A stretch of 64,000 bases of DNA, from positions 1,798,001 through 1,862,000 of the forward strand of contig NC_087252.1 of NCBI RefSeq assembly GCF_037042905.1, written 5' to 3'. The DNA comes from Lytechinus pictus. Taxonomy: Eukaryota. A model generated the notes under the pieces. That model was not told where the DNA came from. It did no database searches and saw only the letters and a list, made by a program, of their open reading frames with translations. The position numbers and the translations under genes were made by a program. Shown here in pieces: positions 1-64,000 of this stretch (its first letter is position 1; each line of letters opens with the position of its first letter).

Positions 1-151
1 ATTAGACTTTATACATATTATTAACCCACATTAGGTGACCCTATTTCATTAATCATCATATCAAGGTGGTGTGTATATTGTACAATTAAATTAAAACCAA
101 TGGCAAAAAGGCTAAGCTAATGTTAATTTTACACCATCCCAGGAAAACACC

Positions 152-425
152 AGGGCCCCCGTCTCACAAAGAGTTACGATTGATCCGATCAATCGTAACT
201 ATGGATGGCCAGCAACATCAACATCTATTATGCATGTTTGTTCAAAATATTTTCTAGCTATGATGTATATCCATGCATTCATTGTTTTTTTGATAATTCA
301 CTGCGCTTCTCTTTGCATACAAAGGACATTGTGCAAATATTTCGTAGAAAAAATTATGACACTGATGGATTTCCATAGAGTTACAATTGATCAGATCAAT
401 CGTAACTCTATGTAAGACGTGGCCA
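152..425. mobile_element. Harbinger-like hairpin MITE
   Basis: gggcccccgtctcacaaagagttacgattgatc inverted at gatcaatcgtaactctatgtaagacg; similar GGGC-terminal hairpins at about 20460-20598, 43440-43568, 45134-45270 and 56480-56638. Confidence 0.6.
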
Positions 426-623
426 GGTTGAAACAGCACCAGTTTAGAATCAAACCAATGTCATTTTAACACTGACTTTTGTTGTTTAAATACGTGTCTG
501 GTGTTAGCCCAAACCGGTGGTGTTGCATGTTTCTCTGGTGTTTTCCGATATACATGTAGGGCTGGTTTTTGGAGTAAGGTTGGTTGTATTTGAAACAAAC
601 TGATCTTGCATATAAAAAGTTAA

Positions 624-1204
624 AGGAGAATGAAACCCTTGAAACCAGCTGAATCCATATCAAAGAGAAAAATCAAAGAAACATATTGTTGAAAGTTTGA
701 GGAAGATTGAATGAATAATAAGAAAGTTATGAGCATTTGAATGTCGAGATCACTAATGCCAAGTAGATCCTCCCATCGGCAATGCGACCAAGATCTGTGA
801 TGTCACACACGTACAACTCCCTCATTACTTTAGTACTTATTGCACTTATATTCTCACTTTTATAGAGTCTATCACAAGGTGAGGTTTTCTCTTTATGAGA
901 GGACAAGTACAGAGGTTTCACAACATATCATTGATGAATCGTTTGTCATATGATTAGAATGAGCAAAAAGAGATGTTTTGGGGTATATTTTCAGTGTCCA
1001 AAAGGGGAGAGTTGGTCATCTGTGGCATCAATGATCTTGGTCGCATTGCCAATGGGAGGATCTCCATAGCATTAGTGATCTCGACATTGAAATGCTCATA
1101 ACTCTTCTATTGCTAGTCCTATTTCACTCAAACTTTTGTTGATCTTATTCTTTGATTTTTCTGCTTTCACAAAAGCTAACTTGCTCCAAGAGTTTCATTC
1201 TCCT
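624..1204. mobile_element. Kolobok-like MITE
   Basis: TTAA|AGGAGAATGAAAC...GTTTCATTCTCCT|TTAA, long imperfect TIRs; near-identical copy at 5078-5660. Confidence 0.8.
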
Positions 1205-1740
1205 TTAAATAAAACCTTACAAAAGTTTTAAGTTGTAATCCCTTTACCCATTTAAGTCAAACATGTCAATCAATGATGTCCACAGAAATTGGGATTGGGA
1301 ATTTATATTGCAACATTGGAAAAAAAAAGGCATTTTAGATATAAGTACATGTAAGAATGGCATCTAAACGACCAAATAAACTGCATGCAAAATATCAATC
1401 CTACCAAACGAAGAAAAAAAAGAGAGGACAAAATCCTATATACTAATACAAATTTACAAATAAAAGTAGGTGAAGTTGTTCAAATGATGTTAATTTCATC
1501 AGACTGTAAAAAAAAAAGAAGTATGTCCTTCCTTTGAAATCACCCTCGCCCACTTCTTTCATTATTCCTGTGTGTCCGGCCGTGTATATAATACAATCAA
1601 TTCAACTGTAAGGCTACAGTATGACTTAATACACTATACAAAAGTTATAATCAATTGAAAACCCTGTCTTCAAGATACAATTGATTTCAACATCCTGTTA
1701 GAACAGGGCATAGGAATGTAAACAATAGATTTGATGTTAA

Positions 1741-2342
1741 AGGTCAAGTCCACCTCAGAAAAATGTTGATTTGAATCAATAGAGAAAAATCAGACAGCAC
1801 AATGCTGAAAATTTCATCAAAATCGGATGTAAAATAAGAAAGTTATGACATTTCAAAGTTTCGCTTATTTTTAACAAAATAGTTATATGAACGAGCCAGT
1901 TACATCAAAATGAGAGAGTCGATGATGTCACTCACTCACTATTTCTTTTGTTTTTTATTGTTTGAATTATACAATATTTCAATTTTTAGGAATTAGACGA
2001 TTAGGACCTCCTTGCCTGAACCACAAATTGTTAAAATAATGGAATTCCACGTGTTCAGGGAGGAATGAAACTTCATTTCACATGACAACGACGAGAAAAT
2101 AAAAATATTTCATATTTCATGTAATAAAATACAAAAGAAATAGTGAGTGAGTGATGTCATCAGTTCCCTCATTTGCATACTGACAGAGACGTGCATATAA
2201 CTGTTTTGAGAAATGAAGCGAAACTTTAAAATGTCATAACTTTCTTATTTTACATCCGATTTTGATGATTTTTTCAGTGTTATGCTTGTTGAATTTTTCT
2301 CTTTTTATTCAAATAAAGTTTTTGTTGGGGTGGACTTGTCCT
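1741..2342. mobile_element. Kolobok-like MITE, family 2
   Basis: TTAA|AGGTCAAGTCCAC...GTGGACTTGTCCT|TTAA; relatives at 46619-47621 and 62064-62275. Confidence 0.8.
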
Positions 2343-5077
2343 TTAAATTTTGATGAAAGTCAGCTAAAATAATAATTGGAGACAAAGTGTTATTTTACTC
2401 TTCTCTACCATGTATTTTAATGTTAAGTGCTCCTTTAAGAAATTGCACCAAGCCACTATAGGCAGAAAAATATCCCCAACTAACATTCTATTAAATGGCT
2501 TTTACAAATGAATATTTCTTCATCATTTGATTGTCAGAAGGGTGTTTAAAGTGCAATGTAAAAATATTTCTTGGTGACATCTCTTTAGTGGAAATTAACA
2601 TACATTGTACATTACAGGAATCACATACATTTATGTGTATAACATCTACACGTACATGAAAAACATTGTTTTGAAACATCATGGCCTGAATTCACATGTG
2701 GATTTGAATGTACAGTGTATGGTCTGAAATCACAGTACACATTTCATTCATAAAATGAATTGATTTACACTGTAAAAATACATTTGCAAGCACATATGTT
2801 TGTCTTAAGGCTCAAATTCAGGTAGTTTGTTTATTATGTACATACATGTATGTTATGAGTTGTGAAGTGTTCTGTTTAAGTATTTATGCAAATTAATAAT
2901 GATCATTAACAATGGTGTGAAGTTAGCAGCATTGCGCCTGTATTGGCATCTTTCTCGATTACATGTATCTTGTATGTACATGTACAATGTCACAAATTAG
3001 CATAATTAATGCATGAAATCTGTATAGCAGGGATTCAGTTTCAAGGTGAGCGAGAGCGATCACTATAGCTACCGCTCGCTTTAATCCATTTCAGGTAGAG
3101 ATTTATCACCCGATCGCTTTAAGTGTCAGTCAATTATCAAAATGTTAGAGCCAACCTTGAAATCCTCATTCTCAGTCAGATAGGAACACACAATTACATT
3201 GTAAGCAATAACAGACATACATGTAGCAAGAATGACAATAAATTCATTGACATAAATATTGCATACATGTATATCTGATTGTGTCTCCTTTGGTTGTGGG
3301 TTGTAACTTAGTGTATGTTCCTCCATCTATTTTGTAATCAGACAAAAGAGCTCCCTTTGTACAAGTACATGTATGTCAAAGAAGAGCTTTTTGTAGTGCT
3401 CCCCTACTGCTCCCCTTAAGTTTTAGGAGAGCTTTTCATTGCTCCCAAAAACTGAGTCACTGGTATATACTAGTAAACTTTGGGTTCAGACAATGGATTA
3501 AAACCCATGTAAATTTGAGCCAATAATGTTGGAAGACAGAACAAAACAAGGCAAAAGTTGTTATTGATACAAGAGGCACATATGATTGTTAATAAGATAC
3601 AGTATGTGGCAAATGAAAGTACATTATGTCATGTAACCATATGTTTACAATCTATATTGAATTTGTACCATACAAGTATGATTGTTCACTTTAATAAATA
3701 GGAACCTTGTGTGAAGAAGTAGAAGTAATACCTTTCAAAATCAATAACTTACACTGTACATGTACATGTAGTACCCCAAAATTGACTAAAGGGTTGTTCG
3801 AGCTCATTCCATAACTGATACAAGCATTTCCCCACCTGGTTTAATGGCAATATTCTACCATTTTTTTTTGAGCTTGTAAAAAATAACCTGAAATTGCAAA
3901 TATAAGGGTTGAATGAAAAACACTGCCAAAATGGGGTGGCATTCCTACTTTGGAGAACAATACACATTTCAATATACTTGTAAATGTACGTGTCCATCTA
4001 GAGTGCTAACATTGGGTAATACATGCATACATTTATCTAATCATAACTAATGTAAAGCATACATAAAAAAAATAGACGAAAAATAAGATAAATACATGAA
4101 CCATATAAGTTTAATACATGTACATTGTATGCAAGAACAGACATACATGTGTAATTTGTTCAAAAATCAAAATGACGTAACTTGCATCCGATGCATTGCT
4201 AATTTTGTAAAATATGAGGAAAAGGCACATTGTCAATTCTTACATGAATGTAGTTAAATGCAGATCTTTTACATGTTAGGTGCAAGAATCTTCAAAATGA
4301 AAGGAGGCAGTGTTGTATGAAGAAGAAGAATTTGCACGCAATAGGAAGAGAGAAATAGGACAAGAAAATTAGAGCCTGGATCTTAAAATGTCAAAATAAT
4401 AATCAGGGTTCATTTTAAGCTCTCTAAAGCCTATATATTTTATCCCTGGACAATAAAAATATATATACAAATTATTATTTCTATTTTTAAAAATAGATAT
4501 TTCTTAAATTCTGCAGCAGATTCATATTTTTTTAATTTTTAGCTTTCAGTTTTCATATATAGAAATAACCATATCTTATTAAACAAAACCAGAGGCTTTG
4601 ATTAAAAATCCAATGAAAAAAGGCAAGGATTTACAACTATTCATAATCTCTTGCCAAACACTTGACAAAACTTGTGTTGATATCAGTTAAATGCATGTTG
4701 GCACGACAATGAAATGTTATTTTCTACTCCTCTTCCATATTGGTCTACATGTACAGTATTTCTTTTTTTTTGGCACCTGTGTTAATTGCATTAGTTAAAA
4801 TGCTTCAGTAAGAGTTAAGACAGGTCTACAATAATGCCCATATTTCATTTTAGTGTTCATGATCATCATTGCTACCATCCATAGTGACAGTATCACGTCT
4901 TAAAAAAAAACGTACAACCTACATACAGAGAGCAGGGTATATCTTAAGTCTAAGAGTTGATTCAAATCAATCATAACTATGGAAAGCCAATTGATTTACT
5001 ATCGAAACGTCTCCCTTTGTAAATAAAAGGTGTCTGCCTATTGGTCAAATACATGATGGATGTGTGAGAGAGTTTAA

Positions 5078-5660
5078 AGGAGAATGAAACCCTTGAAACC
5101 AGCTGAATCCATATCAAAGAGAAAAATCAAAGAAACATATTGTTGAAAGTTTGAGGAAGATTGAATGAATAATAAGAAAGTTATGAGCATTCGAATATTG
5201 AGATCACTAGTGCCATGTAGATCCTCCCAACGGCAATGCGACCAAGATCTGTGATATCACACACGTACAACTCCCTCATTACTTTAGTACTTATTTCACT
5301 TATATTCTCACTTTTATAGAGTCTATCACAAGGTGAGGTGTTCTCTTTATGAGATGACAAGTACAGAGGTTTCACAACATTATATCATTGATGAATCGTT
5401 TGTCATATGATTAGAATGAGCAAAAAGAGATGTTTTGGGGTATATTTTCAGTGTCCAAATGGGAGAGTTGTACGTGTGTGACATCACAGATCTTGGTCGC
5501 ATTGCCAATGGGAGGATCTCCATAGCATTAGTGATCTCGACATTCAAATGCTCATAACTCTTTTATTGCTAGTCCTATTTTTCTCAAAGTTTTGTTGATC
5601 TTATTATTTGATTTTTCTGCTTTCACAAAAGCTAACTTGCTCCAAGAGTTTCATTCTCCT
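5078..5660. mobile_element. Kolobok-like MITE, same family as 624-1204
   Basis: Same termini, TTAA TSD and internal sequence; degenerate half copy near 46170-46376. Confidence 0.8.
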
Positions 5661-5997
5661 TTAAGGAAAAGGCCCCTCTTGTGCCAAGCCAGGAAGAAAT
5701 CATGGAGCTCAATGGATAGTGCCATCAACTTTAACGAGTGCATCATTTCAAAATTTAAGCACTACATTGTAGTGATAATACACTTGAACATTTGGATTTG
5801 AAATTATTAATTAATGCTTTCCATATTTCAGATTTGAATTCAATATTCACTCAAAATCGTTCAGAATACGCATAGAAATGCTTGGCAACAGTTATAGCGA
5901 TTCATCTCAAACAACCTGAAAACCATGGAAAAATTTGCTCAACTTTAATAGTCCAACCTTATCCAATAGGGTATTTGTGAAACAGGCCCCCCAAAGT

Positions 5998-6209
5998 CTA
6001 GCCAAGTAGAACTTTCTTGAGCGTGTTTCGTGGAACCTGTACCTCCTCCTCTGAGTCTGGATCTTCACTGCTGCTGTATGACTCTGAGCTGCTCCTACCG
6101 CTGGGAGGTGAGCATTCAGGGGAGCACAGGTACTGCATCAGAGGAAGACGATACTTGCCACAGAAGTCCACAAATTTGACATGCTGGAAGCGGGCATTGA
6201 AATAAACAC
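5998..6209 (-). CDS. LRRC58: LRRC58 terminal coding exon (Cys-rich C-terminus)
   Basis: Acceptor ctgcag|GT, phase-compatible with exon 2. Encodes GVYFNARFQHVKFVDFCGKYRLPLMQYLCSPECS...LKKVLLG*, the characteristic LRRC58 C-terminus. Not shown in this frame in the ORF track. Confidence 0.95.
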
Positions 6210-6618
6210 CTGCAGATGTGAGAAGAATAAATTATAACATAATCAAAATTTAAACCTAAATTAGTAAAATTTAGTTCATGACACATCCATGACTCTAACA
6301 AAGATTCAGTCATAAAATGTTCTTTGTACACTTTCTGAGAGTGGTTTGAAATTACCAAGATTTGCTGAAATTCACTTTAGAAACCTCCAAGGCACAACTG
6401 AATTTTATTGCACTTCAAGTCTTCAACCAGGGGCCAACTCCATGGGTCTAAGTCATGTAGCGGTGTGTTGAGGAATAACCGTGTGACACTCACTAATAGG
6501 AACAAAAGATTATTACTGATCCCTGCAGCAATATACACTTTACAATACAGGCCATTTTTCTTCTTCCATTCTTTTTTTTGTTAAGTTCTTACGATCTTCA
6601 ATTTTCATCACCCAATAA

Positions 6619-7209
6619 AGGGCTGGTCCCGGCTGAGATATTCATATCTCAACAAATAGATTAAAATTCGCAGAGCAAAATGCTGAAAATTTGATCAAAA
6701 TCGGATCACAAATAATAAAGTTATTGAATTTTAAAGATTTGCATTATTCCGGCGAAACAGTTTTAGGCATGTCTTCATGAATATTCATTAGATGACGTCA
6801 TATCCCCACTTTTTTTTTGTATTTTATAATATGAAATTAGGTTTATTCAAAAATTTTCTACCAAGAAATAAAACAATTGGATTGACAACTGATTAAGTGC
6901 ATTAGTTATTTATTGCCGCAACTTATTTACCGGTAATCATAATGGAGACACATCATTTACACATATGTATGAAAAATTGAATCAATTATGATTTCATGTA
7001 ATAACATAAACAGGAAAGTGGGGATATGACATCATCAGCCCACTTAATGAATATTCATGAAGATGTGCATATACGGTAAGTTACTGTTTTAACAAAATAT
7101 TGATAAACTTTCAAATTCTATAACTGTTATTTGTTGTCTGATTTTGATAAAATTTTCAGCATTTTACTCTATTTATTTAGGTATAAATATTTTCAGCCCG
7201 GACCATCCT
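6619..7209. mobile_element. Kolobok-like MITE, family 3 (LRRC58 intron)
   Basis: AGGGCTGGTCCCGGCTGA...TCAGCCCGGACCATCCT; homologous to 45480-46110 and 61400-61976. Confidence 0.72.
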
Positions 7210-8147
7210 TGAAAAGAATGAAGGTGGGGGAAAGGGCGGGGGGGGGGGGGGGGGGGAGAAGTCACTCACTCTTCCCAAAGCGCTGTCCATGCTTTAAAAA
7301 TATAACAAAAGTAAACCAAGGCAAGAGCACTTTGTCACCAATTTCCTCAAGCTAAGCGGCTTTTAAATTCTGATTAAAAGGCATTCTATCACGATAAACA
7401 GAGGTCACTGATAACAATGTCATACAACTAATGTAGGCTGAACAAACTAATTATCAGCAAGGCTGTTTGTTTTTGGAAATAAGCAAAGTTCATTCAGTAT
7501 GTAATCATGAAGGTCAATCATTTCAGGACAAGGATATGAACTCTGCAGAATGCAGCTGCTATAACAAATTACACTTTGGAACACAAGTATTATCAAGTGC
7601 ATACATGTATATTCATAGAGATTTGCATGTGGTAACATCAGACGGATATTGACCTTCGGCTAAAAGTGACCTTGTGATTGCACATACAGTCAAAGCTGTA
7701 TCAATGACATCCTGGAAATCTTGTATTCTTGTTCTATTTTCTTGTATATTCCAATTGAATTTCTCAATCAAGTCTTTTCTGGCAAAATGAAGAACAATCT
7801 GATAAATATCAGGCCTAAGAAATAAAAATAAACAAGAAAATAAAATATCTTGGCCTGAAATAAATAAATAAAAAACACAATAAAGGGACAAAAAATATGA
7901 CAACTAAGTGTTGGAATTAGGATCTGCCAATGGTAAATGCACAATTTGCCTTTCTCCACCCAGGTGTACATACCAGGTTAAGATGTGAAAGCCTATGTAG
8001 TATGCCTACTATTGCCTAGCAATCAAACAAGTTTGTATTACATGTACTCCCTAGGGAGTGGAAAAGTGTGTGTATTGGTGTGTGGGCAAGCCAGCATCTG
8101 ATAAATATTGAAAATAGTAATTAATGACATAAATTGTTCCATTGTTC

Positions 8148-8427
8148 GGAAGTATGTGGCCCAGTGGATTAGTCTTCGGACTTTGAAACAGAGGGTCATG
8201 GGTTCGAATCCCAGCCATGGCGTAATTTCCTTCAGCAAGAAACTGATCCACAGTGTGCTGCACTCAACCCAGGTGAGGTAAATGGGTACCGGTAGGAAGT
8301 AATTCCTTAAAAAGCTGTGTGCGCTATGAACGCCTAGCTTAGCCGGGTAATATAGGAGCGCCTTGAGCACCTAACAAGGTGGATATGTGCGCAATATAAA
8401 TACCCTATATTATTATTATTATTATTA
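8148..8427 (+). mobile_element. tRNA-derived SINE
   Basis: A-box tggcccagtgg, B-box ggttcgaatcc, core cactcaacccaggtg...aaatgggtacc, (TAT)n tail. Confidence 0.85.
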
Positions 8428-8538
8428 AACAAAGGGGAATCATTATCTTTTTAAATCAAACCAGTGTAGGCCTATACATGTAAGTGTTTAAACCTAAACT
8501 TAATAAGTTTTAACCTTTCAGACAATTACGTATCTCAC

Positions 8539-8945
8539 CATTGCATTTTGGATTCAGGCAATGTCTAGCTGAATCCAAGAACCTCATAAGCTCTCCAGGC
8601 AAATCTTCTTTGGTATAGTGAACATGATTGTTTTTCACGCATCGTGCTGCTAACTCTAGGAGGGTTGGTGGGTTCCACGTCAGGTCACGAACAAAGCGAA
8701 CGACCAATGGGTTACCTCTTAAACTCAGCTCACAGAGCTCAGTCAATGTGATGATCTCTGGCGGCAGGATGGTTAGTTGGTTGTTATGTAGGCTCAGTGA
8801 TCGAAGCTGCTTAAGCTGGACCAGCTCAGCCGGGAGGGAAGTTACACGATTGTCGCACAGCACTAAGGAGAGTAGGTTTGGAAGATGACCAACATTTGGC
8901 GGGAGAGTGACAAGATGGTTACCACCCAAATAAAGATGTTGTAAT
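8539..8945 (-). CDS. LRRC58: LRRC58 coding exon 2 (LRRs plus BC-box-like PPTLLELAARCV)
   Basis: Acceptor tttacag|A, donor AATG|GTGAG. LSLRGNPLVVRFVRDLTWNPPTLLELAAR and CLNPKC match vertebrate LRRC58 as I recall it. Confidence 0.95.
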
Positions 8946-9767
8946 CTGTAAATGAGGCCAAAAAATACAATTTATGACACAGAGTCACAACTTATTTGAA
9001 CTTAGACTTAGAAAGACAGAATTTACTTTTCCGTAGATAAACCTGGAAACTTGGCTGCAGAAAATCTGCATTTTCCATTAGGATCTACATGTAGCCTAGC
9101 CTACAACCGGGTAGCCAAGTCTAGGCATCTCAAAATCTTAGATCCAGCAATAAAATCAAACAATCTTTTTTTCTCTGCAACATATCTGGCAAGTTCCCCC
9201 AAGTCTGCGCAGTCCCCTTTTCCTTGCCTACGCACACGCGTATCTGCGCGATTCTAGTATAAAGAAGATATACCAAACACAAACTTTACACATGCAATAC
9301 ATAGTCATACTCATAGACAGATATTCATTAAAAAACCTGACTCAAAATGGTGGAAAAATAATGTATTTTGGGCATTTCATGTAATGGCCTCAAATTGCAG
9401 CCTTTCTCATCAAAATCCCTGAATCGCATGCAAAGTGAACGGGTGTGCAGACATGGGGCACCATTTTTTGTTCAATCTGAATATGACTGCCCGAGGTTTT
9501 TTCCAAGAAAGTGATATTTCCTTCAATTTTTTTAATAGATATTTGGCACACTTACTTACAATAATATCAGGAACATTATGATTATCAACTGAAAGATTTT
9601 GTGAAATAAGAAAAATTCAACTCAAATTGCTTAATCGTTACGTAAAGGAGCCTCCTTTAAGAAGTCTGAGGCTCCTTTTCTATAAATCTAATATAGGCCT
9701 ACCATACCCCTGTCCCTGAAATAAACTGTTCAAATTAAATTAATGAAATTTGTTAGGTCTACCTCAC

Positions 9768-10258
9768 CTGGATAACCTTTCAACTTCTGGTGGAATTTCT
9801 CTTATTCTGTTCCCGCCCATGTGAAGGACCCGTAGAGAAGTAATTTCAGTCAACTGTACAGGAAAATTAAGGAATAAATTGCCACTAAAATTGAGAGTCT
9901 GTAATGCTTTGCATGTTCCAAATTCCTTTGGTAAAGAGTCACTATTCAAATGATTGTTTTTGCACGTTAGAATCCGCAAATGTGTCAGTTGTATCAACTC
10001 GTCTGGCAGTTTCGTTATTCTGTTTGTGCTCAAATCCAGCTCGATAATGTTCAAAAAGTTATTTATACTTGCAGGAATCGTGGATATATTGTTCCTACTG
10101 ATGTCAATAATTGCTAATCTCTCTTTGTGTTCGATTAAATCGTCAAAAGGAAAAACATCGATGCCTTTTCGGGAATACATTGCGACTCTTTGATTGTTGT
10201 TCGACTCGGTTCGCGACATGTCAGCGTCGGTTCGTCTCGATCGAGGTTTTCTTCGCAT
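9768..10258 (-). CDS. LRRC58: LRRC58 coding exon 1 (LRR repeats); start at ATG 10258, alternative ATG 10219
   Basis: LRR motifs (IDISRNNISTIP, LDLSTNRITKLP, LNFSGNLF, LHMGGNRIREIP); ends CCAG|GTGAG, phase 2. The ORF-track start at 10282 is a TTG. Confidence 0.88.
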
Positions 10259-11080
10259 CCCACGCCTTGTCCTTCGGCTCAAACAAACTCAAGCACGCGC
10301 TAGCCCTCCGACTCCGAGCAGCCGAACTTGATGACAGACTCTTGTTGAAGTTGTGAGAAAATCCATGTTCAAAATTTGTGCAGGAAGACGAACAACAATT
10401 TCTCAAAATCGAATAGAGTACCAGGTATGATGAATTTCACCAATAATATATAACAAATTGCTCCGAAAAGTTGATATTTAACAAGGACATGAAGGAGATG
10501 GTGGACCACGGCTGATGAGACGAACCGAACATGGGCAACAATAATGAGCTAGTCTATGAATCAGCTTGTAATTATCGGTAGCTGATTTCCGTTCTTTCAA
10601 ATGAAAGACATTCCTAATTTCAAAATGAAATTATTTTTGTTTCGAATAAAAAATACAGTCAAAACAATATTATGACTCTCAATATGTATTCAGAGACCGC
10701 ATATGCCTGTAAAACATCCCTTAGAATATGCGCTACATTTAGTTTTGTGAACACCGCATCGATTTTTAAGACTACTAGAACACGGTCACTTACGAAATCA
10801 CTCCCTCGAAGCATGATCACGTAACGATGACGTCATGAAAGATGACGAAGCAAGAAAATGGGTCAAATTTCATCATTGAGGATTAACTTTAATCTCGAGA
10901 CATTGGACACTAAGTACTGATCTTAGCTTAATTTTGACTATAACTATGAATGAATCAGCGGAGCCCCCCCCCAAAAAAAAAAAAAATGAGCCGGACCAGT
11001 TAAAGAGATCAGTAAATCCGAATCCAAAACGATCGAGGCAATTGCCGGGCAATTGTGGGGGCCAACAATTATGATCTATA

Positions 11081-12459
11081 CAGTGCGTATCAAAAAAAAC
11101 GGGACAGATTTGAAAAGTCTATAAAATTTTTGTTTCAAATTATTATGTCTATATTTTGGTGTTAATAGGTGCTCTAAGGTCTTGTCTTTCAAATGTTATT
11201 AAAATTTTTTAGTTTTGTTCATGCTTGAGCGAACACGGGACGTTTTTGTTGGGGGTTCAAAAAGAGGCTTGCGCCAGAATTGCAGAATATGAGTAATATG
11301 ATGATCAGACTTCTTGCTAATTTGCAGACTTCCTCTTAACCTTTTCATTATCTTTGCCATAATTTTCAAATCATGCGGTCAAAATTCATTATCAGATCTA
11401 TTTATTTGCTTGAATTATTCTGTTATTTCTTTTTAATATACTCTCTGTTAGCTTTGAATATTCCTTCTTCAAGCTAAAATTATTTTTTTTCAACCTAATT
11501 ATGGGAGAGCATGGATTTTTAATTCAAATCCTTTCATTATGTGCTACAAAGGTTATGGTGCCTTTTGAACAAAGCCACACAGATGGGCGGGCGCTCGGGT
11601 TGCTCCCCCCCCCCCCCTCAATTAAAAAAAATCATGACCAAGAAAAAAAGTGGACAGGAAATAAAAGGAAAGATAGAAAGTAAAATATGATATTATTTTC
11701 TAAATATTATGTCAAAATCTATCACAAAATTTGATATTGTAATTAAAAAAAGTGGGAATATTTGCGTGCTCACTTCGCTCGCTCACAACTTTTTAATACA
11801 TTTTACCCGATCTGCCATATCTAGCTCCTTCAAAATTGACTCAATACACCATTGTCATTGAAAGACATGAATCCCTTCCTGTGTTTCCTGTCAAGCAATT
11901 AAACTTGGTCAAGGAATTAATGACCCATTGAAAAATAGATTCATGTCTTTTAAAGGTACATAACATAATTTGTTTCACATAAAAAACGATTTGAATAATC
12001 ACAAGTTTTCCCAATTAATAATTCAAATCTTCTTGCTTGGGTTGACAAAAAAAAATCTTCTTTTCTCAGCTACTTATGAAGGAAAATTAAAAGGTAAGAG
12101 AAGTTTAAATGAAAAAACAAAATAATTCAATTAAATAAATAACTTAGTAAATGAAATTTGACAGCATAATTCGAAAATTATGGCACAGATAATGAAAAGG
12201 TCAAGAGGAAGTCTCCTGATTAGCAAGAAGTCTGATCATTGTATTACACATATTCTGCAATTCTGGCGCAAGCCTCTTTTTGAACCCCCAACAAAAACGC
12301 CCCGTGTTCGCTCAAGCATGAATAAAATTTATTTTTTTAAATTGCATTTCAAAGATAAGACCTTAGAGCATCTATTAACACCAAAATATAGACAACATTA
12401 TTTGAAACAATTTTTTTTTAGACTTTTCAAATCTGTCCCGTTTTTTTTGATACGCACTG
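11081..12459. mobile_element. Tc1/mariner-like non-autonomous element
   Basis: TA|CAGTGCGTATCAAAAAAAACGGGACAG...CTGTCCCGTTTTTTTTGATACGCACTG|TA; TIRs about 280 bp. Confidence 0.85.
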
Positions 12460-12761
12460 TATAGGGCCTATGTTTCGAGAGGATAACGCGGGGGATATAT
12501 GTTATAGGATTTTATCTTGAATTTCAAATGGATGCAGAATCCAGTGTGTTATTAGCTTCTATGATAATATTACATCCTTGTCACGATTTGAATTCGTGCA
12601 TACTAGGGTCACTAGGCTTAATTCGTGCTTTTTTCCTGAGGAAATTTAACCTGATGCCACTGTCTGAGGAAATTCCCGGGGTTTCCTCTATAAAACTCAA
12701 GATCAACATATGGTATAGCTATAGGGCCTCATGCAGGTGAATCACGAGTCATTATCGTATG

Positions 12762-13228
12762 CCCGGGGGGGGGGGGGGGGGCAGTCAAATATATTGCTGT
12801 ACACACGCGTGACCATAAAAAAACGCGTTTAAAAGGGGTGTTTTTTCAGTTTTGGACGCGGTCCACGCGTGGACTCGTTAAGGGTATCAAAAACATTGAT
12901 TTTCAAGAAAAAGGGTGGTTTTGAAAGACTGCAATCGCGGGGTCAAACGTATTTAGGGTATGTACGTCTTTTTCCCCAAAGCTTTTTTTTTTAAAGACTA
13001 GCCAAACGTGTTTAGGGTATGTTTTTTTTCCAAGCTTTTTTCCCCCGAGGTCATATTTTGGCGACATCTTGTTTAGGGGCCAAAATGTGTAAATAAAGCC
13101 CGCGAAAAACTTGTTGAGGGGGTTATTTTGCACACAGAGAAAAACTCGTTTAGGGGGTGTTAATTGGAATTTTCTTGGTCACGCGAGTGTGTACAGCAAT
13201 ATATTTGACTGGCCCCCCCCCCCCCGGG
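12762..13228. mobile_element. MITE with CCCGGGGG(G)n termini
   Basis: TIR cccg(g)n-cagtcaaatatattgctgtacacac / gtgtgtacagcaatatatttgactg-(c)nggg; superfamily not assigned. Confidence 0.75.
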
Positions 13229-16200
13229 ATATTATGTTACATCCCGTACGTGTTCTATTCATTTATATTTCTGTAAAGACTTAGCAAATAAATAAAAATG
13301 AAATTAAATTAGTCCTACGTCCGTCTCCGTCAGGAATTACAACAAATAAATAAAATAATAGATGGATTTATAACGGCGCTTTTTGCAACAATTACGGACG
13401 GCGCGCTGAGGTCACGGTGGTGCAGTAGTCAGCGGGGGGGGGGGGGGGGGGTGCTGCACATACGTCACACAGCGAGGAAAAAAAAACTAAATTTACTGAT
13501 CGGACTTCGATCTCGAGTTTGACACACCTTGATGCTTGATAATTTATCCTTTCTGATCAGGGATGGCGATGTCTATAGGGGCGACATCTAACCCTCGGAT
13601 TTTCAAGCAGTGAAAAAAAAAAGATTGGACAACTAAGGGAGAAATTGGGAGAAAGAATAGGAGAGATTTGGGTCGATAATTCGATATCAGTACGTTACCC
13701 TCCCTTTTTACTCTATTCAGTTGACATGACTGAGAGAAAAAAAGGAGCAAGTTTTGATTTTTCTTGCTAGCTTCTCAGTCCCGGGGGGGGGGGGGCACTT
13801 CCATTGATGAGTGGGACACCCTGCGCGACCACGGGTTCTCGAAAATCACCCTAAACAAATATCCCCCCCCCCCCGATTCGCCTTTGTATCAGTATTATTA
13901 TTACTGTATCATCACTTATTTATTTGTTATCATGGCCGGGGGAGGGATTTCCCCAAGACCTCTACCCCAAAGACTGGTATTTGGAAGTATGGTTTCACCA
14001 TGGCCATAGTCAATGTATGTACTAAAATGATGGGAAGCTGGAATGTTAAACTTTGTTTATGATTTGAGCGCTGAATGTGAAGATGTGTCACATTTGGCAA
14101 TCCATACTTTCAAATACCCACTTGGCTTCTGAGCAAAACATAATGAATAAGCCAGTTCACTGTTAGCTCATGACCGAGGCTCATGATCAACTTTTCTCAA
14201 ATGACCTTTGTGATTTTTCATTAGGATAAGCACTATCATTTTCAAAAGTTGATGTTGCGTTAGCTTTACCGGTAGAGTATTCAAATTCTAAGAACAAAAG
14301 GCATTGCATAGACCAGGTGACTAGTACATCAGGGATAAACTTTGGAAATCTGTTTCATTGTCTGCCTTTGGCACATTTGACTATTGTTTAGGCTACTGTC
14401 AAATACCAGTGATTATGAAGGCTCTATTTATTACTCTTCAGCTTGGATGTGATAAATATTTTGAAAGGAATACATGAATAATCATCAAATCACAAATGCC
14501 TATGTCAGTGAATTTGAATGCCACCTTCATGGTTGTCTCCAATGACCTTCTTCTGCTCGTGCGCAGTTTACAACCGTGAACAGGCTTATTGCCCTCTTCA
14601 GAACATCTTTTTGGTTAATCATTCATGCAAACACCAATACCAATACAAACAAAAGAGTTATGGTACTAGTCAGAAAATACATTTTAAAAAAACATTTAAT
14701 TGCAAAAACACAATAACCTTGGAAAAAGTCACAATATTGATTGTGAAGTTGTACTATATAGTATGTAGATCATTTTAACATGATATGTGTCAAGTTTTGG
14801 ATGGTGCATTATATACAAATAGTCCAATCAATCGACCATTTCATTCACTTTCACTGTCATAAAAGCATTCACTTCGAAAAGACAAATGTCAAAGCAAAAC
14901 TATAACAAATGTTGAGCAAAAAAAAATGGTGTCATAACTCTTGTTTCAAATTTCATCGTCACATATAGAATACTGAAGTGTGACCATCAATTTTCCAATT
15001 TTGCATTTCAGCATTTTTTATACCATTTATAAGGTTTGAGATATGACCTCATGAATACATGTACATAACTCAAATTAGCCAAATTGAAGTCAGTGTATTA
15101 TTAGCCTGGTTCCTAACTTTTAGAACCGGGGCAATAATACACTGAACTGGTTCCTAACTGTTAGAACCAGGCCAATAATACATTGACTTCAATGGGGCTA
15201 ATTATGTATTAATGAGGTCATATCTCAGGCCCCCATGGACCGATTCGCACCAAATTTTGGTAGTGGAGGTATTTCATCATGTTCTAACAAAATATGCTAT
15301 CAAAAATTCTGAAATGCAAAAAAGTATTTTGTGACGTCATCACTTCGGTACTCTATAATGGTATCCATGATATGACATAATGAGCCATCAAATTGTGCGG
15401 GGATAGAACATGACAAATTGATGGGGTGGGGTTCTTTGCTATTAAATACACAAAGCAAAATAAACAAAGCTTGTTCATTTCTATTGCGTGGATTGATAAT
15501 ACTGAGGCTAACACCGCAAAATGATTAAAAAAACCCCAACAAAACATGATTTTGCAAAGCAAGTGATACAGTGGTATACATTCCTGGGATCCAAAGAGGC
15601 GCTGTTAAACCAATTCACTACAAGCGTCACCAGCTGCCCAATAATGCCAACTTTATAGGATGCTATTAAATGCAGAAGCCATGTTATGAATGCCCAACTC
15701 TGACAGCATGTAACAAATGGTCCAACAGCGCCCCCTTGAATCCCGAGAATGTATACCTGTAAGTTGAATAAAATTTATCTTATTTATTTTATTCCCTTTG
15801 AGCCTTGATTATTAAATTGTAATGTAGAATTAGAATTGTATTAATCCTGAAAGTACTTGGGGGGGGGGGGGGAATGACGGCCCCCCAATGCTTCGCGCGA
15901 TATACAGAAGAAAATTTGAAGTGAAATTGGGTGTTTAAAAATATCAGTATGTTTTTCATGAATAAATCAGCATATTTTATTCATGATAAATAAAAAATAA
16001 TTATTTTCAGATTTTTTTTTATACTGGCTTGTAGTTTATGTGGTAACGAATGTGCGTGCCAAATTTTGGAGCGATCGCGCAAACGGTGGCCAAGATCAGA
16101 AGGGGGGGGGGGTCATCATGGTCCCCCTCCAGTCCGCAATACATCTGAAATAGCCCAGTCCTTTTAGGGTTAATATGATTGTCATTGTTATCATTACGCC

Positions 16201-18060
16201 TCTATTTTATGTTCTATTAATCCGATGGAATACTGAATTTCACAATTTTTATAGGCTTTGCACAGAGACCATCTGGTTCAAGTAGGCTACGGGTTAACTG
16301 AATTATTTCAAGCTCAAAGAAATTTACAGCATTTTGAATCAATTCACACGTTTCACATGAGAGCCCTACTTTTCCTTGTGGTTTGACGCCTTTTTCCTGG
16401 ATATAAAGCAAAGTTCAAGTTCTGGTTTTGAAATCTAAATTTGATAGGAAATGGTTGGAAGCAATCCTAGTGTTTATCATATGCCTGAATGCTTATTTTG
16501 AACAACAAAGTTTAATTAAAATAATTCAGGCTTGCTTGAAATAATATCAACTTCATTACCATAAGTTTTTATTGAAGTAGGTAACAGGAAACAACATGGG
16601 GGACAACGCTTTCAATTGACAGGAAATTTTCAGTAGCTTTTCTGATTTTCATTTGCTCATTACTCTGTAATTCTATTTATAGTTTTTATAATTCTGCGTA
16701 AGTTTTGTTCCAATTCTATTAGCATTTCCAATGTGTGTCGGGTTAGTGGGAAAATTACTGATCGCAAAAAAAAATTATTTTTTGCTTCGTTTCTTAAAAA
16801 GAATGATTTAAGTTTGCCTACTGGATTTGCCTTTGCTCATCATTCTTCTTTGCCCAGTCAGTCTCTGTCAATCAGTGATTTGCCCACTAGCCTGGCGTAT
16901 GTCATACGCTACATCCCTATATGCAGAAACTTGTTTGGTGCAATATTTTTTTCCAAGAATAACAAAGCAAATCATAGTAGTACCTTCATCAACTCAAATT
17001 TGATATCAGCCTTTGTGTATGAATAGGAAAGTCGAGTAATACAGTATTAGGGGTAGGCACAAGCTTTCTTAATCCTAAAAGGACTGCCAGGCTATTTGAG
17101 ATGTATTGAGGACGGGGGGGGGGGGGGGGGGGGGATGATGCCCCCCTCCTGATCTCAGCTGCCATTTGCACGATCGCGCCAAAATTTGACAACCACATTC
17201 TTTTCCACATAAAAAAATCTGAAAATTATATTTTTTATTCATTATGAATAAAATATGCAAATTTAATCGTGAAAAACATAATTTGCATATTTAACACCCA
17301 ATTTCATTTCAAATTTTCTCTTTTTTTCCAGATCTAATTTAAAGGTTTCCACAAAGAAAAATTGCGAAAGTGAATTTTGTTCTTATGTTTTTTTAACTTC
17401 TTATGTATTTCTCTGTTTTTTCATCTTTTGTTTTTTCACTGTTTTTTCAATGGAAATTATTACAGACCATTTAACAACTAAATTAAACCCTAAATTAATT
17501 AGGCAGACCAATTAGAATGAAAAATAATCACCCTTATATGAATTTCATCTCCCATAGACTTTGTATAAAAAGTGTAAAAATGAGCCATTTTCGGCATGAC
17601 ATTGTCTCGTAAAAAGTCATGTGGCATCGCGATGCTATACCCGTGTGTCGCGAATTTGGTCTCAAAAGTTGCACAAGACTTTAAGGAAAAGTCATAAAAT
17701 TTTGTAGCTTTATTTTTTTTCGTTTCGGAAGAAGCGCACAAAGTGGTCGAGGGGGGGGGGGCGATCATGGCCCCCCCAGTTCTTTTAGAGTTACTCCACG
17801 AGATATAGGTGTTCAAGAGGCTTCAATGATGCAGTATATCATTTCTGGATTGTTCAAACATTGGATCTCAAAACCTAGAAATTTTGAGGGCAGCTAAGAA
17901 AAAAAAAGTAACATTAGCAATGCTGCAGTGACGGCAAGCTGGCAAACCTCACATTGTCAAAAGAAGTCTCCAAATTCCTGTGGAGAACTTTTTCAAGGCC
18001 AAAGAAGGTTGCTACTTACGTCATAACTCTAAAATCAAGCTATTTTGTGAGATGTCCTTA

Positions 18061-18567
18061 AAGCTGAAGTTCACCCTGACGAAAAACTTTGTTGTAAAAA
18101 TCGCAGAAAAAATAATTAAAAAATATTGCTAAAGGTTTGAAGAAAATTCATTTAAGATTAAGAAAAATATAAGAATTTCAAGTTTTTGATTTGTGATGTC
18201 ATAAACGAGCAGCTGCCCCATATGTTATGTAATATAAAACGAATAAATTTCATTTTTTTTATGGTTCATGGTGACTTTTTGTTTAATTCTTTTTAGGAGT
18301 GGGTGTGAATTCATTGTGTATTGAAATACTAAAGGTACAATAAAAACCATTTTCAACATTTTTCTGAGAAAATAGCATTTCATTGATTTTTTACAATTTA
18401 CCATATGATATGTAGGAAAGCTAATAGCATATGACGTCGCAAACCAAATAATTGAAACTCTAATAACTTTTTTTATTCTTCGATGGATTTTCCTTAAATC
18501 TTCGCCAATATTTTAAAATTAATTTTCATGCTAATTTACAATAAACTTTTTGTCAGGTAAACTTCTT
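18061..18567. mobile_element. Kolobok-like MITE (diverged)
   Basis: ttaaagctgaagttcaccctgac...gtcaggtaaacttc inverted termini. Confidence 0.55.
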
Positions 18568-18632
18568 CAAGTTTGTTAAAATTTGAGATACAAGGTTTCA
18601 CACAGTCCAGTGAATATATGTATGTCCATTAA

Positions 18633-19395
18633 CCCTAACTAGGCCGGGCTTTTTTGGCTGTTCTGTGGCCGGGGGGGGGGTTGATTCAACCCCCCCCTGA
18701 GATCTCGGCCGCCGATCGCGCGAGCGCCGCAAAAATTTGCACGCTGGTAGTGTGCAATGTAATCTACAAGGCTGTATGGTAAAATTTTCCAAAATAATGA
18801 GATTTTATTTTATATGAATTAATTATGCTAATTTATGCATAAATCATACTTTTTGCTCTAATTCACTAAATAAAGCTCCTAGAATGCTAATTTTTGCTAA
18901 AAATATTCTTTGTAGCATTCTTAACAATGGCAATTGAAAAAAACTTTGGTTTGGAAATCAATTTCTTATGTATTTTATTGTTTTATGAATTTCTTATGTA
19001 TTTCTTTGTTTTTCAACCTTTTGTTTTTCTTTGTTTTTTTCACCAGATTTATTGCACAACCTTTTTGAAGCATAATTATGCTAAAATCAATTGCTTTCAG
19101 CTGTTTAAAGTAAAAATAATCATAGCTTTATGAATAAGACGAGAAAACTCAATTTGCATTGACTTTGTACACAAAATCACGTTTTGGAACAATTTTTGGT
19201 CTGACATGCACTTACAAAATGTTGCGTAATTTCGGAACCGCGTACCCGGGCGTCGTAAATTTGGTCTCAAAAGATGCGCGAGACTTAAAAGTATAAACTC
19301 TGCAAGTGGCGCGGTCAAAAAATTTTGCGCGGCGGAATGATCGCAGAAAATGTTGAGGGGGGGGTTGATTCAACCCCCCCCCGGCCATTTTAGGG
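18633..19395. mobile_element. piggyBac-like MITE
   Basis: TTAA|CCCTAA...TTAGGG|TTAA; subterminal palindrome GGGGGGTTGATTCAACCCCCC at both ends. Diverged relatives at about 15845-16169 and 17073-17790. Confidence 0.8.
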
Positions 19396-19764
19396 TTAAA
19401 ATGGTTTCTACAAATGACTTGGTAAGATAATGAATCAGTACTGACTGAAGTCCCAACCAGCAATAGTAGGATCAAAAAGCCAATTGCTTGCCACATTTTA
19501 TGCTTCACTAAACTCAGTGACAATATGTAAATGTAGGACATACCATTATACATGTGAATCTATCCAAGTCAAATCTGTTGGAACCAAAATCTGTTCAACT
19601 TGGGCAAAATTTGACTTAAGAAGTCTTCAAATCACATTCACATATTCTGGTCTGAATTCGACTTATAATACGCAAAGTCTACTGTATATGCAAAAGAACA
19701 TCTAGGCATGTCCCTAGAATGTTAACACAACCAAGACTTACATTAGTACATCACAATAGTCCAA

Positions 19765-20326
19765 TCATCTACTCCCACTTCTACTTCTTCTCCTCCTTCT
19801 TCTGTCTATGTTTTTTTTATCTTTTCTATCACTCTTCCTTTCTTTGTCCTTTCTCCTTCTTGACTCTTTATCATGATCATCCCTCCGATGGTGCCTGTCT
19901 TTAGATGGATCACGACTTCTGCGTCGTCTTCTACGTCTGTTCCTATCACCACTCCTGTCCCTCTTGGATTTCCCATCTTCACTATTCCTTCCTTCACTTC
20001 TCCCGGAATGTCTCCTTTCCCTACTGCTCCTGCGATGACCATTTTCATGCCGTCTACTCCTTTCAGCACTCGGTCTTCGCCTCCTCGTCGGTCTCCTGCG
20101 GCTCCGTCCTCCTCCTCCTCCTCCTCTTCTTATTGAATAATCTCTTTCATCGTCCCTACGTGGTTTCCTCGCGTCGGATCGTCTTCCTCTGTGTGTCTCT
20201 TCTTCGCTGCTGCTGCTTTCGCTTGAAGAACTGTCCGAATCATCAGAACTGCTGGAACTGTCCGATTCTGAGGAGCTTTCTTCGTCATCATCCTCGTCTC
20301 GTGACGGCTTCCTCCTTCGTTCAGAT
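19765..20326 (-). CDS. NKAPD1: NKAPD1-like terminal exon (Ser/Asp-rich then Arg/Ser/Lys-rich low complexity)
   Basis: Acceptor tttcatctcag|A in frame with ORF 19765..20361; ends at TAG. Total spliced CDS 969 nt. Confidence 0.82.
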
Positions 20327-20969
20327 CTGAGATGAAATAAGGAGAGGGTTTCATGAGGCAAATAGACTGTGATTTTTACTGACTACTTTGTTCTAAGCCA
20401 ATGAGATGAAAGTATTTCAGTAGCTTATAACAGTTTTCAGTGAAAATCATTTGTAACCAGGGTGCCGTTTCATAAAGCTGTTTGTAAGTTAAGAGTGACT
20501 TTCTTTCGCGCTTAACCATCATCAATGAATAAACCATTTAACACAGAGGATCACCAGTCGTTCTTAACTTACCAACAGCTTTATGAAACACCCGCCAGGC
20601 ATGGTAAAACGCTAAAAATAGTCACGCTTTGTGATATTCAGGAGGAAATTACAAATTCTTTTTAATCACAAAGTTCAGATGTCAGATTAAAAAAAATATT
20701 TCCAAGAAAGAGTATACGTTTTCTATGCACTTCAAAGGGATGTACCAGGAGCCGCGGACAGTTTTGAAAGTGGGGGGGGGGGGGGGGGAGGGGGGCTAAC
20801 CATGTAAAAAATCATAATCAGATGGTCATTTTTACGTTTTTGTTCACGGTTTTTGAAAAAAGTGCGGGGGCTGAAGCCCCTGAAGTCCCCCCTCCGTTTC
20901 GGCAGCCCCTGTGCACTACCAAATAAGCTAAAAGGCTGTTTTGACTGATTTTAGACCCATAATTTGCCA

Positions 20970-21625
20970 TTTTTGTCTCGCCTGCATAGCAGAGTGAGAC
21001 TATAGGCGCCACTTTTCCGACGGTGGTGGCATCAACATAAAATCTTTACCCAAGGTTAATTTTTTGAAATGACATCATAACTTGCAAAATATATGGACCT
21101 AGTTCATAAAACTTAGACATAAGGTTAATCAAGTATCAGTGAACATCCTGCCTGAGTTTCAGGTCACATGACCAAGGTCACAGGTCATTATTATCTCGGT
21201 CACATTTGCTCTACGGCGGCCGTAGTAGCTGGTACAAAAAATGTTAAAACGGCTGTTTTCGACTCGCCGTAAGGCTGCCGTAAAGCAAATGTGACCGAGG
21301 TATTAAGGTCAATGAAGTTTTGCCATGTTGGGGGTACTTGTTGATTTCCATCATAAGTTTCAGTTTATGGATCTAGTTCTTGAAACTTGGACATAAAAGT
21401 ATCACTGAACATCATTCGTGAGTTTCAGGTCACATGACTAAGATCAAACTTCATTTAGGGTCAATGAACTTAGATTATGTTGAGGAAATCAAAACGAATT
21501 CTTAAACAAAGTTAAGTTTTTGAAATGTCATACTTTGAAAGTACATGGATCTAGTTAATTAATGAAAGTTGTACAATTAGAGTAATCAATCATCAGTGAA
21601 CATCCTGTTCAAGGTCAATGAACGT
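20970..21625 (+). mobile_element. Helentron-associated (HINE/pearl-like) element with diverged internal tandem repeats; a hairpin MITE is nested at about 21192-21304
   Basis: Starts tttttgtctcgcctgc; repeated ttcaggtcacatgac...aggtcaatgaa units. The family assignment is inference. Confidence 0.45.
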
Positions 21626-21681
21626 AATTTTTTTTTTTGCTTCATTAAACGCATCGATTCGAGATAGACATTTGATTTTAC

Positions 21682-21804
21682 CTCTGTTTCTTTCTTCTCC
21701 TGTCATGACCTTTGACCTCTGTCCCTTCATCACTGGTGTCATCCATGGATGACCTGTTAATGTTCTCCTCTGGATAGAGCTCCATAAAACCATTGTGACT
21801 CCAT
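21682..21804 (-). CDS. NKAPD1: NKAPD1-like coding exon 3
   Basis: Acceptor aattttag|A, donor GAG|GTAAAA; encodes RWSHNGFMELYPEE, matching the NKAPD1 motif RWGHSGYKELYPEE; 123 nt, phase 2-2. Confidence 0.88.
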
Positions 21805-22037
21805 CTAAAATTGATAAAAAATATTCATTCTCTTGTATACTGTCTGGATCAATTCGAGCGTTTTACTTTTTTTTTTCACCTCAGCATTTTATTTCTATCA
21901 TCATATTTCATATACCATCAGTTAGCTCAATAGATTTGTTAGTTTAGTAATTTGTGCATATCCTCCTCGTACATGTATTTCAATGGTCACTACAAATCAC
22001 ATGATGCCAGCTGTAATCGTACAATGATTTGAAGAAT

Positions 22038-25000
22038 GTGCTCCTTCCTAACCACCCATGTTATATCCCCCTTACCTCTCCATCTAAGTGCTCCCCCCTA
22101 ACCACCCATGTTACATCCCCCTTACCTCTCCATCTAAGTGCTCCCCCCTAACCACCCATGTTATATCCCCAATACCTCTCCATCTAAGTGCACCCCTAAC
22201 CATCCATGTTACATCCCCCTTACCTCTCCATCTAAGTGCTCCCCCCTAACCATCCATGTTACATCCCCCTTACCTCTCCATCTAAGTGCTCCCCCCTAAC
22301 CATCCATGTTACATCCCCCTTACCTCTCCATCTAAGTGCTCCCCCCTAACCATCCATGTTACATCCCCCTTACCTCTCCATCTAAGTGCTCCCCCCTAAC
22401 CATCCATGTTATATCCCCCTTACCTCTCCATCTAAGTGCACCCCCCTAACCACCCATGTTATATCCCCCTTACCTCTCCATCTAAGTGCTCCCCCCTAAC
22501 CACCCATGTTATATCCCCTTACCTCTCCATCTCAGTGCTCCCCCTAACCACCCATGTTACATCCCCCTTACCTCTCCATCTAAGTGCTCCCCCTAACCAC
22601 CCATGTTATATCCCCGTTACCTCTCCTTCTTAGTGCTCCCCCTAACCACCCATGTTATATCCCCCTTACCTCTCCATCTACGTGCTCCCCCTAACCACTG
22701 ATCCATGTTATATCCCCCTTACCTCTCCATCTAAGTGCTCCCCCCTAACCACCCATGTTACATCCCCCTTACCTCTCCATCTAAGTGTTCCCCCTAACCA
22801 CCCATGTTATATCCCCTTACCTCTTCATCTAAGTGCTCCTTCCTAACCACCCATGTTATTTCCCCCTTACCTCTCCATGTCAGTGCTCCTTCCTAACCAT
22901 CCATGTTATTTCCCCCTTACCTCTCCATCTAAGTGCTCCTTCCTAACAATCCATGTTATATCCCCCTTACCTCTCCATCTAAGTGCTCCTTCCTAACCAT
23001 CCATGTTATATCCCCCTTACCTCTCCATCTAAGTGCTCCTTCTAACCAACCATGTTATATCCCCCTTACCTCTCCATCTAAGCGCTCCTTCCTAACCACC
23101 CATGTTATATCCCCCTTACCTCTCCATTTAAGTGCTCCTTCCTAACCACCCATGTTATATCCCCCTTACCTCTCCATCTAAGTGCTCCCCCTAACCATCC
23201 ATGTTATATCCCCCTTACCTCTCCATCTAAGTGCTCCTTCTTAACCATCCATGTTATATCCCCCTTACCTCTCCATCTAAGTGCTCCCCCTAACCATCCA
23301 TGTTATATCCCCCTTACCTCTCCATCTAAGTGCTCCCCCCTAACCATCCATGTTACATCCCCCTTACCTCTCCATCTAAGTGCTCCCCCCTAACCATCCA
23401 TGTTACATCCCCCTTACCTCTCCATCTAAGTGCTCCTTCCTAACCATCCATGTTATATCCCCTTACCTCTCCATTTAAGTGCTCCCCCAACCATCCATGT
23501 TATATCCCCCTTACCTCTCCATCTAAGTACTCCTTCCTAACCATCCATGTTATATCCCCCTTACCTCTCCATCTAAGTGCTCCTTCCTAACCATCCATGT
23601 TACATCCCCCTTACCTCTTCATCTAAGTGCTCCCCCCTAACCATCCATGTTATATCCCCTTACCTCTCCATCTAAGTACTCCTTCCTAACCATCCATGTT
23701 ATATCCCCCTTACCTCTCCATTTAAGTGCTCCCCCCTAACCATCCATGTTATATCCCCTTACCTCTCCATCTAAGTACTCCTTCCTAACCATCCATGTTA
23801 CATCCCCCTTACCTCTTCATCTAAGTGCTCCCCCCTAACCATCCATGTTATATCCCCTTACCTCTCCATTTAAGTGCTCCCCCAACCATCCATGTTATAT
23901 CCCCCTTACCTCTCCATCTAAGTACTCCTTCCTAACCATCCATGTTATATCCCCCTTACCTCTCCATTTAAGTGCTCCCCCCTAACCATCCATGTTACAT
24001 CCCCCTTACCTCTCCATCTAAGTGCTCCCCCAACCATCCATGTTATATCCCCCTTACCTCTCCATCTAAGTACTCCTTCCTAACCATCCATGTTATATCC
24101 CCCTTACCTCTCCATCTAAGTACTCCTTCCTAACCATCCATGTTATATCCCCTTACCTCTCCATTTAAGTGCTCCTTCCTAACCACCCATGTTATATCCC
24201 CTTACCTCTCCATCTAAGTGCTCCTTCCTAACCATCCATGTTATATCCCCCTTACCTCTCCATCTAAGTGCACCCCCCTAACCATCCATGTTATATCCCC
24301 CTTACCTCTTCATCTAAGTGCACCCCCCTAACCACCCATGTTATATCCCCTTACCTCTCCATCTAAGTGCTCCTTCCTAACCATCCATGTTATTTCCCCC
24401 TTACCTCTCCATCTAAGTGCTCCCCCCTAACCACCCATGTTACATCCCCCTTACCTCTCCATCTAAGTGCTCCTTCATAACCATCCATGTTATATCCCCT
24501 TACCTCTCCATCTAAGTACTCCTTCCTAACCACCCATGTTATATCCCCTTACCTCTCCATCTAAATGCACCCCCCTAACCACCCATGTTATATCCCCTTA
24601 CCTCTCCATCTAAGTGCTCCTTCCTAACCATCCATGTTATCTCCCCCTTACCTCTCCATCTAAGTGCTCCTTCCTAACCACCCATGTTATATCCCCTTAC
24701 CTCTCCATCTAAGTGCTCCTTCCTAACCATCCATGTTATATCCCCCTTACCTCTCCATCTAAGTGCTCCCCCAACCATCCATGTTATCTCCCCCTTACCT
24801 CTCCATCTAAGTGCTCCCCCCTAACCACCCATGTTATATCCCCCTTACCTCTCCATCTAAGTGCTCCTTCCTAACCATCCATGTTATATCCCCCTTACCT
24901 CTCCATCTAAGTGCTCCTTCCTAACCATCCATGTTATATCCCCTTACCTCTCCATCTCAGTGCTCCTTCCTAACCATCCATGTTATATCCCCCTTACCTC

Positions 25001-26592
25001 TCCATCTAAGTGCTCCTTCCTAACCATCCATGTTATATCCCCCTTACCTCTCCATCTCAGTGCTCCTTCCTAACCATCCATGTTATATCCCCCTTACCTC
25101 TCCATCTCAGTGCTCCTTCCTAACCATCCATGTTATATCCCCCTTACCTCTCCATCTAAGTGCTCCCCCTAACCATCCATGTTATATCCCCCTTACCTCT
25201 CCATCTCAGTGCTCCTTCCTAACCATCCATGTTATATCCCCCTTACCTCTCCATCTCAGTGCTCCTTCCTAACCACCCATGTTATATCCCGCTTACCTCT
25301 CCTTCTTAGTGCTCCTTCCTAACCATCCATTTTATATCCCCCTTACCTCTCCATCTAGGTGCTCCTTCCTAACCATCCATTTTATATCCCCCTTACCTCT
25401 CCATCTAAGTGCTCCTTCCTAACCATCCATGTTACATCCCCCTTACCTCTCCATCTAAGTACTCCTTCCTAACCATCCATGTTATATCCCCCTTACCTCT
25501 CCATCTAAGTGCTCCCCCCTAACCATCCATGTTATATCCCCCTTACCTCTCCATCTCAGTGCTCCTTCCTAACCATCCATGTTATATCCCGCTTACCTCT
25601 CCTTCTTAGTGCTCCTTCCTAACCATCCATTTTATATCCCCCTTACCTCTCCATCTAGGTGCTCCTTCCTAACCATCCATTTTATATCCCCCTTACCTCT
25701 CCATCTAAGTGCTCCTTCCTAACCATCCATTTTATATCCCCCTTACCTCTCCATCTAGGTGCTCCTTCCTAACCATCCATTTTATATCCCCCTTACCTCT
25801 CCATCTAAGTGCTCCTTCCTAACCATCCATGTTATATCCCCCTTACCTCTCCATCTAAGTGCTCCCCCCTAACCATCCATGTTATATCCCCCTTACCTCT
25901 CCATCTCAGTGCTCCTTCCTAACCATCCATGTTATATCCCGCTTACCTCTCCTTCTTAGTGCTCCTTCCTAACCATCCATTTTATATCCCCCTTACCTCT
26001 CCATCTAGGTGCTCCTTCCTAACCATCCATTTTATATCCCCCTTACCTCTCCATCTAAGTGCTCCCCCCTAACCATCCATTTTATATCCCCCTTACCTCT
26101 CCATCTAAGTGCTCCTTCCTAACCATCCATGTTATATCCCCCTTACCTCTCCATCTAAGTGCACCCCCCTAACCACCCATGTTATATCCCCGTTACCTCT
26201 CCTTCTTAGTGCTCCCCCTAACCACCCATGTTATATCCCCCTTACCTCTCCATCTAAGTGCTCCTTCCTAACCATCCATGTTATATCCCCCTTACCTCTC
26301 CATCTACGTGCTCCCCCCTAACCATCCATGTTACATCCCCCTTACCTCTCCATCTAAGTGCTCCCCCTAACCACCCATGTTATATCCCCCTTACCTCTCC
26401 ATTTAAGTGCTCCTTCCTAACCATCCATGTTATATCCCCCTTACCTCTCCATTTAAGTGCTCCCCCTAACCATCCATGTTATATCCCCCTTACCTCTCCA
26501 TCTAAGTGCTCCCCCTAACCACCCATGTTATATCCCCCTTACCTCTCCATCTAAGTGCTCCCCCTAACCACCCATGTTATATCCCCCTTACA
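22038..26592. repeat. About 50-bp minisatellite, about 90 copies, in an NKAPD1 intron
   Basis: Unit ccttacctctccatctaagtgctccttcctaaccatccatgttatatccc, with variants. Confidence 0.98.
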
Positions 26593-26740
26593 GTGTAGGA
26601 AACACAAGAGGAAGGTGATTATGCCCCCATGACAGTCCAAATGCCCCTAATTTTGCCCCCAAATGCATGCTTTTGTCGCAACCATTATTTCTAAAGTTGC
26701 CCCAGATCTGTCACAAAAATATTTAAGATTATTTCATTAC

Positions 26741-26884
26741 CTCTCCATCTGAGTGTTCATGCCCTGTCGACCACCTCGATTCAACCTGCGTTGATTCCAT
26801 CTTTCCCGGCTGTTATTGTTTCCACCGTATATTTCTCTGGGAGAGTCACTGTACATCTGCCCATATCTGACTGGCCCTCGTGAC
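26741..26884 (-). CDS. NKAPD1: NKAPD1-like coding exon 2
   Basis: Acceptor ttttttctactacaag|G, donor GAG|GTAATG; 144 nt, phase 2-2, open frame RSRGPVRYGQ...NTQME. Confidence 0.72.
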
Positions 26885-27101
26885 CTTGTAGTAGAAAAAA
26901 TTAAAAAACAACAAAGATTAAAGATGCCCTGGGTATTTGACAAAGAGTAAAGTTTGCACATTGGAAGAGAGGCAGGACACAAATTAGGGGTTATATTTTC
27001 GGCCAAACTGGGGCAAGTGCTGAATTTTTGGGGGCTTTCTTTAAATTTAAAGGCTACTTTTCGACCCAACGAGCAATACCGCTGACAAGAGTATCATTCT
27101 G

Positions 27102-27968
27102 TTGATTGATTGATAAAAAATTAACGACACTATCAACACATGCGTGTCATATAAGTGTCGGACAGTTAATCTGGAAAGGTTACTATAATACAGTACAAAT
27201 TACCCTAATGCAACTTTACAAAGGAACAGGATTATAAATAAGTGATTATCAGTAATAAATTAATACGTTAACTACTTCCCCGGGATAACTTCCCTACTCT
27301 TTACGAAAAGAGGAGTAGGTTTTTTAACGTGCAAATGGTGTGACTCTCCCTTACACGGGACCGACGGCTTAGAGTCTCCTCCGAAAGACTAGACAATTGG
27401 AATAAAATACCTTGCCCAAGGGTATACCTGTTGTGATTGGGATTCGAACAGTTTCCCACCTAAAATCTAATAAACAGATTGATCTCCTTTAGGAAATTTA
27501 CAATACATAATCGTGAAATATCTCTAAATAATGTCTTAAGGTCAGGAACATCATAAAAGTTAGTACGAATATGTGCAAAATCAGCACATTCAATGAGGAT
27601 GTGTTTAACTGTAAGTGTACAATTACATGATATGCATTGAGGTGGATTTTCTCTTGCAAATAAATATGCATGTGTTAAGTAAGAATGTCCAATACGAGCA
27701 CGGGTCAATACAATGTCTTCCCGTCGTTTAGCTAATGGAAGAGTATTTTGTGATTCAAGTCTTGGTTGGTGTTTATGGAGTTTATTATTAGGATTTAGAT
27801 CCCATGATGTTTGCCATTTATTTATAATATAAGTATTAACCTTTGATTTTAGATCAGTGTAAGGTATCTGTATTTCTGTTATATCCAGATCTAAAGCTTC
27901 TTTAGCTAACTCATCAGCTTTTTCATTACCTTGAATACCTGTATGGCTTGGTATCCAAACAAATATTA
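27102..27968 (-). mobile_element. 5'-truncated I/Nimb-group LINE (end of RNase H plus CCHC knuckle, 3' UTR)
   Basis: WIPSHTGIQGNEKADELAK (RNase H) ... RARIGHSYLTH...CISCNCTLTVKHILIEC; 3' tail atcaatcaatcaac. Confidence 0.85.
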
Positions 27969-28352
27969 TTCGTTTGTCTTCATGTTCTTAAATATTGTGG
28001 AAGAATTTGGGGCAACTTTAGTAAAGAAGGTCACCTAAAAGCATTTCATTCTGCAAATTTTATAGGTGATTATTTATGTCATGAGGGTGAAAGGGCCCAT
28101 ATTAATCACCCTTATGTATCTCCTATGCTGATAAGAGGTCAATACTTGATGTACACTTTGGCAGCTAATACAGGAAGCTATACTGGGATGTTGAATAAAG
28201 TGAGCCACCTATTGCTTGCCGATTACTTTTGTTTTGGAAATATATCTACATGTACCATATAACCCTGGACTGCACTTTTGAGCATATTCATATGAGGCCC
28301 TCTATTGGTGGAAATTGAGAAAAGGTAACCCATACAAACACCCACAATATAC

Positions 28353-28492
28353 CTGTTGCTTGGTACATGTGATCTCTTTTCTTTTTTCTTCTCCCACATC
28401 TCTTCTTCTTCTTGTAGTCTGTTGTGAGTCTCGGTGTGATGAAGAACATTCTTCAGCAGCCTCCTATCAAGGTACCTTACCTTCACAGACAT
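28353..28492 (-). CDS. NKAPD1: NKAPD1/C11orf57-like coding exon 1
   Basis: MSVKVRYLDRRLLKNVLHHTETHNRLQEEEEMW resembles the NKAPD1 N-terminus ([22 protein letters not shown], from memory). Donor CAG|GTATA, phase 2; an acceptor near 28524 implies an upstream UTR exon. Confidence 0.85.
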
Positions 28493-29864
28493 CTCTCCTC
28501 TCACGCTCTTGTCCAATGCTGCCCTAATACAAACAAAACAAAATTAAGTTAGTACTCTATGTACAAATGCTAAAATATTAGTTTTTTCAGTTAGAGAGAA
28601 CCTAAATTAAATAATCAACACTCTCTGCATTTTGCTGCTGATCTCTGAAGAGAGTAACATGATCAAAATTTGATGTTTTAAGCTTTTCAAAAATCCTACC
28701 GGGTACCTATTAAACACCTGGGTGGAGAGTGGCAAATTGTGGATTGCACCTTGACAAAGGACGCTAGCAGAGCTGCCAAGTTGTTTTTTGCATTTTCAGT
28801 ATTCTTATCCCCCAAAATCAGTATTTTGACAAAAAAATCAGTATTTTTACCGTGTGAGATAAATATTTTGTATTTTTCCCCAAAAAAGTGTTTTTCATAA
28901 TAAAATGCTTGGCGCACTCGCCCATCACGGTGCTCAAGCTGCATGCAAGCTAAAATGTGCACTGCTCTTGCAGATGAAATAAAAAAAACATTGAAACTTG
29001 TGTATATCTCACCCTGGTTTTTACAAAATGATTGAAAAAAAAAACAAGTTACCTGAAATTACATTGATCTAATAACCATATTTGTGTACGTTTTATGAAA
29101 TAGAGACATATAGAGATGATTTTTCTCAATCAATTTTGTAAAAAAAAAAATAAAAAAAAAAAAAATGGTGGGATTCGAACACATGACCCTCTGATTACAG
29201 AGTAACTGCAGTCTAAACTCTGAGCCTAAGGTACGCTATTTCTGAATTTTATATATTTTATTGTCAAGTTGGATGTAATTTCTTTTTTTATAATGTGACA
29301 TTTTATATTAAAAAAAAATGGTCCAAAAATATGTTGTCTTTACGTATGGGCAAACAACACTTCAGTCTATGTATTTATTGGTGAGAGGAGCCAACGCAGT
29401 TCAGCCTTCAGCGGAACAACCAAATAGTACTACAGAGACTGAAGCTTTTGGTTGGTCTTGGCGACAAAGCCGACAAGAGTCATGATGAAAGACGGTCCTT
29501 GCCTTGCCCTGGCCTTGCTTGGAAAGACTGTTTCGTGCAATCGGTCCTGGTGGAGCTCTCGACCAGACAAGGCAAGGGCAACACTAGACAGCTGGCAGCT
29601 GTCTGTTTCAAGGAGTTTTTAAACATTTAAAAAAAAATTTCATTTCTCCTCGTACACAGACGGCTCGCTATCGTGCAGCCACCATTAGGGGGTTAAGTTA
29701 ACAATGCAAAATCCCCCTGACGGGGCACATCGATTTTTGTCTTTATTTCATAAAAATATTATAAAAAGAACTGTACCAAAATAAAGATTGTTATTCCGTT
29801 TTGGCCTGAAATGCACCAAAACGGGGAAAAATTAACTTAAAGGGGGGAAGAAACAGTGACTTAC

Positions 29865-29900
29865 TTCGTCTGTCGCGCGACTTCACTTCCCTGTTTTTAA
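29865..29900 (-). other. Candidate 5' UTR exon / promoter-proximal region of the NKAPD1-like gene
   Basis: GGGAAGTGAAGTCGCGCGACAGACGAA|GTAAGT: consensus donor, CpG-rich, ETS-like GGAAGT. Unconfirmed without transcripts. Confidence 0.4.
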
Positions 29901-29946
29901 TACATATACATATGGCCATTGAGTCCCTGTACAGATCGAGCTAGAA

Positions 29947-31611
29947 CAGTAGAGGCGCACGGCAAATATGGGAGACTCTCTCCAATAGGGGAGACAATCT
30001 CCCACATTGGAGACTTGCTTTGCAAAAGGACAAAAGAAACAACACCAACAAAAGCATGATTTTTTCCACCAAAAATTTTGTCTCACTGAGGTCAGAATAG
30101 CCTGGAGGCGTCTGGGGAGTGAAAGTAATATACTGTACGTATGGTCACTCCCCTAACGCCTGGCATTGTGAGGTATAGGCTCCTACGTACCGAGGGAAAA
30201 GGCAACTATAAAAATGCGCCAAACTGCTAGTTATGTTAAGAATCTGAGGTCACGACTGCTGTACATGGGTAACAATATTGGTTGGCAACGTTTGGCAAAA
30301 AATGGATAGTTATGGTTACAAATGACGAATAAATTATATGAAGTAATAAAAGTAGAAGAGAGTTTACTTACACTTGTTGACATCGCCATCTTTGATCCTT
30401 TGTTAATGCAACCTAGTTACGTGACGCGTATAGAGGGCGGCAAAATCATGAGCGGTGCTAGATTAAAAAGTGCTAAAATGTCCCGCTTCAACCACTGAAC
30501 TATAAATACGTGGAAGTCGTGTACCGGTACAACCAAGCAAAGCATCGCCGGCGAACTCGATAAGTCACATGACCGCCGCCATTTTGCTAGGTCAATTGTT
30601 CGAGAACGCGCCGTAGAAGGCAAGATGCAATGTTTTCTCTATGTATTTCTAGTTCAGTGGTTGAAGCGGTGCTAGATTAAAAAGTGCTAAAATGTCCCGC
30701 TTCAACCACTGAACTAGAAATACATAGAGAAAACATATTGCATCTTGCCTTCTACGGCGCGTTCTCGAACAATTGACCTAGCAAAATGGCGGCGGTCATG
30801 TGACTTATAGAGTTCGCCGGCGATGCTTTGCTTGGGTGTACCCGTACACGACTTCCACGTATTTATAGTTCAGTGGTTGAAGCGGGACATTTTAGCACTT
30901 TTTAATCTAGCACCGCTCATGATTTTGCCGCCCTCTATACGCGTCACGTAACTAGGTTGCATTAACAAAGGATCAAAGATGGCGATGTCAACAAGTTGTA
31001 AGTAAACTCTCTTCTACTTTTATTACTTCATATAATTTATTCGTCATTTTGTAACCATAACTATCCATTTTTTGCCAAACGTTGCCAACCAATATTTTTA
31101 CCCATGTACAGCAGTCGTGACCTCAGATTCTTAACATAACTAGCAGTTTGGCGCATTTTTATAGTTGCCTTTTCCCTCGGTACGTAGGAGCCTATACCTC
31201 ACAATGCCAGGCGTTAGGGGAGTGACCATACGTACAGTATATTACTTTCACTCCCCAGACGCCTCCAGGCTAGGTCAGAAGCCCATTTGTTTTGTGTGTG
31301 ATTGACAACAAAAATCCTTATCAAAACAAATGTGTTGTACTTGTAGACGGTGAATTTTTAAAGTAGACGGTGAGGAGTAATTTTTCATGAGGAATCTGCT
31401 TATCACATTTTTATTTGCCGCCAAGGAAATCCTTTTGCAGCAAATGTAAACAAAGGAAATTGGTCTCCAAAACTGGAGACTGTCTCTGAAATTGGATACC
31501 CAAATTCTTTACAACTGTCATAAGTCTCTGATATATTGGAGATAATCTCCCACATGTCATGATTGGAGACAGTCTCCAATATTATTATTTATTGGCCGTG
31601 CACCTCTACTG
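29947..31611. mobile_element. MITE with CAG termini and 5-bp TSD (hAT-like), host of the palindromic element
   Basis: TIR cagtagaggcgcacggc / gccgtgcacctctactg; TSD tagaa; subterminal ggagac/gtctcc motifs. Confidence 0.8.
30098..31272. mobile_element. Fold-back (palindromic) non-autonomous DNA transposon
   Basis: TAGCCTGGAGGC...GCCTCCAGGCTA, arms about 572 bp, 27-bp loop, flanked by the 8-bp direct repeat ggtcagaa. Confidence 0.9.
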
Positions 31612-33397
31612 TAGAAGTTCGGTCTCTGCATTTTGGTGAGTGGAGCCTAGGGAGTTCAGCAGAACAACGAACATAATTAACAGAGACCGAAGCTTTTGGT
31701 CTATGGCAACACGTCACGTCACGAAAAAGGGAGTCTCCCCGCGGAGACTCCTGTTCTAATCCCCGGAGGTTCGAATCCTGCGCCAGGCCCGGCCCCAGGC
31801 TGCCGGCCCAGGCTCAACTCGCGAGTCGCTATACCGTACCGGTACACGCAACGCCAACGCCACATTATCAGACACAGCAACTCATACAGCGTGGGGTTAA
31901 ATTAAGGAAAACAGATGTTTCTTTAAGAGAAAAAAATTGATAGATCATGAATTCATAAAAAGATTCTGAATTTCCTACACACTTCTAAAAAAGAATTCTC
32001 TTGATTATTGATACTTGCTCGTAAAGAGTGGTTTTCCCGGGCGACTTTTCCTAAATGTGCAGCTGGGAAAATTAAAACCGCACCGATGTAGAATGTTGGA
32101 AAACGGCAAATCTAGAAGAAAAAAAAGTGTATCTTGATGTGGCGCACCATGGGAGTCGATATGGTTGGGGGGGGGGGGGGGGGATGTCGTTCTCTGTGAG
32201 GTAATTGCCCCTATTTTTTTTGGGGGGGGGACATAGGTGGATCCAGGGGGCCCGAGGGTCCCGCCCCCCCTATTGGCGGAGCAAAAAAAAAAAAAAAAAA
32301 GGATGGAAAAGAGAGGAGAAAAAAAGAAGAGAAAAAGGACGAGTGAATAAAATAAGATGAGGGGAAGACTTGCAATGGAAAATAAAAAGAATCTTTCATG
32401 TCACTAAATAAAATTTCCCCTCGCGCTTCGGGTTCGCATTGCCTGTTAAGTGATATCTTGTTAAATATGGAGCTTAAATATCAAGTTTGGAAGTCGATAT
32501 ACAATCACCACGGAACTCGAACTTTCATTATTTTGTGGATTTACAAATTGATTTTTGTGATCTGTAAAAATGTAAGTTTTATGGTCTGAATATTAACATT
32601 TTCTGCATTTATAAGAATAAAGCTTTAATCAAATTAGCCATTTTGAGGACTCTTATCGGTTTTGATGGCCAGTTCCCTTTAATACTTTCTTTCTCATTTC
32701 TCATCAGTTTCTGTTGTATGTTAACCACTTATTTTACATCATGAACCAGTATTACTGACAAAAATTAAGTGATATGCCTATTCAAAAGGGTGGCAATGCA
32801 TCCCATGCGCTGGGTTGGGGCCGGGAGGGGTAAATTTCAAAAAGATAATGTCATCCATAAAAAATAAATATGAACATGTTATTTAATTTACTCTTGGATT
32901 TTTCTTTCTCCATCCATCTGTTTGTATAACAGTGTCCGAAAGGAATGGATTAATTCAATAGCTTTAAACATAATAAACTTACCCCCCATATCAATGGGCA
33001 TCGTGCGTAAATTATTGATATTGTTATAATATTTCTGTTTTGTTTTGTTTAGGTTTTACTTGTCATTTTTTCTATTACACCAAAATAAAGGTTATTCTGG
33101 ATTGATCAAAATCAACCTGTTTTGTCATTTTTTTCTCAAAACCTTCACCCCTCTACCAAAATTGTTACCACGCCCCTGATAATATGTTTGTTTCTTACAT
33201 GTTAAGTCATATTTTGCTATTGTATTTTTGTTGTATATTTACATCTTTTATTTAATAGATAAATACAAACTCTATCATTTCATATGACTGTGATTTTATG
33301 ATTTTATAGTCACTATGATTTTGTTTTATGAGAAAAAAGAAGCAAAATTATCAGCATAATCTATGAAGGTTTTATTAATATGATTGTTAGCTTAATG

Positions 33398-33575
33398 TGC
33401 CGTGGCCGAGTGGTCTAAGGCGCCTGGCTATACATGGAAATCCGGGGTTCGATCCCGGCCGCGGCACCTGAATGCCCGTGAGCCAGGCATTTAATCTACA
33501 AGGCTCTTTTATCCTGCTTTCAAATAAATGGAAATACTATATGCATCATTGGTAACGAGGTGGTGTGCACTTGTT
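33398..33575 (+). mobile_element. tRNA-derived SINE (second family)
   Basis: A-box tggccgagtgg, B-box ggttcgatccc, followed by non-tRNA body. Confidence 0.7.
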
Positions 33576-33780
33576 ACAAAAATTATTGAAATGGTTAAAT
33601 GATTAATTTGACACATCATTAAGATGATTCCATTAATTTACAAACCGGTTGATTAACTGCTTTAAAAATTGAATGTTTTATTGATTGATAGATTGTTAAT
33701 TTGAATATTTTTTTATTTTTGTTTTTCTCTCTTATTATTTCGGATTCTAATGAATTTCATTCTGTACACTATCTGGCTAT

Positions 33781-34133
33781 ACAGTCGTAGTGAACTTCTT
33801 GGGGGTAATCGCAACCTTTCTAAAAACTGAACGTCTTTGGACACATACGCAACATACTTTTTAAATGGTTTGGTCGGAAACCCGTTGGAAGTCTATTATC
33901 GGAGAGTTGTATTTTCTGACTTAACATGTCTTGAAATGAGCTATCCTTTTGGCGCCAATAATCTATTTCATATTGTCATGGTAACATGTAATCGATATAT
34001 CGCCGTTCATCGACCTCTCCGATACCAAACACTTGTCACCACGAAGCGAATCGCGATCGGGATATTCATCAGTTGGTTAGTATCGTTGGGTTTATGCTTC
34101 AACAAGTCAGCAATTTAGAAGAAAGTCCAAACT
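33781..34133 (+). pseudogene. Truncated A-type GPCR pseudogene (end of TM1 to ECL2)
   Basis: Near-identical blocks to A1/A2 (NNLFHIVMVTC, YIAVHRPLRYQTLVTTKRIAIG) with internal deletions, frameshifts and DRY>NRY; cut off by a transposon at 34134. Confidence 0.9.
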
Positions 34134-36836
34134 GGGCGATTCCACACTAGAACTTCAAAAATATCATCATGAGATTTCAACATGCTTCTAATAAGTCATA
34201 AGTAGTGTAATATTTTACAATGATAACTAAATTTTATGAAAATTATGAGTTTTAACCAAAAGTGAAGACAGATATAGTTTTTTGGGGGGGAAACAATGGA
34301 ATTTTCAATTTTCAATAATTTTGCTAATTAAATAGTCAAGTACAAACACTGCCTGAAACGATTATTGGCAAAGCACAAGAAGATTAAAAATATTACAGGT
34401 CAATGGAATAATGTATCATTGATGGTTTGAAATAATATCTGCAACATTTTCATGATCCATATGATAGGGGCAGCCCTGATTTTTCCGAACCTATTTTTAG
34501 CAATGTCCCGTACGACACATTAAAATGCAAAAGTTTTTTTTACAATTGTTGTAATGTGAAAATGGCTACCCCCATTGGGTTGCATCAGGCTATTTAAATT
34601 TGCTGTAGTTTGGTGAACAATGGCTATTGTTCAAAGTGTATTCAGGTATGCATTTAAGCATCCCTGGATATACTTGGCTGGGTTGATCTCTTGACCAATC
34701 AAGAGTCAGTTGGGGGTGGCAATAATGTACCCCCAATAGCTGTAGGAGGTTTTCTTTTGAAGCCAGCTAGAGCACAGATTTGGCGGGAAGAGGGCAGAAG
34801 AGATTGAGCTTTTGAAGAAGAAGGTTGTCTTCCCGTGTTAGTTTCAGTCAAAGTACAAGTGAGTTAATTATTATTGTTATTATACTACTGTATACTTGTA
34901 AACTTTGTGTGATCATGTATTTTACTCTTACTAAATAATTATTGATGCCTATGGGATTACTTTATATGAATTTTTAATATGTAAACTGACATATTTTATG
35001 CCTCTGAAGTTAAGATTTTTATAAATGTTTTTACACTAATATGCGACTGTAACCACTTACCGTCAGATCTGTTTCATGATGTTGATTGTAGTTTGTTTTA
35101 TTTTCCCTTTAGCTCAACATAACAATACTGTAATTACCAGAGTGCATTAAACCAGAGATACTGAGAGGTGTGGGCGGTGAGTTATTTTAATTGGATCGTA
35201 TTGCAATAAAACCTGTCTTTTTATTATGTAATATGCAGGAATTGTTTTTTTTGCATTTTTTTTATCCAAACTTTATTTTTGATGATGCAATTTCACAATA
35301 CCAGTTTCTCTATCTTTGACACATGGGTGATCGATTTATCCCATAAGGATCTAATTACTGCCCTTCATTTTTCAATAATTGTTCTATTAAAAGTTGTCCC
35401 GTACGACACACAATATATATACTGCATTTAATTGCAGGATTTGGATTCAGAAACTATAAATAGTAGGCCTATTTTAATTTAAGTAATTGATTTGACATAA
35501 AGTGAACTGAAAAAGTACTTTTTTATCTCCATGGAACTTATATAGGTGATTCTAACCATTTTAATTGACTTCATGTAGGCTTATTCTTTTGTGAATCCCT
35601 TCAGCTAAACTGGTGATTTTCACTGGCCAGAGCAGGTTAATTTCTTTGTCATTGAGCATGAAAAGAAAACCTTTATAATTGATTCACCCTAGCCTGGAAG
35701 ATGACTTCCTCTTGCATGCTAATGTGAAAATATTATAAGATGTAAATAAAATATTTACATATCAATCATCTCAGTATTTGGACTTCCCTTGATAATCACT
35801 GATTTTGTTATATACAGTATTGAAACTCCTTATACTTTTTTCAACTTGTAAAAAAAAATCTGGAAAATAAGACAAACCATGTTGTTCAAAAAAAAAAATC
35901 TGGAAAATAAGACAAACCATATGGTTTCATGAAATGCAGAAAGGTTTGAAAAAGTAGAATTGCATTTCTTTAGACAAAAAAATATTTTGTGGAATTACAA
36001 GTGACAGTTGTGACATATATCATGTATATATACATTTTATATGAAAAATCATAACATTTTAGCCCCATAATTTACAGAAACAGTTTCATTCATTCATTGT
36101 TTAGATAGTGTATTAGAAATCATTAATTAATTCACTAAAATATAACTTCACACAAAACCTCAAGTTTTTCAGCTCGTAAAAATGATGTGAACCATATTGT
36201 ACATTTCCCATCATGAAAAAAATGATAATATATATTGCTCCCGATTGTATTATATTGAGGTTACTTAATTATATTGTCCTGAATGACTACTTATTAAAAG
36301 GTTTTTCATTAAAAAGGAAGAATTTAGGGGCAATGCTCCCCTTCTGATTGATAAAAGTTCATTGTTTTATATACAGGCTGTCCAGTACAACACGCAAGTG
36401 CATGTTCAACACACAAGTGTCCAGTATACGACACATTATTTTGTTTATGATATATTGACAGAAATATTCAGCCAATAGCGGTTTCTAACATAATGAATGT
36501 CTTTAGTTTGATAGGATTATCATTAACATCAGCCAAATAAAGTGATTGAAGAAGTCAAAGAGACATAAAGTAAGAAAGTTTGGCTTCAATTTAGAGATGT
36601 CCGTACGACACATTTTGAGTGTCCCGTACACCACAATGTTCTCGAAAATTGTAATTTGCTTTATTTATTCATGAATGTTTATATTGCTTTCTTTCATAGA
36701 TGTGTTTGTTCTTGGGAAATTAAATATCAATTTGAGTTCAGTTTCTATGAAAATTATCTGTTCAACTCACAGACTTTAGAGTACAAACTTGAGGTTTCTA
36801 TAAAAAAGCCACCTTTTCTGCGTCCGTAGGACACAT
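34134..36836. mobile_element. Larger non-coding member of the same Sola2-like family; right TIR not found
   Basis: Starts GGGCGATTCCACACTAGAA; tgtcccgtacgacac-like motif at about 34504, 35395, 36378, 36418, 36598, 36620 and 36821. The end coordinate is approximate. Confidence 0.65.
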
Positions 36837-38889
36837 TCCCGACCTTTCGTTGGAGAACGCGAACGCTTATTTACGACGTTAGTTGATTTTGGAAGAGACT
36901 TTTGGGCCCTTCGTCATGGTCGTAAAACTCTGTCCTGCAATGCAAATTGTGTGACATGAGATTTTTTTTTCGTTTCGCATCTGCAACGGAAACATTCAAC
37001 ATGCGTTTCGTGTGCAAAATTCTGGTTGCTACTTTGGTAACAGCGATATATCCGATCTAGGACGACTTTCCAAAGCCACATTAATTTTGGTTCCTCCCAG
37101 AGCTCGAGAGGCCGCCCGGGGGGCCCACTTCCATTGAAGAGTGGATACCAGGCGCGACCACGCGTAAAAAGGGAAAGAGTGGGCAAGTACGTTACGTATA
37201 GGCCCGTTATAAGGGTGTCAAAAACGATGTTTAAAATACTGAAAAGGAGGATATGTTTTCAATACTTGTAGGGTTTCACAATCTAAATACTTGTTAAGAG
37301 ATGCATTTTCATCACTGGCGTAAATCCCGGGGGGGGATGGGGGGGATATATCCCCCCCCACTTTTCGAGGAGGGGGGGATGGCCTGTACAAATATCCCCC
37401 CCCCCACTTTTTACGAAAGAAATGAGAAAAAAATCACAAGAGATAATTGTTTTATTGGTGAAAATTCTTCCAAAAATACCGCTTAACAAATAAAATATTA
37501 TTGAATCATAAAATGCAAATAAAGAGCCAGTTCACCATTTCCAAACGAAACACTTATGTCCTTATTATAACATTGAAGAGAAACCCCCGTTTCTTCCAAT
37601 TCATCAATGTTGGGGTTTTTGGAAAGGGATTAAGATGGAATGTCAAAATTTTTTGAATGTAATCTCTAATAAAACCATTAAACCATCATGGGGTAAAAAA
37701 GATAATAATATTGGAGGGGTATTTGCCATATGGACATACAGTGGCGTAACTACGGGGGACATGGGGGGCACATCCCCCCCCCCCCCCCCATCGGCTGACC
37801 AAAAAAAAATATTATTCATTATAATGTTATATTATAATTATGTTAAGTTACATTACATAAGAAACATTTTTATCATAACTTTATGAAACATAATTTGCCC
37901 AGGGCCTACGTCTTCATTGTTCCTGGTGCTCGCATTGTCTGTTTAACGAAATATATAATCCTGTTGTACTAAAACATCCCGTTTTCAAGTCGATATAAAC
38001 CAAATATATTTCCTAGCACTTGAGCTATCATTGTTGTAGTGACATATGCTTCTTTTTCATGACTCAAAAGTGATTGCCCCATGTTAAGGTCTTCGTATAT
38101 ATGAAACATTTCCTGTCCGTGATTACGTTCGCATTAGTGGATTGGTGAGATATGTCTGCTCTTCATGAATTCCTAAAATCAGTCCTTAAAATGGGTTACA
38201 GCCCGATAGACCGCGGGTCCGATAGACCGCGGGTCCGATAGTCCGCGGGTCCGATAGACCGCGGGTCCGATAGACCGCGGGTCCGATAGACCGCGGGTCC
38301 GATAGTCCGCGGGTCCGATAGTCCGCGGTGTGTGTAAAATTATGATCAGCCACAGTGAGATCCAGTGTCATCAAGAGGTCAAAAGGTCAATGATACGAGT
38401 CCATGGGGTTCTATAACGATGACCCAAAGGACAATCGCCCCCTGACAACTACTTCAAGGAAAATATTATCCCCATATTTTTATCGTCGGGGACTGTTACC
38501 CCCCCCCCCAGAAATTTACCCTCTATATGCGAGCGCGAAGCGTGAGCTGATATTTTATTATTATTTTAACCTAGGATCGAGGCATTTTAGGCCTAAGGAT
38601 ATTTTGTCATCATAAAAGAATGATGACTATCTTCATTTTCTTTTCCATAAACGTGTCAATTTATTTATGAAAAAGGGAAAATTTAGTTATTATGAATTCA
38701 TAAAAAATTTATTTCATATTTATTAATCTAATAAGCCTAATGAGTGGGTGAAATTTGTTGACAGTGTATGAGGCCTGAAAACTGGAAATTTTAAGTTTTT
38801 TTGAAATCATGAATAGGATTCATTGGTTGATATATTTTTAGCAAATAACGCGAGGGAATTTAAGTAGTTTGTTATAGAATTAATATATA

Positions 38890-40933
38890 CAGGGGCGGAT
38901 CCAGCCTTCGACAATAGGGGGGGGGGGGCCCGGAATTTTTTTTCAGCCATATTTTCCCCGATCGGCCGCTCGATGATTTTTGGTTTCTTTGAAGGGGTAG
39001 TCCTAATACAATAGTCACTTCCTAGCTTTATTATTATAAATCAACATAAATATATCATATCATAATCCTTATTTATATAATGCGAGCGCGAAGCGCGAGC
39101 TAAATTTTTTTATAAATTTTATGTATTTTTTTCCTAAAATTTGAACATTCTGGGCAATGTTTGTTATCCTGAAAAAGATAATTACTACAACGCGAAGCGC
39201 GAGCAGAAATGAACTGATGGAAAAGGTACCTGTTAAAGACTGCATGCAGTTAGCCATGAAGATGTTACATATTTTAAAAATCAAATAATGCGAGCGCGAA
39301 GCGCGAGCTAAAATTTTTTAAAATTTTTAACTAAAGAATGGAAATTCTAAATACCTTTTGTAACTTAAACAGAACAAGTAAAAAAATAAACAATTGATGC
39401 GAGCGCGAGCGGAAAATTTCGAGATTTAGACGTACTGAACGAGACACTCATTCATGTTTTGTAAATCATGAAAAGGATTAGGAGTAATTGGGGATCTTCC
39501 TTACATTAACAATGCGAGCGCAAAGCGCGAGCAGAAAATTTTTATATACGTTTTGAACTGATCGAAAAGGTACCTATTAATGACTGCTTGCACTTAGCCA
39601 TGAAGACGTTGCATATTTCAACAATCAAATAATGCAAGCGCGAAGCGCGAGCTGAAATTTTTTGACATTTCTACGCAAAGAATGGAAAATATTGATCAAT
39701 TTTTGTAATCGTGAATAGGATAGCTATATAACTAAACAATTGATAATTTGATGCGAAGCGCGAGCGGAAATAAAATCGAGATTTAGACCTAAAAACGGGA
39801 CACTCTATTCACGTTTTGTAAATCATGAAAAGGATGAGTAATAGGGGATCTTCGTACATTAATAATGCGAGCACAAAGCGCGAGAAGAAAATTGTTGATA
39901 TTGTGATCTGAAACTGGATAATGATTTAAATTAAGACAACAAGTTGAGTATCTGTGCGTGTTTCATATTTAGACCTAGAATCTAGGCATTCTAAATAATC
40001 TTTTATCATGAAAATCAAAGCGAGCGCGAAGCGCGAGCTTAAACTATTTGATATTCCGATCTGAAAAAAGAGTTTTGACATAGGACCGGGACATCCTTAG
40101 GACATGTCATCTTATGAAAATAATGACTGTCTTCCTATTCCTCTTGCTAAGCGCGAGATGAAACAAAAGGGACAATTTAATTATTAAATTAATATCTTAT
40201 TCATTAATGCCTAATGAGGGCGCGAAATCTGATGATATTATGGCGTGAAAACTGGACATTTCAAGCACTTTTGTAATTATAAATAGGATGCATCAGTAAA
40301 TATATTTAAACCATTAAAGCGAACACAAATTGCGAGCCTAATTTTTTTATACACTGTCATGAAAAAGGGATTTTAAGTAATTTGTTGTATAATCAATATT
40401 GAGACATACATAACTCGCCAATCAAAATGCGAGCGTGCAGCGCTAGCTGATACGTTTTTACAATCAGACCTGAAAAGGGATGTTTGAAAATTTATGGAAT
40501 ACACGAAAATAAAATGTACCTGATAAATCAAAATTTGCGAACACACAGCGCCAGCAGAAAATTTTAATAGACCATAAAACTTAAAATTTTCAGAGCACTT
40601 TTTAAAAATCACACAAAATAATGAAAGTTCGATTTCCGAGATAAAATACGTTTTGTATATTGACTTCCAAACTTGATATCTAAACTCCATATTGAACAAG
40701 ATATGAAAATCACCTAACAGGCAACGCGAGCGCGAGCGAAAATTTTATATAGTGACATGAAAGATTCTTTTTATTTTCCAAGTCTTCCCCTCATTTTATT
40801 CTATTCACTCGTCTTCCTTTTCTTCTTTTTTCCTCTCTTTTCCCTCCTTTTTTTTCTTTCTTTCCTTTTTTTTTTGCTCCGCCAATAGGGAGGGGGGGGG
40901 GGGGGGGCCCGGGCCCCCCTGGATCCGCCTATG
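38890..40933. mobile_element. Nest layer 5, hAT-like with periodic gcgagcgcgaagcgcgagc motifs
   Basis: TIR caggggcggatccag / ctggatccgcctatg; flanked by tatata on both sides. An inverted partial copy lies at about 32232-32600. Confidence 0.75.
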
Positions 40934-41084
40934 TATATAGGTGTACATAACTCACCAAAATGCGAGAGCACAGCGATAGCATAGGCCTTCATTTTTTTAG
41001 AATCGAGACACCTGAAAAAGAATATTTAGATAATCTTATATGAAATCTTATATGAACATCAAATCGACGTCCGGGTCAACATCT

Positions 41085-41580
41085 CCCTCTTTCGTTTCCC
41101 ATCTCTTATTCTTTTTTTTTTCTTTCTCTTATCCTCAGTCCCCTTCCTTTTTCTTTCTTTCTCTCTTTCTTTCCCCCTCTTACTCTCCCCTTGTCTTCCT
41201 CTCTTCTTTTCCTTCCTCCTCTCTCTCTCTTTTTCTTCTCTTTATTTTCCCCCTTTCTTCTCTTTTTTCTTGTCTTCATTTCCCCCTTTTCTTCTCTTTT
41301 TTCCTCATCTTTTCTTTCCCCCTTTTCTTCTCTTTTTCCCGTCTTTTCTTTCTCTCTTTTCCTCTCACTTTTCTTTTTTTTTCTTTTCTTCCTTTTCCCT
41401 CCTCTCTTTTTTTCTCTTCTTTCCCCCTTTTCTTCTCCATTTTCTTTGTCTTTCCTTTCCCCCTTTTCCTTCTCTTTTTTTTCTTCTCTCCCTCTCCTTC
41501 CCCCTCTTACTCTCTTTTCTATTCTCTTCTTTTCCCATCTTCCTCTCTCTCTTTTTATTCTCTTCCCCCCTCTTTTTTTG
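41085..41580. repeat. About 490-bp polypyrimidine/polypurine tract
   Basis: Almost exclusively C/T on the plus strand. Confidence 0.9.
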
Positions 41581-42854
41581 AGCTGGGGTGGGGGGTGAGA
41601 CAGTTCCCCTCGGCCCCCCATGGATCCGCACCTGATGATAGAACCCCATGGTCTCGTATCATTTGACCTTTGGACCTCTCGATGACATTTGATATATCTG
41701 ATCATAATTTTACACACACTGCGGACTATCGGACCCGCGGTCTATCGGACCTGCGGACTATCGGACCCGCGGTCTATCGGACCCGCTGACTATCGGACCC
41801 GCGGTCTATCGGACCCGCGGTCTATCGGGATGTCCCCGAAACCTTAGAATGCCCCACTTCAGGTCTGAATTATCTAAGTTTTCAGCTTGCGCTTCGCGCT
41901 CGCATTGTTTAGCGAGACAGGTACCTATCATGATTACACAAATTTGATTATAATGTCCCTTTTTAGGTGTGAATATAAACAAATTTCAGCTCGCGCTTCG
42001 CTCTCGCTTTATTTGATCAGTGAGATACATATCCGTTTAATGACATTGTCCTTAAAATGTCTCTATTAGGTCACTCACTCAGTCATTCAAAAATTTTGCT
42101 GGTGCCCCCCCCCCAATTGCCGTGACCCACGGTACGCCACTGTGGACATATCAATGACAATTCCTTGCATATCTAAAAACATGATTGCAAAAAAATGCCA
42201 AAATATTTCAGTCATCCCCCCCCCCACCCATCAACACGGATTTACGCCAGTGATTTTCATAATCTGGGAAAGCCTTGCTTCCCTTGTTTAGGATGCTTTT
42301 CGAAACCGCATGGTCGTGCCTGGTATCCAATCGTCAATGGAAGTGCCCCCCCCCCGGGGGAATTCGAATCTAATCCCACATTTCTAGGGAAAGTAAAACA
42401 TAATGCCCATTACATTGTGTGCTAGAGGCATATCGTTTGTGTAGAAGGAGTAAACAAAAGAAAAAACCCCGCAAATTCGACTGAATTTCAGACGTATATG
42501 CCTATTGTATATGCATGTGTACATATCAACGCATGCGAAATGGTTTCGGCTGGAGAGGTGTTCTGACCCATGGAATCAATCGCCAGTGATCCACCAATAA
42601 TCCACATTAAATGCAATATCGATTCGATGGACTGTAATGATCTACATCTAAGCCTTAATTCAGTAAGTTTTTCCTCACTCAATATGTACTCGATTTGTTT
42701 TAAAAACCACTTTCTTATCCATATCATAATCTATTGTGGGCCCTGCATTTCGAATATCTACAGCCAGCTGTCATAGTAGAGGCTCGCCGCCGGCTCAGGG
42801 GGCATATACATTCATGAAAACGGGATTTAATCTCGCAGGATGGTGCAGGTGTCG

Positions 42855-43398
42855 CCCGGAGGGGGGGGGGCACTCAGTATATAATGCATAGTGGGTATGT
42901 GCCGCGGAGGGGACCCCCATTTTTACACTCAAATTTCCGTTCCAGGGCATAGCATTTTCATCTTATTAAGAAAAAGAACTAAGAAAGCCGCTTCGAAGCA
43001 TAGCATTTTCTTCTTATCGAGAGAAAAGAAGAAGGAAATCCGCTCCAAATCTTCGCATATTTTTCGTTACGCCGTTCCGGTCGCATTGATCCGCCACGAT
43101 GAGCTGCAATTTTGGTAAAAACCGGCCGCTGAGCGCTGTCCGACCATCGCCTCTGCGCGAGCGCACCCGGCACCCGTGCCGCTGGGCAAGCTGCATACAC
43201 GTATGCCCGTTCCCGTTCCATAGGGATGCACACGCAAGCGCTCCGTTCCAAGGACCCCCGTTTTCACAAACATTTGTATTTCCGAAGCCCGTTCCGAGGA
43301 CCCTCTTTTTTACAATAAGTCCGCTCCAAGGCCACCGGTTTTTGTCTCGCCCGCGGCACACACCTACCAATTTTTTGGTCGAGTACCCCCCCGGGGGG
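42855..43398. mobile_element. MITE with CCCGG(G)n termini, GC-rich interior
   Basis: cccggagggggggggcactc...gagtacccccccggg; repeated ccgttcc/ccgctcc motifs. Confidence 0.65.
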
Positions 43399-44329
43399 TG
43401 TCGCGTGAAAGAATTTTGCACACGAAAAGCAGAATTATAGGTCCTGTATCACAAAGCTTAGCAATGAATGTAGAACAGTTTTCTATGATTGATTCCATTG
43501 ATTATAATGTACAATTGATCGTGAAAATCGAATGTACGATTAATCGCTAATTTTTGTTTTAGGGGACCCTAATGTTACCGTCCCTGAGGTTTGCGAAAGG
43601 TGGCAATTATCGGTTGTAACAGGGCCTAGTAATCACACGCGTGTGGCGCATGCATGTGGCTGTATACACAGCATGTATGCTTTTTATTTCGCTGACCCGA
43701 GAGAGGTAAAGGGGACTGGGAACTTGGAAGCTATACTCAGGGCTGCGAAAAAGAAGTTACGAATTAGTAAAAAAAAATGTAAATAATGCGACCAAAACAG
43801 GGGCCGCGGAAGCGGGGGGGGGGGGGGCTTCAGCCCCCACTTTTTTCCAAACCGTGTACAAAAACGTAAAAATGACCATAGGATTGTATTTTTTTGCATG
43901 GTCAGCCCCCCACTTTTGGCTCAGCCCCCACTTTGAAAGCTGTTCCGCGGCCCCTGCAAAATACCACAAACAAACCCCCTCATGACAATCTGCCAACAAT
44001 TTAACCATGTTCAGAAAATAATCCAGCTCGATTGAGTGGAGAACCAAGGAGAAAAACGATTTCAAACAAACAGAAGGACACACAAGATTAGCCAAAATAT
44101 AATAAGGATTCCCCTAACGTTATTGTAATATTTAATTGACTTGTAACCCCTAAATACATTTTCATGGTCTTTATTTATCAAAAATAAAATTATTCAACAT
44201 CCAGGTTTCATTACAAATAGCCATCATTCTTTCTATTATTCACAAATAAAATACGAATTTAATAGATACATTTCTTTTTTCTTTTGGTGGAATCATGCAT
44301 TGACATATATAGATATTTATTAACTTTTG

Positions 44330-45015
44330 ACCTTTGACTTCAGATTTCAAAGGTGAATGATTATTCTTTATGATTATTTTGTGCCTTTTTATAATCTTTC
44401 AAAAATTGCTCTCTGACACCAAGATCACCAACTTGCTGCAGTTTATCTCAGAGATACCATTATACGATATGTAAAAAGGTCATTGAACTTTGCCCTTGAA
44501 CTTTATGGATTAATATGCATTCTATAGGAGATTAATTTTATCTTATTTGATCTTCCTATAAGAATCTGACAGGTGCATTTTGACACAACGATCACCATAT
44601 ATGCTGTTATACAGTAGGGCCTATGGTATATACTTTAAAAAGTTTCATTGACTTTTGGAAGGCTTTGACCTTGAATTCATGAGTGAATTTGCATTCTAGG
44701 TGCTTGATTTGATCTTATTTGACCTTCCTGTAAGAATCTGTCCATTTTGACACCAAGATCACCAACCTGCGCCTTTTCATCTCAGAGATACCATTACACC
44801 GTATGATATATAATGTGAAAAAGGTCATTGACCTTTGAAAGGCTTTCATCGTGAATTTTATGGATGAATGAGCATTCCAGGTAATTAATTTTATTTCATT
44901 TGATCTTCTTGTAAAAATCTGTGCATTTTGACACCATGATCACCAACCTGTAACATTTTATCTGGGAGATACCATTATTCAGTATATTTAAAAAGGTCAT
45001 TGACCTTTGACCTTG
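44330..45015. repeat. Diverged tandem repeat, about 170-bp period, about 4 copies
   Basis: Recurring tgacaccaagatcaccaac...aaaaggtcattgaccttt at about 44413, 44580, 44747 and 44929. Confidence 0.7.
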
Positions 45016-45479
45016 AAAAAAAAACGCTTTCCCCGCCCCGTATTCCTCTTATCTTTTTTGGGGGGGGGGGTAAATGTTGACACCCATACCTACTCAAATC
45101 AGTTGAAAAACCATGTCCAATAATTTTATTCCAGGGGCCCGTTTCATAAAGGACTGGCAACTGTTGTAACTTTGCCATAATGGCAACTGCCATGGTAACA
45201 TGGCTCAGCAGCCAATCAGATTCAAGTTTTCCATGGTAGTTGCCATTGATTTTATGCATGTCATCCGTCCTTTTAAACCGTTGATAACATATTTATATAA
45301 CTGCTTTGAACAGACCTTGTCTAGTGTTACATTTCTTCCCAATAGTTGTAAAGAGATATGGTCGTCAAGGGACTGATTACTTTGTAATGGATTTGGTGGA
45401 CTATAAAATACCCCCAAAATGTCCCTTTTTGTTCTTTTTTATCATGCTTATGGTGGTGATACAAAATATTTATCCTTAA

Positions 45480-46110
45480 AGGGATGGTCCAGGCTGAAAA
45501 TATGTATATCTAAATAAATAGAGTAAAATTCACAAAGCAAAATGCTGAAAATTTCATCAAAATCGGATAACAATTTACGAAGTTATTGAATTTAAAGTTT
45601 ATCAATATTTTGTGAAAACAGTTACTAGTATATGCACATCGTCATGAATATTCATTAGGTGGACTGATAATATCATATCCCCACTTTCCTTATAATATGT
45701 TATTGCATGAAATCAAAATTGTTTCATTTTTTTATACATGTGAAAATGATGTGTCTCCATTATGATAAAATAAGTTGCGGCAATAAATAACTAATGCACC
45801 TAATCAGTTGTCACTCTAATTGTTTCACTCTAATTGTTTTAATTCTTGGTAGAAAAAAAAATGAATAAACCTAATTTCATATCCCGATAATAAAATACAA
45901 AAGAACAAGTGGGGATGTGACATCATCAGCCCACCTAATGAATATTCATGAAGACATGCATATAACTGTTTCACCGGAATAGTGCACATCTTTAAAATTG
46001 AATAACTTCGTTATTTGTTATCCGATTTTGATCAAATTTTCAGCATTTCGCTTTGTGAATTTTACTCTATTTATTGAGATATAAATACATATCCAGCCTG
46101 GACCATCCCT
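45480..46110. mobile_element. Kolobok-like MITE, family 3
   Basis: TTAA|AGGGATGGTCCAGGCTG...CAGCCTGGACCATCCCT|TTAA. Confidence 0.8.
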
Positions 46111-46618
46111 TTAATGTATTCTTTGAAAATTTGTATCACCTGCCCACCTATGAAATATATACAGAAGTACTGGGAGAGTTGTTCACAAGTGACATCACAC
46201 ATCTTTGTCCCATTGCAAATAGGAGGATCTCCATAGCATTAATGATCGCAATATTAAAATGTTCATAACTTTCTCATTATTTGTCCGATTTTTTTTCAAA
46301 CTTTCATTGATCTGTTTCTTTGATTTTTCTGTTTTTACACAAACTATCTTGTTCCAAAGGATTTATTTTCATTTAAGAGATGATCGGGGAAGCGTTTCAT
46401 TAAAGAACCCGTCAGATATTTTATCCTACAGATAGCATAGTAACGGTGCTTCTCAGCCAATCAAAATTAAGGGAAATTCGAAGATCGGACAACTTGTCGG
46501 ACGAAAAATGTTGATGAAACGCTCTTCACCTGGCAAGTTTTTGGATCTCGTAATGTATGTTTACATCTCGACATTCGATCGTCTCTTTGTGATTCGCATT
46601 GAGAATTTGCCTTATCAA

Positions 46619-47621
46619 AGGACAAGTCCACCCCAATGAAAAGATGATTTAAATGAAAAGAGAAAAATCTAAGAAGCACAACACTTAAAATTTCATAAAA
46701 ATCGGATGTAAAATAAGAAAGTTATGACATTTTTAACTTTCGCTTAGCCAGTTAATTTCACTAAATAGTTATATGCACATCCTGGTTGGTATGCAAATGG
46801 GCGATTCCATGCTAGAAAAATCAGCCATTTTCACAACATTCTTCAACCTGCTGTCCGAACAAACGAAGAACTTCAATTTGCTTAGTGGTAATATTAGAGT
46901 ACTACTGGGTAGACATGCAAAAAACTGACTACCAACAAAAATATGTTGTCCATAGGTGAATAAGAGCTTAAAATGTTGCGTGTCGTACGGGACATTTCTG
47001 CGTCCCGTACGACCCACAACATTTTCACCTATAATTTACCCATAATCAATTTTTTTGTGTTGGTTATTAGTTTTTCACATGACTACCCACTATAGCTTTA
47101 TCATTGACAAAAAAGAATATTTTATTGCTCAAGCATTCGGCTAGGAAACTAGAAATTGTTTTCAAAATGTCCCGTACGACACGTATGGAATCGCCCAAAT
47201 GAGGGAACTGATGACATCACCCACTAACTATTTCTTTTGTATTTTGTTATATGAAATATTTTAAAATGTCTTCTCATTGTCCTGTGAAAGAAAGTTTTAT
47301 TTCGCCCTGTGGAATGACCATTGTTTAACATTTTATGGTCCAGTCAAGTTGGTCCTTATTGTCAAATCTGTAAAAAATGAAATATTGTATAATTCAAACA
47401 ATAAAAAAAACAAGATAAATAGTGAGTTAGGGACATCATCAATTCTGTCATTTGCATGTGACTAAATTGTGCATTCAAATATTTTGTGAAAAATAAGTGA
47501 ACATTTGAAATGTCATAACTTTCTTATTTTACATCCGATTTTGACGAAATTTTCAGCATTATGCTTGTCTGATTTTTCTCTATTGATTCAAATCAACATT
47601 TTTCTGAGATGGACTTGACCT
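46619..47621. mobile_element. Kolobok-like MITE, family 2, interrupted by a Sola-like element
   Basis: AGGACAAGTCCAC...TGGACTTGACCT|TTAA. Confidence 0.78.
46799..47196. mobile_element. Small DNA transposon with GGG termini and 4-bp TSD (Sola2-like)
   Basis: aaat|GGGCGATTCCA...TGGAATCGCCC|aaat; internal tgtcccgtacgacac motifs. Confidence 0.8.
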
Positions 47622-48079
47622 TTAAGCGGAAATTGATCATGAATGATTGCATACCTTAGTTGCTTTTAAAATTATTTTCCCGTCTATTACCTTTCATAAT
47701 AATGATATTGGCTGTCACGCGTCGCAGCTACCATTACCGTAAAATGCCTATGACTACAGGTGAATAAGCAGAGAACCTAAATATTTTCTTTTTTTTGTGT
47801 GTGTAAAAAGCTGCAGGCCTAATGGTTGATTTGGCGACGTTTCGGGAAACACAGATCTATCTGGCAAGATACCTATAGTTCTTTAAAAAGGAAAGAGAAA
47901 CGACATATAAACCAGTCTACGTGCTAAAGAAAAAAAAAACATGGAAAATATTGTTTTATGGACTGTCAATTGCTTTAATTAGGATTTAAACTCATGTGAG
48001 CTAAGTGGGCTTTTGAATGTTATGTTTAGGAATCCTGAAAGATTATCCAGCGGATGGGCGAACCATTTTCAACTTTAAA

Positions 48080-49066
48080 ATGATGACTGCTGTCAATACA
48101 ACTGTGATTTCTCTTCCTAATCCCCCAGTATACACCGGGGTTTGCGTCACGTGTGCTGTTCTCATCATGTCTAGTTCAGTCGTAGGGAACTTCTTGGTAA
48201 TAGCAACCTTTCTCAAAACTGAACGTCTGAGGACACCTACATATTATCTTCTCTCCAGTTTAGCCGCTATAGACTTTATAATCGGTTTGATCGGAATCCC
48301 GTTGGAAGTCTATCGGAGAGTTGCATTTTCTGACATAACATGTCTTGAAATGTACTCAAGGTATTTTTCGGCATTCAGCTATTTTTTTGGCACCAATAAT
48401 CTATTTCATATTGTCATGGTAACATGTGACCGATATATCGCTGTTCATCGACCTCTCCGATACCAAACTCTCGTCACCACGAAGCGAATCGCAATCGGGA
48501 TACTCATAAGTTGGTTGATGAGTATCATTGGGTTTATGCTTCAACAAGTCAGCAATTTAGAAGAAAGTCCAACTACCGTTACAGTATACTGCTCTGGGAC
48601 TACTTTCCAGTATGGTCTTGGCAGTAGAATATGGTTTTTCCTTGTGACGACAGCGATCATCGTATCGGTATCAACCTTACTTGTCCTCAACATGCTGATT
48701 CTGCGAACGGCAATGCGACATGCTCGCCGAATAGCCGATATGGAGCAGGCTATCGGCAGAGCACAAGACGATATTACCGCTTCTCGTGTTAAGGCATCAC
48801 AGAAAGTTACCTTCATCACTCTTGCCTTTTTTATTTCATGCATCCCAATGAGTATTGTTCACATCATTTTGGTTTTCGATACTGAGGCTCATCTGTACTC
48901 TCGTCCATTTGATGACGTCGCAATGTTCATGTTTTACTGCGGATCTGCTGTAAATCCAATTATATACTGCTACTACAATCGCACATTCCGTGAAAATGCC
49001 CTGAAGTATTTTAAGAACAAAACTGTTTGGAGAAAACTTTGTTCTACCGAATCTACATTTGCTTAA
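48080..49066 (+). CDS. Intronless class A (rhodopsin-like) GPCR, paralog A1
   Basis: Seven hydrophobic segments, GN in TM1, LAxxD in TM2, DRY, NPIIY. Start placed at the ATGATG at 48080 by collinearity with the 55002 paralog (same 987-nt length). Confidence 0.93.
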   Translation: MMTAVNTTVISLPNPPVYTGVCVTCAVLIMSSSVVGNFLVIATFLKTERLRTPTYYLLSSLAAIDFIIGLIGIPLEVYRRVAFSDITCLEMYSRYFSAFSYFFGTNNLFHIVMVTCDRYIAVHRPLRYQTLVTTKRIAIGILISWLMSIIGFMLQQVSNLEESPTTVTVYCSGTTFQYGLGSRIWFFLVTTAIIVSVSTLLVLNMLILRTAMRHARRIADMEQAIGRAQDDITASRVKASQKVTFITLAFFISCIPMSIVHIILVFDTEAHLYSRPFDDVAMFMFYCGSAVNPIIYCYYNRTFRENALKYFKNKTVWRKLCSTESTFA

Positions 49067-51351
49067 AATTCAGAAACATAAGAGGTTTTGTAGACAGGGC
49101 GGCAGATGGTATGGCATGGGGAATAACTTTTATCCTGATATACGAGAATAACGCCTCGGCTAGCTCATCAGCATGATGGCCACTAAACGAACATGACGAA
49201 GGTCATGTATTAAGAATCAACAAAGAGAGCACTAAGATCCAAGAACTTGTAATTTGATCATCTAGGTTATTGTCACCGAGCCAATATTTCCAAAACGATC
49301 GATATAATGAGATCCAATTCTATCTCTTTTTCAGAATGTAGCAATGGTGATATCGAAATCTGGAGATTCTGGGTGGCACTTTTAAGCTTCCATACGAATA
49401 GATAATCACATGACGCGATCTCATGTCAAGATCTATTAGAAAAGATGATAGAAATCAATGGCAAGATGTAGACATTACGACATCCAAGAACTTCTGATCT
49501 TCTCTAAGTTCTTCAGAGTGTAGACATGGTGAGTTCTTAGTCATGTCAACGTCCATTTAATACAGGATAACAAAATGTTGATGAGATCCGAGATCTTGTA
49601 ATTTGATCATCTCTTTCACATAACGTTGGCATAACGAGATCCGAGATCTTGTCAGCTGATCATCATTCTGTTCTTCAGAATATAGACACGACGAAATCCC
49701 AGATCTTGATATTTGGACATTTGATAGCTCGTTTAAGCTTCTGTAGCATAGACATGGGAGAAGTAGTCGAGATCTGAGATCTCGTCATGTCTATTAGAAG
49801 AGATGATCAATTAATTTGCAAGATGTAGAAACTCCGACATCCACGAACTTGATCAGTTGACATCATCTATTTAGAAAAGATGAATATATAACAAGATGAT
49901 GATGAGATCTGGGATCCCGTAAATGGACCTTTAAAGGTTCCCTTAATATGTTTCTAATAACCTTAAACAGCCACTTTGAATTCTTCTTAAGTTCTTGAAA
50001 ACGATAACTTTTTGGGACCCTTTGTCGAGGGTTCCATATACCGGAAAAAAGGGTTCCAGTTCGCAGCTATCTTTTATCTAAGAGTAAATTAGCACGACTG
50101 GATCTGAGATCTAATTGCGTCTGATCACTTTATCGAATAGGAAGTAGACATAGGCTTGTGAGTTTGATGACGATGCTAATGGCTGCGTCCATGGTAAAGG
50201 GTTGTGTGTTTTTCAATGAGTTTCTTAATTCAATCTTAATTAATGCAATGTTCCATAGTATTGGTGCTTTATTACCCCCGACGAACGCACCCAGGTAGTG
50301 TGAAGACATGAGAAGCAGTAAATAAAGCCCTGGGACAAGCTAGGGTCTCGTTTCATAAAGAGTTATGATATGAAGAAAGTAACAAAATTCACTTTAAGCC
50401 AATCAGATTGGCGGATTTCAGTAGCTTTTAACTGCCATTGCAAATTCTCATGAAATTTGTCCCAGATGAAATTCAATACTGTAATTTCATATTGGCCTAT
50501 AATATGGATGTGTGTGAGGATGTGTGGATGAGAGTGTGTGCTGTATGATGAGGGTGTGTGCTGTATGTTGAAAAACAAATGCGTTAGTGTGTATGTATAT
50601 TATTATCTATTACATCATGATATTCTTGAAAAATTTACCTTTACTTAAATTAGCCGTTCTGAGGACTCTTATATATGCTTTAATATCTCTTCAGTTTGTT
50701 TTGTATGTTCTCCAATTATCTCCATCATGAACCTGAATAAAGAAAAAAAAATAACAAAAATTAAGCTATATTCAAAAGGGTAGTAAAATGAACGGGGCAT
50801 ATGAACCCCGTGCGCTGAGGTGCGGTAGGGGTAAATAAAAAACCCCATAATGTTATCTAATTATTGATTGATAGATTGTTAATTTGAATATTTTATATCT
50901 TTGTTTTTCTCTCTTTTCATTGCTGATTCCCATGAATTCCAATCTACATTAGAGACAAGTTACATGTTCTTATCATTATACATTTTCCATTCTCAATGGT
51001 CGCTGTACTATTGTGTAATTCTTGATAATACTTGTTTCAATGATTGTGCAGTTTGTTATGGGAGTTATATTGTAATTGTATATTTGATTTGAGAGAAGAC
51101 AATAAAAATACGCTATAAAACAAACAAAAACTATTGACCGACACATTACTGAAATTATTTTATTAATTAAAAAGATCGAACGATTCACCGATCTATAATA
51201 ATTGATTGATATAGAATTTCTTAATCGTTGATTGATCGATTTTTAGTTTGATTGACTAAAGTGACAGACACATTTAATGATCAGACCTATATAAACAGAT
51301 CTAATGATTGATTAAATCTATTGAATCGATTAATAACTTAATTGACTGATA

Positions 51352-51543
51352 CACTCTTGAAACACTGAGTAAAATTTTACCCAACACTTGGTAGAAAAGG
51401 AACATGCATGTTTGCTGGGTATTTTTTAACGCCATATTGGGCTATTTCAATGAAATATTGCGTAATGTTTTTACCCAATTTTACCCAACCAACATGCATG
51501 TTCCCATTTTACCCAATATTGGGTAGACCTTTTTTTTAGAGTG
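51352..51543. mobile_element. CACTA/EnSpm-like MITE
   Basis: ta|CACTCT...AGAGTG|ta, 2-bp TSD, ttacccaa subterminal repeats. Confidence 0.65.
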
Positions 51544-52708
51544 TACATAAGAATGTTTTTATTAAATAAGCAGATCGAATGATTAACCGATTAATTGATT
51601 AATATATTGAATGTTTTATAAATTTATCGATTTTTTTTAGTTTGAATAATGTAATGGTTAAATAGATTATTTTCAAAAGGAACGTCCAAGTAAGTTCATA
51701 ACAAATTACTCCAAGGGTGTAGGCTGGTTTGAGCATGGGGAGGTGCACATCCGGGGAGGTGGAACTCAAGTTTGGAAAATCAGCTGTTGAAAGTAGAAGA
51801 AAGGGTACACATTTCGTTTTGACTGCCAGTGTTGGAGCTCCTCTGCCTCAGCGGGAGGGTACATGTGCACCCAGTACACCCACAGCCTACACCCTTATAC
51901 TCCATAAAGAAGCCCTTATTAATTAACATAATGCATAGGGACGGACACGAGTGGTCGCACAATGGTTTTTATGCTACCATGCATCTGAAATAGTGCTGGA
52001 AACACTTAAAGTGAAGTAAAAGCGAACTCATATTCATATCATGGGGATCGACCGAAGTATGTAACGTCCAAGAAAGTTTACGACAAAATAAATCTGAGGC
52101 AGCAACCGCTGTCATCTCAAAACCCTAATTAATTAGTTTAATATATCGTGTCATGAACTGTATTTTAATGCTGCCGTGCATCTAAAATCAACAATGCGTA
52201 AAACACTTGAAGTAAATTTCGGTAGGCTAAAATATATTTATATATATATTTTTTCATTAAAATCCTGGCATGGATTTCATTTTAAGAGCTTGAGACCTTG
52301 CCCTAGTATCTATCAATCAAAGCTTACTATATAGCACTATTAGCTCGAATATTCATCCGATTTTGTTACTTCTTCTTGCAATTCCCATGATTCCTGAAGA
52401 TATATTATTTCCTTTGACATCGCTTGCTCATCTCAGAATCATTTATACAAGCACATCGTATACGATTGCACTTCTTGTTGTTCATACCATATAATACTCA
52501 TGAGGACCAATCGTGGCATACAAGTAAAGGAAGCCAGCTTTGAAGAATAATTAAAATCCTGTTAACTACCTAATTCTATAATTCTCATAAACTTCATTAT
52601 GACATCATCAGGAGCTATAGGCAATCGCTTTACAGCATATTAACCACTATATCTTGATTCATTTTGTTTCTCTATTGTTAAAATCTTTGAAATAAATCTG
52701 TGTACAAA

Positions 52709-53683
52709 ATGGCTTCAGTGAATGCAAGTACCCTTCCATGGATTCCTAATCCTCCAATCTACACAGCTTTCATTGTTACGTTGGCTATTCTTCTCATCTG
52801 CAGTACTGTTGTCGGAAACTTTCTGGTAGTCGCCACCTTCCTCAAAACCGATCGTCTCCGAAGACCTACCTACTATCTTTTATCTAGTTTAGCCTTTGTC
52901 GACCTATTAAACGGTGCTATCAGCATACCAGTAGAAACATTCAACAGATCTGTCTTCATTGAAGTGACATGTCTTTACACCTACTCAAGGTATCTCTCGT
53001 CGTTCACCTATCTATTTGGCGGGAATTCACTGCTTCACATCGTCATGGTAACCTTGGATCGTTACATCGCTGTTCATAAACCTCTTCGGTACGAAGCCTT
53101 GGTCACCTCGAAGCGAATCGCATTCGGGATACTCCTCAGCTGGTTGATGAGCATCTTGTTTGTCATCGGTCTGGTTGGTAAAGATGAAGATGCAAGTCTC
53201 GTCGGAAACTACTGCGCTGGTACTATCACTCAAACGGATCACCTGTATAGGATTGGGATCATCATCCTGATGATAATCATCATCTTGTCCTCACTAACGT
53301 TGGTCATCCTCAACATGTTGATTCTTCGTACAGCATTGCACCATGCACGAAGGATCGCTCAGATGGAACAAGCCGTTGGTCGAGGACGTCAAGAAGAAAG
53401 CGTCTCTCGTATCAAGGCTTCAAAGATAGTCACCACGATCACCCTTGCGTTTTTTGTTTGTTACATACCCACGAGTATAGTTCATGTCGCCATTGTTATC
53501 GACAATGGTCTGTTTAATCGTCCTTTTGACGACATGGCAGCGTTTATATTTTATCTTAGCTCTGCGGTGAACCCGGTGATATACTGCTACCGTGATCGTT
53601 TGTTCCGTGAAAATGCAGTCAGATTCTTCAAAGACATAACTGTGTGGAGAAAACTATGTTCTTCTGAATCTACTTTTGATTAA
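52709..53683 (+). CDS. Intronless class A GPCR, more divergent paralog B
   Basis: GN, LAFVD, LDRY and NPVIY motifs; clearly homologous to A1/A2. ATG at 52709 (ORF-track start is GTG). Confidence 0.93.
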   Translation: MASVNASTLPWIPNPPIYTAFIVTLAILLICSTVVGNFLVVATFLKTDRLRRPTYYLLSSLAFVDLLNGAISIPVETFNRSVFIEVTCLYTYSRYLSSFTYLFGGNSLLHIVMVTLDRYIAVHKPLRYEALVTSKRIAFGILLSWLMSILFVIGLVGKDEDASLVGNYCAGTITQTDHLYRIGIIILMIIIILSSLTLVILNMLILRTALHHARRIAQMEQAVGRGRQEESVSRIKASKIVTTITLAFFVCYIPTSIVHVAIVIDNGLFNRPFDDMAAFIFYLSSAVNPVIYCYRDRLFRENAVRFFKDITVWRKLCSSESTFD

Positions 53684-53864
53684 GCATGGGGTCAAACGAA
53701 GAGTGAATTTGGAAGTGGTGGCGAATATCCGCTGAGCCATGTAAAGTTTAATAGGAATGATAAGAATGAGAAAGTCATGTTTCCCAATATAGCCGCATCA
53801 TAGTTCCGAAAACTAGTTCTCCCAGCTTTAACTTTATCATGATCTAATGATAATCACCCCGGCA

Positions 53865-54175
53865 TTAGAGGATATAGAGCTTTTTCGTCTGTTGCTCCTC
53901 GGATTTGCAACTCTCTACCAATCCAACTTCGTAATTGTAACAACATTTAAACCTTCAAATCTGAACTATTAAAGACCCATTTCTTCAAGCAACTTTGTGA
54001 ATAATGTGTGACATAATTAATAGGGTGCCTGCGCCTTTGAATGTGTGTGTGTGTGTGTGTGTTTACAGATAAATGGCGCTATAAAAATGCTGTTCATCAA
54101 CATCATCATCATCATCGTCATCACCATCATCACCATCATCATCATCATCATCGTCACCATCATCATCATCATCAT
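53865..54175 (+). mobile_element. L2-type LINE 3' end with (TG)n and (CAT)n tail
   Basis: Degenerate RAFSSVAPRIxNSLP...FK...KTHFF C-terminal motif, then ggcgctataaaaatgc and CAT repeats. Confidence 0.7.
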
Positions 54176-55001
54176 TAACTGTGCTATGTGGCTCAGGCAT
54201 TGATACCGCGAATAATGCGGTCGGATTCGAAATTCTCGGACCTCGTATAAAAATAATCCTATATATTATAGGATTATTATATAGGGCATATTTACAGTCT
54301 TTATGGAGCCAAGGTGTTTGGTTCAATTAACACCGAACAAGAGATGCGATATGGAGCAAAGAAAAAAAACGAGGGAATGGAACCCGTTATACTTCACGTT
54401 ATATCGATGCAAGAATCAGCACATTATTTTTTTTTTTACTTCTATCTTTTGATCATGCCATTTTGGGGTTGTTTAGAGACAACTGCTGTTGCCATGATCA
54501 CAAAAGCAACCTCTTTTACACCAGGTAGTCAGTGGAAATTGATCATGGATGATTGCACACCTTGCTTTTCAATTAATTTCCCGTCTTTGTACCTTTTACA
54601 ATAATGTAATTGGCTGTCACGCATCACAGTTACCATTACCGCAAAATGCTTATGACTACGGGTAAATTAAGAACCTAAATATTTTTTTCTGCGTGGATGA
54701 AAGTGTTTAATATTAATAACACACATCTCCAAGCAGGTGATCCGTACAAAGCTGCAGGTCCAATTGTTGATTTGGTGATGTTTCGGGAAACACGGATCTA
54801 TCTGACAAGATACCAGTTCTTAAACAAAAGGAGAGAGGAAAGACATATAAACGGTCCGACGTGCAAAAGGGAAAAACATGAAAAAGGTTGTTTTATAGCC
54901 TGTCAATGGTTTCATTAGGAGTGAATTAAGTGGGCTTTTGAATTTGAAATGTTATCCTAAAAATTATCCCGCGGATGGATTGATCCATTTTCAACATTGA
55001 A

Positions 55002-55988
55002 ATGATGACTCCTGTCAATACAACTGTGATTTTTCATTCTAACCACCCAGTATACACCGGAGTTTGCGTCACGTTTGCTGTTCTCATCATGTGTGTTTCG
55101 GTCGTAGGGAACTTCTTGGTAATCGCAACCTTCCTCAAAACTGAACGTCTTAGGACACCTACATATTATCTTCTCTCCAGTTTAGCCGCTATAGACTTTT
55201 TAAACGGTTTGGTCGGAATCCCATTAGAACTCTATAGGAGAGTTGTATTTTCTGAAATAACATGTCTTGAAAAGTACTCAAGGTATTTTTCAGCATTCAG
55301 CTATCTTTTTGGTGGCAATAATCTATTTCATATTGTCATGGTAACATGTGATCGATACATCGCCGTTCACCGACCTCTCCGATACCAAACACTCGTCACC
55401 ACGAAGCGAATCGCGATCGGGATACTCATCAGTTGGTTGATGGGTATCGTTGGGTTTATGCTTCACCTAGTCAGCAAATTAGAAGAAAGTCCAACTACCG
55501 CTACAATTTACTGCTCTGGGACTACTTTCCAGTATGATCTCGGCAGTAGAATATGGTTTTTCCTTGTGATGACAGCGATCATCGCATCGGTATCAACCTT
55601 ACTTGTCCTCAACATGCTGATTCTGCGAACTGCAATGCGACATGCGCGTCGAATAGCCGATATGGAGCAGGCTATCGGAAGAGCACAAGACGATATTACC
55701 GCTTCTCGTGTGAAGGCATCACAGAAAGTCACATTCATCACTCTTGCTTTTTTCCTTTCATGCATCCCAATGAGTGTGTTTCATATCATTGTGGTTTTTG
55801 ATACTGAGGCTCATCTGTACTCTCGTCCATTTGATGACGTCACAATGTTCCTGTTTTACTGCGGATCTGCTGTAAATCCAATTATATACTGCTACCACAA
55901 TCGCACATTCCGTGAAAATACCCTGAAGTATTTTAAGAACAAAACTGTTTGGAGAAAACTTTGTTCCACCGAATCTACATTTTCTTAG
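55002..55988 (+). CDS. Intronless class A GPCR, paralog A2
   Basis: Collinear with A1, with substitutions only; flanks also homologous. Confidence 0.93.
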   Translation: MMTPVNTTVIFHSNHPVYTGVCVTFAVLIMCVSVVGNFLVIATFLKTERLRTPTYYLLSSLAAIDFLNGLVGIPLELYRRVVFSEITCLEKYSRYFSAFSYLFGGNNLFHIVMVTCDRYIAVHRPLRYQTLVTTKRIAIGILISWLMGIVGFMLHLVSKLEESPTTATIYCSGTTFQYDLGSRIWFFLVMTAIIASVSTLLVLNMLILRTAMRHARRIADMEQAIGRAQDDITASRVKASQKVTFITLAFFLSCIPMSVFHIIVVFDTEAHLYSRPFDDVTMFLFYCGSAVNPIIYCYHNRTFRENTLKYFKNKTVWRKLCSTESTFS

Positions 55989-57517
55989 ATTCAGAAACCT
56001 AGGAAATTTTGTAGACAGGGCGGCAAATGGTATGGTATGGGGAATAACTTTTATCCTAATATACGAGAATAATGCCTCGGCTGGCTCATCAGCATGACGG
56101 CCACTAAAGGAAGGTCATATTAAGAATCGACAAAGAGGGCACTAAGATCCAAGAACTGGTAATCCGATCATCAATGTTATTTTCACCTAGCCAAATTTTC
56201 TAAACGATCGATCATCATTCTGTTCTTTAGAATAGACACGACGATACCCCAGATCTTGATATTTGGACATAATAATAGCTCGTTTAATCTTCTGTAGCTT
56301 AGACATGAGAGAAGTATTGAGATAGTAGATCTGAGATCTTGTCATGTCTATTAGAAGAGATGATCAATTAATTTGCAAGATGTAAAAACTGCGACATCCA
56401 AGAACTTCAGTCGACATCATCCATTAGGAAGGATGAATAGATGACAAGATGATGATGAGATCTGAGATTCTGCAATCTTGGCCCCTGTTTCATAAAGGAC
56501 TTGCAACTGTTGTAACTTTGCCATTATGGCAACTACCATGGAAACCTTGATTCTGATTGACTGCTGAGCCTTGTTACCATGGTAGTTGTCATTATGGCAA
56601 AGGTACAACAGTTGCAAGTCAGTCATGAAACGGGCCCTGATCATCTTTTCTTTAGAATGCAGACATGGCGAGATCCGATATCTTCTCATTTGGACATCTT
56701 GGTGGTATTGCAATCATCCATACCACAGATCGAAGAGATGATAACACGACCAGACCTCGAATGTCGTCAAAATGATCGGGGGAGCGTTTCGTGAAATGAC
56801 TTGTCCGACGTTTTATCCGACAAGTTCCATTTTGTCATACTGATCATACTGATAAAAGGAACGTTATCAAGGCACGTTGTACGTCAGGTCGGACAACTTG
56901 TCTGAAAAAATTATTGGATCTCGTAATGTTTACATCTTGCCATTGGATCATCTCTTTGTGATTAAAGTTTAATTGTTGATATCATGTTGATTCATCAATG
57001 CTTTACATTATTTTTTCAAACTTTTATGTATTTTACTGATGTATCTTAATTGAAGAAATATATGATTTCAAATATCTTGTCAATTCCAAAACGAATTTGC
57101 TGATTGGACGAAATCAATTTAATTGAACATTCTAAGAAAAATTAAGGGTTCTTAAAGGGTTTCATACTTGCCCAGTAAATTGACCTTTGAAGGTTCCATA
57201 ATGGTTCTAATTACGTTAAACAGCCACTTTGAATTCTTTTTAAGTTTGTGAAAACGATAACTTTCGGGAACCTTTTCGAGGGTTCCGTATACCGGACAAA
57301 AGGGTTCCAGTTCGCAGCTACATTTTTCTAAGAGTAAATTAACACGACTGGATCCAAGATCTAATTGCGTTTGAACATATTTTTTTCCAAAAGGAAGCAT
57401 AGATATATAGGCTTGTGAGTGTGATGCCATGTTGTACATACAAAGGGTTGTGTGTTTTCAATGAGATTCTTCAACTTTTGCATTGTTCCTCAGTCAGTGA
57501 TAGTATTGATGCTTAAT

Positions 57518-60500
57518 AAGCCAGTTCGTAGTTCCTTTCTGCGCATGACCAGAGGAAGTTCATCTGTACTAAAGTGAGTGACATGGTGGTTTAAAATCTA
57601 ATGAGATAAGCACCAACTTTGATGTCTTGATTATTCATATATTCTTTTGAATTGGGGTTTTCATTTACATCCACAAAAACAACAATGCGTTCACGAACGA
57701 CTGGTATTTCACAGTTTGCCAAGTACATTGTGCAACATGCTATGATATGCATTCAAAGTAAGAATGCAACAAATGCCTTCATAAAGTGTTCATTGGTGTG
57801 CTATTGTAGTCACCTGGTCTATCCAATTTCTTTATCCTGCTATGCAAGGCAAGCTTACGTAATATCTTGCTTTAAAATCAGCCTATCATAATGAAAGAAA
57901 TGAAAGGTCATTTGACCAAATTGTCCATGTAGTCCAGGATAGAAGAGGCATTACCTTGTTTTTTTATATATACAATATTTTTTTATGGTTTCTTGTCAAT
58001 TCGAGGGTGCTGATTCCGAATCTGAATGATGCCACTCGTGTAACCTTGAGCATTTTCTGCAAATTGGCAAAATCCAATATGGCCGCCAAAATATTCAAAT
58101 TACCCATGAAAATCATAAAATTGTCCACACATTGGCTTTAAAGTACATGCAATTGTGCTGCCGGAGTGAAATAATATCTGAAAAAATGATTTTTGTCAAC
58201 ATATTTATTTTCTTGATATCAAAATGGCCGCCATCATAGACCCCTGTACAATATGAATGGGGAAAATTAATTTTTACAAAATTGAGCACTGAAATGCAAG
58301 TAATTATGATCTATGAGTGAAGCAATGTCTGTAAACATGATTGCTTAACGATATATATAATTTGTTATGTCAGTTATGTGATAAATCCTGTATTTTGATA
58401 TTCAAAATGGCCTTCAAAAGCCCTAACACTATTATGTACAATGTGAATGGTGACACAAAAAAAATCACAAGAGTGAGCACTAAAATGCATTTTGTTGAGA
58501 TAAACGAGTGGAATACTGACTAAAAACATTATTGTTAACGAAATTTATTATTTAACATGCCATGTATGTGATAAACCCTGTATTTTGATATCTAATATGA
58601 CCGCCAAAGGCCCTAAAATTATGATCTACGATGTGAGAGAGGACAAAAACAATCACAAGGTGAGCACTAAAACGTATTTTTTGTGGTAAATTAGTGGAAT
58701 ACTGTCTTCAAATATAATTTGCAACGAAATATATTATTCGGGTTTCATATTTGTGTTAAATATTGTATTTTGACTTTCAAAATGGCCGCCAAAAGACATT
58801 GACTGTATTATGTACAATCGATCTGGGAAACCAATTTTCACATGAGTCAGCACCATAACATGCATATAATTGTGATTTAAGAGTAAAATATTGTCTGAAA
58901 ACATAATTCCTAACAAGATATATCATTCATTCTGCCAGGTAGGTGATAAATAATGTATTTTGAAAGTCAAAATGGCCGCTACAGGCCCTAACGGTAGGCC
59001 TATTATGTACTTTGTGAATGGGAACATATAATTTTAACAGAATTTGGCTTTGCTTGACTAAATGGTGTTGCATGTATGAGTGAAATATCGTCTGAAAATA
59101 TGATTTTGTAACCAAATAGATCATTTCTTATGTTATTTAGGTGATAAATGCTATATTTAAATTTCAAAATGGCTGCAATATGTTTCTTTGTGGAAATTAT
59201 CTTTCCCCATTCAAATTTTACATATTAAGATAAGGGACTATGGCCGCCATTTTTCAATTTTAAAAGGCTGCATTCATCACCTTTATGACACAAGCTATGA
59301 TATATTTCGTTAGAAATCATTGGGTTTAGACAATACTTAACACTTACATCAAAATTAAGCCATTTTCATAGTAACAATTTTGTCAAAATTATCTGTTTCC
59401 AGTTACAATGTACATACTACTTTGGGCTATGGCAGCAATTTTGAATTTCAAAGTAAGGCCTTTATTACCTTCTCAACCATTATGTGATGTATTTAGTCAG
59501 AAATCATGTTCAAGACCAAATTTTACCTATACATCACATAGTTACGTGCGTTTTTGGTTCTCATTCTGGTGATGATTAGTTTCCCTATACGCATTTGTAG
59601 GGGCTTGTGCGGCCGTTTTGAAAGTCAAAATACAGTATTTATCACCTATGGGAGAGGAAATGTTATATTTCATTAAAAAAATCACGTTTTCAAACAATAT
59701 TTTCCTTATACAACAGAATTATATGGATTTCATAGTCAGGCAAATCCTAATTCTTTCAAAAGTATTTGTCCCCATTTACATTGTAGATAATACTGTAAGG
59801 GCCCATAGGGGCCATTTTGAATTTTACAATACAGCATTTATCTCATGCATGAAAAATGAAATGATATGTTTCGCCAGAAATCATGTGTTTAGACAATATT
59901 TCACTCGTATAGATTACAATTACATTCATTTTATTGTTTTTACTCTTGTGAAAATTAGTTTCTTCATTCGCTTTGTTCATAATACAGATAGGGCCTATGG
60001 CAGCCATTTTGAATGTCAACATGCAGCATGATTACCGAAATTGCAAGGGAAATGATATGTTTCGTTAGAAATCCTTGCTGTCAGACAGTGTTACACCAAT
60101 ATTTCGCAGTTATTGGCATTTTAAAGTCAAACAAATTCAAAGGTTGTGAAAATTATTTGTCCCCTTTTATATATTGTACACAGTATAAGGGGTCTATGAT
60201 AGCCATTTTGAATATCATAATACAGCATTTATCACATTAGATAGTATACAAATGACATAGTTTTGTTAATAGTCATGTTTTCAGACAGTAGTCCACTCGC
60301 AGGTCACAATCACATGCAATAATAGTGCTCTTGTTTGAAAAAATATTTTCCCATTCATATTCTACATAATAAAGTATACAGGGGCTATGGCGGCCATTTT
60401 GAATATCAATAAATTACAATTAATTACCAATTGGTACTTCACTTCTGCACAACAACTACATGCATTTTACAGGTAATGTGTTGGCAATTTTATGATTTTC

Positions 60501-60711
60501 ATGGGTAATTTGCATATTTTGGCGGCCATATTGGATTTTGCCAATTTGCGGAAAATGCTCAAGGTTACAAGAGTGGCATCATTCAGATTCGGAATCAGCA
60601 CCCTCGAATTGACAAGAAACCATAAAAAAACATTGTATATCTGAAAAAACAAGGTTCGACCCCTTGTCTATGGGGCCTATCCTGGACTAATGAAGTAACT
60701 ACGAACTGGTC
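57518..60711. mobile_element. Host MITE of the Academ-like insertion
   Basis: Inverted termini ccagttcgtagtt / aactacgaactgg. Confidence 0.55.
57930..60689. mobile_element. Academ-like non-autonomous DNA transposon
   Basis: atg|TAGTCCAGGATAG...CTATCCTGGACTA|atg: TAG termini, 3-bp TSD, TIRs over 200 bp, many aaaatggccgcc motifs. Confidence 0.8.
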
Positions 60712-60797
60712 TATTAAACTAGACAACATGCCTGAGGGGAAAATGAATGAGAATGGAATGAACCTGGTGAAGTGATGTTGCTATGACAGATGAACAA

Positions 60798-60980
60798 TGT
60801 ATGAGGATTAGTGGAGATGGAATGAAGGATGGGATTAAGACAATTTATGAGGATTAGTGGAGATGGAATGAAGGATGGGATTAAGACAATGTATGGGGAT
60901 TAGTGGATATGGAATGAAGGATGGGATTAAGACAATGTATGAGGATTAGTGGAGATTGAATGAAGGATGGGATTAAGACA
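60798..60980. repeat. 46-bp tandem repeat, 4 copies
   Basis: Unit tgtatgaggattagtggagatggaatgaaggatgggattaagacaa. Confidence 0.92.
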
Positions 60981-61399
60981 CCATGCAGCGTGAAGACATG
61001 AGAAGCAGTAAATTAACTCCAGGGACAAGCTAAATATGCTCCCAGAGAAAACAAATGCACCAACAAAATTTACTTTCAGCCAATCAGACTGGGAGGATTT
61101 AGTAGCTTTTAACAGTCATTGCGAATTTTTATGAAATTGGTCCAACATGAACTCAAATTCAACACTGTATTTTTTTTTATATTGGCCTAGCTATGTATGT
61201 ATGTGTGTGAGGGTGAGGGCGTTAGTGCGTGTGTCAATTCGTTTGTAGTTTAGGTTATTTTTTCTGTATATTGTATCAAGAGCCCTCAACGTTTGTAAAC
61301 CAGTTAAATTGCTACCATCAGTACCATGTTAAAAAAAATTAATTAAATATGAAGAAAAATCCCAGTTGAATGTTTCACGTTTGCTCATTAGTGGCTTAA

Positions 61400-61976
61400 A
61401 GGGGTACTCCAGGCTGAAGATATGATTTGAACAGATTAAGAAAAAAAAAAACAGACAAATAAAGCACTGAAAAGGTGATCACAATCGGACAAGGAATAAC
61501 AAAGTTATGCATTTTAAAGACTTGCATTATTCCGGTGAAACAGTTCTAGGCATGTCTTCATGAATATTCAGAGAGCAGACTGACGTCACATCCCCACTTG
61601 TTCTTTTGTATTTTATTATATGAAATTAGGTTTATTTACTTTTCCTCCAATGACCAACACTAATGGAATAACAACTGATAAATGCATTAGATATTCATTG
61701 CTGCAATTTATTTCATTACAAGGGAAATATATCATTCACACATGTATGGAAAAATTAAATAATTATTTTTTCATGTACTAACATAAGAAAATGCTAATTG
61801 GTCTGTGACATCTTCAGCTCATTAAACGAACATTCACAATATATTGCTAAACTTTAAAATTCAATAACTTCGCTATTTCTTATCAGATTTTGATGAAATT
61901 TTCAGCATTTTATTCTGTGAAATTTACTCCGTCTTTTTTTTCAAGATACAAATACTTTTATCCCGGAGGGTCCCAC
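61400..61976. mobile_element. Kolobok-like MITE, family 3 (diverged)
   Basis: TTAA|AGGGGTACTCCAGGCTG start; internal similarity to 6619-7209. Confidence 0.65.
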
Positions 61977-62063
61977 TAAAGTACTTTATAATCAAAGATC
62001 GACGGTTGCAATTACAGTTAATACTGTCATGAACATAAACCTCTATCATGCAACTGTTATTAA

Positions 62064-62275
62064 AGGTCAAGTCCACCACAGGAAATTGTTGATTTGAATA
62101 GAGAAAAATCAAACTAGCATAACGCTGAAAACTTCAAAATCGGATGTAAAATAAGAAAGTTATGACATATTAGAGTTTTGCTTATTTTTCAAATCAGTGA
62201 TATGCACAACTCAGTGACATGCAAATGAGAGAGTCAATGATGTCCCTCACTCACTATTTCTTTTGATTTTTATTG
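62064..62275. mobile_element. Kolobok-like family 2 left half, running into the 35-bp satellite
   Basis: TTAA|AGGTCAAGTCCACC; matches about 1741-1960. Confidence 0.7.
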
Positions 62276-63910
62276 CTCAATGATGCAATCAATCGAACAA
62301 TTCAACAACCACTCAATGATGCAATCAATCTAACAATTTAACAACCACTCAATGATGCGATCAATCTAACAATTCAACAACCACTCAATGATGCAATCAA
62401 TCTACAATTCAACAACCACTAAATGATGCAATCAATCTACAATTCGACAAGAACCACTAAATGATGCAATTTATCTACAATTCAACAACCACTCAATGAT
62501 GCAATCAATCTACAATTCAACAACCACTAAATGATGCAATCAATCTACAATTCGACAAGAACCACTAAATGATGCAATTTATCTACAATTCAACAACCAC
62601 ACAATGATGCAATCAATCTACAATTCAACAACCACTCAATGATGCAATCAATCTACAATTCCACAACCACTCAATGATGCAATAAATCTACAATTAAACA
62701 ACCACTCATTGATGCAATCAATCTACAATTTAACAACCACTCAATGATGCAATCAATCTACAATTCAACAACCACTCAATGATGCAATCAATCTACATTT
62801 CAACAACCACTCAATGATGCAATCAATCTACAATTCAACAACCACTCAATGATGCAATCAATCTACAATTCAACAACCACTCAATGATGTAATCAATCTA
62901 CAATTCAACAACCACTCAATGATGCAATCAATCTACAATTCAACAACCACTCAATGATGCAATCAATCTACAATTCAACAACCACTCAATGATGCAATCA
63001 ATCTACATTTCAACAACCACTCAATGATGCAATCAATCTACAATTCAACAACCACTCAATGATGCAATCAATCTACAATTCAACAACCACTCAATGATGC
63101 AATCAATCTACAATTCAACAACCACTCAATGATGTAATCAATCTATAATTCAACAACCACACAATGATGCAATTTATCTACAATTAAACAACCACTCAAT
63201 GATGCAATTTATCTACAATTCAACAACCACTCAATGATGCAATCAATCTACAATTCAACAACCACTCAATGATGCAATCAATCTACAATTCAACAACCAC
63301 TCAATGATGCAATCAATCTACATTTCAACAACCACTCAATGATGCAATCAATCTACAATTCAACAACCACTCAATGATGCAATCAATCTACAATTCAACA
63401 ACCACTCAATGATGCAATCAATCTACAATTCAACAACCACTCAATGATGTAATCAATCTACAATTCAACAACCACACAATGATGCAATTTATCTACAATT
63501 CAACAACCACTCAATGGTGCAACCAATCTACAATTCAACAACCACTCAATGATGCAACCAATCTACAATTCAACAACCACTCAATGATGCAATAAATCTA
63601 CAATTCAACAACCACTCAATGATGTAATCAATCTACAATTCAACAACCACACAATGATGCAATTTATCTACAATTAAACAACCACTCAATGATGCAATCA
63701 ATCTACAATTCAACAACCACTCAATGATGCAATCAATCTACAATTCAACAACCACTTAATGATGCAATAAATCTACAATTCAACAACCACTCAATGATGC
63801 AATCAATCCACAATTCAACAACCACTCAATGATGCAATCAATCTACAATTCAACAACCACTCAATGATGCAATCAATCTACAATTCAACAACCAGTCAAT
63901 GATTCAATCA
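62276..63910. repeat. 35-bp minisatellite, about 46 copies
   Basis: Unit caacaaccactcaatgatgcaatcaatctacaatt. Confidence 0.97.
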
Positions 63911-64000
63911 TAATATAATTCATTTAAATTCAACAAGCAACTAACATGACTAATCGATGATTCAATAATGATAATTTGTTAATATTTTAAATTGAATTCA

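Follow-up and report, generated by a model that had tools for sequence, protein, structure and literature searches.

The second intron of an NKAPD1-like gene in a 64-kb stretch of Lytechinus pictus DNA (the window, meaning the whole stretch that was analysed) was found to hold a non-coding minisatellite, the units of which join a copy of the end of exon 2 to a 5' splice-site motif. It was concluded that the array is probably a tolerated by-product, which would have been born by a templated insertion, would have expanded afterwards and would have a small net effect on splicing. The array may be regarded as a displaced relative of the known splice-junction-repeating minisatellites. The general kind, minisatellites that repeat a splice donor, is already known, and a regulatory role of the present array is unproven. 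As a natural experiment in the choice of 5' splice sites outside mammals the locus is a clean one: a weak authentic donor precedes about 88 stronger and near-identical ones, which bears on whether the 'first donor wins' rule and exon definition also apply to an echinoderm. In addition, the edges of the array provide what seems an unusually legible record of the start of a minisatellite, comprising a duplication, a 12-nt filler templated nearby and microhomologies.

The host gene and the layout of its second intron

The gene holding the array was assigned, from its predicted product, as an orthologue of NKAPD1/C11orf57. Splicing of exons 1-4 (Table 1) resulted in a 322-aa open reading frame (ORF) with the hallmarks of NKAPD1/C11orf57, namely an N-terminal LLKNV.HHT.THNRLQEE.EMW block, an RW.H.G..ELYPEE block and then a basic tail. 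Exon 1 showed 82% identity over the first 44 residues to C11orf57 of S. purpuratus, a protein that carries Pfam PF15692, and the alignment with the S. purpuratus protein was ungapped across both exon 2 junctions, including that between exons 1 and 2. Exon 3 alone matched Pfam PF15692 (NKAP) with an E value of 5.5e-4 and 20.9 bits, which was under the 27-bit cutoff because a single exon was scanned; its NKAP-type block was kept in the alignment of urchin, starfish and other orthologues. A homology search with the low-complexity exon 4 ORF returned nothing usable, and searches from the S. purpuratus and starfish orthologues gave neither a full-length Lytechinus protein nor genomic context. Two Logan contigs, reached via exon-1-like ORFs, ended before exon 2 and were without the repeat unit, and exact Logan look-ups with four ORFs of the window yielded no contig.

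Table 1. Positions in the window of the gene features and of the parts of intron 2.
Feature	Positions	Strand	Remarks
Exon 1, coding part	28353-28492	-	ATG at 28492; donor CAG/GTATAT; within the 322-aa spliced ORF
Exon 2 (144 nt)	26741-26884	-	ends ...ATG GAG AG
22-nt core common to all units	26737-26758	-	final 18 nt of exon 2 + GTAA; 20 of 22 positions shared with the unit
Authentic 5' splice site GAG/GTAATG	26735-26743	-	donor G at 26740; read-through stop TAA at 26739-26737
Unique intron spacer, 149 nt	26592-26740	-	between true donor and array; alignment to the unit no better than shuffles
Minisatellite, ~4.5 kb	22038-26591	-	91 head-to-tail ~50-nt units + one extra 38-nt piece = S(FS)x91
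Unique 3' part of intron 2	21805-22037	-	up to acceptor TTTTAG/A; one AATAAA at 21893
Exon 3	21682-21804	-	encodes (R)WSHNGFMELYPEE..., conserved NKAP-type block; acceptor-side start 21804
Exon 4, coding part	19765-20326	-	acidic/Ser-rich, then Arg/Ser/Lys-rich tail, then stop

The array was detected over its whole extent as one tandem repeat with a period of 50, 91.8 copies and 93% matches (Tandem Repeats Finder). Its first base was the G of GTAAGG (26591) and its last base was the C of GAGCAC (22038); therefore, the structure reads S(FS)x91, where S (GTAAGGGGG...GGAGCAC) stands for an intronic piece of 38 nt and F (TTAGATGGAGAG) for a filler of 12 nt. The array was flanked by ...CCTACACT and ATTCTTCAAA..., and the spacer separating it from the authentic donor agreed with the distance of about 150 nt given in the first-pass annotation, as did the position of that donor. 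While AGAGGTAA was invariant in 91/91 units, 60 distinct sequences were present among the 91, with a patchy distribution of the variant types and G-type units at both edges. Such a pattern appears to be that of the usual minisatellite turnover. The sense strand of the array was composed of 74% purines and 6% C. Several other minisatellites and transposon remains were also present in the 64-kb window.

Other classes of element were considered for the array. The possibility that the repeat is coding was rejected, since a period of 50 is not divisible by 3 and no ORF exceeded 86 aa. A structured RNA family was rejected with no match in Rfam, and so was a canonical G-quadruplex (loops of up to 12 nt), none being found.

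The match to the exon end and the decoy donors

A 24-nt probe derived from the unit was searched for with up to 3 mismatches. It matched 91 times within the array, always on the minus strand, and once in the rest of the 64 kb, at 26735-26758, which is the exon 2 end followed by GTAATG; 0.00 matches were expected in shuffled sequence. The best local alignment of the unit with the exon end covered 26758-26737 with the previously reported identity of 20/22 and a score of 34, when shuffled sequences scored 15.8 +/- 2.4 (maximum 27). With any rotation of the unit allowed, the analytical chance expectation of 20 or more identities in 22 nt came to 1.4e-3 over the window and to 3e-6 within the 300 nt that lie upstream of the array, and the exon-end match was judged not to be a chance one.

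No extension of the match into either flank was found, the flanks of the core scoring no better than shuffles. A simple duplication of the junction was rejected because these flanks were not similar to the junction region. The unit had earlier been described as built from the exon end. A copy of the exon end fused to a donor was indeed present in it, but only 22 of the 50 nt matched the junction, the other 28 nt having no counterpart there, and only 12 nt need copying: beyond a single S, the sole missing part was the 12 nt that matched the exon at 11 of 12 positions. The exon context of F was GAACAC-TCAGATGGAGAG-GTAA, in which the filler was flanked by microhomology, a 5/6 match to the end of S and a 4/4 match to its start. 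Neither S nor F was present anywhere else in the 64 kb.

The motif GAG/GTAAG (GGTAAG) was kept in 88 of the 91 units, in line with the approximately 90 tandem decoy 5' splice sites proposed before. The +1 G of the first decoy was located at 26542 and that of the last at 22075, which places the decoys from 199 nt to ~4.7 kb downstream of the true donor. The last decoy lay 271 nt from the acceptor, and a proximity rule would favour this one.

The strength of the donors was expressed as U1 duplex energies, in place of MaxEntScan scores, using the textbook sequence of the U1 5' end. The predicted energy was -10.1 kcal/mol for the decoys versus -6.7 kcal/mol for the true donor, and all real donors of the gene ranged from -6.7 to -7.7 kcal/mol. 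The decoys had a +5G and 7 contiguous U1 pairs, whereas the true donor was without the +5G and formed 6 pairs, which confirmed that the GTAAG of the repeat is nearer to the U1 consensus. After each decoy came a G-run, and such runs are known to act as intronic splicing enhancers. Since the decoys are predicted to pair with U1 better than any real donor of the gene and are followed by G-runs, their complete silence is not guaranteed.

Reading through the true donor gave AGG TAA, and the ORF holding exon 2 ended at 26737, so the immediate in-frame stop noticed earlier was found where it had been claimed. With the true donor the exon measured 144 nt, and with the decoys it would measure from 342 nt (the first decoy) to 4809 nt. 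A transcript spliced from any decoy would retain the AGG TAA stop, and the conserved RWSHNGFMELYPEE block would be lost together with the basic/RS-like tail; the gene model was in agreement with the first-pass annotation on this point as well.

The donor motif was kept no better than the rest of the unit, and selection on the donors was without a sign in the sequence. Variable columns amounted to 3/9 in the donor and 16/41 elsewhere (Fisher p = 1), and 34 of the 50 nine-column windows were as invariant as the donor or more so. Recursive splice sites (ratchet points), which consist of a polypyrimidine tract and an AG immediately before GTAAGT, were also considered and rejected; the sequence upstream of each GTAAG was purine-rich.

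Origin of the array and alternative explanations

The microhomology flanking F in the exon suggests that a templated insertion came first and that expansion followed. We proposed that the 38-nt intronic S, starting with GTAAGG and ending with GAGCAC, was duplicated with the 12-nt F placed between the copies, F being copied by a template switch from the exon 2 end ~150 nt upstream. The switch would have been primed on microhomology between the exon GAACAC and the S-end GAGCAC, and between the GTAA of the true donor and that of the S start. Microhomology-driven template switching is described as an established source of templated insertions (PMC8421209). The joining of F to the S start would have created the strong donor GAG/GTAAGG by accident, and unequal exchange or slippage would have led to the 91 S-F copies, with turnover presumably still ongoing. 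U1 snRNP probably binds the decoys, and the authentic donor, which is the first after the 3' splice site of the exon and gives the 144-nt exon, would still be used. With its AGG TAA stop, any leaked decoy transcript would be removed by nonsense-mediated decay (NMD). Overall, the gene would be little affected, the array being tolerated rather than built.

It was considered unlikely that the array is a functional cis-regulator that sets the NKAPD1 output, with ~88 donors recruiting U1 and either diverting transcripts to NMD isoforms in a copy-number-dependent manner or holding U1 locally, where it could assist the weak true donor or limit premature polyadenylation. Such a role would be in keeping with decoys that are stronger than a real donor devoid of +5G and are followed by G-runs, with the retention of GGTAAG in nearly all units, with the immediate stop that decoy use leaves in the mRNA, and with the use of the first pseudo-sites in IFI6 and CBS (PMC1557585). 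However, the donor motif showed no excess conservation inside the array, the known precedents are mostly silent past the first one or two copies, and the exon would already measure 342 nt with the first decoy and several kb with later ones. The suppression of premature polyadenylation was rejected as a role, since neither AATAAA nor ATTAAA was found in or before the array. It seems very unlikely that the 88 U1-binding sites form a cis platform making the NKAPD1 mRNA level dependent on allele length, through a leak to the stop isoforms or a reinforced weak donor; if true, this would be a heritable and fast-mutating expression dial born of a repair scar. A global U1 sink was found implausible because ~88 sites on one pre-mRNA species are few compared with the very large U1 snRNP pool.

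Two further explanations concern the exon likeness itself. Dispersed satellites and transposons are recognized by copies at unrelated loci and by terminal repeats or a target-site duplication at the edges. That the unit is a dispersed satellite or a transposon-borne minisatellite that landed in the intron, its likeness to the exon being coincidental or secondary, would fit the repeat-rich genomes of sea urchins and the other repeats of the window, yet it was regarded as highly improbable: a match this close within 300 nt has the very low chance expectation given above, neither S nor F recurred in the 64 kb, the array edges were devoid of terminal inverted repeats and other hallmarks of a transposon, and they coincided with the limits of the exon match, which a foreign insertion does not predict. 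A metagenome scan with a 26-nt piece of the unit gave no match, a weak negative. The flow of sequence could also have been the reverse, the array or its founder being first and a short gene-conversion tract rewriting the last codons of exon 2. Four consecutive residues of exon 2 do differ from S. purpuratus (NTQM versus GREV), exactly inside the 22-nt core and between at least 14 identical residues on each side. Such a conversion was considered very unlikely, however, since the unit has TAG where the exon has CAG, in frame, so that a direct conversion would have created a stop codon; the position of the array edges at the match ends would also be left unexplained. Moreover, the Asn that stands a few residues ahead of [DE]-[RK]-W in L. 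pictus was found again in orthologues of other phyla, which suggests that the L. pictus version of the exon 2 end is the older one.

Comparison with known systems

Human minisatellites in which the first monomer spans an exon-intron boundary have been described in F7 (IVS7, 37 bp x 5-9), IFI6/6-16 (25 pseudo-sites), CBS (IVS13, 15-20 repeats), LMNB2 (100 bp x 10-15) and PDGFA (intron 4, 81 bp x 16-18) (PMC1557585). The authentic donor alone was used in F7, LMNB2 and PDGFA, and two pseudo-sites were used as well in IFI6 and CBS (PMC1557585). The downstream pseudo-sites of F7, with consensus values of up to 91, did not compete, a rule of silence that comes from mammalian cells, a 37-nt spacing and identical sites (PMC1557585). 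In amphioxus, the AG/GT signals of minisatellites called "mirages" are copies from the borders of exons; unstable length, concerted evolution and divergent edge units are reported for them, as is undisturbed normal splicing.

The sea-urchin array shares with both groups a short unit, an intronic position beside a coding exon, and units that reiterate the exon end with a splice signal. As in the human F7-type cases, the array comes just after an exon, the unit consists of an exon end and a GT donor, many pseudo-sites follow the true one, and their use would change or truncate the product. In contrast to these, the array does not adjoin the exon, no edge monomer spanning the authentic boundary and a 149-nt unique spacer lying between; 22 of the 50 nt of the unit are junction-derived, instead of the whole unit being homologous to the junction; the copy number of 91 is several times higher; and the decoys are predicted to be stronger than the true donor, not identical to it. 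For the human cases, splicing was measured. The amphioxus mirages resemble it as minisatellites of an invertebrate deuterostome carrying exon-border AG/GT signals, but they are plain duplications that include the border, when the sea-urchin unit is a chimera of intronic sequence and a 12-nt exon filler situated off the border.

The poison exons of SR-type genes are cassette exons that are conserved between species and bounded by an acceptor and a donor of their own. The NKAPD1-like gene recalls the poison-exon/NMD autoregulation of SR proteins in that it encodes a protein with an Arg/Ser-rich tail and that a premature stop would be added by the alternative event. Such an exon was rejected here: the unit was without a usable acceptor, and the array held no cassette exon with an acceptor of its own and no polypyrimidine tract.

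The proposed birth of the array is closest to the templated insertions attributed to MMBIR or polymerase-theta end joining, in which a short copy of a nearby template lies between the breakpoints, with a microhomology of 4-6 nt at each (PMC8421209, PMC2943611). The events described in that literature are single repair scars, whereas the scar proposed for L. pictus would have seeded a duplication that grew to a 4.5-kb array.

Host gene of the array

Four minus-strand exons were joined by consensus splice sites into a 322-aa ORF (see the table). An exon 1 query retrieved P0002, a 136-aa Strongylocentrotus purpuratus protein called 'uncharacterized protein C11orf57' by its source, with 82% identity; this protein carries PF15692, and starfish NKAPD1-like proteins were matched too. 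Judged by sequence, the host gene is tied to NKAPD1/C11orf57 by PF15692, P0002 and the starfish matches, and the 82% match would be consistent with an echinoid source. The alignment to P0002 was ungapped over the E1/E2 and E2/E3 junctions and so confirmed the donor of exon 2 and the acceptor of exon 3. The literature mentioning NKAPD1 characterised no function for it.

Features of the host gene and of other parts of the window (a slash marks the splice position)
Feature	Position	Strand	Remarks
Exon 1	28492-28353	minus	part of spliced 322-aa ORF
Exon 2	26884-26741	minus	part of spliced 322-aa ORF
Exon 3	21804-21682	minus	part of spliced 322-aa ORF; Pfam PF15692 (NKAP), E = 5.5e-4
Exon 4	20326-19765	minus	part of spliced 322-aa ORF
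Strong donor-like site AAG/GTAAGG	28478-28486	minus	exon 1, codons 4-6 (GTG AAG GTA AGG); conserved coding sequence (KVRY)
Open 166-codon remnant in intron 1	27463-27960	minus	sense orientation; resembles the C-terminus of a retrotransposon ORF, with a below-cutoff hit to its RNase H tail (Pfam PF00075, E = 2.7e-4)
Near-perfect palindrome	30098-31272		~1.6 kb upstream of NKAPD1 start; arms: outer 225 nt, 100% complementary; inner 269 nt, 98% complementary
3.6-kb element, inverted ends of ~200 nt	38198-38414 and 41638-41833		16-nt tandem repeat CCGATAGACCGCGGGT in the ends, 7-8 copies each; many GCGAGCGCGAAGCGCGAGC motif copies inside; resembles a transposon carrying subterminal repeats
CT-rich low-complexity block	41143-41565		inside the 3.6-kb element
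Minisatellite	62276-63910		35 nt x 46.5 copies, 93% matches
Minisatellite	60794-60980		46 nt x 4.1 copies, 95%
Neighbour gene fragment	33837-34115	plus	rhodopsin-type GPCR piece, 7tm_1, E = 9e-9
Neighbour gene fragment	9767-10282	minus	leucine-rich-repeat exon, LRR_8, E = 9.5e-12

Array structure and its match to exon 2

A single array at 22038-26591 was delimited by Tandem Repeats Finder (period 50, 91.8 copies, 93% matches), which also assigned to it a 149-nt higher-order period. The spacer from the true donor was 149 nt, in line with the ~150 nt of the first-pass annotation. Cutting of the array yielded 91 units, most of them 50 nt long (range 48-53 nt), representing 60 distinct sequences with a mean pairwise identity of ~0.89. 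The unit variants were distributed in patches, and 'GGGGGG'-type units dominated at both edges. The ORFs were short and the period was not a multiple of three. Additionally, the telomere-like hexamer TTAGGG occurred 39 times on the minus strand of the array, where canonical G-quadruplex motifs were absent at loop lengths of up to 12 nt but numerous when loops of up to 25 nt were allowed. On the plus strand each unit resembled a 3' splice site, with CTAAC (86 copies) followed by a ~30-nt pyrimidine-rich stretch and AG, and the antisense of each unit also contained CTTACCT, the donor complement. No plus-strand gene was seen running through the array.

The end of exon 2 reads ...GAACACTCAGATGGAGAG/GTAATG and the repeat unit reads GAGCACTTAGATGGAGAG/GTAAGG. 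The top local alignment of the two confirmed the 20 of 22 identical nucleotides noticed at first reading (26758-26737), with a score of 34 against 15.8 ± 2.4 for shuffled sequences. Matches of 20/22 or better, with the unit taken in any rotation, would be expected by chance 1.4e-3 times in the window and 3e-6 times in the 300 nt upstream of the array. Since the score exceeded the shuffles and the chance expectation was low, the match is real, its extent being limited to 22 of the 50 nt. Beyond this 22-nt core, lenient scoring found no likeness to the unit in the exon upstream or the intron downstream; the distal flank was equally dissimilar, as was the 149-nt spacer. The claim that the unit was built from the exon end holds for the core, but not for the rest of the unit, which is unlike the junction.

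A 24-nt unit probe (up to 3 mismatches, in the window) matched 91 times within the array, each time in minus-strand orientation, and its sole match outside was at 26735-26758 (0.00 expected from shuffles); matches of a 25-nt probe from the other half of the unit were confined to the array in the window. Neither inverted repeats nor further hallmarks of a transposon were found around the array, which matched no Rfam family, and on the evidence of the window it was considered very unlikely that the unit is a dispersed repeat.

Decoy donors and origin of the array

As proposed at first reading, approximately 90 tandem decoy 5' splice sites were present, GGTAAG being kept in 88 of the 91 units and GAGAGGTAAGGGG in 81. 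With the textbook U1 5'-end sequence, the predicted duplex energy was -10.1 kcal/mol for the decoy and -6.7 kcal/mol for the true exon-2 donor, in agreement with the claim that the decoy is closer to the U1 consensus; the donors of exons 1 and 3 gave -7.7 and -6.9 kcal/mol. Four or five consecutive G followed each decoy, and G runs of this sort are known as intronic enhancers. Reading through the true donor gave AGG TAA, and therefore any decoy-spliced mRNA would stop after exon 2, losing the RWSHNGFMELYPEE block and the tail; both the stop and its consequence had been deduced correctly from the sequence. Exon 2 would measure 342 nt if the first decoy were used and 4809 nt if the last were, the latter lying 271 nt from the acceptor.

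The sense strand was 74% purine (42% G, 6% C), so the units contained neither an acceptor nor a recursive splice site, and no polyadenylation hexamer was found inside or before the array. Variable columns numbered 3 of 9 in the donor and 16 of 41 elsewhere (Fisher p = 1.0; 59 units of exactly 50 nt), no more variant alleles than in the donor window occurred in 34 of the 50 circular nine-column windows, and other blocks, e.g., TAACATGG, were as invariant as the donor. Because the donor columns varied no less than the rest of the unit, the array shows homogenisation without special care for the donor. The suggested copy-number-tunable splicing/NMD rheostat or U1 snRNP sink was thus unsupported by the array; with precedents mostly against it, a functional decoy array was judged improbable.

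The first base of the array was the G of GTAAGG (26591), preceded by ...CCTACACT, and its last base was the C of GAGCAC (22038), followed by ATTCTTCAAA...; these edges therefore gave the layout S(FS)x91, where S was a 38-nt intronic piece (GTAAGGGGG to GGAGCAC) and F a 12-nt filler (TTAGATGGAGAG). The exon counterpart of F (TCAGATGGAGAG) was 11/12 identical, preceded by GAACAC (5/6 match to the end of S) and followed by GTAA (4/4 match to the start of S). Such flanking microhomologies are the signature expected of a template switch, and the array boundaries probably bear out an origin by templated insertion. We proposed that a polymerase switched from the end of S to the exon ~150 nt upstream, re-primed there and, once 12 nt had been copied, resumed at the start of S, and that the resulting S-F-S would later have been enlarged by unequal exchange. 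Passages in PMC8421209 and PMC2943611 treat templated insertions by microhomology template switching as established. The strong donor would then be an accident of joining F, the source of GAG, to S, whose GTAAGG start was already in place. Taken as one joint reading, a tolerated by-product born by templated insertion was considered rather likely.

The opposite flow, in which the array rewrote the end of exon 2, was also weighed. L. pictus has ...RQGM-NTQM-ERWSH where S. purpuratus has ...RQGM-GREV-ERWSH, the stretch being otherwise identical with at least 14 identical residues on each side, and the four NTQM codons (26746-26757, minus strand) lie exactly inside the core. This coincidence could reflect a rewritten exon; however, the unit carries an in-frame TAG opposite the exon CAG, other phyla again show an Asn a few residues ahead of [DE]-[RK]-W, and the edge structure fits copying from exon to array, leaving the opposite flow a very small probability. 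The array could instead have copied a lineage-specific exon end, which, if true, would place it after the lineages split.

Comparison with splice-junction minisatellites

Borensztajn et al. 2006 listed genes in which a minisatellite begins with a monomer spanning the exon-intron boundary, namely F7 (37 bp x 5-9), IFI6/6-16 (25 pseudo-sites), CBS (15-20 repeats), LMNB2 (10-15 x 100 bp) and PDGFA (16-18 x 81 bp) (PMC1557585). The authentic donor alone was used in F7, LMNB2 and PDGFA, and the first two pseudo-sites were used besides it in IFI6 and CBS; across 50 constructs the most upstream functional site won, and pseudo-sites with a consensus value of up to 91 did not compete (PMC1557585). The amphioxus counterparts, named 'mirages', reportedly are unstable in length, have divergent edge units and leave normal splicing undisturbed (PMC3087553). 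Unlike the boundary minisatellites, the L. pictus array is set 149 nt away from the exon, only 22/50 nt of its unit are junction-derived, it has 91 copies, and its decoys surpass the true donor in predicted U1 pairing. It is a variant of the known splice-junction kind rather than a member, because its first monomer does not span the boundary.
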